Source of the DNA: Bispira polyomma
Taxonomy: Eukaryota
Length of the DNA: 64,000 nucleotides
NCBI GenBank assembly: GCA_965649765.1
Contig: OZ287753.1
Span: 4,154,001-4,218,000, forward strand
Reading direction: 5' to 3'
The notes under the pieces were generated by a model. That model searched no databases, was not told the DNA's origin, and saw nothing but the letters and a program-made list of their open reading frames with translations. The translations under genes and the position numbers were made by a program. How positions within the stretch are numbered: the first letter of the stretch is position 1; each line of letters opens with the position of its first letter. Positions 1 through 64,000 of this stretch are shown piece after piece.

Positions 1-510
1 ATTTTAACTTCTAACTACTAGGTGACCGCCACCTCCAGCCTATGTGTGTGTGTCACCATTTTAACTTCTAACTACTAGGTGACCGCCACCCCCAGCCTAT
101 ATGTGTGTTATCATTTTAACTTCTTACTACTAATTGACCGCCACCCCCAGCCTATATGTGTGTGTGTCACCATTTTAACTTCTAACTACTAGGTGACTGC
201 CATCCCCAGCCTATATGTGTGACACCATTTTAACTTCTAACTACTAGGTGACTGCCACTCCCAGCCTATATGTGTGGCACCATTTTAACTTCTAACTAGC
301 AGGTGACTGCCACCCCCCAGCCTATATGTGTGACACCATTTTAACTCTTACTACTAATTGACCACCACCCCCAGCCTATATGTGTATGTATCACCATTTT
401 AACTTCTAACTACTAGGTGACCGCCACCCCCAGCCTATATGTGCGTGTGTCACCATTTTAACTTGTAACTACTAGGTGACCGCCATTCCCAGCCTATATG
501 TGTGTTAACA
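1..510. repeat. ~57-bp minisatellite, ~9 copies, probably continuing left of the window
   Basis: Unit CATTTTAACTTCTAACTACTAGGTGACCGCCACCCCCAGCCTATAT(GT)n recurs at about 1, 57, 112, 171, 226, 281, 337, 395 and 454. Confidence 0.95.
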
Positions 511-3500
511 TTTTATAATTAAGTTCCAAGGATTTTCATTGAAATGTATTACTGAGGGTTTTAGGTTTCACACTTTTTTTCTATCTCCTTTCATAATGCC
601 TCGTTCAGTTATTGGCAGTACAATATATTAAAAACAGCTACTCATAATAATTTGGAGACTGGCGAAAACAGGCAGAAATAGATTGTTACTGGGACGAAAG
701 ACTTACAGTAGTGATACAGAAGTTCTCTGAAATGGGCAGAATGATTTTTCTGTCTTCTTCTGCATTGGTGAGGGGGATGTATTGAACATACCACCTTGCA
801 CGGCCGGCAGTAGAAGGTTAGTAAAGTAAGCTGAAGTGAAAGGACATTATAGACAGGGTTCTCCGTACTGCAAAACAATTGTCATTGCCATAGTGTAACC
901 CAGACATAAGTTAACTGCAACTGTGACAATTACAATCCTAGGAAAATTTTGAAAATTATCAAGAAACAACTATACATATGCACAGTGGTAATCTTCCAGC
1001 CTACTAATTGTTTCAGATATATATATGTGATCAATATATTACCCCCCCCCCAAAAAAAAAAAAAAAAAAAAACTCCATGTACTTTAAAGTGATTTGTGGA
1101 CAACATTAGATTCTCACGAAAATTATTGCACTTTAAAATTGTCTTTAAAGTAAAACAATAGCAGCTGACAGTCCAACACAAGTTCCATAAAAACTTTTCA
1201 AAATACCACAGACTAGGAAAAATTTAATCTGGCTGAAATTTCCAGTTTTACTGTATCTTAACTGTATCCCTCAAGGTAAGCTGTTTTTCTTTAATCAATC
1301 TTGTACAAAAGGGTTAACTAACAAACAATGGAACTTACAAGTGACTCCTGTTTATTGGAAATGACTTTATTAAAATAACCTTGCATGTATCCTAAACTTG
1401 TAGAAAAAATAATTATAGACATTTTACTCTCTTTTTATCTAACAACAAATTCAACTTAGATATATTATAATATGTAAAGACATAAGCTTAATTTAGTTAT
1501 AATTATGAATTCAAGCAACAAATAAAATTACCCTCACAAAAAATATTTGGTATCCATAAATGCTAACCATAAAATAATTTCTCATATCAAAGTGTCAGGT
1601 ATTTTTCCACGTTTTTGTCTTAAATCTATGCACATACATAAACTGATATACCAGTATCAATGGTGATGTTTAATACCTGTGTATCCTATATGCCTCCTTA
1701 ATTGTTGAAAATTGATAAACTTGAAAAACATTTGACAAATAAATAAATTTTAAACTTGGATAAACGTGTAAAGATGTGTATTTGGAAAAAAATAACTACT
1801 AATATTTCTGTTATATTGCAATTATAATATTTAGGTCATCTATTATTTAGTTACATATTTGTATCCATATACCTATCAACCTGTTTGACTATAGGTAAAT
1901 AACTGTTCCTTAAAAAAAACATTTTTTCAGTTTGAGTGATGAGATTTTATTCTCAGGTTTTTCCTATGTACTGGTCTGTGTATTGATGCACTTGATGTAC
2001 TTCATTTAAAAACAACCCTCTGAACAAACAAAAAAGATTAACAAACTGTTATTCAGAAAAAATGTCCACAAAAATAATTGGATAGGGCTTCAACAGTTTC
2101 CCCTGAGCGGTAAACAACTTCCTCATTAATAGCATGTCAATTTATACTTGCAATAAATTGTGTCTCACGAGTGCAGTGCTCTTTGCATGACCTTTGATAG
2201 TAAGTGGTACACAGTAACAAGAATTCTACTTGGGAAAATTAGTTTATTCTATTTTGTTAGCTCTACAGTATTTACAAACCTTATATAACTAAGGCCACCT
2301 TTACTAAGGCTAAATTTAATTTAAGTAGCACCCAAAATTTAAATTTAAGTTTTAGAGATTAAGGTATAACCTATTAAATTATAATTAAATTCCAATGAGT
2401 TTCATTGAAAAATATTACTGAGGGTTTTAGGTTTCACACTTTTTTTCTATCTCTTTTCAAAATGCCTCTTTTAGATATTGGCAGTACGATATATTAAAAA
2501 CAGCTACTCATAAATATTTGGAAACTGGCGAAAACAGGCAGAAATAGATTGTTACTGGGACGAAAGACTTACAGTAGTGATACAGAAGTTCTCTGAAATG
2601 GACAAAAGCATTTTTCCGTCTTCTTCTGCATTGGTGAGGGGGATGTATTGAACATACCACCTTGCACTGCCGGCAGTAGAAGGTAAGAAAAGTAAGCTGA
2701 AGAGAAAGGACATTATAGACAGGGTTCTCCGTGCTGCAAAACAATTGCCATTGCCATAGTGTGACCCTGACATAAGTTAACTGCAACTGTGACAACTACA
2801 ATCCTAGGAAACTTTTGAAAATTATCAAGAAACAACTATACATATGCACAGTGGTAATCTTCCAGCCTACTTATTGTTTCAGATATATATATATGATCAA
2901 TATATTTTAATTTAATGAAATATTATGGTCCTGTATCTACCATTTTAGAAACCTTATATCTAAATATCCAGGACACAATATGACACTGAAAGCTCACGAG
3001 TAGCATTGACTGTCATGACTCTCTAATTGCTTTAATAAAAAAAATCAGGGAAACCCTGGTGTGAAAATCATGTTAGTTCCTTTCTGCAACCAAGGGCGTG
3101 TGGATTTGAAATGGTTTGTTATATCAGAGAAACACACTTTTTCTTATTTTAGTAGAGTAATATCCATCTGTTAATATTTAAGTCAAACTCAGAATTAAAA
3201 CTAATATATCAGTCGCACTACTTTTTAGCAAGGAACTTAGATATGCACTTCTTTTTAAATAATGTGTATTTAGTTGGGTTTTACAACGATTTCAACAGCA
3301 TAGATCACTTATTAAGACAAGATTTAATGATAAAAGAAACTAGTGCCAAAGTCAGTGTAAACCATTGACATATGGCAAGTAATTGACCAACCTTCCCACA
3401 CAAAGGAACAAACAGGATTCAAACTCACACTGGTGAACTCTTTGATTGTTAGCAAGCGCTTGTGTTATTATATCACAAGAAATATACAAAGAAAATAAGG

Positions 3501-3954
3501 ACACAATGCTTACACACCCAGATTACATTTTGACAACATACAATCACTTTCCCTGAGTTGAAGTTGGATATGCAAGCAGATCTGTAGCATACAACAAATA
3601 ATAAAACTCAAGTTATAAAAACTTGTGTAGGATGTTTATTTATAACACACCCTAAAATATATATTCACATACTAGTACAAATATTCCTTAACCGTAATCT
3701 TAGTCTAAGGTGACCTTAAATTGTTCAATGGTTTCCTTGTGCTGTCAGAGCAACTGTTTGTTAAATGTTTTTCCTTAAGGTTACCTTACCATATGACTAG
3801 CTAATAATTCTTAAAATGACCTTAATGTGTTAAAGGTTGATATTCTAAAACTGTATGCATTAATGTAAAGTATGTGGTAGTATATTATCAAACTGTATGT
3901 ATGAATTTAAAGTATATGGTATTGCGTATATTATAAAACTGCCTTGTAAACTTC

Positions 3955-4080
3955 TAGGGCAGCCCATGTGCAAGGAGGAGGTAAGGAGCAGGATCCCCCT
4001 CCACACGGTACAGGGCCCGACCCGTCTTAAGCTGACCAGGATGATAAGTTAATATATGCCAATGCGCCTGCGACCCACAA
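3955..4080 (-). mobile_element. GC-rich fragment resembling a DIRS-type terminal repeat
   Basis: GGAGGAGGTAAGGAGCAGGATCCC...TTAATATATGCCAATGCGCCTGCGACC resembles termini I recall from invertebrate DIRS elements; from memory only, not aligned. Confidence 0.35.
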
Positions 4081-5571
4081 AACTAATAATAAGTACTAAA
4101 AAAACTAAAATATATGTATAAAATAGCTAAACATAAATTGGTAGAACTTGGGTTATTATATAAATTAAATTCTTATATTTATTATATTATTATTATGCAA
4201 TATACCAATTGCATTCTACTTTTTGTATCGTATTTTGCATTTTTAACTCACCTTTTTATGCGAGGCATCTTCTAGAGTGCAACAACAGAATCATATTACC
4301 CAATCAAGAAATAAAAAAAAACACAGTTATGTTTTATGGAAGAAAGCTCTGGTCACAAAAAGTACATTTGTGTTTACATTTATTTAGTTTTTTACTTTAA
4401 GAAACATAAGCAACGGAAATAAACAAAGTGAAATTTGGAAAACATGACAAAAAATCAATGCATTGGACATTCTGTACACGTTTCCCACAAATGCACCAGC
4501 CTTATCTGTTTAGTTCGTTGATAATGGCTCCAAAAGTAGCTACATTTCATTCAGCACTAAATGATAAATTTTAGGGGCAATTTCAAAATATCATGACTTA
4601 CACACGCATACGCTCACATAACTATACTATGTTCATTATGAAAATAGTTAAGTTTGCCATTTTGTGTGCGTAATCCAAAAGTAAGCCCAGTGTGACTAGG
4701 GCTTTATACTTCATAAAGTTGGAAAAATAAGCAAAATAATGCATAAGAATGGCTAAAAGGCCTTGTATAGGTCATTCAAAGCTTTTTTCGGCTCATGATC
4801 CTTGCCTCAATAGGCAGCCAGCAATGTAAGCAGTTGTTTAGATGAGGTAAGTATTTTTATTCATTATAATAATTTTGCACAATTTTACAGGTTGTGGTAT
4901 TAATGACACTGGAAGTTATCACAAATAATTAGCTTGACCTTGAGTTTGACAATTACCCAAAAATCCATGAACTTTAAAGTGATTTGTGGACAACATTAGA
5001 TTCTCACGAAAAATCTTGCACTTTAAAATTGTCTTTAAAGTAAAACAATAGCAGCTGACAGTCCAACACAAGTTCCATAAAAACTTTTCAAAATACCACA
5101 GACTCGGGAAAATTTAATCTGGCTGAAATTTCCAGTTTTACGGTATCTTAACTGCATCCCACAAGGTAAGCTGTTTTTCTTTAATCAATCTTGTACAAAA
5201 GGGTTAACTAACAAACAATGGAACTTACAACTGACTCCTGTTTATTGGAAATAACTTTATTAAAATAACCTTGCATGTATCCTAAACTTGTTAAAAAAAT
5301 AATTGTAGACATTTTACTCTCTTTTTATCTAGCAACAAATTCAACTTAGATATATCATAATAATTCAGTTATAATTATGACTTCAAGCAACAAACAAAAT
5401 TACCCTCACAAAAAATATTTGGTATCCATAAATGCTAACCATGAAATAATTTCTCATATCAAAGTCAGATATTTTCCCCCGTTTTTGTCTTAAATCTATG
5501 CACATACATAAACTGATATACCAGTATCAATGGTGATGGTTAATACCTGTTTATCTTATATGCCTCTTTAA

Positions 5572-8500
5572 GGTTTTAGTGACGTAAACACATAAAGTGA
5601 TCGCTGATAATCACGTTATGTGTGCTGGAGCTTCTCTGAAACTGCACAACTTTTATTTTGTTGCCTTAAACTCGATGTATGAATAAAATATATACATTTT
5701 TATGAGTAGAAATATTAAAGAATGACATCTATTTAAATTATATGCTAATTTATATATTTTACATGTCCTTTTGATACATATTTTGGGACATTTAGTACAG
5801 TGGCAGTTTGTAAAATTTTAACTAAAATGGGTAATATTTTCAAAGTACATGCTTCACAAACGTGACACAATTCATATATCATGAAGGGATCAATACTGAA
5901 GTATTCTACATGAAAACAAAAAGGAAAACGTCAGCATTATTTTGAATGAATTCCTTTTTATCCAGATGAAATCTAGATAATACCGTAGGCAGAATTCGAT
6001 TTTTAGGATAGCACTTTTTACCATTTCCTTATATTATTTTCACTTCATTTTTCGTAGTCAATAATGTTTTGCAATAAAGATGACGACCATGTTAGAATAT
6101 ATTTACTATTTCTTTTGTTTGTTTGTTAAATACGTTTAGTACTTTGGTCTCGAAATTACCGCATTTTTCCTTATATCTTTCTACGCTTGGACAGACAAGT
6201 AAAAAAATTTATATATACCAGGAAAAGTATGGGTTTGAAGATATATATATATGATATATATACACCTATACCGATGGGATACCTGTAAATTCAATGTAAT
6301 GTGGGCCAAGTGGCGAGAACACATGCTTTTTCATTTTGGTTTTGACCGCTAGACGGCGCCACACTACAGTGTTTTTTTTATTATAAGTATTTCAGATACT
6401 CGGCACTAGTACATAAATTTCAACAACGTACGTAGTAAAAACTGAAAAATGCTTCATTATTAGTAGGAAAGCAAGATGGATGGAAATCTCAATAGATGCA
6501 CCTTTAAATGTATGTATATATATATCTTACCCCATATGCACATATAGTTGCTTTAATCCATCACAATTTCTTTAGTTTGTGAGACTTCCTCCACAGCTTT
6601 CGAAACCGATACATTTGTGGCATTAAATAATATGTACACAACAATAAAAAATGGCCACAGACCTCGTTATATCACGGGAGATGGTAATTGGCTGAAAATC
6701 TGGGCTTTTTTCAATGAGCGTGCGCATTAACTCTAGCATATCGAGTCAAAGGTCAGATCTCTCAGACGGGTTAATTGAAGCGAAATTGAAGCCTACAAAT
6801 GGGCCACTGACAAAAACACAGAGAATATTAAAAACAAAGTTTGGATTTGAAAAATATACAAGGACAATGGGTGTCTGTATTCCTTTAATTATTACACAGT
6901 ACCAGGTAAGATATTATATATTTTATTTTTTAAGGGTCTATTTGCAAGCAAGTATTTATTTTATGTTGAAGCGTTCGCTACGTATAGAAGTCCATGTTTC
7001 TTTTTTGTAAACAATAATCAGCTGTTGTCTACGTCTAACTTTATTGCAAGGTATATATGTAAGGTAATATATGATGGCCATTTCTTCTAAAGTACCAGAT
7101 CACAGCCATTTTCAGAAAGTTTCGTGAATTGCTTCCTTCTAATATAGACGTCACGTGTTTATCTGTGTACTTACTACAACTTTGGTCACTGCTAATATAA
7201 CTTGTCCTCGTCTATCTTACTTACAAGGTATATATGTGTAGATGTAAGGTAATATATGTTGGCCATTCTTGCTCAGTCAAACTCGGGGTTTAAAAAAAAA
7301 TGTTTATTTTATGTATATCTATCATCACGTGTTGTAACAATACTATATATACATACCCCATTGCTGTAAAGTACCTTGTACACTAATGAAAGACTGTAGT
7401 GTGGCACCGTCTAGCGGTTGAAACAAAAGTTAGAAGTGGTGTGTTATAGCGACTTACAAGAAATGGCAGAAAGTCGGCAGAAAGTGAGCAGAAAGTACAG
7501 GAGATTAAAATACCAACTTCCATATAAGGAAATTATACTGTCCATATACAGCAGCAGTACATACAAATGAGCCGTTTACAAAAGCAGACTAATTTTATGC
7601 TATATATATATATGTCTATATTATAATTGGCCAATCAGAAACTCGCCCCATCTGAGACCCTATTTTTACTTCAAAGTAAATTATACAGACAGCATCGTCA
7701 TTCAAATATATATTGTTTTCTCGACATATTTCCTGTGAAATTCACTGATGGAAATGAATGTATACTTGGGGTGAAGGTCGTTGGGTGCTTCACGTTTTTG
7801 ACAAATAACACAACAAATATTTAAATGAAAGGAAATGGATGTAAATCTCAAAAGAAGTGAGAAACAATATTTTACCTTATATCTTCGTGTTACTTCCATA
7901 ATATTTCCTGATTCTGCAAATGTATAATATACTCGCAGTAACTCAAATCAGCTGTTGATCACCGGAAATACCGTTTTACAAAAAAAAATAAATAATGATT
8001 GTGGCTTCACAATTCGATGCAATTTCCTTAAAAAAACGTAAATAATATTTACCTTATGTATATTACCCCTGATATATCCTTCCATTTTTGTTTTATTTGT
8101 AGTTTTATATAAATAGATATGGTTCGTGGACATCTTGCTTCCTACTAATTCGACAAGAATGACCAACATATATTACCTTGATACGTAGAAATAGTGTATT
8201 ATGACAATGTTTTTTTAGAAGGAAGCAATTAACGAAACTTCCCGAATGAGGCTTTGATCTTTTGACTTCGGAACATTAGCATTGTCAAGTAAACGAAGCA
8301 GGGTTATTTAGTTAATTATATTTTAAAAAAATGTTGTATAAAACGAGTAATACATATTCTTCGAACGTATCGTTATATATACTCCCATACAATAATTAGC
8401 TGTTTGACAATTCGATGCGATTTACTTAAATATTTACCTTATGTATATTAGGCCTGCCGTATCTCCATTACACAGAATTCGAAACTAAAACTCAGTCAGA

Positions 8501-9713
8501 TGATCTTTTATATATTTTACCATTTCCTCACACAGTTTTTGTTACAATTATATGACTTAAACGCATTTATTAGTTTAATTTGCTTACTAAATATCCCAGC
8601 TACTTTATCTCCATGTGTCTTCTCTACTACGTACTGTTTATTATTAAGAAGCGTCACGTGTGTGATCAGCCAATCAGAATGGCTGATACAGTAACCAATG
8701 AAATCGCTCCATAAAAAAAATTTTCGACACATTTTTTTTTTTTTGTTTCGCAGATCAACAAAAAAAAAAAAATTAAACTAAAATAAACAAAAAATACTTT
8801 TTATCTGTCAATGTCTAAAAAAAAAAAAAAAAAAAATTTTATTTTTTTCATAGACATATAGACATATCGACAAAAAAAAAAAAATTAAATATTTAAAAAT
8901 TTTGGTCAATCTGTCAATGTCTTTTAAAGAAAAAAAAAATTTTGTCGATGTGTCTATATGTGTCTATATGTCTCGACCAGTGACTAGTTTGTTAAAGGGT
9001 GAGATTTCCATTGAACTTTTGTCATAATTGTGACCAAAATATTGAAATAAAATGGTGTTTGTACTGTTTTATTAGAGTGAGCGAAAATATAAGATTTTTG
9101 TTTACAAACTAGTTGGGCAATACAACTCCATCTTCTCTTCCACTATTTTCGTACTTTTCGATGTCTTCATCTAGATATGTGGTCACAATTGTTATCACTT
9201 TTTTCTTGTTTCAAAAAGGTACAGAAACACTGAAAATTTTAGAAAAACATTTAAGTTACACACTTCTAAACAAAAAGATGTTTTGTATTCTTTGTTTATA
9301 TAAAATAGGGAAACCTATTTAAAAATGTAATTCATTCAAAATAAAATACATGTTTTCTACAGTTGTATAGGGTATATAATGTCTTTATATATGCTGGATC
9401 AATAATCGTATTACGTCACAATAGAAAGGGCTCTCTCTGAGATTTGTTTCCAAATATGACGTTCTACATAGATTTTCAAATTGTGTGACGTCACAACACA
9501 AGGCTTGTTATATGGGTGTTTTTACAGTTTTGTAGCATAGTATTACCCTTTTAAATTGTTTGGACATATATAAAAATGGTTAAAAACCTTACTAAAGTGT
9601 TCTTTTAAAGTCCTCATAGTTGTTATACAGACTAGAAATGACACTCGTAAAAATAGCTTTATCCGTTTACTCGTTTATCCCCGCCTCGTTTATGTGTTTA
9701 CGTTACTAAAGCC
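5572..9713. mobile_element. Non-autonomous Kolobok-type DNA transposon (4142 bp)
   Basis: ~25-bp TIRs GGTTTTAGTGACGTAAACACATAAA ... TTTATGTGTTTACGTTACTAAAGCC; TTAA on both sides (5568-5571, 9714-9717); paralogous empty site with one TTAA at ~1698-1701. RR..YY termini with TTAA fit Kolobok rather than piggyBac. No transposase ORF. Confidence 0.85.
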
Positions 9714-10305
9714 TTAATTGTTAAAAGTTAAAAAACTTAATCGTTGAAAATTGATAAACTTAAAAAACATTTGACAAATAAATAAATTTTAAACTTGGAT
9801 AAACGTGTAAAGATGTGTATTTGGAAAAAAATAACTACTAATATGTAGAATTTCTGTTATATTGCAATTATAATATTAAGGTCATCTATTATTTAGTTAC
9901 ATATTTGTATCCATATACCTATCAACCTGTTTGACTATAGGTAAATAACTGTTCCTTAAAAAAAACATTTCTTCAGTTTGAGTGATGAGATTTTATTCTC
10001 AGGTTTTTCCTATGTACTGGTCTGTGTATTGATGCACTTGATGTACTTCATTTAAAAACAACCCTCTGAAGAAAAAAAAAAGATTAACAAACTGTTATTC
10101 AGAAAAAATGTCCACAAAAATAATTGGATAGGGCTTCAACAGTTTCCCCTGAGCGGTAAACAACTTCCTCATTAATAGCATGTCAATTTATACTTGCAAT
10201 AAATTGTGTGCAGTGATCGTTAGTGGTAAACAGTAACAAGAATTTTACTTGGGAAAATTAGCTTATTCTATTTTGTTAGCTCTACAGTATTTACAAACCT
10301 TATAA

Positions 10306-10620
10306 AACTAAGGCCACCTTTACTAAGGCTAAATTTGATTTTAGTAGCACCCAAAATTTTAGTTTAAGTTTTAGAGATTAAGGTTACCGAGGTGAGTATA
10401 TAATTCCAACTTAAGGACATATCAACTTGAGAGATACCTTTGAGTATGTGGTCAACCTTAAAGTGAATTTTTTTGGAGTTAGGGTTGCCTTAACCGAGTA
10501 TGGGAAATTGAATTTAAGGTCATCTTAATTTTATAGATACCTTATGTATATATGGTAACCTTAACCATAGTTAAGTTTTTGTAGTATTACGTTTTATCAG
10601 GTAGAGTTGGCCTTAGTCGT
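10306..10620. mobile_element. MITE-like palindromic element rich in AAGGT/ACCTT motifs
   Basis: ACTAAGGCCACCT at the left and AGTTGGCCTTAGT at the right are inverted. Truncated paralog at 2288-2375; similar motif-rich tracts at ~3690-3840 and ~54780-54970. Confidence 0.55.
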
Positions 10621-13300
10621 AGTTGACATTAATTATATGCAATTAATATGTAAAAAAGGTAAAAATATACACCAAACCCCAATTAGGAAGTACGATTTGA
10701 TAAAAGAGCCTGAAAAGCTAGGGCAACTTGGTCAGATGCCTGGTGGTCCTTAGTTACATACTTCCAGATGCAGTCAGAGGTCCAAGTCCCATGACTTTGT
10801 ATGTCTTGAAAAGGAACATGGCTATTGAACGCCAGAGTTGCTTTCGAGTGACGGAAGTCATGAAATGTAATGGGAGAATTATTTAGGTTTATTTTTTTTA
10901 GAATCAATTTTGAGTCTCTCAGTGGAACCCAACGTGTTGGAATTTTATATTGAAAGAAAAAGTGGTTCATATTTGGAGCCAGGGGTTAGGTCTAGTACAT
11001 TTCTGATGGCCACTACTGGACATAGAGGAGATTTATTAATGGCAGGTACCTTAAGAGTCCTGATCGTGTCCTTATTTTGGAGGGTTTTGGACCACTTGAT
11101 CATGATATTGAGACGAAGAATCTAGAGGGGAGTAGGTGTTTACTGCATGGGGAACCAGGTTAGAAATATGTAAAAAGGAGAAGAAAGCCAGCAAATATGC
11201 TGCTTAAAAAATCTGACCGATAAACATGGTGTCACATTTTTGCACTATCTGTGTTAACATTGATATATCTATAATTTTACTTTGTTTAACTTCGTCATGT
11301 ATTTTAAATGCCGAGAGTCCATTGTTGTTAACTTTGTCACGTTCAGGGAATGCTAAATCACTCAAGGGAATAAAGCCAAACTTGCCTTTCACTTGTGTTT
11401 TCCATTTCTGAAATACCCTATTGTTCTTGGCTAAGTTTACCATGTCTGTATGCCGTGTTTTGACATGTGATTCAAGGTTGTATTTATCCACTGGTGTGGC
11501 ATTGTTCATTACCCCCACCTTTTGTGGCCCCACTTCCCTTATTTTAGTAGACTCGTTCTGTTGTTTCCTCTAATGAATTAACTTCCCTTTCAATGTTTAG
11601 GGGTTGAGTCTCTGTGTCATGTAGGGACGAAAAGGGTGTGAACCTATTGTAAACCGGTGTACTTTTGTCACTGCTGGAAATTAGATTTCTAAGCACAGAC
11701 CCGACTGTTTCTTGTGCAATTTTTTTCTTGTTATCGTTAACATCCGCACATGCCTTTGTGGTATACTTTGTTTTCGTTTTACAGGACGCGATTCACCTTG
11801 TGTTTTGATTAACCTGTACTTAGTTTCTCAGCCTTTTGGCTGCTGACTTTACATTGAATGTATGTACAACTTTAGTATTTCCATTGTTACGATTCATGGA
11901 GTCACAACTGGGGGCCCTACTAGTTTCTTTACTATTTACATAGTGACAACTGTTGTCAGGGCTCTCCCTTTTTACATTTTGTTTTACTATTTGGGCATAG
12001 CTTTTATTTTGAAATTTGGCCCAATCATGCCTCCAGTTGTGACTCGCACTACTACAGCTATTAACATTATATTCAATTCTGGTTTTTGCGCAACCTGTAC
12101 TGCCCCCACTTTTTGTACCGTTTTGAACATTTGCCCTATCCAAAAGTTGAACTGCAGTTTTGCAGTACCTCATTCGTTTTTTGATTTACACCTTTGGCAA
12201 TTTTTAGATGGTTGGGTAAGCGACTTCCCATGGGACAGACAGGTTGCACAGAGATGCGTGTACAATTTACCTCCAGTTTCATGGTCCTCCTTTTAAGGAC
12301 AAGTACCCTCTGATAGTAAGGACAAGCAACCCCTTTATTTGTAGAATTTAGCTTTTGACTACCTTGGGACTGATTGTGATTAAGAAAACCCCTATGAGCA
12401 TATGCTCTTCTGATTCCATCTATTTTATGTGTATCTTACCACGTTACCTTATCTTCCTCCATATTACAAAGAAGGATGGCCTGGCTGCCTTTGGCTGAGT
12501 TCCATGTGAAATCGTGGCTATCTTCCATTATCTCGGAAAGGTACTCCAACATTAAGTTTTTTCTTTCAACATTTTGTTCTTCCCTGATGATACAGAAACC
12601 CACTGGGCCATAGACAACCCATCATATGGCATTCAGTTTTTCAACTGACCACCTAGAATTGAATTTTGAGGCCACAGGATTTGTTTTTTTCACCCATACT
12701 GTTTCAGTCTCACCCTTTGTGATTTAAAATTACCTGACTCATTCATTGTTTGCAGTTCCTTGAGTCTTGTGTCTACTGCGCTCTGGAGTTAGTCCAACGG
12801 ACATAGCATCTGCAGGGTCGGGACCACACTGTCTTCTGCTTCACGCTGCCATCTGGGCTGTTCAATACTAATGGCTGGAACGGGGTTTTAACAACTAGCC
12901 ATCAGAGGTAGCCTACTAACTGACTGTCTTTTGGTTGCAGGTTGGGTACTACTAAGAAAACCATTAATGGACTGTCCATCAGTTGTTTGCTTTTCTTCCA
13001 CTTTAGCTAATCTTGTACCCAAGTCCTTTAATCCTGAAGGATTCTGAGGTTCACTTCGGAACTCTACACAACACTAAAACTGTCTAGAGTTTCATTTTGT
13101 TCAGCTTCAAAGTCTTTTAATTGTTTACAATGCTCGTTTTTTGTGTGTACCCCCGCAGGCAGTAAAATCATTTAGTTTTCTCGGAGCCATACTGAAACAA
13201 TTCCACAATGCCTTGATACCCATGTATATAATAAAATTTGACGGGATGTATATAAATTGTAATATGTCTAGAATAATATTAAAATGTTGAATTAAAAGAT
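10620..13300 (-). mobile_element. Degenerate, internally deleted DIRS-type element (ORF1-like region plus YR; no RT recognised)
   Basis: Broken minus-strand ORFs (11204-11533, 11820-12173 and coding-like DNA to ~13260) lie directly upstream of the YR. Boundaries approximate. Confidence 0.55.
10683..11285 (-). pseudogene. Tyrosine recombinase of a DIRS-type retrotransposon (frameshifts and stops)
   Basis: ...ITFHDFRHSKATLAFNSHVPFQDIQSHGTWTSDCIWKY shows the HxxR, HGxW and catalytic Y motifs; upstream YLLAFFSFLHISNLVP matches the first YR box. Confidence 0.85.
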
Positions 13301-14508
13301 TAAAGTACGCCTCCCAGATTTTTGCTACAACACAATAAAGGTAGAGCTATATGTGTGTGTATCAAAGCATTGACAAGCAGGAATTGAAGATCTTGATTAC
13401 CAATAACTTCTTCAAACTTCCATTTGGTGAACCAGTATCATATAGTCCTTTGCACAATTCTTCTGAAACAAAATTTCTTACACTTTAAAATGGTGTCTTA
13501 CCTACTTGACTTTTAAGTTTAAAGTGACCCAAGAACATATTTCGCAGAAAGCCTGGGGCTAATTGGGTTAATTGGCACCAATGATGAGAGAGGTCAGATT
13601 CAAACAAGAATAGATGTAAAAAGACACTTTTTAGCACTGACTTATCATGGATTTATTTCTCTAGAACTATAAATTATGGTTATATATAATATAGTCATTG
13701 TTATACTTCTGCCGTTCCAACGAACTATTTGTGTGTGGTGACTTAAAAAAGTGACAGGGAAGGTCACCTTAACCATCAATTTAAGGTTAACTAAAACTGG
13801 TGTGTAAATATATGTAGAGTGCAGTTTTGTAAATAAATGTATAAATATATATATATATTTCTACATTACCTGTGTGTCACTTATATCTCCTGTGGTATTC
13901 ACATCTACTGGTCTCGAGCTGGACTGTGCTAGTGTGCAAACATAATCTGTTTACTTATATTGTGTGCTTTATGAGATTCAAATTGCTCATTAATCTTGTG
14001 TTAAGTGTATGTGAGAGGCATTTTGTGTCTGTATATGTTAAATGTATCAGAACTGTTTTAACAGTTGCATGATTTAAAAAAAAAGTGACTGATTTGTTTT
14101 TCCTTTTTAAAACTAAACTATGGGTGATAATTGCTGAAACAAAGTTCAAACTTGATGGAGGTGGATCCAATTCTGGCTCATTTGGTCCTTGTTAGTTCCC
14201 ACATGACCTCAAACAGTAGTTGTCTTCATTACTCCTTTTATTACGTCATACTACAGAACGGAGACATAGGTCAACAAATGTTGCTCTTAAATGGCAAATT
14301 GTTTAGCCTATGTTTTCTCATTAGCTCTTTTTTAGTAACATATTTTTTTCCATATTTTTTGTGGAATGCCAATAATTTTTGTAGTGATGTAACAGAATAA
14401 CAGAGTCAAATATCATTCCATTTTTTGGTGTAGAAAGTTTATATTCGATCCCCTTTATTTGTACTTACTTTGATTAAAAATCTGACAGACACTATAGAGA
14501 AATATGCA

Positions 14509-14769
14509 GGCCGCGGTGGCCTAGTGGTTAGCAAGCATTGCGCTTCACAATCACTGGTCTCCCACCTTCGGGATCCACTGGCGTGGGTTCGACTCCCGTC
14601 GATGCCTATGTAGGAAAGTTGGTAATTCCTTACTGTAGGCCGCTGGTTTCAGTGCAGAACCTTCATCAACTGTATACAGTGTTTCCTCCAGCGTTTCCAA
14701 CTACCCATCCCAATATAACCTAAACAGGTACTAGAGTGGGTAGTGAATATCCAAATTCAAATTCAATTC
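14509..14769 (+). mobile_element. tRNA-derived SINE, family A, full length
   Basis: A box TGGCCTAGTGG, B box GGTTCGACTCC, anticodon-like CTTCACAA, (AAATTC)n tail, flanking AGAAATATG duplication; four more copies in the window. Confidence 0.9.
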
Positions 14770-15559
14770 CACAGAAATATGGACTTTGCTGGTATATAAC
14801 ACACTTTTATGGAAGTTTTAAAAAGTTACAAATGGAGTGTTATAAAAGAGCAAAACTACAAAATTGGCGTCTATTGTATTTTGCATTTTAAATGCACCTT
14901 ATTGATGCCAGACATTTTCTTAATCGCAACAAATGAATAAATGAATCAATAGAATAGTCAAAAAAGCATAACCAAGCTCTAATAAAGGATATGGGAGCTG
15001 TACAGGGAGGCAATTAAATAGGGTAAATGAGTTTGAAGAAAACAGTTATTTACGTTGAGAAACTACAACTCATAACTTTAACGCTTCCTTTGCAGTGTGA
15101 TATCAAACAGACGGTTTTCAAACATAAACAAACTTTCTGTTATTATTCATAGCAATAAGCAATAAGTTTTAATACTAAAATGTTAAAGATTTTGCAACAT
15201 TAAATCTTGAAAAATGCTTGCACATCAATCCCAATTTTGAGGATGTCCTGGGGTTGCTACTGTAGTTAATTCCCTGAAGTCAAAACACATTTTATATCCA
15301 TTGTCATGGGCCCTTTTAAAAGTGTGTAATAACATACAGGAGTGGTATTCACAAATGGGCTAATCATTCTAGCACAAAAGTATACTAGATTCTTTTGGTA
15401 AATTACTAAAAGCATAGCTAAACTATGATGGAAACGTATATGATTAACCAAGTATTTTCAGAGTTATGTTCTATAAAATGTACCAATCTAAGTGATTCAA
15501 TAAATATGGTCCTTTTTCTCTTGATAATAAGTGAATTGCTATTATTCTCAAGAATTTAT

Positions 15560-18400
15560 TCAAATTTATTACAAAACATAGGCTTTTATGAAGGGGGTCC
15601 ACTCCCAGAATATATGTTGAACATAAATGTTGATATTAGGTTATCAGACTAATACTTTGTTGTTATAAATCCAAGAAACAACACAATTTGCTGGTAGGTA
15701 ACAAATATTTAAACAGAGAGGCTTTCTGACTCCCCTGAATGGCTGTTTTATTTAAAGCAAGTCTGGAACAACATCTAATCTGCACTTTACAGTTTTCACC
15801 TTTCAGTGAGTGAGATATCACCACAGTAACAGAAGACAATTGGTGATGCTTTAAAAAAACACCCGTCTCAGTAGGGCCCTCAAGGCTTCACATATCATAT
15901 GTTGGTGTAACAATGGACATCAAGGCATGGTGCTTATAATTTGGCTTATTTGGGATTTCCTTTCATGTCTGGGGAACTTGTTTTACACTTATTTGTCCCC
16001 GATTACAACCTTAAAAGATTCACTTTATCCAATCAACTATGGCTATGGTTTTTTAAAACCCAAGACCACTAAATTAAGTGGCAAACTAATCGAAGTATCA
16101 AGGAAATCCCTTGATTTTGTTACTTTATTTTAAATTTGATATATTTTTGTATTATAAACTTGGGAACTTTTTTCTTTCCGGATAAATTTATTGCAGCATC
16201 CACTAGGACAGTTTCTTAGTTACGATAACCCTTTAATAGAATCAGTAGTTTCTGGAGTCCAAGTTTCCAGCAAAATACCCGCACCGAACGGGTGGTGTTA
16301 TTTGATTATTTATTTTATATAAAGTATATTGTTTTCAGCAGGCTAACATATTTGTCTTATTTTCTTGTGTTAACAGACATGAAAAGTCCATATTAAAACT
16401 ACACTGATTATTCCTAGAATTCTAAAGTGGTTGGTGCGAGTGATTCTAATTCCTAGCAAAACGATCAGTCTTAAGGCAAGGTTGTTGAAAAGTGGCTAAG
16501 GCATCTCGAGGACTACTACCCAATTTTATTATTATCAGTGTTAGCAGAGAAAATTTTACAATCGCTGGAAACACAAACAACACTTTCTGGGTTTACCAAA
16601 TAACTTCAAAACTATCTCTTCAAACTTGCTTACCCCCAATACATTCTCTGCGTGTACACACCATACATCATTTCGTAGCTATGTTTTTGAGACTTTTCAA
16701 CAGTTGATTGATTTTGTTGATGTGCTTTAGAAGATACCTCACATCAATAAGGCATTGAAAATGCAAAATACAATACATTTGCTGCTAGATTGTCTGGCTC
16801 CATAACTTTGCATATTGATATTCATGGCTAATTTCCTTAGCGGCCAATCAGCCTTACAATCTTAGTTTGTTGTTTCTCAAAACCTGTTGTTTATCTCATG
16901 ACAAATGAGCTTCGTGTTTATGTAATTTAGGGAAATTTGGTTTCCAATTCGTCATTCTTTTTGGCATTGAAGGGAGATTTAAAATATCCACAAAAGATAA
17001 GGTTTTTAAATCCCAAAATGTTGAATTTTACTGTATTATACCATAACTGTCAGTATTTTTCTAGTTTTGTCAAAAGATAAGTTTTAACAAAGTTGCCAAA
17101 CTCAAAAAAATAACTAACAATAATAACATGATTTTGTGAGCCCTGATAGGTTTTAGCATCCTTCCATGAATCAGTATCAGCCCAACAAATGTCAGACACA
17201 AACTCTGATACTGATTCCTATTGAACTCTTGAAAACCTATTGTCCTTGTATTGTTCTTCCTGTTAAAGTTTTTGCTGATGCTAGTTTGCTGAATGAAAAA
17301 TACATTATATTTCCATTTTTATGGGCGCCTTGAGGTATTATTTAGGATAATGTCTAGACTAAGCCCTTTTGTGAATACTGACCCGAGACCTAATATTTGG
17401 TTTGATAGCACGTGTAGTAATCAACTGCACTTTAGTGTTCTAAAAGTTCACTGTGTTAAGTATGAGATGGCTTGAGGTATTGATTTTTCTCATTTGTCCT
17501 ATCAAGCACATTTGTCTTATCAAACACATTAAGTATGCTATTCACATACAATGTACACATATTTCCTTACACTACACCACACATGAAGCATTGTATTAAG
17601 AAATAAACACTAAAACGACATAGTTAAACTTTGATGAAAAAAAATGATTTCCCAAATGCCCAGTATTAGGTAATTTTTTGGCTTGGTAATACTAAATTGT
17701 GGCATGTTTTTACAAACTCATTACATATTATTATTTACTCCAATTAAACAACAAACATAGGCTTTTGAATAAGTAAGAGGGGGAGGGATGTCCATTCCCA
17801 GAATATATTGTGAACATCAATGTTAAACTTTGTTTGTCATACTAATATTTGCTGAGGCTAAAAATGATTTTAAAAAGCCGTTGTTTCATACAAAACATGA
17901 ACAACATCTAGTCTGCATTTTAGTTTTTACCTTTGAGTGAGCCAGATATCACTATGGTAACGGCAGACAATTTTTGATGTGTTAAAAACACTGTTTTGTG
18001 AAAGGTTCAAACAATGTAGTCTAAATACAATTAGGACAAAATAAAATGCCACTATTTAGAGTAATACAGAAGAGGCTTCTATACAAAGTAAGAACGAATT
18101 ATATCTGGGAAGAAAAATAGCTTTGAACACATTTGAGCTTAGATCACTAGAAACACTTTCTGGTTTTAATTCCGTCCCTGTTATGATCTTGGCTGATGAT
18201 CTTTTTGGGACCTGTTGATTGGTTAATTGATTTTGTTGATGTGTTTTAGAAGATGCATGCGTTAATAAGGCATCCATAGATTTGCCCATTGCTAATTTCC
18301 TTAGCGGCTCTCAGCCTTGCAATCTTAGTGTTCTTGTCATAAAACCTGATGTGTGTTGCATGGCAAATGTGCTTAATTTTTTAAATTAGGGCAAATTTTG
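15560..18400 (+). repeat. Old local duplication containing CR1/L2-like LINE 3' ends
   Basis: ~15570-15860 resembles ~17750-17990; ~16570-16930 resembles ~18140-18400; the TTGATTTTGTTGATGTG..AGAAGAT..AATAAGGC tract recurs at ~60565-60620. Confidence 0.55.
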
Positions 18401-19447
18401 GTTTCAAAAGTTTTCTCATTAAACTATAATTATGAATTCATGTTATCCATAACATGACACACAAAATATAATTTTGTACTGATTGATGAGATTTGTGGTA
18501 ATGTTTCCTAATATCTATTCTGTACATTACATCCTTGTTGTCTAAGAATTTCAATTTATTTGGGTTTTCATTGATTTTAATGGCTTAGATCATATCACGA
18601 CGGCCACATTCAACAGTGAAAGAAACTAGTGCTGAATCATCCGACCTACTGCTAATACCTGACCAAGATTCATGGGATTAAAGTTTCCAGTTGGGTCTTT
18701 GAATGTGCACACCTCAGAAAGTGGGGCTTTTTACATTTAAACTTATATACTTCTTAGTTGTATTTTGCATGGAATATCAACCAATGAATACAAAAATCAA
18801 GTGTAAAATGTCTTCTCCAACCAAATCTATTTACAAATAGCAAACACATTAATCCAATTTAAGAGAGGTAGATTTTTATTTAGCAAATTGTAGTTTGCAA
18901 ATTTAAAACTTTTCTTTCTGGTTTTGAACCAATGTTCTACATAATATTGATGTAATGTTTATTACCAGAGCAATTAGCATTCTTCTAAATATTTAGCAAT
19001 ATATGGTTGTAGCACTACCGTACCTACCTTCCCTTTTTCATACTTTTTGATTCCAAGTGAAGATCCTTAGTAGGAGCTTTGTGCAACATGTGTCGTAGTT
19101 TTCCACTTTACAATCAACCAGCTAATTCATGGGATTTGAATACTGTAGTGTGCATTTAATGTGAGTTTAGTTTGAATTTAATTCCGTTTTACATCGCTTT
19201 CAACTGCTTGGCCATAATTGCGACAGAACAGATTTAAGAGTGCAAGAGACCAGTGCTAAAGCCACTGTAAACAACTGGCCTTGATTCAAATCCATATTTA
19301 TGAGAGGCCAGTGATTGTGAAGCGAAATCTTCTAACCGCTAGACCATTGTTGCCTGACAAGGAGTTTCAATCAAATTGCTTGCTGTACTATATATTATAC
19401 ACCCAAATACACCATGTTTTTTACACACTGTTTTAACAGCATTAATC

Positions 19448-19640
19448 GGGGACATTGGTGGTACAATGGTAACACATTGACCGTCCATCTCTGCTGTGAT
19501 GGTGTTCCACTTTCAGCACTCTTGTATATGTGGGAAAGTTGGCAGTAGAGTTGCTGAAGGTGGAAGGTTTGTAGAGCAGAATAAACTTGACCAACTAACA
19601 ATATGACACAAGACATTTTGAAAGCGGCATTAAAACCAAA
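19448..19640 (+). mobile_element. Degenerate tRNA-derived SINE, second family
   Basis: GGGGACATTGGTGGTACAATGGTAACAC A-box-like head; TATGTGGGAAAG core shared with family A; AAGCGGCATTAAAACCAAA tail. Reverse-oriented relics near 3270-3460, 18550-18640 and 19170-19355. Confidence 0.5.
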
Positions 19641-20523
19641 AAAAAATATTTTAATGCTATTAATTAGAATAATAGACTTTCAATTATCAATAAAGGTATA
19701 AATCTGGTGATAATGAACCAAAGATGCACATTATTTACAAAAACAAACATTTCATGGAGGGGGATTTTGATTAAGTCTGCACTTTAATATCTTTCTCACA
19801 GCTGGGTCCAGAAAATACTATTTTACTTGATGTGATTAGGAGTGACGGTTTAATCTAACATCAATACATATGAAGTTCTGGTTTGCAGACAAACTTAATT
19901 AGACTGGATAGTTTAGTCACAGAGAAGCTAAAAGAAATGGAACGTTGGCATAAGGTTTGCTGCAATAGCAGAAAATAAGTGCAAGGGACAGAAAGAACAG
20001 CATAATAGCCTTTCTTAGGCTCTGATATATGTATTTATTTAAGTATTTTATTTCTACATATAATACAAACAAACTAAATAGAAAGTAGAACAGGAAGACA
20101 TCTCTAAAGACCACATATATCTGTGTAAAGCCATTTTTCGTCCGGGCATTCGTATTGAAAAATTTCTATACCTCAAACAATAAATAGCTTCCCGTTCATC
20201 ATCAAATTTTGCTTAAAATCCATGTGACTATCGTTAACACTCTTGTCTCTCAACAGCCCTCATACCTTGTTACGTGTCTTTCGGTTACTAGCTTAACCCT
20301 AACAGAGGTAAGAGATTTTCTGCTTGTTCGGTTAAACCAACAAAGAGAGTTGGATCTAGAACTTTTTCAGTTGCTACTCCTTTGTTATAGAATAGTCTTC
20401 CAGTTGACCTTAGATAACTAAAAACACTTTCTGGGTTTAGGAGAAAATTTAAATTCTCATTTATGTGCGTTTGAATCTTTTACCCTAAAGATATAGTTGA
20501 TGAAACCCTACTCCCGATGGGGG

Positions 20524-20780
20524 TTTTGAATTTGAATTTGGATATTTAACGTCCACTCTAGTACCCGTTTAGGTTATATTTGGACTGGTAGTTTGAAACA
20601 CAAGTTTGGAGAAAACATACAGTTGATCAAGGTTCTGCACTGAAAACAGCGGCCCACAGTAAGAAACTACCACCTTTCCCACATAGGCATCGACGGGATT
20701 CAAACTGACGCCGCCCTGAGGTAAGAGACCAGTGATTGTGAAGCACAATGCTTGCCAACCCCTAGGCCACTGCGGCCCCC
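20524..20780 (-). mobile_element. tRNA-derived SINE family A inserted in the Harbinger relic
   Basis: Reverse complement of the 14509 element; perfect 14-bp TSD ACTCCCGATGGGGG at 20510-20523 and 20781-20794. Confidence 0.92.
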
Positions 20781-20794
20781 ACTCCCGATGGGGG

Positions 20795-21160
20795 ATGGAC
20801 ATGATCAAAAGGTTATACAATTACAGGATCTTCAGAGGCCGAAGGATGGTCAAAAATGCATTTGGGGTTTTAGTCTAAAGATTCCGGGTGCTTTGGTCAA
20901 CAATGCAGCAGGAACCACCAGGTAGTGGCCAGCATAGCTTTAGCATGTGTGGTCCTGCACAATGTGATCAGGACAGCAGCTATCAACATGGGTAATCCAG
21001 GTAATCCAGATGATGTCCCACCGACAGAGGTATGTGTAGGACAAAACAACCCAACCAACTGAAAATATCCCAACAGGGCAGCAAAAGAACAGAGAGAGCT
21101 ACTCCTGCAATATTTCACCAATGAGGGAGCAGTGTATTTGCAAAATGGCCGAGTTTGAGT
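20795..21160 (+). pseudogene. PIF/Harbinger transposase C-terminal fragment
   Basis: [27 protein letters not shown] and VVASIALACVVLHNVIR...AKEQRELLLQYF match the Harbinger NY-R-S-R-R-x-V-E-N-A-F-G and C-x-x-L-H-N motifs. Confidence 0.85.
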
Positions 21161-21569
21161 CCACACCTGAGTCTGAGCCTGAGCCAAGAACAAACCTAAA
21201 AGGCCCGTTTCACACTTACTGGGTTCCACATAAAGGGGCCTGACTCAATAGAATGGGAAGGGGTGTGCAATTATCACATTTCTACTTTGGGGTAGTTCCT
21301 AGTATTGCATTTGGTTTTTAAATTATTTGCTTGAGGGTGTATTTTCCTTCTGGGGTGTATGTTAAGCAAATTTTTACTTTTTGGGGAATTTTAAAGTTAA
21401 AATTGTCAAGTTAACAATTTATTTCTTATGTATGTGTGTGTGTGGGGCGGGGGGGGGGGGGGGGGGGCAAGTACTTCTAGGGGCAGTATGCTTTTTGTCA
21501 TTAGGTGTTTCCAAGGGTTTTTTCAACGACAGCTCAAACATTGGTTTTTGATGTTTTAGGTGGCCCTGT

Positions 21570-22845
21570 AAAGGGCCTTTTAGTGTCCGTACTGGGACTG
21601 ATGAAGGAGGAGGAGAGGTTAGCGTCTACACATCAGGGATTGTAGTGCTGCTGCTGCTGCTGGTACTGGCTCGTGGGTGAGTTCTTGGGACAACTGTGGT
21701 TGGAGTGTTCAGAGTGGAATCCGTTTGCTGTGCATCTAGAGTAAGAGGTAAAACTTGATCAGGAGTGTTTATGTTCTGGTAGCTGTGATTGTCACTGACT
21801 CAAAACCTCTGAGGAGAGATGAGGCTGTCGACGCAATCAGTATGTCCGATACTCACTGATATTCACTGATGCTGGGTTTGTGTATTGGTGGCTGGTGCTG
21901 GCTGCAGCACTTTCCAGATGTAAATGGTGCAGTGTGTGGCACCTGGACTGTTAACTGTGGCCTGACAGGTGAGGGCTGAATAGGTCGAGGCACTCTTAGC
22001 TGGGGTTGCTGGGCTGCAGGTACAAGTACCGTGGTTGTGGAGGTGGGTGAAGGCCTCTGGTATTGCAACTGTGGTTGTGCCTGATACAGCTAATTCTCCT
22101 AGAAACTATGGCTGTGGTGTGGTCACCCGGTCCTAGATAGTGCTCCCAAGGTCAAATGCCTTCCTTCTGAAGTGGTTGAATTGTTCATCTGGCAATTTCT
22201 TGCCCTTCAATGTGAACCAGTTCAGAAATGCGCCCCTGTGTCCCTCAACCTTGGGCTTCATGGTGTCTTTGAAGAAGCCTTAGATGGTGTTCTGCATCAT
22301 TGCCAGCATGTCCCTCATCTCAGCAGACAGTGCCGCCTCAGAGTTCGGGGTTGATCTGGCACAGCCTGAAGACTAATGCTTAGTTTGCCATAGATAATCC
22401 TCTGTGATTGAAACCACTTCTTCACTTTTTCCATGTCAAATCCCTTGCCCGAGCATAACTGCAGCCACAACATTTCTTTAGCCTGGGTGTCTTTGTATTT
22501 TTCATCTTTCTTGTTTTTAGCCATTCATGTTCACACAGAAAGGTCACCAGTGCCCCCTCCTCTGCGTCACTAAAGATGACCGTTTACATCTTCTCCTTCT
22601 GTTGTTTCCTCAATATGGAAGACACCTCTCCATCTCCAGCTGTGTCAGCCTTATCCTCCAGATAAGGGTCCTGGGTTCCCTCTTGCTCAATCACCAGGGT
22701 CTGTGAACGCTGAGAAAACTGTGTCTCAGGGATGACAAGGGGCATTCCCACATGAAATTGTTGGTTATCCTTATCCTGTGCCCCCACATGCTCCTCCATC
22801 CTACTCTTCCTTGTCTTTCTTTTTGGTTTTGGTCCCCTAATGCCT
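21570..22845 (-). pseudogene. Harbinger accessory MADF/Myb-like DNA-binding protein (disrupted)
   Basis: KNKKDEKYKDTQAKEMLWLQLCSGKGFDMEKVKKWFQSQRIIYGKL is MADF-like and is followed by a Pro/Gln-rich tail; it converges on the transposase as expected for two-ORF Harbingers. Putative right terminus ...GATTGGGGCT at ~23498. Confidence 0.75.
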
Positions 22846-23919
22846 AAAATTTTCTTAGTGTAATATTTTATTTTCCAGAAAACAACAAAATCCTATTCTC
22901 AATAATAATCTCAATAATAATATCTGTCTATTAAATTGTTGATAGTTGTAAAGTTTCCAAGATGCTGTAGCTGAATAAATGTAGATTACTCTAACGCCCC
23001 CCCCCCCTTCCTCCCCCCAATCTGCTGGCGCCAACTAATTATTGTTTGTTTGGCCAGACTTATCTATTCTATTGGGACTTTCCAGACAACTTATCCTTTG
23101 TTTCCCTGGAGTTATCTTTTTAATTGGGTGCAAAAAAAGGATCTATCTTTGACAAAAGACACGATATCTCGGGGGAAGAAGGGGGGTGAAACGATTACTC
23201 ATAATGGCCCAACCTAAATCTGATGGAAAGATCAATCAGGATGAATTTTCAAACCATTTGGGGGAAGATTGAAAAAATAGATAAAAAAGAAAAGATTTAA
23301 AAGGCAACGATAAGTCAATAGTGGGTTATTATTCACCCCGATTGACTGGCCGTGCTTCCCATATTCGCCTCTGCTTGCAGAGATTATCAAACATGTTTGA
23401 AAACCTCTGCAACCTCCCCAATTGGAAACGATAAGTTGTTGGAATGCCCAAACCACTCTGATAATTGCCCTGATCTTATAATCGTAATGATTGGGGCTAT
23501 GATTGACATAGTAGAACAGGGATACAACATGAAATCTTAAAAAGTACATGCACCATTTAGAAAACAAATTTAGTTAAACCTTTCCACCCCTGTGTTAATG
23601 GCTATGATAAATAGCATGTGTCACTCGTAGAGGTTATATAAGGAACTTTCCTTTACTTTCTCTTGCAGTTGAGGACATCTTTTACATGATTACAAGGCAA
23701 ACCAGGAGTGCAGCAGCACTTTGAACAAGCTGAAGTTTGTGAATCCCAGTTTGTGGTAGTCTAAAGTATAGTGCATTTAAAGTCTAGTTTGGATATTACA
23801 AGTGCTTGTATTAAAGTCTGTGGCCCATTCCAGCTATCTGTAACATATTAAAATGTCCTTCAGTTTACAGAGATTCCAGCTATCTGTAACATATTAAAAC
23901 GTCCTTTAGTTGACAGTCT

Positions 23920-23925
23920 TTTATT
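23920..23925 (-). terminator. Candidate polyadenylation signal (AATAAA) of the opsin
   Basis: First minus-strand AATAAA I found, ~550 nt downstream of the stop codon. Confidence 0.3.
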
Positions 23926-24478
23926 GGGCCCAAAGGTTTAAGTATTAGATAAGCACTAACTGAAATTTTATACACAGGTACACAACAACAGTATTTCCCC
24001 ATCAAACTTTGAAAGTTCACACTTTGAGATCATAAAAAAAAGAACACAAACACGTACTGACCAAACATTTGCTCCATCAATTTACAGTCTATATGGGATG
24101 TGTAGTGGTAACACAATGACCACTACAAACTAGGCTCTATGTAGAAATAAGAGTCAGCAAAATAGTATTACAGAGATAACAACTACAAAATATGCATTAG
24201 TACAACAGAAAAGGCAAGAAATAAGCAAGACTATTCAATAACTATCAGCAAATCCTTTTCAAGTTTTCAAGACTTTTTGCATGCAGAGAGACAAATTTGG
24301 TTCGTTATTAACACACAAATTATTATGTTGCTGTGACTTGCCATCATTTTTTTGGCAATATGTTTATATTTGTAAAAACGAAGGCTAAAAAATGGTTTGC
24401 ACAAAACAACTAATCGCAATTAATTTTAATGGTGTATCTACTATTTTGAGCAACCCTATATTAAGTTTAACACAGTAA

Positions 24479-25350
24479 TCAGACAATAATAATTTTTGAA
24501 GCAACATTTTTCCCTCTGGTTAGACCTGTAGTTTGACTTTTGGTTGACCTTTTGTCTGTGCCTTCCTGGCCTGTGGTCAGTGGAATTCCCTGACCGTGAT
24601 GTTGAATGTAGAGATTGTGCCTATTAGATTCTGCCCAGTATGGCAGAGATTGCCGACACTTACAGGAAGATGCACGCAGCAGCTTCCAGGCACATCTGCG
24701 GAAATGTCTACTGGTGGCACAGTACACAATGGGGTTATAGATAGCAGATGCCTTTGCAAATATACCAGGCACCAGGCTGATGTAAGGGTTGAGATATATC
24801 TGGTACTCAGTCATGCCTAGAATAGCCACGATGCTGTATGGTAACCAAGAGATCAAAAACAGCAACACAATGATAAGGCTGATCTTTGCTAGTTTAATAT
24901 CCTGTCTAACGGACAGGTTGTTGGCCTGCAAGGAGGTGACCCCCAGATGCGTTTGCTCTACTATGATGTGTCGCTCGTGTCTATGTATCACCACAAAGAT
25001 GTAGACATAGGAGAGAGTGGTGAGGCAGAAAGGCAGGCCAAATCCCCCGGAGAATAGACTTAGCACAAAGAAGGTGTTACTAGGCCCAGAAGACATGTAA
25101 TCGAAGGTACAGGAAGTGCCCAGTCCGTCCATGACGTAACGCCCCACTCCCAACACAGGCAAAAGGCACCACACGATGGAATTACACCACACAATGACTA
25201 TCATGCCGAGTGTACGGTGCTGGCGACTAGTCACATTAGGTGCGGAGAAAGGGTTAATCAAACCAATCAGACGGTCTATAGCTATAGCGCACATGGAACC
25301 AATTGATGAGAAACCAGATACCCCAGCCAGGATGCTGTACAGGTAACAGA
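24479..25350 (-). CDS. Opsin exon 3 (TM3 to C-terminus), Gq/rhabdomeric-like, probably non-canonical r-opsin
   Basis: Acceptor TTTTTCAG at 25351; (V)CYLYSILAGVSGFSSIGSMCAIAIDRL...GRYVMDGLGTSCTFDY...SWLPY...FAKASAIYNPIVY (Schiff-base Lys and NPxxY); 872 nt including stop. Confidence 0.95.
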
Positions 25351-25690
25351 CTGAAAAAGAAAAACGAGATCAAGAAAGATGTTGACACATGAATAGATAT
25401 ATATAGGGGCACAACAAAATTTACATTTACATTTGCATTTGGAGTATTTTTACTACATATCTTGAATTAAGATACAAAATGACTGAGATTAAGCAATGCA
25501 GCTCGGTGTGCCATAGTCTGTTTGGGAACATATCGATATGGTACAGTTGGCAGCACAGGGTCAGCTAAGGGTATAATGTTAACTCATGCTGTTTGGTTGT
25601 ACTTGGGCAGTTAAGAACACGTGAATTAGCACCTTGAATATCAGATAAAGTTTTTATTTGAATTACAATGCAGTTGTATATGTGACTTAC

Positions 25691-25824
25691 CAAATGTCTG
25701 GGACATATATACGTGACATAAGCTGTAGTAGGCGAGAAAGGGTAAGCTCACAGAACAGGCCAGGAGGTCAGAGAGGGCAAGGCTCACCAAAAGGTAATTA
25801 CCTTTACCCCGCCAGTGTTTGGAT
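25691..25824 (-). CDS. Opsin exon 2 (ICL1-TM2-ECL1), 134 nt
   Basis: TTTTTTAG acceptor and G|GTAAGT donor; (R)SKHWRGKGNYLLVSLALSDLLACSVSLPF; phases 2/1 join exons 1 and 3 in frame. Confidence 0.93.
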
Positions 25825-26084
25825 CTAAAAAATATCAAAACAATAAAACCTGTATCAAACCTGCCAGTCCTGCCAGGTTTATTATAACATGTGTGACTTT
25901 TTGTAGGATTCTACAGTACCCAAATTTTGCATATACTATTGCAGTTGCAAATGTTGTGATTGCAAGTCTACTTGACAATAGGGGAGTCGGTCAAAGTGTG
26001 CTGCTTTGCAAACACTGGAAAGTCAGTTTTCCTATATACACACAAAGATCCAGTTTTTAACCCACAATTGCCGGAGTGGAAGGT

Positions 26085-26255
26085 TAGTATGATACATTGA
26101 CATTATCAAATGCCCAGTCACATCAATAGGGTTAACGTGTCTGGGTGTCACCTCCTTGTGGGTCAACAACCCGTCCATGAGACAGGATATTAAATTGGCA
26201 AAGATCTGCCTCATTGTATTGCGGTTTTTTATCTCTTTGCTACCATACATCATCT
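26085..26255 (+). pseudogene. Inverted degenerate copy of part of opsin exon 3, inside opsin intron 1
   Basis: Plus-strand CTGGGTGTCACCTCCTTGTGGGTCAACAACCCGTCCATGAGACAGGATATTAAATTGGCAAAGATC...CTACCATACATCATC aligns with the reverse complement of ~24830-24995. Confidence 0.9.
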
Positions 26256-26879
26256 TTGTTTAACCTGTTTTTTCTAAAGAGGGCTGGATCTAGGAATAGT
26301 CTCCCATTTGAGCTTAGATGATTAGAAAACCTTTCTGGGTTTAGGAGAAAACTTGCATTAAACATGGAAAAAATAATAAAATTCGAATATTTGGACACTA
26401 GGAAGGGCTATATAAACTAGCAACCTTCTGAAGTAGCAGCTGCAGGTTTGTCCCTGATAAATGCCTGTCCCCAATAAATGCCTGTTATGTGTCTACAATT
26501 TTTAGTAACTTTACCAGTTTCAATGATGAAGTTTGAAGTAAAAAGTTACCATCATCACAAAGTTCCCAGGGTCTAGTGACACTTAGATAAGTGTGTTTAT
26601 TTTAATGCAGTCCCACCCATTCCCTTATGTCAAAAGTGAGATGCATCAGACTTAACTTTCTGACATTTGGTTGAGTAGATTTAATAATGCAGTCACAACC
26701 CATTCCCTTGTGGCAGAGTGTCATTTGTCAGACTAAACCTTGTTTCTGGATAAAATACTTGTGTCTGAAAAAATTCCCAGCCTTGCTTTTAATGATGTCA
26801 GTGTTCAGCAAAGACCATTGTTTGATAACAAAATTTAATTTTGCACTATCTGTACTTTAGTCCCCTGAATGTTTGCCAT

Positions 26880-27150
26880 GTTATGTACTAGTTAAAATGC
26901 CTAGTGGGCGTGAAAATGCTTTCTTAAGTATCCCTACCTTTGTACGATCAGTTCACAGGTAAAAAAAACATTTTAACAATAGTTTCTCATGATGCTTCTA
27001 AGCAGTGGAATGGTCTGCCTGATGATATTTGTACTGCCTCCTCACTTGCTGGTTTTACGAAAAAGCTCAAAACCTTAGCAATGCTTTTTTTCCATAGCCT
27101 TGTTACCTTTAACAGAGATAAGCACTATAAAAGTTAAATAAGATTAATGT
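26880..27150 (+). mobile_element. CR1/L2-type LINE 3' fragment
   Basis: TTTAACAATAGTTTCTCATGATGC...TGGAATG..CTGCCT...AAAAGCTCAAAACC and AGCACTATAAAAGTT tail, shared with 30850-31180, 39600-39935 and 50815-51130. Confidence 0.8.
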
Positions 27151-27870
27151 TATATGCTTCCTTTACATCAGCATCGCAGCAACGGCCACATACTTATCTG
27201 ATTGGTTAAATGACTTATAGGCACAAGGTTTTCCTTTATAATGTTAAGTAGACCCCTTCTCATGTAACAGAATTCAATTTAAAAAACAGCCACATCTAAG
27301 AAGTGTGATGAATATGTCAAGTGAGAATTGTCATAACCCACTCCAAACCAGGAATATACAAGGAATCTTAGATGTAGTTGCATCAATTAATATTGGAGTT
27401 GTAGAATACACTCAGACTTACGAAGTTATGTGTATCATATATCTAGAACTTTGAAATATACGTAAAACACAGTGTACTCAGGTACATCTCCCAACATATT
27501 CTATAGCATATATCATGACAAATGAGTGCACTGACAAATAAAGAGAGGAACCAATATTATTTCTATTGACTTTTATGGGATAAATTGGAAATATAAGCGA
27601 AAATGATTGCAAAATTACCTTTTTCTTGCTTCTTAGAAGTTTTTACTATTGTTTTTATTGATTTATTGGTGAATATATGATGTAACTGTTATCGTTTGAT
27701 TTCGGAAGTTTTACGAATGAAGTTAACCAACAATAAACTAACTGAAGCTTCAATTTGCACAACACTTTGCAAACTAAGCCTTAACCAAGACCTTACAAAT
27801 CCATTAGCATATCAAGGGCTTTGATTTACAGGCCCCTGGTCCATAATGGCTAGCCAACCTGTGTACTCAC

Positions 27871-28157
27871 CTTACAAATACGATAATCACCACAATGTTT
27901 CCGATTGATCCAATTAGTCCCAGCACAGTTATCACAAGACCGACCATGATGTAGTGGCTGCTGGGAATCGTAGAGTAATCCCAATCTCTGAACAGAAACT
28001 CAACCCCTGCCCCAGGGACGCCCGTTGACTGGCCAGATGGATGCAGGGGCCTCAGGGGCCCGCCCCTACAAGTGACGTTTTCCTGGGCATATCCCAGACT
28101 GCACAACCCAACTGTGTTATTAGCATGTACAAATGACGACATCACAGCCGCCGTCAT
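27871..28157 (-). CDS. Opsin exon 1 (N-terminus and TM1), 287 nt
   Basis: MTAAVMSS...NNT...NVT...HYIMVGLVITVLGLIGSIGNIVVIIVFV; AG|GTGAGT donor at 27870; conserved GN motif; two N-glycosylation sequons. The true start could be Met6. Confidence 0.9.
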
Positions 28158-29773
28158 GGAAATTCATGCGACCACCTATATAGATATATTCCTGATGATA
28201 TGTTATGATTGCTTCTCATTTAGTACATTCTAATATCAGTAAAACAAATGAACATCCATGATTGGTAAACTTTGCCTGTATACCTGCATGGAGGCCGAGT
28301 TTTGTGTCCTCGCTGATGCTTTGATTTACTAATGGTATGCATGGCGAGGGACAGAGCATTTATAATAAGCAAAAGTCAACAAATTTGATATTGCACCTAT
28401 AACACAAAAAATGCATCATCTTTCTAGTCTGTGGTTATATATTGATTAATACAATAGCCGTACACAATATTATAACTTATGACCAATCTAAAAGCACTTG
28501 ATTAAATATCACTATTTGAAAATACTTATTGTATTTCCCCTTGAAGAAAACAGAATAAACTTCTATGTTAGACTTATTGAGTTTTGCTTATGGTACCGTC
28601 TCTGTCACATAATAGCCACATAAGTAAAACACAACTGTTTCGGCGTCAAAGAACAGAACTCGGTCTAACCTGCAGGATGCTAGAATATACATGTAGTCAA
28701 GCAGCTCTTGTACACTGTGTTTTGTGCTGTTGAATAAATAGAGTTCAGTGCAGTATACATTCGTGTAGGTCAAAAATATATAACTAAACTGCATTCAAAG
28801 AAAGGAAACACAAAAAAATTCTCAAGAGTAGTGATTAGTTATCACATTTATAGTAGAAGAACATATATCATGTCTGTCACATATTCTATTATTAATTCCT
28901 TTAAACACTTTGAAATAACAACATATATAATCTTTACCATCCAGCTAATATGAAGGCTTTATTACAAACAGAATACATTTCAACTGCATAAAGTATATTA
29001 TATTTGTCAAATATCACAAGATGAAATGCATCTGTTAATTACTTACTGTATGCTGGCTAAACCTTTTGTGAGTATGACAAATGGAACATGGAATTTCCCT
29101 TATTTATTTTTTCCTTTGACAGATCAACGCAATCGTCATTTAGGGTGTTATTTACCACACTGAATGGCAACTGTTTCTGTCCTCCATTCCATTCTAAAAA
29201 AGTTACTGACGAAAAGAAAACGAAACAGCTGTGTACTTCCGCATTAAGTTACACCTCCGACACCTTATTCTGTTATCTTTTTGAAGGTAAATTTCTATGA
29301 CGTTCACTCCATATTTGTATAGTTTATTATAATTAGAAAACTTTATTGAACTGCTATATTTAGCTGCTGCTGACCTATAACTTTGACCAGTATTTGCTTT
29401 ACATAGACATCAAATCATCTAATTGTTGTCGTTTTTTAAATTTTAATTCCGTAACACTTCATTAACCCAATATTTATCGTTTACCTCTCTACTTTTTTGT
29501 TGTTGTTTTTGAGCTCAGACAACTTGTTTCCTCGTTACTCATAAAATACACACACACTTCTATATCCAGTTGCCAATCCCCCTGGATCTCATCAGCACTA
29601 ATTATAACCCACAAATATAACCAACAACACACATATCCTCCCAGATATATATATACACAGATACGGGTATATTTATAGGAAATCTGCAATCTTGTTTCAT
29701 AAGATCCAAGTACTGACATATCTCCATAAGAGAGAATATGCTAAAAGACTGTTAGTGACAGAATACCAGGATA

Positions 29774-30171
29774 CTATGGAGCCCCTAAAGTGACATAGCA
29801 AGGAAATGAGATTTAAAAAGAAAATATTGTTACCGCAAGAGAGCAAGTTGTTACCTCAAGATAATAATAATTTATTTCTTTTAATTAATAAATTGTTACC
29901 TCAAGATAGAAAATCATTACCTCGAGATAGTATGTCGTTACGAGATCCTATCTTGAAGTAACAAGATGCTATTATGAGGTAACGAGATGCTCATAACAAG
30001 ATGCTATCTTGTGGTAAATACTTACTATCTTGAGATAACAACTTACTTTTTTGAGGTAAAGGCTTAATTTATTGAGGTAACAACTTATTTTCTTGAGGAA
30101 TGACTCATTATCTTGAGAAAATATTTTTTTTAAATGTCACCCATTGCTGTGTCACTTTAGGGGTTCCGTAG
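29774..30171. mobile_element. MITE with ~28-bp TIRs and an internal inverted array of ~21-bp repeats
   Basis: CTATGGAGCCCCTAAAGTGACATAGCAA ... TTGCTGTGTCACTTTAGGGGTTCCGTAG; TTACCTCAAGATA units in the left half and TATCTTGAGGTAA-like units in the right half. No clear TSD. Confidence 0.85.
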
Positions 30172-30424
30172 GGTAAGGCAATTAACTTTTAATACTCAAC
30201 AATGCACATGTATATTCATGTGAGAGTAGAGACCATTTTAGGAGGGTTCTGAAATGTTTATTTACCAACCAATTAGGCTAATAATATTAAGCATCTACAA
30301 GAATAGAGATTACTTTCTCATTAGGTCTTTATATTATGTATAGATCTTGAGGGGTCATAGATGTTGTTATTAAAGGAAACAATATTAATATGTGGTGATG
30401 TATATAATGTTGGTAAGCTAATGA

Positions 30425-31185
30425 GAAAGTCCAAGTTTACTCACAATACTCATGTTTTGAATTTGGATATTTAACGTCCACTCTAGTACCTTTTAGTAGG
30501 TTATATTGGGACGGGTAGTTGGAAACGCTGGAGGAAATACTGCATACAGTCGGTCAAGGTTCTGCAGAGAAACCAGCGGCCCACAGTAAGGAACTACCAC
30601 CTTTCCCACATAGGCATTGACGGGATTCGAACTCACGCCGCCCAGAGGTGAGAGACCAGTGATTGTGAAACGCAATGCTTGCTAACCACTAGGCCACCGC
30701 GGCCCCAATACTCCTGTTTTAAAAACCCTCCACTGGCTATTGGGTATAGAGCAATATTCACAACTGCTACCTTAGTTTACAAATATCTCAATTCAGGTTT
30801 CCCTCGGCATTTCAGTGCTAATTTGTCTCCCCATATATGTCAATACAAGGGGTAGTAGGCCGAAAAATGTTCCTACCTTTGAACAATCAGTTCACAAGTA
30901 AAAAAGACATTTTAACAATAGTTTCTCGCATGATTCTCCTGAGTTGTGGAATGATCTGCCTCATGATATCCGCACAGCCTCCTTACTTGCATGCTTTAGC
31001 ATAAAGGTCAAAACCTACCTATTCAGAAATGTTTTTCACCATAGCCTCTTTACCCTTTTCTGGTGTTTCAATGGTTACGCCCTGTACATACAATGGCTAT
31101 ATGAATTTGTCAAAACGATTTTCTGTCTCATGCACCTTAGAATCTGCAAGAACAGAGATGAGAGCTATAAACATTAGTTTAGAAT
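30425..31185 (+). mobile_element. CR1/L2-type LINE 3' fragment interrupted by a SINE
   Basis: SKFTHNTPVLKTLHWL is restored when the SINE is removed; LWNDLPHDIRTASLLACF..KVKTYLF follows. Confidence 0.8.
30459..30706 (-). mobile_element. tRNA-derived SINE family A
   Basis: Full-length reverse copy; 14-bp TSD AATACTC(A/C)TGTTTT at 30445-30458 and 30707-30720. Confidence 0.92.
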
Positions 31186-32539
31186 AACGTATTGTGATAA
31201 TTAAACTGGCCACGGAACAGCTGGATTCTTAACTATGGTATAGGTGAAATACATGTTCTTTGTAAAAGTCCTGCTTACAGAAAACTAAGAGTTACTCTAT
31301 ATAATGCTGGTATTATTGCTTAATGTTTAACTATCCGTAATACTGAAAAGTTTTGAAACTATTGTAAAACACTTATTGACAAGGTTTTAGCAAACTACCT
31401 TGATGAATCTTGGGAACATACGTCAAAAGAATTATTCTTAGAAAACCCAGGATTTTTTAGTATTCACTGAAATCTTGTTCTACATATTTGGAGAAGAGAG
31501 TATTGTGGTTGCATGGTTATCATAAAACATGTGTGCCTACATTTCTATTCACAATTCTAATCTAATAAAATTCTTATTCTTAGAATTAAAGAACATTTTC
31601 TACACTTTAGAATAATTCTTTTTCTAAGTATAAAAATGCTAGTGAATACCGCCCCTACAGTCTTTATAAGAGGTGGTAGCAGCCAAGTGCCCAGATTTCA
31701 AACCCAGTGTTGACCAACTAATGACCAACCTAGCATAACCTAATGAAGAAATGACCATAAGAATGTGACCTTTGAGTATCACCTTAAATGATAGGTAGCT
31801 AAAGATATATCAATGAGAAGATAATTTTTTTTTATATAAATATATTTTTTTTTTGAGCTGTCGCACATCACCTATATAACATGTAAGTGTGTTAAATAAA
31901 CATCGGTCTGTAGTATACATTAAATTAGCCTCAAACTTTAATATAGTTAAATCTGCAATACAATATAAAATGATCTCACTGTTTACCATTTTCTACACTG
32001 CCTGAAGGAGAGATGGAAGAATGTGTCATAATATTATAGTGCAGTAAACCTGTTTAATTATTGGTATAATCTGACAATGAATAATCTGACAATATCTCCT
32101 TAAAATAGAGCCTGGTGGCTATAACTAGACAGAGAGAGGGGGGGGGGGGGGGGCTTTTTGCATTTTTGTATTTACTATTATATATGTATCAATAAGGACG
32201 TGACTTTAGAATGAATCAGTGGGATATCCTTAAGGTAGTATGTTTGTTAAAACAATAGGAATAGTCTCTGTATCTCTTCCGTAGCCCATTGATTTTTACA
32301 AATATACCATTTTAAATTCTGGACAATTTGAGAAAACAATTCATCCAGTCCAATTATATATGGTAGAATCTACTACAGATAAATTTTAGAATTTCCCTGT
32401 CTGCAGGAATGAAAAGTAGATCCGATAAATATGTATAATATATACCAGTAGGCGCGTTGACAAGTCGTCAGGTCATTTAAATATTTGAAAGATTTTTCTC
32501 TTATGTATTTTAAATTTTTAACAAAATACATTTTTTTGC

Positions 32540-32559
32540 ATGACAACCTATATATGGCG

Positions 32560-32593
<34 letters not shown>

Positions 32594-32960
32594 AACTATA
32601 TTAATCAAATATCTATAAATTTATAGGTTATTACTTTTTTATTTATTTTTTACATGACAACCTATGTATGAAGATAATATAAAGAGGAACTATATTAATC
32701 AAATATCTATAAATGTGTTGGTCATTATTTTTTTGTTAGTTTACATGACAACCTATTAATGAGGATAATATTTAGAGGAACTATATTTTATCAAATATCT
32801 ATGATTCTTTGTAAGCAATTTTTTTTTTTTTCTTTTTACATGTCGCTCTGTCAACTTGACAACCTATATACACTATATCTTCATAACATCTCAACCTGTC
32901 TACCTATATGTGAAAATAATATATAGAGGAACTATATTTTGTCATATATCTATAATACAT
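32540..32960. repeat. ~100-115-bp tandem repeat, ~4 copies
   Basis: CATGACAACCTAT...GATAATAT...AGGAACTATATT..TCAAATATCTAT recurs; the first copy contains an expanded (TA)n. Confidence 0.8.
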
Positions 32961-32979
32961 AAATTTCTACACTATTGTG

Positions 32980-33365
32980 TTGTTCTAGTACAATTTCTCC
33001 AAGTGATGGTAAGTTTTGTTCTGGTACATTTTGTATAAGGGATGGTATGTTTTGTCCAAGTAGATTTTGTTCTAGTGGTATGTTTTCTTCTAGTACATTT
33101 TATCCAAGTGGTATAGTATTTTTTGTTCGAGTGCATTTTGTCCAAGGGATGGTATGTTTTGTTCTAATACATTTTGTCCTAGTGGTATGTTTTGTTTGAG
33201 TACATTTTGTCCTAGTGATATGTTTTGTTCTAATACATTTTGTCCTCGTGGTATGTTTTGTTTGAGTACATTTTGTCCTAGTGGTATGTTTTGTTTGAGT
33301 ACATTTTGTCCTAGTGGTATGTTTTGTTGGACTACATTTTGTCTAAGGGGTATGTTTTGTTCCTT
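32980..33365. repeat. 30-bp minisatellite (two 15-bp halves)
   Basis: AGTACATTTTGTCCTAGTGGTATGTTTTGTTTG repeated ~12 times, degenerating to the left. Confidence 0.9.
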
Positions 33366-36300
33366 TAATAATACATATTGCTTAGATAGGAAAGCACTTG
33401 GACTACATAAGTAGAATATTTTGAAAGAAAATTAAACATATTTTTATCAATGGCCGCACAAGGAAAAATTCGATTAAATGGTCATCATTTTATAAAATGT
33501 TATTGTGTTTGTATGACAAGATTGACTTGGCAGCAATTACATAAAATAAAACAAATAAACTTATATGCCGCCTTTTTTTAAATTTTAATAGTCTATCTTA
33601 AAGTATTTATACTGGTAAGTAACATATACAGCTGTCTTTGACCTTGGGAAGATCTGTCAACAATGTGTATACAAATAAAAGTACTGTCGAGTAAGAGAAG
33701 ATAAAATAGATATTTGTTGTTTCTGTTGAAATATGTCTTAATATAATAAACTACTCTACTTACATATTCATTGCTTTATCAAATAGAGTTTTTAATTACC
33801 TACGATTAGAAAGGTGGACACGTGATCCCAAATGACAGAACATAAAAACATATATATTTGTCTCTAAAACCCCTACTAAAACGAGGCTTTAAAACAGCCC
33901 ATTTTAACACATGTAAACATCACGTTAATTATATATAGAGAAGAATATAGAAGAAATTTTAAAGGCGTTAAACAGATATTAATAGCAAAATGCATGGGAC
34001 TCATCCCTATCACACCAGTATCTGTTAGGTGCCAGTCTAATTCCTGAGTGATTGATATTCACCGACACCATAGTGATTATGTCTACATAGTATTAATTTT
34101 GTAGCTGCAATTAAGTTTCCGTTAGAGGCTGGTGGTGTACGTTGATGTGTAAGCTTGTGATGTTAGCCACGTCTTCAAATATGGTCTATATGCTTTCCTT
34201 ACGCATTTCATTACATCTTGTTACCCATGTCTTAAATAGGTTGCATTTGCTTCATTCACGTATTTCACATTTCTGGTGATTATTTGTATGTATACTATGT
34301 CTTAGTACAATATTTTACGTTCGTATACGCATAGACGTAGATGTGTAATACATTTCCACCAAACGCAGTTACCGTTTTAGTTAAGATTGCCCAAAACGTC
34401 TTTAAATGTAGCATATTTCGTGCTGCTCAAAATGATTGATTTTTCTCATGTTTTACTAACGCAAGCATAAGGTTATATATGACATCATAGGTTTATCATA
34501 CAAATACTTACGTTTCACCTCCTGTTTGCTAATCTAAGTGTTATCGAAACGGTAGCCTAGAGCTTAGTGTTAGTTTGCTTAACTGTTTGATATTCTCATG
34601 GCGATTTACAATTGCTACAGTAACTATATATTATTATTATTATTATACCAACCTACAAGTACTTATTTGCATTAATATATCATTACTTTATAATATTTCC
34701 GTAATTTTCCCGTTGTATAGAACATAGTAAAATGCTGTGTCAGATTTGTCCAGTTTTTCTTACATTTTAACTGCTCTGTCCCTCGCTGTGCGTTTGGTCC
34801 AAACTTAACATCGGGATTTACATTTAATTTACATTATGCCATCACACAACAAAAAAGTTTAATTTTAAACAATTTATTTCCTCACATATTTGTTGTGCAC
34901 CAAATCTTGTTTAAATGTTGTATCAGTAAAGTAGACTTACCCCCTTAATCATATGTACATGTATAGGTACACATCTATAAGAATTGATAGTATTTCTACA
35001 ATGTGCTTATTGATTTTTATGGTATTAAAAATATGAAATAAAATATACTTTTGTGTATGTACTTTCTGTCTCATCAAATTTTTTGCTTAAAAAGTTGTGG
35101 CCAAAACAATAGCCCCACCTCCGTGGCAAAATCAATGCCACTGTGTGTAAAATCGAGGGTGTTCAAGTAGACAACCATCCAAAGTATAGATGCAGCACCG
35201 TAATTCCTAGCATGCTGGAACAGGTGAAGGAAAAACACAAAAATGCCAGATGTCCCTCACAGTCACATTGTCTCATATGGACAACAAGACACATTACAGG
35301 TGCTACCCTTATAGTAATTGGCTTTTGTTAAGATTCCAGTGTAATTACATGTGCTGGATAGATTCTTAATGGCATTATAATAAGGAATAATAATTCTTTA
35401 TCTACCTCCAGCAACACCTCACAGGCGGGGATCATGACAGTCGTTTTTGACATTGAAGCCACAGTTAATGAGGTCAGTGGTTGGGGTTGACTCTGAAAAG
35501 GAATATGTATGCAGTAATGGAACTCTAAGGTGTCACAAATACTGTTATTGTCCTTATTGGAAAGCTAGCAGATAGAATACAACTCATATTTTGTTGATAT
35601 GACTATGCTTTGCTGCTCAAAGGAAAGAAATGCTGCAGAACCTCAACCAATATTTTCATTTGAGTAACATAAGTAAAAATGATTCAGCCAGATCTTTATT
35701 GTATGGACTAGGGTCTTTTGACAAAGATTTGCTGTTGTGCAGTAATATATATACATATAACTGAAACTCACAGATTTACTGGCAATTTTTTAATGTAAAA
35801 TTTTGTCTTGGTTATATGTATACTATTACAATTCACATATTTGCAATTGTCTTTCTAGCAAAATAGTTATATTTGTATGTAACTATTATATTTACAGCGT
35901 TTATACACAAATTTATTAATTGTCAACAAATAAATCATGTTTAAATTAATAAAATTGTTTTGATGTATGAACTGTTTTGATCCAATACTGACCAATATAT
36001 ACAAACGTATTGGTAAAAGTGGCATTGGAAATAATGTAGAATGTGAACAAAAGGGTTCACTCCCACAAAATGTTCTATACTACCGCTAATAGCACACTCA
36101 CACCTACACGTGATGGCGTCCCCCAACGTAGCAAAGCAATATAATTAAAAACAGGGTGGTTACATCTCAAAGTGACGTCATATTCACGAAGGTGCAGTCG
36201 ATTGTGACGTTTTGTGACGTTTTTGTGATGATTTTAGTACTTGTACACACGAAACGGGGGTCAAAAATCGACCAGTTTATTGAAAGTTATCACTACCTTC

Positions 36301-37437
36301 TATTACATAGATTTACTTTACTGCTACTTACTGGTGCGTTCTGTTGCCTTCTACTACTTAGTGAAACGTTTCTTGACTAATGGAGACGAGTAGAAGACAA
36401 TCTCACTACTTACTGCTACTCTCTGCTACGTCAAGCTACTTATACAGACGAATGTAGACGCCCTTGGAAATGGAGAGCTCTGTCAGGTTTCTGCAATGAT
36501 ATCATCCGTTAACCAACGTCCGGGAACGAAAGCACGAGGGATCCTAACTTTTGCATTACCTTCTATCACGTCTGTACTAGGTAGCTCCAGTATGTGTAGG
36601 TGTGACTGGGCTATAACAAAAGTTGTATTTTTTTAAAAGACACAGACACACAATGTGAGAAATATTAATCTGACACCCCTTCAGTTTGGCCAGGTCGATT
36701 GCTTTCGAGCAATCCATGAAGGCCTTACATATTATTGCCAGCATGGTGGCTCCTTCCAACATGGTAAAAAACATGTGCTACGGCAACATTGCGATAATGA
36801 CGTGTTAAATAAAAAATAACAAATCAAACAAGGATAATATGGTGTGTAATGATGTCAGACTGATAATAATTATTTATCTTATTTATCTTATTATTCAAGA
36901 AACTCCAACATATGATTCCAAAGTCTTAATGCAAAACATTTGGGGTTGTGCATTTTCAGTGGCTACATCAACATTATAGAACCCTCTACCAGAAGACGTC
37001 AATACCTTAGTTTATGTTGACAGTTTTAAATCAAAATTGAAAATTTATTTATTAAGAAAAGCCTATAGCCAAACCTAATAGCCACTATTGTATTCCTTGA
37101 CAAATAAGTTGTAAGAGTGTAATCTGTTGTGAGTGACTTGTTGCCATTTGTAAAGTGCCTTGGAACAGAAATTTGTCTGAATGATAAATATAAGTATTAT
37201 TATCAAAACAATTTAATGCTCACCTGTTGGAAAATGCAAAAAAACAAACTTATTTTGTGTAAATGTCCTACTTGCATGCCAGTGTAAGTGGAGGTCATTA
37301 TTAGGGTCTAGAGTTTCCCCTGGTGACCACGGGAGGTTTCTATTAGCACAGTTCAGCCATGCTGTGAATCTGAGCCAACTCGTTCTGTACCCACAGGTGG
37401 GGGTCTATTATGAGCAAATCAGGCACTATCGAATTGA

Positions 37438-37510
37438 CTGTGGAGAAAACAGCATTGGAAAATAATTTGTTTCTTTTTTATACCCTTCTTCCTTCCACTT
37501 GAAAGTCAAG
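37438..37510 (+). CDS. Speculative signal-peptide exon of the CxxC-repeat gene (begins at CTG, no in-frame ATG)
   Basis: LWRKQHWKIICFFFIPFFLPLESQ-G with a phase-1 AAG|GTATGT donor, compatible with the phase-1 exons downstream; in-frame TGA immediately before the CTG. Confidence 0.25.
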
Positions 37511-38094
37511 GTATGTCATGCAAAGTTTGATTATATGTAAAAGTGGGGTGTTCAGCTTCAACATCAGTATTCATATTATGTGTCATTATAAATTTTTGTA
37601 ACATCTTAATTTTTCAGATTTCAAGTGCGCACATTACAAGGCCCCCTTGCTCAAAGTGATTCATTCAAGTTTATAGCAAAGTTTATCAAATTGTTTCACA
37701 CCGGTCACATAAATCATCAATTGTATGCTATTGTATTTTTATAGCACCTCATTGATGCATGGCATCTTATAAAGCGCAACATTGGAGAAGTCCAAAAAGA
37801 ACAGTCAAGGCCATAAGGAAGAATGTGGGGGTGTAGAGGGGGGTAATTAAGGGAGTAAACGAGTTTTAAGTTTTTACGTTTGTACATATGCATAGATTTT
37901 CTTTCTTAATTGGCAATGTATAGGTGTGATAAGATATTTTGAACTAATACTATGTATTCACATTGACTATCGTATTTTCTAATTTCATAAACACATTTCC
38001 CTCCCTGTCTTTGCCATTTCATGTGTTTAGACTTTGTTTGAATGCAGGAACGAAATGCAACTATAAGATTACACTAAATGGTCTCTGTGATGGT

Positions 38095-38430
38095 TTCTGT
38101 GGCCTAGTGGTTAAAGTGTCGGACTTTGTATCTGAGTGATCTGAGAGTCCTAGTTCGCTCTTCGCTGCAGGCATAGAGATTGTACCCTTGGACAAGGTAC
38201 TTTACACAATGTTGTCCCTCTCTACCAATGTGTAAAAATGGGTGCCTGGCCACTAATGGGTGTTAGTCTTTGTGGGCCCTTTGTGGCAGCATGGCCAGTA
38301 TGATTCTTGAGGGAGCTGAGACTGAACAATTGGTTGACAAGTGTCATAACCCAAACTGGGGGTGTAAACTGTAAAGTTGGCTGAGACCTCACAAGAGGTA
38401 ATATCAGACTATAACCCTACACATATTTAT
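38095..38430 (+). mobile_element. tRNA-derived SINE, third family (Meta/Deu-like central domain possible)
   Basis: GTGGCCTAGTGGTTAAAGTGTCGGACT A box, AGTTCGCTC B-box remnant, CCCTTGGACAAGGTACTTTAC...TGTAAAAATGGGTGCCTGGC core. Confidence 0.65.
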
Positions 38431-38578
38431 GTTTAAATATTGTGTTTGTACCTGTTCCTCTTCTATGGTTACAGAGAAGTGTACAGAATAATAGTTACAT
38501 GACATATACCACAGTAAAGCCAGAAGGGCACTCAGTAGAGGGCATACCTCTGCCAAAATGTTTAACATCTGTTAAATT

Positions 38579-39935
38579 GTGAAAAAATTATTGTTCTTTA
38601 CCAATAAATTAATTCGTCACAATCACTACAAATCAGTCATTGAAAAAAATTCACAAAACGGGAAAAAGCTCTTGCAAGAATTGCGCAGAGTCCTCCATAC
38701 CACACCTGAGTCCATCCTTCCAGCATTCAAATCAGGAAAATCTTTGGCAGAAAAATTTGGGGTTTTCTTCACAGTGAAAAAATTAAAAATATCAGAAACA
38801 TGTTCTCTGGCTCAAGTACATGTTGCATTCCCCCTACCCGACCTCCACAAAATTTCTTTGGCTTTACTCAAGTTTCACAAGATGAAGTCCTTAAAACTAT
38901 AAATGAATCCCCCACTAAAACCAAACATAGCAATATCAAGTACCACTTTTATGCTGATGACACACAGCTGTTGCTCATCTCTCATATAAAAATGCCACAA
39001 CTGTTCTCGACAGTTTAAAAGGTTGTCTCAGTGATGTTCAAAAATAGATGTTTGCCAACAAGCTTAAATTAAACCGGAACAAGACTGAGTTTATACTATT
39101 CGGATCAAGAGCACAGACTGATAAATTTAAGGATTTTTTCAATATTTTAGGAAACAGGGTGTACCCTGCAGATGCTGTCAAGAACCTGCGGGTGTGGTTT
39201 GATTCTACGTTTTCCTTCTCCAAACAAGTTTATGAAGTTTGCAAGTCTTGCTTCATCTAAATGAGGGATCTAAGAAGGGTTAGGTACTATTTGTCAGCCA
39301 GTACTGCTACTATAGTTGCAAATGTCCTGGTTACTGCAAATCTCTTTACAGAAGTTTATCCAAGGCTGACATCCGTCAGTTGCAATGCATCCAAAACTCA
39401 TAAGCCAGACTGGTGGCCAACCATTCCAAGTACTCCTGTGTTACTCCAGTCTTGAGATGTCTCCACTGGTTACCCATTGAGTTTAGATGTATGTTTAAAA
39501 CAGCTACCTTAGTCTACAAATTCTTAACTTATGGCCTTCCAGCATATTGGAATCTATACCTCACACTTTACACATGCAGTCATAATACCAGAAGGAGCAG
39601 ACCGGATAAAAGTTATGTGACAGTTCCAAGATTTATCTCATCAGTACACAAATCAAAATGTCAGTTTAACAATAGCTTTGCCCATGATGCTCCAACACTT
39701 TGGAATGAATTACCTGCCAAAATTTGTTGTGCAACCTCACTCACATCATTTAGAAAAACCTACCTTTTCGACAAGGCTTTTCCACCATAGCCCTAAATTC
39801 ATCCAGTGTCTCCATGGTGCTGACCCATGTTTGTCTAACGGAAATGCAAATTGAATAAGGATACTGTCCTGTGCCTTAGAATCCCCTAAGAATGAGAGAT
39901 TAAGCCCTATAAAAGTTAGATTGGATTAGATTAAA
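38579..39935 (+). mobile_element. CR1/L2-clade LINE, truncated and internally deleted RT pseudogene
   Basis: YHFYADDTQL (RT YADD motif), NKLKLNRNKTEFILFG, KNLRVWFDS, TPVLRCLHWLPI, LWNELP; (ATTAG)n-like tail; frameshifts. Confidence 0.92.
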
Positions 39936-40435
39936 TTAAAGAAAATAATGTTGTTCAAGTGATTTTGTATCCTGTGTCTGTACGATTGACTTCTTAAAGA
40001 TGTCTACTTTACAAAAACAATGTCTTCCATGTTTTATCAATTATTGTTCTATATAATCCATTTAAAAAACGGTTTTTCTCTACTTTGAACACTTGGTGTA
40101 TGAAACATGACTTTCTGCCTGAGTAAACGATTTATATGTATTTATATACGTTAGATAAATACAAATCTTAGAGAACATTTTATGTGTTGCAATTAATAAA
40201 AACTTTCGCAAAATTGTTTTAGCTATTTTAAATAGTGAAATATATTTCAAGAGAAAATTTAAATTAGTATTAATCTTTTACTAAATGATCAATACTAAAA
40301 ATTAACTTGAGTGAATTTCTTAAATTTATTAACTAGAAAAATTTTCTTCCAACTAAAATTTTTGCTTATACAGTGTTAATCTAGCTTAATGTTTTTAAGG
40401 TTTTTTGTTTTAGTTTTGATTCAGAAATAAAATTG

Positions 40436-40620
40436 GAAACCCTGGAGGAAACACTGCATACAGTTGATCAAGGTTCTGCACTGAAAAACAGCGGCCCACA
40501 GTAAGAAAGTACCACTTTTCCCACATATACATCAATGGGAGTCGAACTCAGGCTGCCCAGAGGTGAGAGACCAGTGATTGTGAAGCACAATGCTTGCTAA
40601 CCACTAGGTCACTGCGGCCC
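40436..40620 (-). mobile_element. tRNA-derived SINE family A, 3'-truncated
   Basis: Matches the reverse complement of ~14509-14700. Confidence 0.88.
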
Positions 40621-40903
40621 TGTGTCTCAACTTGGAAAGTAAATATTAATTACCAGTAAAAATTATTTTGAAGTAATCTAGAAAGTAAAATAAAATACCT
40701 AATAGTAACAATTAAAAATTCTTGAAATCAATTCTAGCCTAAACTTTGATGGTATGATTTGGTGGGTCATATTTAAGTTATACACATATGATACAGAAAA
40801 TTAATTAAAATTATAAATTTTTGTGAATGTATTTAGTAAAAAAAAAATATATTCCACTAAAATATAATTTTTGCTTTTACAGTATCCATGGCATCATATT
40901 TAA

Positions 40904-41400
40904 GTGGCTATGAACGTAAACCAATAAACCAATCGCCGATATGTAATATTGCGTATGGAAGAGCTTCTTTAAACTTCTACAACTTCACTTTTGTTACATT
41001 AAACTCCATTTATGGATAACGTATTTTCATTTTCATGAGTGGAAATAATAAAGAAATACATATGTGTTATTTTGTAGGCTGATTAATACATTTCAAGGGG
41101 CATCTTAATAGGTATTTTATGATATAAAATACATGTAACAATGAGTAAAATTATAGCAAAAATATTTACTACTTTTTAAAGAACATGCTTTAAAAACGTG
41201 ACACAATTCACACACAGAGAGGGGATCAATATTAAAATATTATACATCACTAAAAAAGTAGTACTTTATCATCATTTTGAATAGTTTTGTTTTTCCAATT
41301 AAACACACAAACAGACATAACTTGATAAAATCATTTAAAATAGTTTCTTGTATTAATTTTGTATTAATCCATCAAGGTCTTTTGTATTCTTCGTTTTCAT
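40904..41400 (+). mobile_element. Left end of an older Kolobok-type element related to 5572-9713
   Basis: TTAA|GTGGCTATGAACGTAAACCAATAAACCAATCGCCGATA resembles the 5572 terminus; 41175-41280 aligns with 5840-5945. Right end not found. Confidence 0.55.
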
Positions 41401-44400
41401 AATATAAGGAAAGATATTCGAAAAAGTAAATCACTCAAAATATTATACATGTTTTTTAAAGTATTACTCTGGTAACCTACCACGAAATTTTGAAGGCCCA
41501 TATATGCACAAATAATACTGCAGTCATTACATCAGTACCCAAGAAAACCAATGAAACCACCTTAGTAGATGACCAGAAGCGAACTACATCAAAAGCAGAA
41601 AAACACCATAAAAACAGGGAATATTACATCACACTAGATTCACGCAAATAACCCATGCCCAATTACTTACAAAAAGCAATGTAATCACTACACCAACAGC
41701 TAAAACGCCAAGAATGTTTAAACCAAACACACGTTAAACAAACTTTCTAAGAAATATTTTCGATAGGAAAAAGTCATCAGCCACACTGAACCTAAATATG
41801 CTCGCTTGTTCAAATAGGACACCTCACAAAACAAAGGATCAGAGCTGGTGGAAGAGGCATACGCACCATCCGCAGAAAGAAAGCTATTTGGGAACATAAC
41901 AGACAGCGAAGATGAGGTTAAATAACTACCTCTGTTATAATCAGAACACTAATTATTTTTGATTACACATATGAAGATTATTTATTGTTCTTGGCAATAT
42001 TACCAGATAAATATTACTACGTATAACATTATTTATTTTTCATATTGACACAATGGTCATATTTTAATAAAAAGTACTATTTCCAATAAAAGAATCTGGC
42101 TTTTTACTGATCCCTAATGGTAATAAAATACCTCATCCTAATGGTCATTTATATCATTACTGAACAAGGTCTTAGAAGTTATTATACTCCTTATATGGTT
42201 CTACTTTATATGGTCAAACAAAAGCCCTTAATAAATAAAGGAGAACAAATTTGTCCTATATTAAAAATATAGGTGGTATATTTAGAAACTCACCCATCCG
42301 TAGGAGGCAATAGGTCTGAGTGCAATGCAAGTGGTTTCTATGGCAACCCACCAAAGGAACTTTACAGTACTTCACTAGTATATATTAGTCTAAAAAACTA
42401 ACTTAACCAAACCACCAACTTTGGTCACACCTATTAATTACACTGTTAAAGTGTTGAAGATTGTATTTAACAATATAAAAACTTTTCACTGTAGTACTGT
42501 TTTGTAAACACTAGATTCTCTCTGGCTAAATCTTAAAGTTATATTTGGTAAACGAGAGAGGTCAGAATAAGAAAGGCAAAGGTGACAAGTGTGCATAATT
42601 GTTAAAGACAGTGAAAATAATGTTTGAGGAAATTTTATTTTTTTCCTGACAGATTCATCTGATTTGTTCCCTAAGGTAGGTTTTTGTGCCAGGGTGGTTT
42701 GGAGGGTTGCCCCGGTCCACTGTGGGGGACAATTGGGTTATTTAAAAGTACTACTAAAACACATATAAATCATCACAAATAACAATACAAATCACTAGGT
42801 CTTGATCATTAATGTTTGAGTACATACATTAAGGTTTTCACATGGTTTGATTGAAATAGACTTTCTTTAACTAATGGGAATAGAATATAATAATACTGGA
42901 CATATTCTAAACTTCTACATTTGATTAAGAATTACAATTTTATGTAAATATAGGAATGTTATTATATTGGGTCACTTAAAATAGATTATACATTACCCCC
43001 TCTTCTTTGGCATTTAAAGTACATCTTAATGTATTACCATGGTTTGATTTAAATAAACTTTATAGACTTTAATAAGGGTCGACATATTGCAACATACTTC
43101 TTCGTTGTAGTAAAAATTACAATTTGATGTGAATATGAGAATGTTAGCAGAGGGGTTAAGTTAAAATCGATCTGAGTTTACCCCCCTGTTTTGTAGCACT
43201 AGAATTGGAATGCTTCTCAAGCTTTTTACATGGTTTGTTTGAAATATACCATCTTTAACCAATGAAGATAGGTTTTTATATGACTGGACATAATACAACA
43301 TACTTCTTCATTACATCAAGCAAACTAATTGCCTTTTGTAGTGAATATCCCAAACATATTTGACATTTATTAAAATGTTTACCAACGATAGAAAAATATA
43401 CAGAGATGGATTCTAAATAAGATTGGAATTAAGATACCATTGAATAACACTATGAAAACAATGGAATATTTAACAATGTATTTAACCTTCTGACCAGTTA
43501 ATTTTAAACTGTTAGTTTCCACAAAATATATATTTTGTTATTCCATAAAGTGTCACAGGCATATACTGTTCACAAAGTGAGATGAAATGAAGATACCTAG
43601 AAAATAGGTTTTATTTAAGGTGGAATTTGCTTGTAAACATCTTCACCATAATTTAGGTTACGTCTGATATTCTGATTCACATAGTATTTTGCATAATGTA
43701 TAGAACTTAAATATAAAGTAAATAAAGGATCGTTCCTTACTCATCTCAAAATCTATATTACTCTCATTCCAAAACATAATTGTAGAAGTTGTGACACTAC
43801 AAAACAATGGTTTGCAAAGATTTCTGAGACAATAATTTGTTTGAAAGCCAGAGATATAAAATTATAATGTAATTTGTTTTAAAGCTAATTATATTCATCG
43901 TAGCTCAAACACTGTACCTAAGTAATGTTTAATCTTCAGTTGTTTAATGTCTGAAACCATTAAATGTATCATTTGTTTAATTGAAAAAACAAAATGTAGT
44001 ATGAGGTGAATAGACACAGTGCCAGCAATTGACAATCCATTATTAGTAATCTTTCATTGTAAGTATAATTAATAAACTCTATAATGTAGAGATAACATGT
44101 GGGTTTGATATTAATAAACAGTGTGCAAATTATCTCGCTTTCTGTCAGAAAATGTTCTTTATAACCAGTTCAATGAAGTAAAAGAAATTTAATTTGGAAA
44201 CCCATATCCATTATGAATGAAATAAAGTATAATTAAAGGTAAATGTAACAAAATTGCATCATTCAACAGTCATTTGTCATACACAGCTTGGAATTGGTTA
44301 TAAAAAGTTGCTTTAGTGCCTTGTTCTGTTTTAGTTTTAAAGTTCTATTGAGGAGTTGTGTTATTTTGCAAGAAGTCGAACATTTCAAAATGTTACAGAA

Positions 44401-45997
44401 TTACTGGATTGGATTTATTCTACTATTTTGTAAGATTAAAATTATTTTATTTGTATCTGCTTATGGTCAGTACATATAGCTGTGACAGTATCCAGACTGA
44501 TGTACAAATGTATTTGTACCCTAAAATGTATCTGTTAAACATACATTCACTCAGATATCATAACTGAATTCACATAGATTATCTTCATCAAAAAATTTAA
44601 AAAATTGATCTGAGTTTGAAGAATACAGCTTTTTATCAAATGTTTTTATGTTCTTCTACCTAAAAGTTTTTTGATAGTTGTATTTTGAAAGCTGGTGTAT
44701 CTGCTAAAAAAATTTAGGACCAGCAATAAAATTGTAATAAATAAGTACAAAAGCCTTATCTTATTATGTATTCCAACATAAATGACAGTGGTTAACAGTA
44801 ATTTGATGATTTTGGTTTACCCATTCTGAGAGATTTTGTCAGTAGATTTAGAGTTTTTTCACACAATAATTAGATCTATGATGGATGTCAGATATATATC
44901 TTTATTGTTTGCAAATATTGAATGATGCAGCGGTGAGCCAAAAGTATTTTATATTTGAAAGTATTTTTTTGCTCTCAAAAGAAACAAAAAAAAGTTTGTC
45001 TCACAACTAGCTTGATAGGTGTTATTCATCAAATTAAGATAATATCTTACAGATAATAATTAATATGGGTAATTTACAGAGCTTTTTTGTGTTTCCTTTT
45101 ATTGTGAAATGTGTCATTATTATTAGCTTACTATATTGGGGTTAGCTTCTTTTATGAAAGGAGACATTTTAGTTCCTACATAACAGTAATGCTTGTAAAC
45201 AAACAATTGTTAGGACAATAGCCAAGACAAGAACAGTATTCAATTTTGTTATAACTTGAATGAGGTCGACATTATGAAATTTCGATAGCCCAAGTCTTAA
45301 TTTAGATGTACAAGCAATAATTTAAAAAATTGTTATATCATTCGAATTCTTCATACCTTTTTATTAAATGAATAATACTTTTTATTTGAAGCACAAATTT
45401 CAGATGCTACTTTACCCTGAATTTGGGTCTTGCGACAGCATTTTCACCAAATTCTCTTAAAAGTATTGGGCTGGTTTACTTCACAATTACGAGTTTGAAT
45501 ATTTCCCCTGAAACACAAATTACCAGATTTCCTGCCATACATTCTCACAATTTTTAAGGTCCGGATGTAGTGCCATAGTTTGTGCCATAGTTTTTTGTTT
45601 ACAAAGTTCAGAACTGACTTTAAAGCCAAGTCTATTCAATCGGCCACTCAGGAAACTTCCCCCATAATGGGTTCAGTTTTTAGTTCTCCCTAGATGTCGA
45701 CACACTGCGATAGTAAGGTGACTGATGTAGTACTTGGTTATTGATACAAGAGGAGTCTATTAATTGTTTTTTAATTTGCTCTATTTTTGCACATATTGAA
45801 AAGTACAACATATTTTATGATTTAAGGTTAATTTAATTTATCTTACTGTCTAGCTTGGTTTGGTATAATTAACAGACTTCTCTTATTTCAATGTCAAAGT
45901 GCTACTGAAGTAATCAGAGGTATTGGCCATTACAGTGTTATGGTAAATGTGTTGTAAATACTTGTGAATAATATAACATTGACATCATTGCGTATTT

Positions 45998-47006
45998 AAA
46001 CTACTTCTGACTTTGAACATATCATTAGAAGGTCATTCATTTCATTGTTTCAGAAGATCAGGGGCATCCCTGGTCTTCAATAACAACATCAAATTGCAAC
46101 ACGTACAGAAACACGGATTCTGGAAGTCTGACGCCGTTTGGGAATATCTGGAAGCTACTTCTCATGCTTCTTCCATAAATCCTACCACTTTTGCCTCTAT
46201 TATCCCTCTTTCTAACCCCCCCCCCCCCCCCCCCTCCTTTTGGCTTTGGCATTTTAGAAATTTTATCTTAAAATTTCTCTGTACAGATGTTTTTTGAGTC
46301 AAATAAGCAAATACACTTATCCCAAACATAGTCAGACTTCTACCTATCCCACATCATTAATACCAGACTTTATGGTCCACAAATATATAACCTTAAATCA
46401 AGGTCAAAAATCACTCCCATATATTTTAAGCGACTGTATAAGTCACTGCCAGGCAAGCATGGCCATCCAGGCACGAAAATATATGGCTTTACAATATTGA
46501 TTGCCAACGGAATGTTTATTTCCCTAGGAACCAATCAGATAAGTTAAGCCACTAATTGATCTAGACAGTTTCCCACCTTTTTTCAGCTGGAGTTAATAAT
46601 TTGGTGGAAACCAAAAGAGTGAAGAAGCTTTGTAGCCCACCCTCCCCCCAAAAAATTCTAACTCTGATGATACAATATTATCCACAATCTAGTCAACTTT
46701 TTATATTTTAAATATACACTTAACTCCTTGGTTCCTATGTATTACTTGTATGCTTTTATGCAACAAATACTATACATGCTTTTAAATTAAGTATGTTTAC
46801 GTCATTTATTGTATGACTTATGGTTTAGTTTAACCTTTTCTTGTATTATGTATTGCTTTGCTTAGCAGGTTTTTCAGCTTTTTTTTGTAGATGTTATGGC
46901 ATTTTGAAATTTTATCTTTTAGTCAAAATAAGTAAATAAACTTATCTCAAACATATAAAACCTTAAATCAAGGTAAAAATCACTCCCATATATTTTAAGC
47001 GACTGA
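45998..47006 (+). mobile_element. 3' end of a DIRS-type (split-direct-repeat, Ngaro/PAT-like) retrotransposon with YR C-terminus
   Basis: GHSFHCFRRSGASLVFNNNIKLQHVQKHGFWKSDAVWEYL; repeat ~46247-46437 recurs at ~46897-47005. Confidence 0.8.
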
Positions 47007-49270
47007 ATATAACATTGACATCATTGTGTATTTTCATTATAGTATGCGATAACCTCATAAAGATTATTGACTTAATTTCTTTCTAAAATGGGAAATTGTC
47101 TCTTCAAAAGTTGGGTGCATACTAAACTCTCGACCAATGGGAGACATTGTATCTGAATTAGGTTGAGAAAATCTGTGGTGTCTGGGGTTTCTCTATGAAA
47201 GGAGTAGCATTTCATAGCCGTGTTGCTGTTCTGAGGGAGGTGCCAGAACAACCTTGTGCGGTAGACACCAGGGGTGGAAAGCTTAGCTTAGTTTAGTGTT
47301 ACATGTGTATATGAATAATTGATTGGGGTAAACCCCACTGTTTGGCTTACAAGGTAAACCTCAGATGTTATATCATAATCTAAATTCATATTAATATGTA
47401 ATGTTAGACAATTATTGACTAGAATCTGTTGATTTCAGCATGTAAATAGAATTATAAAATTGAATATTATATATATTTGATATTACTGAAATAAATAAAC
47501 TATTTATACCATGTTTTAGATGGTTAGAGAACTACATTAAAATCTGGGAGGGTAAAATGTATTAGTTAACATATAAAGTTGACAGTCATGAATGGTGTGA
47601 TCTGGGATGAGAGATAGACAAGGCTATAATATTTATTTTTGGTAAAGGATAAGTTTCTTCTACTTAAGATATAGTCCAAAACCTATAGATTAAATATTGT
47701 CAAACTCTTAACACTACACTACATTGTCATTAGGAAAGCATATGGAGTGTCGATAATAGAAGAAATTAAACAACTGATCTTAACAACAAACATTGTTGGT
47801 AAAAAAGCATGAGGAGTAGCAAAAATGGAAGAAATTAAAAGCAATTAACAGACTTAACTATAAATAATTTACATTTTCATTATTTGATAAAATGTTACTG
47901 ATCTTTTGTTTATATGTATGAGAAGAGAACAGGATCATGTATTGATGAAGAGTATGGTCATTAGTCACTATTCAGTTATTAAATTATGTGCCAGCTCTCA
48001 ATGTGCTTAGTTCTCAATGGTCGTAAATCTGTAGTTTGTAAAAATATAAATTTTATTAGATTTAAATATAGTATAAACTTGGAAAATAGTATGTCTCACA
48101 GTAATGACTTTATCCATAATTGTATAAAGAAAACATGTTTTAGGGTTGTACAACTGACGATTATGTAAATATTAGTCATATTGCAAGTCTCCTTAGCATC
48201 AGAGACAGTCTTAAATGCAATAGAGATAATGAAAGTCTATTTCTCTCAGAAGATGAAATTGCTTATATGCTTGAATACTTTTGTGTAAAACAGTTTCTTT
48301 ATTGTTATACCGCACAATTATTTATATTTGCAACTCTGTCATTTAATTGTTAAAAAAAACATTTTATATATATATTGTAACTGTACTTTGAGAACAAATG
48401 TATAATAAAATTAAAAAAAAAAAATTGTAACACATAGTGCTTTCCTGATGATAATGTAGCATCAGTCTTTAACATAACAGAAATCACTCAATTGCTTTCA
48501 ATCTCTTTTATTTTTGCACAAATTTAAAACTACAATATATTTTATAATTAAAGGGTAATTTAACCCATCTTACATCATCTAACGTGGTTTCCTGAGGACC
48601 CTGTAGCACTAGGTCATTGACATCAGAATGGTCTCCTGTGTATCAGATTAAAAGTCATGGCAGCGGTAGCAGATAATTTTATAAAATTAATGTGTTCCGT
48701 AAGCGAAAATAGAAGATTTTTTGGCCACCACCTTAACTAGCGACTGTGGTTCACTCAATGGGTATCCACTTTTATTAAGAATTATTTTTGGGTGTAGCAT
48801 TTTGAGAAATGTGACCGATCGGACACTAAATACTGGTATTCTGGCAGGATATTGCTTGTTCATTTCTGTCTGTTGTTTCTAACATCCCATTGAATATATG
48901 TGACCAATTCATCAGACACTGAATGCTTGTGTTATTATTGAGAGTGCGAAGGTCATCAATTTGTTGGTCATCAATTTATTTCGGTTTTAGTTGATACAGT
49001 TTGTTTACTCCCAACTGATGCCAGGCATTTCTTATGCCCAGCATCACTTGACATTAAACCAAAAAGAGATAGATATACAACAAAGGCAATGACATGCTCA
49101 AATTTTGCCCAAGGATATTATCCACCAATAACCAATATATCAATGCCTTGAGTTAAAATTAATATGCTCCGATCAGCTGACCAACTCTCTAACACTTGGC
49201 CACAGGAAACGACACCGGAAATTCATGAATTTATAATTATACAATGAACAATTATATCTTTGTGTAACAG

Positions 49271-49345
49271 GTCTACGGATGGAGACTCAGCAGCAGATGT
49301 TATTGGAATTTGACAGGCTGATGGATTTATCTACTGCAGAAACAG
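49271..49345 (+). CDS. Probable upstream exon of the CxxC-repeat gene (75 nt, phase 1-1)
   Basis: TAACAG|...CAG|GTAGTC; open only in the phase-1 frame, LRMETQQQMLLEFDRLMDLSTAET; contains possible ATG starts. Confidence 0.5.
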
Positions 49346-50814
49346 GTAGTCATTTTTATGTGCAGTTTTTATGCGCCTATTTCAAAATATGTTTCTCTCT
49401 GTTTAATTTTCTGGTGTCAAGTCAAAAAGTGGCTGTGTAATCTCGTCCCTTGCAATTTGAAACTCAATATTGCAGTTTTTGAGATTTTATGGGGTATTAG
49501 CAATATATATTTTATATATGATCACTTTATCTTGAATATTTTATCTGCAAATCCAGGAAAAACAAGGGATACGTTTTTGGAAAACTTTAAAATGGAAGCT
49601 GAATTCAGAACAGGATGTACACAACTAGCTAAGACAGAACTGCTAAAGAAAAACTTCGCCAAAGCGTTTTATTTTTCTGATTATTTCAAACTGTGTTTCT
49701 GTAGTGTAATGTTTTGATGGCGAGATATTGGGTATATTGTAGATGTTTTGGTGAAATTTAAAGATAATGTGGGAGATAATATATAATGTATCATTGTCTA
49801 TGGTTTGGTAATTTCCAGAGATATGATAAGTCCTACTATAATTCCGTTATTATAAATCAGTTCCCCAACTGGTATCCTGATAATTACATGTTCCTGCATG
49901 TAAGAAGCAGTAACCCTTTTTGGTTAGTAGCTTATGATACACATCTTTTATTTGGATGTGGCACTTTAAAATCCACGAGTGTATGGAGATCAAGCACTTA
50001 GTTTACTGATTGATTAATGTATACTCAACTCTCTCAGAAAATTTTCGATACAGTATACCAGACTAGCACAGATGAAACTGGCTTTTCAATATCTTGACAT
50101 AATAGAATCTTCCTGCATATTTACAAATTTATGTACCTTGCAAAACCTTTTAATGTAATATAAACCAATTGATACTTTCAAATCTACTAAAATCACACTG
50201 TTGCAATTTCTGTTGAAACATCTTATGTTCCTAATAGTAAAGGTTGCCAAAAGGAATGTCCAATTTTAAATGGTTAACCTCAAAAATCAAATTAAAAAGG
50301 TCAAAGTTAGCCCTTATGCATTGAGATAAGATTGACCTCAAAGGTCAAATTTAGAAAGTGATAACCTACAAATGAAGGACAAAAGCAGATTTACTAACCT
50401 TGAAGTAAACGTCTCAGTGGTATAACCTTGCATAAAACCAAGACAGGGTAAAATACATGCCATCCTAAAATACTTTCATTGTTCTGTGCAAAATGGTAGT
50501 TCACTATTCTTAATACTTCAAACTGTGACAATATTCGTAGATTTACCACTTACACAATATAAGTCTGTTGGTAACTCACAATACCATGACAAGTTATTCT
50601 TTAAAACACAACTGGCATTTAAACAAAAAATACAACAATTTGGAATCACAAAAGTGTGCAGAGTTTAGGCAAATCATTAAATTAATCCTTTTTGCAAGAT
50701 TTTTTGTAAAGTATATGTATTGTAATCTACTAGCACCGCAAACAATCCATTCCAATTATCTATCACCTAATTTCCATTTTACCATATGGCATGTTGTTTA
50801 TAGTGTGTGGTACA

Positions 50815-51130
50815 GAATCATTTCTTAAGTGTACCTACCTTTGTACGATCAGTTCACAGGTCAAAAAGACATTTTAACAATAGTTTCTCATATGATGCTC
50901 CTACGCTGTGGAATGATATGTCTTATGATATTCGTAGGTCCTCCTCACTTGCCTGTTTTAAGAAAAAGCTCAAAACCTACTTGTTTAGTAAGGCTTCTCC
51001 ACCATAGCCTCGTTACCTGCTCCAACATATCCATGGTCATGACCCCTGTTATCCAATGGCTGTGTGGAATTGTCAAAATGATTTCCCGTCTAATGTGCCT
51101 TAGATAAGCGCTATAAAAATTAGATTAGAT
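50815..51130 (+). mobile_element. CR1/L2-type LINE 3' fragment
   Basis: SVHRSKRHFNNSFSYDAPTLWNDMSYDIR...KKKLKTYLFSKASPP; AAGCGCTATAAAAATTAGATTAGAT tail. Confidence 0.88.
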
Positions 51131-51417
51131 ACAAAAAGATAATGGTTTTCCGATGTGCACATATGGTGAAAAGTCTTTGCCAAATAAATAAGTTTGTTTG
51201 GCAGATCTGTACATATATATGGTAGTTATGGCTTAAGGGCATCACATTAAAAGCTACTGTCGCAAGAATACCTTAGATTTGTGCGTCAATGGTGTAGAAC
51301 ATACAACTAATCAGGATTACTGTGTCTGGTATATATGACAGAAGTCTACAGAGATATCTTGGGACTAAAGTACTTTAGTAGGTGACAAAATGTAACACAT
51401 TATCAATATATATTTAG

Positions 51418-51567
51418 CTTGCAGCGCTGACATCAGCAACTGCAGATACTGTGATTGGAATGATGATGATGATGGTGGTAGTGGCAGTGGTAGTTGGGAG
51501 AGTCGAAAGCGTATCTGTAAGGAGTGTAATCAAGGCTATTTCCTTGATCCACACCAGAAATGTGCAA
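51418..51567 (+). CDS. CxxC/furin-like Cys-rich repeat protein, repeat exon A (150 nt)
   Basis: TTTAG| ...|GTATGT, phase 1-1; CSADISNCRYCDWNDDDDGGSGSGSWESRKRICKECNQGYFLDPHQKCA. Confidence 0.88.
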
Positions 51568-51849
51568 GTATGTATTAATTACAAATATATTCAACATTCT
51601 AGTAACTTACCATATTTCAGCTATGCTTCATGCAGTGTTCGAGGATAGAGGGCAGTAGAGATGAAGTGAATATTTTTATAATTAATCCCTCTTTAAATTT
51701 TCTAGGAAATCTTGCAAAATAAACAACTATTAAAACGAAATTACTATTCTATGTAAAATGCCATTTCTTTGTAGTATGCTACTGTAAAAGTTTTCAGTGT
51801 TAATTAAAACTATATTTGATATTGTATGATATTGTTAATATTGTATTTG

Positions 51850-54070
51850 TACAGTATTGAAATGTTTCACAGATTTTCATGGATTGGTCAGGCAAATGGG
51901 TCATATATTTTAAGAAACGGATCAATGTATTGAATTAATATAACACTAAACCCAATTTAATTATGTTATATTAATGGAAGTAAAACCAATGCAAGGGGTG
52001 TAGACATACTAACAAGTAACACGTTTGAACATAGTATCAGCAATTTACATTGTGGGAGCTCTGGAAACCTACTAAGTATTGACTTAAAGCTAAATGAGAT
52101 GAAAATTAAGCTTATAAATGTATATGTGTACAACAAGGACTCGCCAGTCTTTTTTGAATGTACATAATAATGACCAAGACTGTACCCTATAAATTTGTAA
52201 TATGAATCATGCTGGATCCAAAAATCTCAAAGTCTCAAATTATGCATATCCTGTCTACAATACAAATAACAATAATATTATAATAATGTTTTTCTAGAAA
52301 CACTTAACTACTAATGATAAGGGGTGAGACACCATAAAGAAAGGACAACGGAATAAGGACAAAAATGTTAATTTCCGAAATTAAATTGCCTGAGGAATGA
52401 ATAGCCTGAGGAAATGGACCTCTTAATACAAAAAACAGGAAGAACTGAACCCACAAACATCAAAAAATATGTTAAATCGATTAAAGACAGAGAATGGCCT
52501 AATTATAACAGGCCAAAAACAAAGCTTACTCTAACCTTTTGTCAGATTTACAAAACAACTTGTAGAGTCTAAGCCCACTAAAACTAAGTGACAAGGAATC
52601 ACTCAAATTAGAGTGACCATTAAAGGAAAAATTATTTAATGAGGCAATACAAAATGAATAAAGCCTGTCATAGATGGTTTTTTTTTCAGAATTTAATAAT
52701 GTTTTTGAGTAAGTTAAACTATTCTATCTTATAGGTAATGCATATAGGTTACAATAATGACAGAGTATACCATCTCTTGTTTCCTGAAGGGCGAAAAGCC
52801 TAGAAACTATATAAAAACCAGCAACCTATTCCTCTGATCTCTGTAATTTGCAAATTAAATAACTATGTAATAAAATTATAAATATCAAAAACACAAACAG
52901 GATTTCTCAATGGAAGATACATTGGAAAAAATACTCGCTTGATCTATGACAGAATGCATTTTACCAAAACGTAAAAATTTTTTGGCTTACTCATGTTAGT
53001 AGACTCTGAAAAAGATTTGATTTAGTTTCGCAGGATTTTGTATAATTTGTGTTTAAATATTTAAATTTTGGAAAGAGTATTATAAAATGGTTAAAAACGT
53101 TCAGTACAAATATAAAGGCCTATTTCTCCATATCTATTTATATTGTGCACACAGATATGGAATCCAATAATTGCCCATAATTAGTCTATTAGAGGGATAT
53201 ATAGAAACCAGATTGAAATAAAACTAACACAGTTAGCTGATGACACAACATTAAGGTGGAAGAGACTGGCTTACAGGTAAATACTGCCAAAACTCTGATT
53301 GTCTGAATTGGTAAAAAAGCATTCAAATTGCAATATAAAACAACAAAATCTACTAGATATCAATTTCTCTGTTAAAATGGAAAGTGTAAGTGATCTTAAT
53401 TATAACCCTATCTTTAAAAATCTAAGTAAGCGAATAAGTCTGGAAGCGATATCTCAAACCTGTTCGGAAAATCACTTTAATAGAAACTCTTATTCTACCA
53501 AAATTCAACCATCTGTTTATTTCCATACCAAAAGGTAAGACTCTTCTGTCTTATATAATTTATATGGGATGAAAAACCCGACAAAGTAAGTATAAAACAG
53601 ATAACAACAAAATATTTCAAGGTGGTTTGAAAATGGTAGATTTAAGGGCAATTTAAGAACATTCATAATTGCGATAAAAATAACATGGCTTACTATTTAA
53701 AATCCAAAAGGAAACTTCTGCTTATTGAATGTCTGTGGTCTAAAGTAGTAGAGAACACAGTAAGAACCTTTTTTGGTGGGACTTGTTAGAAGCATGGAGT
53801 GAGATAATACTGAATATTCCAGTTAAAGACCCAAATGATCTGAATAAAGTTCTCTCCTCCATGGTATAACCCTCTTTTTTCATGTGAACCTACTTTCTAA
53901 CTAAAATGGTTTAAAAAATGCATTGCCTGTCCAGTAAATATAGGCTATGAAAATGGGAATCTTTTTTTCTTAAAGTGTAACACAAAAAACATTTCACATA
54001 TCAGTTAAGTTTCTGGTACTACCACAGGTTTAAATAAGTGTCTAAGACAATAACTTTATTCTAAATCAAT
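51850..54070 (+). mobile_element. Highly degenerate L1/Tx1-clade LINE ORF2 (intronic)
   Basis: Remnants QPIPLISVICKL, QTGFLNGRYIGKNTRLIYD, GLLMLVDSEK and QLADDTT, with many stops. Confidence 0.75.
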
Positions 54071-54199
54071 CATTAAGCCCATGCAAATACAATTAGTGTA
54101 CAAATCCAATAGAGGTGGTCAAGATGCTGAAACAGCACAGTGATAACAATTATAGTTAGCGTTGGACTAAATGTGACACAAATTGAGGGGGGCACAGGG

Positions 54200-54388
54200 C
54201 ACATTGGGTTCGACTCCCGTCGATGCCTATGTAGGAAAGGTGGTATTTCCTTACTCAGGGCCGCTGGTTTCAGTGTAGAACCTCGATCAACTGTATACAG
54301 TGTTTCCTCCAGCGTTCCAACTACCCGTCCCAATATAACCTACTGAAAGGTACTGGAGTGGACTTTAAATATCTAAATTCAAATTCAA
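54200..54388 (+). mobile_element. tRNA-derived SINE family A, 5'-truncated
   Basis: GGGTTCGACTCCCGTCGATGCCTATGTAGGAAAG... with AAATTCAAATTC tail. Confidence 0.88.
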
Positions 54389-55219
54389 GGTCACATTGAC
54401 TGGAAAAAGGCTTGCAAGATGCATTTCAATTGTATTGATGTTAATTATGCTGTTTGGTTTGGGGGTAGGGGTGGGGGAGAAGACAATATCTGTGTAGGTC
54501 ATATTAAGGAAATAAGAGGCAGTATTCTGAAAATGGCTGAGCCTACACTTAGTCGATGATCTGGTATACTTTTGTAGCAGATTTAGGACAATGCCTGTGA
54601 ATGTTTTGCAAATACTACTACTGAGATACAAAGTTTTTTTACCTCATTAATGTGTGTTTGTATGTTATGTGAAATATACATTACATATTAATCAAACTTT
54701 CATGTGATCAGTGCCTCTGATAGTTACATGTGTCTGAAGTTAGTAAAAACACATTCATTTCAGAATATTAATTTTAATACTTACTAGAATTAAAATATTT
54801 AAGGTCACCTTAAGTTAAGGCATGAGCTTAAGATTGCTTTGACCTAAAGTTAACGTTAAACTTTAAGGTAACTTTAACTGTGAGTTTGGATTAGAGTTTA
54901 AGTTACTGTAATAAAAGAGACATTAACAAGTTTACGAATTTATAAATTAAAGGTGAGCTCAAGATTTTTTAATTAAATTTGTTATACACGAGACATTAGG
55001 TTTACGCAACATGGTAAGCATGTAAAAGTTATATGAATATAGCAATAAAAGCACTAAAAAAATGTAAAATTTATGTAAAACGGTTCCACTTATAGCTAAA
55101 AGACTAAAACCTTAGCTTAAGAAACACTCAATTTTAGAGTTCATAATAAGAGTCCATGTGTCCCAGAAACCTATCTAGCTGAGCCTTAGGTGGCAGTATT
55201 ATATTATATATCTATTTAT

Positions 55220-58200
55220 TTTGAAATTTGTTTGTCAAAAACGTTTAGTACTTTGGTCTTGTAATTACCGCCTTTTTCATTATATCTTTCCTCGCTTCAA
55301 TGGACATGTCAACACAGATAGATATACAAGGAAAAGCATGGGTTTGCAAATGTATATATGATATATATATATACTATACCGACGAGAAATCTGTAATTTT
55401 TATGTAATTCCTTTAAACTTGCAAGAACGCACCCCTTCTAACTTTGGTTTCGACCGCTAGATGGCGCCACACTACAGTGCGTTTTTTTGTAAACTAGAAG
55501 ACCTCAAACATTGCCTTTATTCAATCACAATTTTAATATTATATGAAAGTTTGACAAAATAATCACCTTATATGCACATATAGTTGCTTTAATCCATTGA
55601 AATTTTTTAGTTTGCAAGACTTTGAAACTGCCATATTTGTTGTTATTAAATAGTAGTGAACAGATGCTCAAAGACCGACACTAATTAAATCACGTGAGAC
55701 GGAGATTGGCTGAAAATCTTGGCCGTTTCCAATGCGCATGCGCATTAAGGTTAAAGGTGCGACCTCTTAAACAATATTAATTGATTTTTTAATCCCCCAA
55801 TTGGGAACTCGCCCCATCTGACACCCTATTTTACTTCAAAGCAATGCCAAGTATTATACAGCAAGTATATTACAAGATTTATCAACACATGTTTATCTGT
55901 GTTCTTTAATGGCGATATGCTAGAATATATACAAGGAAGAAATGTAGTGAATATAAAATTATATAAAAGCAAGCCCTTTTTTGGACACAAGTAAGTAATA
56001 TATACTCTTTATTTTGCCATACAAATACATATATCTTTCTAAAATTTATCTGTATATTAATATCTTCAAATTGCTTTTTAAACCCAAACAGATTCTGCAT
56101 ACCTTACACAATGTGCTTCTATAACAAAGCCAAACGTCATAATGACGTCACTCGAATTACTCACTTTTTTGTCAGGATATCATGTGTACTTGGGTACTTC
56201 CTGTGAGTATATATATTAGGTTACTGTGAAAATGATATAAACAGCTTTGAAGGTAACATATATACAAAGAACAATAATAGAAAATTAGGTCGCGTATATT
56301 CTCAATAGTTTTTAATGTTGAAATGCTTTATTATTATCATATAGAAGCAATAAACGAAACTTTCCGAAAATGGCTTTGATCTTTGACATATATTAGTGTA
56401 TGATTGTTGCGGTCACGGGAGCAAGCGCGGTAACAATTACCGGTTGCTTTGAGGTTGTAACAGGAAAAGACAAAAAGTATCACTTAACAAATTTATTTAA
56501 CAAATAAAATATACAATTACAGAATTACAGAATTACAATCAACCAAGATGCTCTTAATGGTTCATACAATAATACAATAATGAAACCAATCTGACCTGAC
56601 CACAGTCCTGTCCACATAAATAACAATTAAACAAGTTTGTCCACTGTATCCAGCAATCTGTCTTGAGATCCGCTCAGTGTCCACACAATGCTTGTATCCT
56701 GTTATCCGTTTGGTGTCCATGAACACAAAATTTATATATCCAGAGAGTCTACACAACTAAGCTATCCAATCCAGGATGTAAAATTATCCAATATGCAGTA
56801 AATCCAATCCCTGGTAGATCCACAACTTTTATCTAGTTCACTCCAATGAGTTCACCACAAAAACATATATAGTAATCAGTATATATCCACAGGAAAAGAA
56901 ATAAAATGTTTCACAGTATAGCAGTTTGTATAGCACATCAACTCAATAATCTATGGTCTGTGGCCAGGCTGTCAACCCTTATATATACAACTGCTAGAGA
57001 AGACTCTAGAATATGTAAGCAATCGCTAAAACATTCCAGAGATGAGATATACATATGAACACACAACAGAAACAAAATAGAAACAGCTTCTAGAAGCTTA
57101 GGGGTTTCCCCAAATCTATAAATAGATCACTCTAGCAGAGTGCTTTAACATACCACAATGTCCTTATATGTAACAATGATGTTTGTAGGATGCTAATAAG
57201 CTGTTTTATTGACAGTTTTCGTGTGTTTTTTTGTGAATGAAAGTAGTGAATATACCCACATATTATTATTATTAAAAAAGTAAGCCTTTTTCTGGACATT
57301 TCGGAACACAAAAAAGTAAGATAAACTCTTTATTTTGTCATACAAATACAATTTACCTTTAATTTGTGTCTTATCAATCCATTCAATTTGCTTTTTAAAC
57401 GAAAACATTGTATGTCGGAAAATTTGAAGCGTAGAAATGGAATGCAACAACATAAGTACACAGATGGATATGCACGTGTTGTTTACTATTCTCCAACGAC
57501 ATTCACCCAAAATTGACAATCCTGTGTGCAAGGAAGAACAATAAAAAATTAGGTCGATCAAGACATTTTTTTTAATTTGCAAAAACGCAATGTAAGGCAA
57601 ACGTACGTGATTTGAGAAGAAAGTCATTATATTATAGATACTCCCAAGTATATACATATATATACTCTGTCTTTCAACCGCTAAGAATATCAACTGATAT
57701 GTACATAGTTTAGAAAATGTAGCTTCACAATTCGATTTCCTTAAATATAACATTTACTTCAAATTTCAAAGTGAAAAAAGCAAGCCCTTTTCTGAAGATT
57801 TTGGAAACAAGAAAGTAAGATAAACTCTCTTTTTTTGTCACACAATCACATTTCTAAATATTTACCTTTCGTCCATTGTTTCCTTCAATTTGCTTTCCAA
57901 ACATATTCCTGTGCTTCCCAATGACGCAATATTTATTGTTATGAAGCATAACGTGTGTGTGTAATCAGCCAATCAGAATCGCTGAGACAGTAACGAATGA
58001 AATCACTCCATACAAAAAGACATTGCCCATCAACAACCAAGATGGAGTTGTAGGTAAACACAGCAACTTCTGTGAGATACCAAAAGATATTAAATATGTT
58101 ATGTCGCAGTTATTAATCTAAATAATGGCCTCACATTTTGACAAAAGATGCAAAAGTATTTATTCTTTGTAAAAATATTTACTTTGTTGTTAAAGGGTAA

Positions 58201-58490
58201 GATTTCCATTGAACTTTTGTCCTAATAGTGACCAAAATATTAAACTATACACAAGCCAGAACCTTCCAACCAAAATAAATATAAAATAAAGATACTATTC
58301 ATTCTGCTGTCAACAAAATGAGCCCGTTGCCATGGTGGACTGTAATGAAGTTGTCAAAATACGAAATAAAATGGCGTTTGTAAAAGTACTGTTTAATTAG
58401 GGCAATATATATTTTGTGAAGTAAAAGCTGTAAGGGAAAATATAAAATGTTTTGTTTAATTAAGTTGGGCAATAAAACTCCATCTTCTTT
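55220..58490 (+). mobile_element. Relic related to the interior of the Kolobok-type element at 5572-9713
   Basis: Colinear blocks: 55230-55490~6115-6380, 55570-55750~6535-6730, 55805-55840~7640-7675, 57955-58012~8660-8712, 58185-58490~8988-9135. Confidence 0.75.
56405..57175 (-). mobile_element. Solo LTR (771 bp)
   Basis: TGTTGC...GTAACA termini; perfect 5-bp TSD ATGAT (56400-56404, 57176-57180); on the minus strand TATATATAAGGG (~56985) precedes AATAAA (~56495). Confidence 0.85.
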
Positions 58491-59086
58491 TCAGTCGTCC
58501 CTTCATTCTTGTTACACATATACTACATCACATTGCAGCCAAACATCACTGTCTCAAGACCGTCTCAAGGCCATCCCAAGACCGTCTCAAGACTGTCCAT
58601 AAATTGAACAACCCCCATACGTGAAAACCAGCTCACTGATTCCTTGTTCAATTTGTGGTGGATCTGAAACTACAGACACTTTGTTAGATTTCTGGTTACA
58701 TTTTTTATGCACATTATATAAACACAATTTTTGACAATATTTAACGTAATATACAGCCACGGAGTATATCAATACAATTTTAACGACATTTAAATAATAT
58801 ACAGTTAGAAATGCACATACCCTTGCCTATTGTTTGACTTCTCCCATTACCCCAAAAGCTAAGAGTTCTGCATAACGGCCTGCCTGGTGTAGCAGTAGTA
58901 TTTCTGGAGACAAGCAGGAAGAACCCACCATGACGCACAAGGGGATACCAAAGTGCAAGACAGGCACTTTTAAAGCGTGCACCCCCTCGCCTACCCCTGC
59001 GCCACAGGTGTTAAGTAACCCATTATAGGTCCTTATTCTTGCACATTGCTCCCAGTATGATATATTGAAATATTGATATATTTTAG

Positions 59087-59212
59087 GATGTGAAGACTCT
59101 ATAGCAAGCTGCACCAAATGTATATTATCTCAGAACCATAAAAATCCTCTCTGTATGGACTGTACCCCTGGCAAGTACCCTGATCCTAAACAACACTGGT
59201 CATTTTGTGAAG
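59087..59212 (+). CDS. CxxC-repeat protein, repeat exon B (126 nt)
   Basis: TTTTAG|...AG|GTAAAT, phase 1-1; CEDSIASCTKCILSQNHKNPLCMDCTPGKYPDPKQHWSFCE. Confidence 0.88.
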
Positions 59213-60964
59213 GTAAATTTACTGATCTCTTTCAATTTTAAATATTTGTGATAAATTATAGTTGTGTCATTCGAAATTTCAGTAACATTATCAAAGACTA
59301 GGATTATTAACAAGTAGTGATTGTACTTGTTGTTGGTACTTGTTTTCATTATTTTGCATTGATATTAGAATATCACAAGGTCATGCATTTTTCTTATAAT
59401 ATACCTTTAGTGTTATTATGTCATTATAGCCGCAGTAAACATTACAGTAATGGACACTCACTATTCAAAAGAAAATATTTGAACTTTAACTTTGATGAAA
59501 TAGTTTAAAAAGTTTATTTGATATATTAATTCGAGTACAGTATTGAGTACATTACCTAGAATCTCCTTTTTAATTTATTTGCAAACTACAAGAAAATGTA
59601 AATGTCAATATTAATATATAAAGAACTAACTATATCGGAGAAAATAAACCAAATCAATTGTATTATTAAGCGGTAATGTGCAATAACTAGCAATATTTTG
59701 ACTCTTAGGACACTTTCATATTGCAAACTTTGTGACCATTCTCTAAATTAGTTACCCGTTATCTGGTATTGTAATATATTGTGTTTTGGAAATAAAGACT
59801 GTAAAAAGGTGAGTACATAATAGCTAGAGAAATAAAGAATATCTAATATCAAATATATAGGATAGTGTTATTGTGTTGAATCAAACTATTGAATCGCATG
59901 AGGAAATAACTGTGCTAAGAATTCTAGTGATTTCCAGGTGCGATGTTATTGTGATTATATATACACTGGTGTACATAAAATGTACCTAATGATATCTCAA
60001 ATGTATCGTTATTGTAATTACATTAATATTCAGAAAACAATATTTGTGATATCTTCTGCTAAATTGATATATCATCATTGAGATTTAGTTAAACAGAACT
60101 AAAGGACATAAATTTTCTGTCAGGCCTAAATCAGTTGTTGCTAGAAGTGTATTATGTCTCAACGCCCACAAAAATCTGGGTCTACTTGCTGACTGTCTTT
60201 CACCTGTAGAGGCTTGAACAAATTGAAACTAAATTAAGTCTAGAGTACGGCCATTCCCTTCTACTCAGAGCGAAAAAGTCTCACATAAACAAGTTGCAAT
60301 CTTGTCGAGTCATTTTTCAACTAAGCATCCAAACTTATGTCTTTCTATACCTCAAAAAGCTAAATTGAATTTATGTAACTATTTTCAGAGCTGTTATTTC
60401 TCAACAACCCTCCTACTTTGTCACTCGACTTTCCTTCAGTAATCTTAAAAGGGGAAATAGACCTTCTGCTTCCCCTGTTAAACCTATCAAGAGGGCTGAT
60501 AATTCCCTCCATGTACACCCCCACAGCTTCCCTTATGACCTTGGTTATGTTTTGGACTTCTCTATGGGTTAACTGATTCTGTTGTTGCGCTTTACAAGAT
60601 GCCTCCACCAATAAGGCGTGTTAAAAATCCATGATACAATAAAATACTAATGGGATTAAAATGTTGTCCATGAGTTTTTAGCAGAAATTTATACTGAAGC
60701 TTGAACAGATTAAGAAGATGAACAGTCGAGACAATGGGATATCCGATGCTAATGTCAGAATTTAATCATTTTATTTACTGGTATCATATACACCTTAGAA
60801 TTTGTTACAACAAAAATAAGCGCTAAAAAAAAAGGTCTGATATATGATATAAATGAAGAACAATTCTAAACATTAGATTAAAACACTTCAATGTAATAAA
60901 CCATTTCACATCATTGCTAATAATAACGTTCACATGTATTATTGACAACTTTTAAAATTTGCAG

Positions 60965-61087
60965 ATTGTGATGCAGGTCTAGAGAACTGTATTAGTTGTG
61001 GTTTAAACAATAAAGACAACACAAAGTTAGTGTGTTTTGACTGTACAAAGGGCTATGCACCACAAGCTAATGGAAATAAATGTACTG
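60965..61087 (+). CDS. CxxC-repeat protein, repeat exon C (123 nt)
   Basis: TTTGCAG|...G|GTAAGC, phase 1-1; CDAGLENCISCGLNNKDNTKLVCFDCTKGYAPQANGNKCT. Confidence 0.9.
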
Positions 61088-61729
61088 GTAAGCTACAATA
61101 GCCGATATGTATGCATATGTAGTTATTGTAAAGACTGATCTGATATTTTACATAATTTTGTCTAATTTTAATTTGTTACATTAATAGACAGTTCATCCTC
61201 AAATTTGAATGAACATTATGGTGGATTACTACAACAAATTATTTAAGTCAGCTGTATCTGAATTTCTAAGAAGAATGCAAAATATATCATTTAATAGCAC
61301 AATGTTTTTAAATTGCATTTCAATAATCATAGTGTGTGACTTGGTTTTGAATTGTAATTTAAGCATGCAGAGATTATATTGCAAACTGCACTGTGTGCCA
61401 GAGAAGAAACAATGGCATTGTATGTACAGAGTGTGAGGCCGAGAAATACCTAAAAAATGAAGAGCTCTGTGAAGGTTTGAGTTCATAATGTTCTTTTTTA
61501 TTTAAACACTCTATAACTGTTATTAGAGATATAAAAACAAAGCAAAAACTAAGTTAAGTAAAGACACTATCCATGCATGTGGAATGTTTCTGTAAGTACA
61601 ACACAGAGCGAAATCAAAAATAAGTTCAAGCAATAATTCTAGAGTGATGCAAATCTTAAAAAAAAAAAACAGATAAAATATTTTTACTTTGACTTGCCAA
61701 AGCATTATAAGCCAGTTTTCCATATATAA

Positions 61730-61732
<3 letters not shown>

Positions 61733-61800
<68 letters not shown>
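61733..61800. repeat. (TA)~34 microsatellite abutting a splice acceptor
   Basis: Directly visible; followed by CAG at 61801-61803. Confidence 0.97.
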
Positions 61801-61803
<3 letters not shown>

Positions 61804-61929
61804 CTTGTGACCATCAAGTCAGTAATTGCCATTACTGTGAATGGAATAAAGATGATGGCACAGATGCCAAGTTTGTCTGTAACCGGTGCAATAATGGATA
61901 TGCCCTTGACTTTAACAACAAATGTGCAA
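61804..61929 (+). CDS. CxxC-repeat protein, repeat exon D (126 nt; paralog of exon A)
   Basis: CAG|...A|GTAAGT, phase 1-1; CDHQVSNCHYCEWNKDDGTDAKFVCNRCNNGYALDFNNKCA. Confidence 0.9.
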
Positions 61930-62241
61930 GTAAGTTTGCTTGTAATTTGTACACATGTATTAACTAAATTTTATGAAAACCCAGATTTGAAAAATCGTTG
62001 AAAATATAGCTGTTAACATGTATGATGCTTATATGCTAATACCATATGTTGTACCTTAACAAAACTGGGATGCGGTAAACACAATTGAGCTAAAATCTCT
62101 TTTTCCAAATATTTTTACCAATGTGTATCGAATGAAACTCCAAACTGTATCATTCACTGTCTATTAAGGTCAAATTCAAGGTCGTCTTACCTACTACCTC
62201 CAATAAACTGCACTGCCCAACCACAAGTTTAGCAAATTGTC

Positions 62242-62441
62242 NNNNNNNNNNNNNNNNNNNNNNNNNNNNNNNNNNNNNNNNNNNNNNNNNNNNNNNNNNN
62301 NNNNNNNNNNNNNNNNNNNNNNNNNNNNNNNNNNNNNNNNNNNNNNNNNNNNNNNNNNNNNNNNNNNNNNNNNNNNNNNNNNNNNNNNNNNNNNNNNNNN
62401 NNNNNNNNNNNNNNNNNNNNNNNNNNNNNNNNNNNNNNNNN
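62242..62441. other. Assembly gap (200 N)
   Basis: Run of N; lies in an intron of the repeat gene and may hide exons. Confidence 1.
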
Positions 62442-62969
62442 TGATACATGACAAATATACTGAAAGTACTTCAAATGTTCAATGGCAGGCTGTATACAGT
62501 ACTCACATTTAGGAAGTAGTAAAAATTATATTAATACACTACTATGTTGTATACTGTTCATACTTCTTATATCATTTACACTTTGTATGAACTATTTGTC
62601 TGAAATATTACATAAAATTGGTGCTTTACTGATTTCTATACTTTGTCACAAGTGTCTAAGCATATGAAAAAAAATGTCCCCCGGTTCATTTTCTCTGCTG
62701 TATGCTCTGTATACGGCCCAATTGTACAATGGAATGTATCAATGCCATATTTTCAAAAGATCATGTTGAAGTTTAAGGTGGCTTAAACATGGGTAAAAGT
62801 CTATAAGCAGTAATAATTGCCACTTGAGATTTAGCAAAGACATTTTTTTGTAAAAACAGACCATGCTATAGTAAGAAACTAAAAATGTGTGTTACCGATA
62901 TAAAAATTGGGACATTAAACAAAAAGAATTATTCAATACATTTTATATTTCATTCTATCTCTCTCTCAG

Positions 62970-63083
62970 ATTGCTCAAGTTATATTGATAATTGTCAGAT
63001 GTGTCACGTGGGAGCAACCAGCCAGGATGTCATATGTGACACTTGTGGAATAAGCTACAGCACAAGAGGGGAAAAGTGTGTAT
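62970..63083 (+). CDS. CxxC-repeat protein, repeat exon E (114 nt); gene continues beyond the window
   Basis: (CT)nCAG|...T|GTAAGT, phase 1-1; CSSYIDNCQMCHVGATSQDVICDTCGISYSTRGEKCV. Confidence 0.88.
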
Positions 63084-64000
63084 GTAAGTAATGCATATAG
63101 TGGAAGTTCTGTATCTTTACAGGTAATGTTGGTGAAAATTACCCTACAGTCTATCTGACCTTGATGTGACCTTTACATGTACACTATGTATTGTATGCAC
63201 ATATTTTTAATACTACCACTTTATTTTATTTACAAAGCCAAGATAACATGGCGTCTTATAATTAGTAACTAATTATATTTGGCAACAAATATATCTTGTA
63301 TCTTGAAATAACAACATGATTACATTTTTATAGAATAAAAATGTTTTTACGAGCATTAATTTTCCAAAAGGTGAAAGATAGCATTTCGACCAATGAGTAA
63401 GGATATTTTTGGAGTGCAAAATAGCAATTTGAAGTTTTTCTGTATCAAATTGTGCAGATCTTCAACAAAAATTTGTCAAATAAATTGAACATGGCCTTGT
63501 TTAAGCACTTGTGCATATGAGTGTACCTGACCTGTGTTTCTGTATGTGTCTCTCCAATGACATGAATACCTAGTAACTCTGCTTGTAGGATAACTGTACA
63601 AAAGACACTTCTGTCACCATGTTTTTTATATACAATTTCAGTTTGCCTTTGTATTGAACCTGACTTTTCTGTACACAAATATAAATTTTGCCATAGTTGG
63701 TGGTATTCCTCGTTTGATAACTGAAAATTTTTGCTACTGCAGTCTATTTAGGTCAGAAACCTTTTAACGTGATTGTTAGCTGTGGCCGCGATGTTGGTTA
63801 ATGGGTCTAAGATGGACTATACAATGGGGTGTAAATTTATTGAAAATATATATCGACGTTAATATTATATTTTTGTCTCATATTTATGTTTCATATATTT
63901 CTGCATAGAAATCGACTAATAGAAACTTATTTCATAACAAAAATGAATTAATTGAAATATGTATACAATAATTATGTTGAAAAGCTAGCCCACGCTTTTT

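Follow-up and report, generated by a model that had tools for sequence, protein, structure and literature searches.

Intron 1 of an r-opsin-like gene of Bispira polyomma contains an inverted copy of part of the gene's own exon 3, at a similarity far beyond chance. On a slight balance of probability, we read this copy as a decayed piece that was taken from the gene by a template-switching LINE (non-LTR retrotransposon) and that likely has no selected function. That it is neutral debris, whatever its origin, is very probable; this was the fallback of the original prediction (neutral debris of an inverted duplication), and both the substitution pattern and the pairing tests favour it. Beyond that earlier observation, the analysis adds a LINE remnant at the 3′ end of the copy and a second opsin-like copy. 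All coordinates are those of the window, the whole stretch of 64,000 nt that was analysed (Table 1).

An inverted exon piece in an r-opsin-like gene

Self-BLAST of the window aligns 24830-24970 with the minus strand of 26254-26119 at 80.9% over 141 nt (E = 4.8e-30). A repeat search returned the same inverted pair split into two arms (88 nt, 82%; 44 nt, 86%). Within the core, 128 aligned nt carry 21 differences and one 3-nt gap. On its 5′ side the copy extends to 26090, corresponding to 24990 in the exon, through a 13-nt match (12/13) equalled by 0.5% of 4953 random window segments. No 3′ extension was found, as 37.6% of random segments match equally well there. Thus around 130-165 nt of the last exon were copied into intron 1, 1099 nt from the exon arm. 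These results bear out the original prediction, which had described an inverted copy of ~24830-24995 at 26085-26255, about 80% identical in its core, an exon arm encoding a peptide that begins HRHERH (the same peptide is read from 24830-24990) and a distance of ~1.1 kb. As a separate observation, the window holds three other inverted pairs lying at most 5 kb apart.

The arrangement is also found in sequencing runs. One contig of 1122 nt, the sole contig in the bin over the copy, spans 25819-26940 with 0 differences in 3/3 runs, which argues against an assembly error, with the qualification that the three runs represent at most two samples of one study and may be the window's own source. For these runs, 40 of 278 difference rows and 24 of 7870 pieces were covered. 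None of the runs listed as containing the stretch is on record as RNA, which says nothing about expression, and all belong to one organism code. Two broader explanations were rejected. The single contig in the bin speaks against a fragment carried by a transposable element of the Pack-MULE or Helitron type. A larger inverted pseudogene in the window finds no support, given the lack of any other opsin remnant, either in the window or in the rest of intron 1 (intron 1 scores of 18-27 against background maxima of 31.5-33).

The gene itself lies on the minus strand and has three coding exons of 287, 134 and 872 nt with GT-AG introns, which together encode 430 amino acids with 0 internal stops. This three-exon structure places the copy in intron 1, and exon 2 and both acceptors between the two arms. 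Exon 3 encodes a rhodopsin-family GPCR segment for which squid rhodopsin is the best solved match. The alignment with squid rhodopsin shows the retinal-binding Lys in TM7 and the NPxxY motif, and K200, N206, P207 and Y210 are invariant in a 14-row opsin alignment. The sequence is that of an intact, divergent, r-opsin-like gene whose G-protein coupling is putative.

Table 1. Coordinates of the opsin gene, the inverted copy and the LINE remnants of intron 1
Feature	Position	Strand	Remarks
Opsin exon 1, coding part (N-terminus and TM1)	27871..28157	-	Start ATG taken as the first in-frame Met
Intron 1	25825..27870	-	2046 nt, GT..AG; includes the inverted copy along with several high-copy repeats
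Second LINE 3′ remnant in intron 1	26903..27083	+	Different family, separate insertion
LINE ORF2 C-terminal remnant	26257..26359	+	Clear from 26275, probable from ~26257; 30-nt internal deletion; no 3′ end
Decayed copy of the exon arm	26090..26254 (core 26127-26254)	+	Opsin sense on the plus strand, so antisense in the pre-mRNA; single copy in the runs examined
Opsin exon 2, TM2	25691..25824	-	134 nt; frameshift if skipped
Intron 2	25351..25690	-	340 nt, GT..AG
Opsin exon 3, coding part (TM3 to stop)	24479..25350	-	7tm_1, retinal-binding Lys, NPxxY
Exon arm, ICL3 to TM6	24830..24990 (core 24830-24960)	-	

Its closest protein relative is 48% identical, and the named relatives that score best are nemertean, limpet, mussel and scallop r-opsins at 36-40% identity, from which a lophotrochozoan host is likely. 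An HPK/HPR motif after NPxxY and a Glu at the counterion site are canonical Gq/r-opsin features, which the named relatives also display. By contrast, this opsin has SRH after NPxxY and an Asp in the loop before the second Cys, the usual counterion site. A quick tree of 63 rows, with no named non-canonical r-opsin reference among them, separates the opsin from the named canonical r-opsins; it clusters with five unnamed proteins (SH-aLRT 94) and falls inside no starred clade. The unnamed r-opsin-like group, itself divergent, consists of P0004, P0005, P0021, P0026 and P0029. Two of its members, P0004 and P0005, start at the same TM3 boundary as opsin exon 3, which suggests that they share the same large last exon. 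In having squid rhodopsin as best solved match, the retinal-binding Lys and nemertean, limpet and mussel hits, the gene resembles the non-canonical Gq/r-opsins of lophotrochozoans (PMC10982516).

The gene looks alive: among the listed differences of the runs from the window (40 of 278), five of the seven coding ones of run X3 are synonymous and two are Val/Leu swaps. These coding differences lie at 27893-27969 and 24791-24809 and are not among the differences listed for X1 or X2. The gene is CpG-depleted (o/e 0.43). In addition, a second opsin-like sequence was found over 24422-24641 (C-terminal tail and stop), with 25 differences in 220 nt in 3/3 runs. It represents either a recent paralog or a highly divergent allele. 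This second sequence could have been the donor of the intronic piece, its known extent being 24422-24641, outside the ICL3-TM6 part.

Decay of the copy and the adjoining LINE remnant

Differences between copy and exon number 7/42, 9/43 and 5/43 at codon positions 1, 2 and 3, respectively, with dN/dS around 0.74. One TM6 codon is missing from the copy. A Trp present in 152/152 relatives reads Leu in the copy; this 152-row ICL3 alignment is gappy and does not fix the ancestral residues. The even spread of differences over the codon positions and the loss of the invariant Trp are consistent with a dead copy whose source was this gene or a very close sister. As no third-position excess is found (Fisher p = 0.45), an old paralog that was still working is disfavoured as the donor.

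Directly beyond the copy, which ends at 26254, a LINE remnant begins within 0-20 nt and runs in the same direction. We found that 26294-26359 is identical in 55/66 positions to a LINE copy at 20390-20455, which in turn matches 25 of 62 fetched LINE-type proteins, many of them with a reverse transcriptase domain (PF00078) and several also with endonuclease domains. Taken alone, the remnant is a weak protein match (1/62 at E < 0.05, HMM E = 0.32), and its identity as a LINE therefore rests on the DNA match to the copy at 20390. Reads show 26293-26354 to be high-copy, the reads of the family diverging in their continuation at 26354. The apparent linker of 39 nt between opsin piece and LINE appears to be largely the same LINE element: 26276-26292 matches the 20390 copy at 15/17 positions, co-linear across the 30-nt deletion (a level reached by 0.26% of 19,895 random segments). 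The match of 26257-26266 to a third LINE copy, 9/10, is weaker (2.5% of 20,000 random segments). We take this LINE to be L2/CR1-like. Divergence is of the same order at both levels, 11/66 between the LINE copies and 21/128 between copy and exon, although the numbers are small.

The chance that one of nine plus-strand LINE 5′ ends would lie within 20 nt is ~0.3%, rising to 1.5% when ends on either side, 24 in all, are counted; these figures are post hoc. The shared direction of copy and LINE says little, because most LINE ORF2 3′ remnants of the window (16562-60497) lie on the plus strand, nine of them compared to 1-3 weak ones on the minus strand (longest 38621-39820). Two hallmarks of target-primed insertion are absent. 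We found no target-site duplication, the longest exact repeat between 26040-26100 and 26350-26700 being 7 nt, and no LINE 3′ end or tail, as nothing past 26359 matches any of seven other copies above background. The target-site duplication may have been erased by age or deletion.

The surrounding sequence contains a number of other elements. Six repeat-derived ORFs obtained no Pfam name, and the Atlas gave unnamed clusters only. Just downstream of the opsin, 20500-22900 is possibly a decayed PIF/Harbinger-type element: 22387-22515 (minus strand) matches P0215, a protein with PF10545, in its N-terminal part (E = 5e-5), and 20874-21059, which has no Pfam hit, resembles the C-terminus of a DDE transposase. 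At 29774-30171 lies a MITE-like element bounded by 28-nt terminal inverted repeats, with a palindromic array of ~21-nt units in its interior. Finally, 15554-16947 and 17733-18408 form a degenerate direct duplication, in several pieces at 70-81% identity.

Predicted pairing of the two arms and its possible roles

In the fold of 24800-26290 (minus strand, 1491 nt of pre-mRNA), the MFE and centroid structures alike contain the long-range duplex of the two arms, with both acceptors inside the loop. This agrees with the earlier proposal that the arms would pair in the pre-mRNA and loop out exon 2 and the exon 3 acceptor. Any inverted copy at 80% identity would fold in this way, so that the fold is uninformative on function. 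Between the intronic arm and the intron 1 acceptor there are 265 nt, and the exon arm starts 835 nt beyond that acceptor. With the arms on either side of this acceptor, the duplex would be possible only while intron 1 is unspliced.

We found no sign of selection for pairing. Read on the transcribed strand, the 21 differences comprise 4 G-U pairs, 9 A-C or C-A and 8 other mismatches. Only 4/21 thus keep pairing, and the duplex is more stable on the opposite strand (-199.7 kcal/mol compared to -188.3 on the transcribed strand), contrary to the suggestion that mismatches might favour G-U on the transcribed strand. The G-U share of 4/13 transitions fits the neutral half (two-sided p = 0.27) and would be unlikely if 70% were G-U (p = 0.004); with 13 transitions this test is small, and a function requiring no more than partial duplex would escape it. 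When as many transitions and transversions were placed at random in 400 neutral simulations, 98.5% of these gave a stronger core duplex than the observed -160.8 (simulated mean -176.3, sd 7.5). The longest unbroken helix of the observed core is 15 bp.

Several roles can be imagined for such a fold-back. As a splicing switch it would loop out exon 2, and exon 2 and both acceptors do lie inside the predicted loop. Yet the exon 3 acceptor needed for skipping sits in the same loop, the arms, at 265 and 360 nt from the closest splice sites, mask none of them, and skipping of exon 2 causes a frameshift with a stop after 127 amino acids, which leaves next to no chance for this earlier reading. Very slightly more probable is that the fold-back might be diced to small RNAs, or the excised intron might act as an antisense RNA, damping the opsin or its sister copy. 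The predicted duplex of ~130 bp and a near-identical second target are in line with this, and a precedent comes from the snail Lymnaea, where a regulatory antisense RNA arose by inversion within a duplicated NOS gene (PMC3537157). The likeness to these antiNOS RNAs is that of an inverted gene piece able to pair with that gene's message, in a lophotrochozoan. AntiNOS is, unlike the present piece, a separate transcribed pseudogene that acts in trans, whereas the 130-165 nt described here sit within an intron of the very gene and give no hint of a separate transcript. A separate antisense pseudogene of the antiNOS type can be set aside, the piece being intronic and the window holding no other opsin remnant. 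A small-RNA duplex is ~21 nt long, and the longest helix is shorter than that. Moreover, a coding exon of the mRNA itself forms one of the arms, splicing of intron 1 would end the structure, and the pairing shows no upkeep.

The original prediction also proposed an editing-complementary sequence that recodes the G-protein interface. In its specific form, the copy would direct ADAR to exon A's opposite C and change His (24948) and Gln (24927) to Arg in ICL3, restoring losses caused by CpG decay. A-C mismatches are favoured ADAR sites, and four exon A's face C in the duplex, which is predicted in the pre-mRNA context. Two doublets read CA in the exon and TG in the copy (24949-48 and 24928-27; 0.29 expected by chance, P of at least two = 0.026). 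In a CpG-depleted gene, they suggest an ancestral CG in both places, hence Arg codons, and changes of Arg to His and Arg to Gln in the exon after copying. Arg or Lys occupies the His column in 40/115 aligned relatives; the closest relative has Arg. For coleoids, a harm-permitting model along these lines has been published (PMC6881472). Against this, CpG decay in both arms gives the same mismatches without selection, the 5′ neighbour is unpaired at both sites, and exon-A/copy-G accounts for 4/13 transitions, the expected share. The Gln column is Arg in only 15/130 relatives and is not reliable, and 26/34 core exon A's would be non-synonymous if edited, TM6 sites included. The arm also lies upstream of its target and its pairing is not maintained. 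We therefore give the editing reading a slender chance, and the failed G-U test and the place of the arm in an upstream intron leave the earlier proposal unsupported.

GluA2 Q/R is an ADAR recoding site with an intronic editing-complementary sequence. In most cases of site-selective editing, the partner is found in the downstream intron (PMC3479170), whereas the copy in intron 1 is upstream of its putative target in exon 3. With known intronic editing-complementary sequences such as that of Gabra-3 (PMC3479170), the opsin intron shares a segment complementary to a coding exon, a single pre-mRNA and A-C mismatches. It differs in its upstream position, in being a recognisable exon duplicate, in its unmaintained pairing and in being known from DNA. 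Extensive recoding is reported to be far commoner in coleoids than in other animals (PMC9068888). A search of the open-licence literature returned no report of opsin A-to-I editing via an intronic complementary sequence, which does not imply that none is published.

Origin and meaning of the copy

The layout of the insertion, an opsin piece in sense orientation followed 0-20 nt further by a LINE 3′ part in sense orientation, is that of a template-switch insertion. By this route, reverse transcription would start on the LINE RNA and jump to opsin RNA or DNA some 1.1-1.4 kb off; about 165 nt of opsin template would be copied and integrated as opsin piece and LINE 3′ part, in this order. Since the LINE runs antisense to the gene, the opsin piece would emerge inverted, and a template of nascent RNA or DNA at the site would account for its closeness to the source. 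A later deletion would remove the LINE 3′ end. Should transcription pass through exon 3 before intron 1 is spliced out, a transient, imperfect duplex of 130 bp might form, and any effect on editing or splicing would be a side effect.

Template switching is known to yield chimeras of mRNA and LINE in the same direction (PMC13174262; PMC2104539). As in these chimeras, the transcript piece lies 5′ of the LINE piece and points the same way, here with 0-20 nt between the two. The opsin insertion differs in that it has neither target-site duplication nor tail, and its piece is internal to an exon instead of consisting of first exons that end at a donor site. It also lies inside the donor gene of an invertebrate host, and its LINE is presumably L2/CR1-like and not L1. 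We found no report of local templated retrotransposition with an inverted 5′ junction in the open-licence literature, and do not imply by this that it is unpublished.

Neutral debris of another origin is a possible, rather unlikely account. A DNA-level inverted duplication or a repair-templated insertion, from this gene or from its sister, would have been followed by a LINE hit and trimming by deletion. All neutrality results fit such a course, and so do the source at 1.1 kb, the lack of a LINE 3′ end and of a target-site duplication, and the existence of the second opsin-like copy. Templated insertions from nearby DNA have been described. Indeed, a LINE inserted in a longer inverted duplicate that was then trimmed by deletion would give an identical picture. 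Nevertheless, the rest of exon 3 is absent from intron 1 on either side of the copy, at the below-background scores given above; the tight junction would require a separate LINE insertion and a deletion; and only one record in each run can be placed at two sites of the stretch, with a single contig in the bin over the copy. We continue to place the template-switching LINE first.

A bolder version joins this origin to editing: by capturing the gene's own nascent transcript, the LINE would have created a ready-made editing partner, two ICL3 Arg would have been lost by CpG decay, and ADAR would restore both at the resulting A-C mismatches. The chance of this is small indeed. If true, it would be the one-step birth of a restorative recoding site in a loop that contacts the G protein, likely outside coleoids. 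Restorative editing would offer a cheap two-site test (24948 and 24927) of the harm-permitting model in a light receptor, and it would show a recoding site and its intronic partner arising in one step. As neutral debris, the copy would have little import: it would be one more inverted intronic copy of an exon, and a possible case of LINE template switching onto a host gene.

Follow-up and report, generated by a model that had tools for sequence, protein, structure and literature searches.

An opsin gene lies on the minus strand at positions 28157–24479 of the window, the 64-kb stretch of Bispira polyomma DNA that was analysed. Its three exons are predicted to be joined via GT-AG introns into an open frame of 430 amino acids (Table 1). 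Close to these junctions, 25 splice combinations remain open, one of which is the 430-residue model. This model uses the donors GTGAGT and GTAAGT with pyrimidine-rich acceptors and places 28 residues between D83 and C110, the usual length outside the canonical lophotrochozoan clade; the 24 others were rejected because their splice sites are weaker or their TM2/ECL1 differs in length from that of homologues. The spliced frame of the original prediction is thus borne out by its open reading, GT-AG introns, consensus-like splice sites and homologue-like TM2/ECL1 length.

Table 1. Positions of the opsin gene and its principal features, counted from the first letter of the window
Feature	Position	Strand	Description
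Exon 1	27871..28157	-	Start codon, N-terminus, TM1; residues 1-96; best PDB matches are to squid rhodopsin TM1 and weak (E 0.57)
Intron 1	25825..27870	-	2046 bp, GT-AG, phase 2; contains repeats and the inverted partial exon-3 copy
Inverted decayed copy of exon-3 bases 24990-24830	26090..26254	+	End of TM5, ICL3, TM6; in intron 1; within a 1122-bp contig for which none of the 3 runs shows a difference
Exon 2	25691..25824	-	ICL1, TM2, ECL1; D83 at 25769-25767, Pro at D+9; YMSQ replaces WxFG (25709-25698)
Intron 2	25351..25690	-	340 bp, GT-AG, phase 1; interrupts the codon preceding C110
Exon 3	24479..25350	-	TM3-TM7, helix 8, C-tail, stop; Pfam 7tm_1, E 3.6e-29
DRL	25268..25276	-	E/DRY motif position, by alignment to squid rhodopsin
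Asp215	25127..25129	-	Position 181, predicted counterion, by squid alignment
Ser220	25114-25112	-	Position 186, by homologue alignment
Lys340	24752..24754	-	K296, retinal attachment site, by squid alignment
NPIVY	24736-24722	-	NPxxY motif, upstream of SRH
SRH tripeptide	24704..24712	-	Positions 310-312; starts predicted helix 8

Many homologous gene-caller ORFs, including those of the two nearest relatives (P0122 and P0123), start with intron-like letters right before C110, which suggests that the position of intron 2 is common to homologues. Exon count was discarded as a class marker, as three exons are found in both canonical and non-canonical classes. Taken alone, exon 2 finds its best matches among the fetched opsins in the Asp181 opsins of Elysia and Bulinus; against the PDB, no opsin appeared among the 60 matches listed. 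A tblastn search found no second opsin gene within the 64-kb window, Rfam gave nothing in positions 20000–32000, and the ESM Atlas returned generic opsin/GPCR clusters only.

The inverted copy in intron 1 corresponds to 161 coding bases, with 27 mismatches over 156 aligned positions and three gaps, and behaves as expected for a neutrally decaying duplicate. Its mismatches are spread 10/9/8 over the codon positions, and it lacks the codon for the conserved W265, which the gene retains. Selection for pairing was not seen in the copy, given this spread and a G:U pair in just five of the 27 differences. When neutral decay was simulated at half the divergence of the copy, with substitution assumed uniform and indels uncounted, 32 of 2000 outcomes were stop-free. 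At least seven coding differences occur among the 40 difference rows listed (522 more are unlisted), all in the run of the second sample; five are silent and two conservative. These second-sample differences, like the second version of the 3′ end, may be allelic or paralogue-derived. The Asp181 codon is spanned by none of the 24 contig pieces listed. Coding GC3 is 0.54, compared to 0.35 for the introns. The open frame beside a decayed copy, the silent or conservative differences and the GC3 support a maintained gene, although function is not proven thereby.

Residues of the retinal pocket and signalling motifs

Exon 3 matches squid rhodopsin (E 3.4e-40), spider Rh1 (2.3e-28) and bovine rhodopsin (1.1e-20). 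In the squid alignment, D215 lies opposite E180, SRH opposite HPK and DRL opposite DRY; the literature gives squid E180 as the counterion equivalent to bovine position 181 (PMC5114761 Table 2; PMC6513861). Bovine numbering was transferred through this alignment (E180, Y111, C108/C186 and HPK 319–321; PMC5114761 Table 2) and by counting from D83, C110 and K296. The protein is a class A 7TM receptor with a lysine at 296, as expected of an animal opsin, and it contains C110/C187, Y113, Asp181, Ser186, W265 and NPxxY. Positions 90, 94, 113, 118 and 292 are Ser, Leu, Tyr, Gly and Gly, all but 113 placed by counting. The residue calls made originally (K296, C110/C187, Y113, NPxxY, Asp181, SRH, DRL and the absent WxFG) are all confirmed. 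The C187–W265 distance of 88 is that of r-opsins, and TM5-ICL3-TM6 aligns with squid rhodopsin without gaps. An AlphaFold model of exon 3 alone, built from a 23-row alignment, has a pLDDT of 81, long TM5–TM6 helices and squid rhodopsin as its best fold match.

The frequency of the unusual residues was assessed by aligning the spliced protein with 282 homologues, excluding one galanin receptor and retaining near-duplicates. Position 181 is Glu in 245, Asp in 25, Asn in four, Gly in two, Thr and Gln in one each, and a gap in four. Asp181 is thus not a unique feature. Seven of the Asp181 rows are named (two each from Pomacea and Owenia, and one each from Elysia, Batillaria and Bulinus), among them XP_025099879, listed in Table S4 of McElroy 2023 (PMC10733189) as the reference non-canonical opsin Pcan-opnGq-nc1. 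The length of this protein is 342 residues in that table and 387 residues here. By group, Asp181 occurs in 0 of 123 canonical rows (119 Glu, one Thr, three gaps), in 9 of 25 molluscan non-canonical rows and in 6 of 8 rows of the unnamed clade described below; the Glu181 of the canonical rows is absent from the B. polyomma opsin.

HP(K/R) occupies positions 310–312 in 182 of the 282 homologues, and His310 is found in 228; among 261 rows gathered by similarity, 170 have HPK or HPR. In McElroy (PMC10733189), HPK counts as a hallmark of Gq opsins that most non-canonical r-opsins keep, and HP(K/R) is present in 18 of our 25 molluscan non-canonical rows. It is missing from all 10 arthropsin-like and all eight deuterostome non-canonical rows, so that HP(K/R) does not strictly define r-opsins. 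The original prediction had taken SRH as a sign of the non-canonical class, a reading that does not hold; in this alignment, SRH marks the small unnamed clade and not the non-canonical class as a whole.

DRL or ERL is seen in six of the 282 homologues, and scallop canonical opsins are reported to vary at the third DRY residue (DRC, DRF; PMC10733189, PMC5114761). Within ECL1, 142 of the 165 rows having both anchors carry the Trp and 145 carry the Gly; the Tyr and Gln at those positions in YMSQ occur in the B. polyomma opsin only. By these counts, Asp181 and DRL are uncommon yet precedented, and it is rarer for His310 or the ECL1 motif to be missing.

A clade of unnamed relatives and its probable position among r-opsins

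The homologue search, which covered 1.84 billion representatives, identified P0122 as the nearest relative (48% identity, E 1.1e-67), followed by P0123 (40%). A FastTree phylogeny of 275 rows and an IQ-TREE phylogeny (LG+C20; 58 rows picked from 284; termini, residues 262–287, position 181 and the tripeptide 310–312 removed from the alignment) both unite the opsin with six unnamed proteins, which besides these two include P0131, P0136, P0188 and P0142/P0265. Support for the seven-row clade is 99/94 in the 58-row tree. Apart from one near-identical pair, its members are 33–58% identical to each other. In an eight-row version, Asp181 is present in six rows and Gly181 in two near-identical ones, and His310 in none. 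The tripeptides read SRH, VKH, MKR, YAS, YKT, YRR and YKR, with Tyr310 in four rows, and the three rows covering the DRY motif read DRL, ERL and ERL, with one more reading FRM. The relatives are all partial ORFs spanning exon 3 or less, and the loss of the ECL1 motif is accordingly known from the B. polyomma gene alone. That the odd residues are common to a clade of relatives had been overlooked originally.

We found no description of an r-opsin clade with Asp181 and without HPK in the literature searched, which lay mostly outside subscription journals and did not extend to figure logos or bioRxiv supplements. The clade could already sit unnamed within published trees. Four r-opsins have been inferred in the lophotrochozoan ancestor (De Vivo 2023, PMC10097855), and the monophyly of non-canonical r-opsins is described as weakly supported (Ramirez 2016, 10.1101/052902); extra lineages are therefore to be expected.

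Clade labels were assigned in this analysis and anchored by three McElroy references (P0167, P0264 and P0282). In the 58-row IQ-TREE phylogeny, the canonical lophotrochozoan r-opsins form a clade with support of 100/99 that excludes the B. polyomma opsin. Nesting within it is rejected by the AU test, both with the molluscan branch (p-AU 0.0115) and with the annelid/nemertean/flatworm branch (p-AU 0.0115). A one-residue insertion in TM2, a marker derived in this analysis and not taken from a paper, lengthens the D83–C110 span to 29 in 73 of the 76 canonical rows with both anchors; in the B. polyomma opsin it is 28, as in all 20 melanopsins and in 10 of the 12 molluscan non-canonical rows. With these trees, AU tests and the insertion, a fast-evolving canonical duplicate was dropped as an explanation.

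In a related reading, the gene is a rapidly evolving branch from, or sister to, the canonical visual r-opsins of lophotrochozoans, and long branches have moved it away from them in the trees. Beyond the clade, raw similarity is indeed highest to canonical opsins (36–41% identity), and a position of the clade as sister to the canonical one is not rejected (p=0.136). However, slow-evolving canonical opsins presumably score high against any r-opsin, exon 2 alone best matches non-canonical Asp181 opsins, and the nested positions, the missing insertion and the canonical rows without Asp181 all argue against it; we regard such an origin as improbable.

Union of the clade with the molluscan non-canonical opsins, represented by Pcan-nc1, Pcan-nc2 and Lgig-nc2, plus unnamed rows is neither found in the best tree, where they are separate, nor rejected (p=0.183). 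The assignment to non-canonical r-opsins made in the original prediction stands in a broad sense, as a position outside the canonical clade in the best trees; the grounds offered for it are weaker than was stated. The clade falls among r-opsins in both FastTree and IQ-TREE, in a set in which xenopsins, c-opsins and tetraopsins carry no labels; this outcome is tempered by the union of the clade with four outgroup rows, which is not rejected (p=0.088). That value, the absence of HPK and a set without labelled xenopsins, c-opsins, bathyopsins or chaopsins would all be compatible with a separate deep opsin lineage near one of these groups. We consider this scarcely probable, as bovine rhodopsin matches 8 to 20 orders of magnitude less well than the squid and spider rhodopsins, TM5–TM6 is of r-type length and most rows gathered by similarity have HPK or HPR. 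In a broad sense, the protein resembles r-opsins and lies outside the canonical clade of lophotrochozoans. Judged from its sequence, the gene is intact and encodes a divergent opsin whose unnamed clade probably belongs to the non-canonical r-opsin grade.

A divergent exon 2, long branches and an ECL1 without Trp and Gly, unique in the set, could also reflect relaxed selection on a poorly folding or light-independent protein, such as a chemo-, thermo- or mechanosensory helper, and the clade member P0265 combines Gly181 with FRM and NSxxY. We hold this to be very improbable: the protein keeps K296, both disulfide cysteines, Ser186, W265, NPxxY and an acid at 181, and the frame has stayed open although the intronic copy decayed.

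Predicted pigment and G-protein coupling

We favour, at slightly better than even chances, a combined reading in which the intact gene of this divergent r-opsin clade encodes a retinal-binding, bistable, blue-to-green pigment with an Asp181 counterion and Gq coupling. In this model, 11-cis retinal would attach to K296. Since positions 90, 94 and 113 (Ser, Leu and Tyr) supply no other acid, Asp181 is the candidate counterion and would stabilise the protonated Schiff base indirectly, via Ser186 and water, as is reported for Glu181 of spider Rh1, which works at a distance (PMC6513861). In that protein, E181D gave an 8-nm blue shift and no large fall in pKa, compared to a fall from 11.0 to 6.1 for E181Q (PMC6513861). 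The altered Schiff-base pKa anticipated originally is therefore not what this precedent leads us to expect, and the effect of Asp181 is predicted to be mild. The dark-state counterion does not lie at position 181 in every opsin, as the corresponding E194Q substitution in Drosophila Rh1 shifted absorption by just 4 nm (PMC4571949).

[quoted passage not shown] According to the same source, the bistable, Ca2+-raising 'arthropsins' absorb at 457 nm (Platynereis r-opsin4), 486 nm (aphid) and about 360 nm (Lottia and onychophoran), arthropsin2 and 6 of Daphnia lack bistability, and a red shift goes with Thr118, with Ala or Gly at 118 in the non-red Daphnia arthropsins. The Gly118 found here would speak against a red shift. 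By analogy, the pigment is likely blue-green and probably bistable, with UV absorption less likely.

The long r-opsin TM5–TM6 would engage Gq although HPK is lost. Alternatively, with the same pigment, the clade may have switched to another G-protein partner (Gi/o or Gs) or may couple weakly, the replaced helix-8 tripeptide being part of the change. His310, present in 228 homologues and in none of the eight clade rows, indicates that coupling may differ; its loss is common to proteins just 33–58% identical, four of which have Tyr310, and the altered DRY motifs (DRL, ERL, ERL, FRM) point the same way. Conversely, the variability of the tripeptide within the clade resembles relaxed constraint rather than a new motif, TM5–TM6 has kept its r-type length, and a tripeptide swap in the box jellyfish opsin Tripedalia Tcop13 altered the size and timing of the response and left Gs coupling unaltered (PMC5155618). 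Because the tripeptide varies freely and the Tcop13 swap kept its partner, we rank retention of Gq above a partner switch, which we consider unlikely. More doubtful is a bolder version, in which the clade is an old, undescribed r-opsin subfamily that has an Asp181 counterion, has lost the His-Pro helix-8 motif entirely and now signals through a G protein other than Gq, as a pigment of rhabdomeric type on a cyclic-nucleotide pathway.

Non-canonical r-opsins are listed as poorly characterised (PMC10733189 Table 1), and the clade-wide loss of His-Pro is the one feature that would merit a functional test; this change in helix 8 alone hints that signalling might differ. A clade with an r-opsin body minus HPK could tell whether HPK sets Gq coupling or just accompanies it, and a G-protein switch, if true, would be a natural test of the role of HPK. 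The natural Asp181, Asn181 and Gly181 variants of these opsins form a ready counterion series. Should the pigment behave like its tested relatives, it would be one more divergent opsin, just another branch of the tree.

Comparison with known opsins

The best solved matches, by both sequence and fold, are the canonical Gq r-opsins squid rhodopsin (PDB 2Z73) and jumping spider Rh1 (6I9K). The B. polyomma opsin shares with them Y113, an acid at 181, long TM5–TM6 helices, helix 8 and C-tail cysteines. It differs in that Glu181 is replaced by Asp, HPK by SRH and DRY by DRL, WxFG is absent, and the squid-type TM2 insertion with Asn90 is missing.

Among lophotrochozoan r-opsins that do not belong to the canonical clade, the only tested ones that we found are Platynereis r-opsin4 (KC810972) and the Lottia 'arthropsin' (Yamashita 2025), which are bistable, bind 11-cis retinal and raise Ca2+; the tested Lottia protein (XM_009064046) may correspond to P0167. 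Unlike the B. polyomma opsin, Platynereis r-opsin4 has HPR, and its expression is reported as undetected in larvae (PMC3687135); none of the aligned rows was identified as this protein. Four further papers (PMC10982516, PMC5648526, PMC5756024 and PMC10788561) contained nothing that alters our reading.

Among named rows, those placed nearest by the best tree are r-opsin-like proteins of Owenia fusiformis (CAH1794772 and CAH1795029) and Lingula anatina (XP_013409489 and XP_013407359), with support of only 83/94. They are uncharacterised and about 30–34% identical to the B. polyomma opsin; CAH1794772 shares Asp181.

The non-canonical r-opsins (Ramirez 2016; McElroy 2023), exemplified by Pomacea Pcan-opnGq-nc1 (Asp181) and Lottia Lgig-opnGq-nc2 (XP_009062294, Asn181), resemble the B. 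polyomma opsin in lying outside the canonical clade, in a TM2 span of 28, a residue other than Pro at 180, K296, Y113 and NPxxY; Asp181 is frequent and three exons are common among them. They are about 25–33% identical to it, and the molluscan ones are, as noted above, separate from it in the best tree. In contrast to the B. polyomma opsin, which has lost both HPK and the ECL1 Trp and Gly, most of the molluscan rows keep HP(K/R).

Other elements in the window and a second 3′ end

Two fragments resembling tyrosine-recombinase retrotransposons, repeat stretches and an assembly gap share the window with the opsin gene.

Features in the window in addition to the opsin exons
Feature	Position	Strand	Remark
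Fragment resembling tyrosine-recombinase retrotransposon	10683-12435	-	Weak Phage_integrase match (E 2.3e-4), under the Pfam cut-off
Fragment resembling tyrosine-recombinase retrotransposon	45983-46297	+	No Phage_integrase match in Pfam
Tandem-repeat stretches and AT dinucleotide run	1-520, 32568-33431, 61523-62001		
Inverted copy of ICL3-TM6 coding stretch	26090-26254	+	In intron 1; matches exon 3, 24990-24830 (-)
Assembly gap (N run)	near 62242-62441		

At 24250-24641, a 414-bp contig from sequencing runs X1 and X3 aligns with 49 differing letters and 8 gaps, alongside a contig that matches perfectly. Judged by this alignment, the divergent contig is a second version of the 3′ end of the opsin gene, either an allele or a paralogue.

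Pairing of the intronic copy with exon 3

Folding predicts a long stem between the inverted copy and exon 3 in the pre-mRNA, with a duplex energy of -184 kcal/mol versus -55 ± 5 for 100 shuffles. Such pairing would be predicted to loop out exon 2, and the duplex could be a substrate for RNA editing or could influence splicing. The inverted copy bears no sign of selection for pairing.

Position 181 and TM2 among homologues

Four of the aligned homologues (P0167, Lottia XP_009062294; P0147; P0198; P0210) carry Asn at position 181. P0167 is one of the published non-canonical reference opsins, and PMC12274734 describes a UV-sensitive Lottia protein. If P0167 is that protein, a putative identity, its absorption in the UV would be accounted for by the lack of a counterion. 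One member of the window opsin's clade (P0142/P0265) has Gly at 181, FRM in place of DRY, NSVIY in place of NPxxY and a long ICL3; K296 is nevertheless intact.

In the alignment of fetched homologues, a one-residue insertion in TM2, present in 73 of the 76 canonical lophotrochozoan r-opsins, distinguishes them from almost every other r-opsin included and provides a convenient diagnostic.
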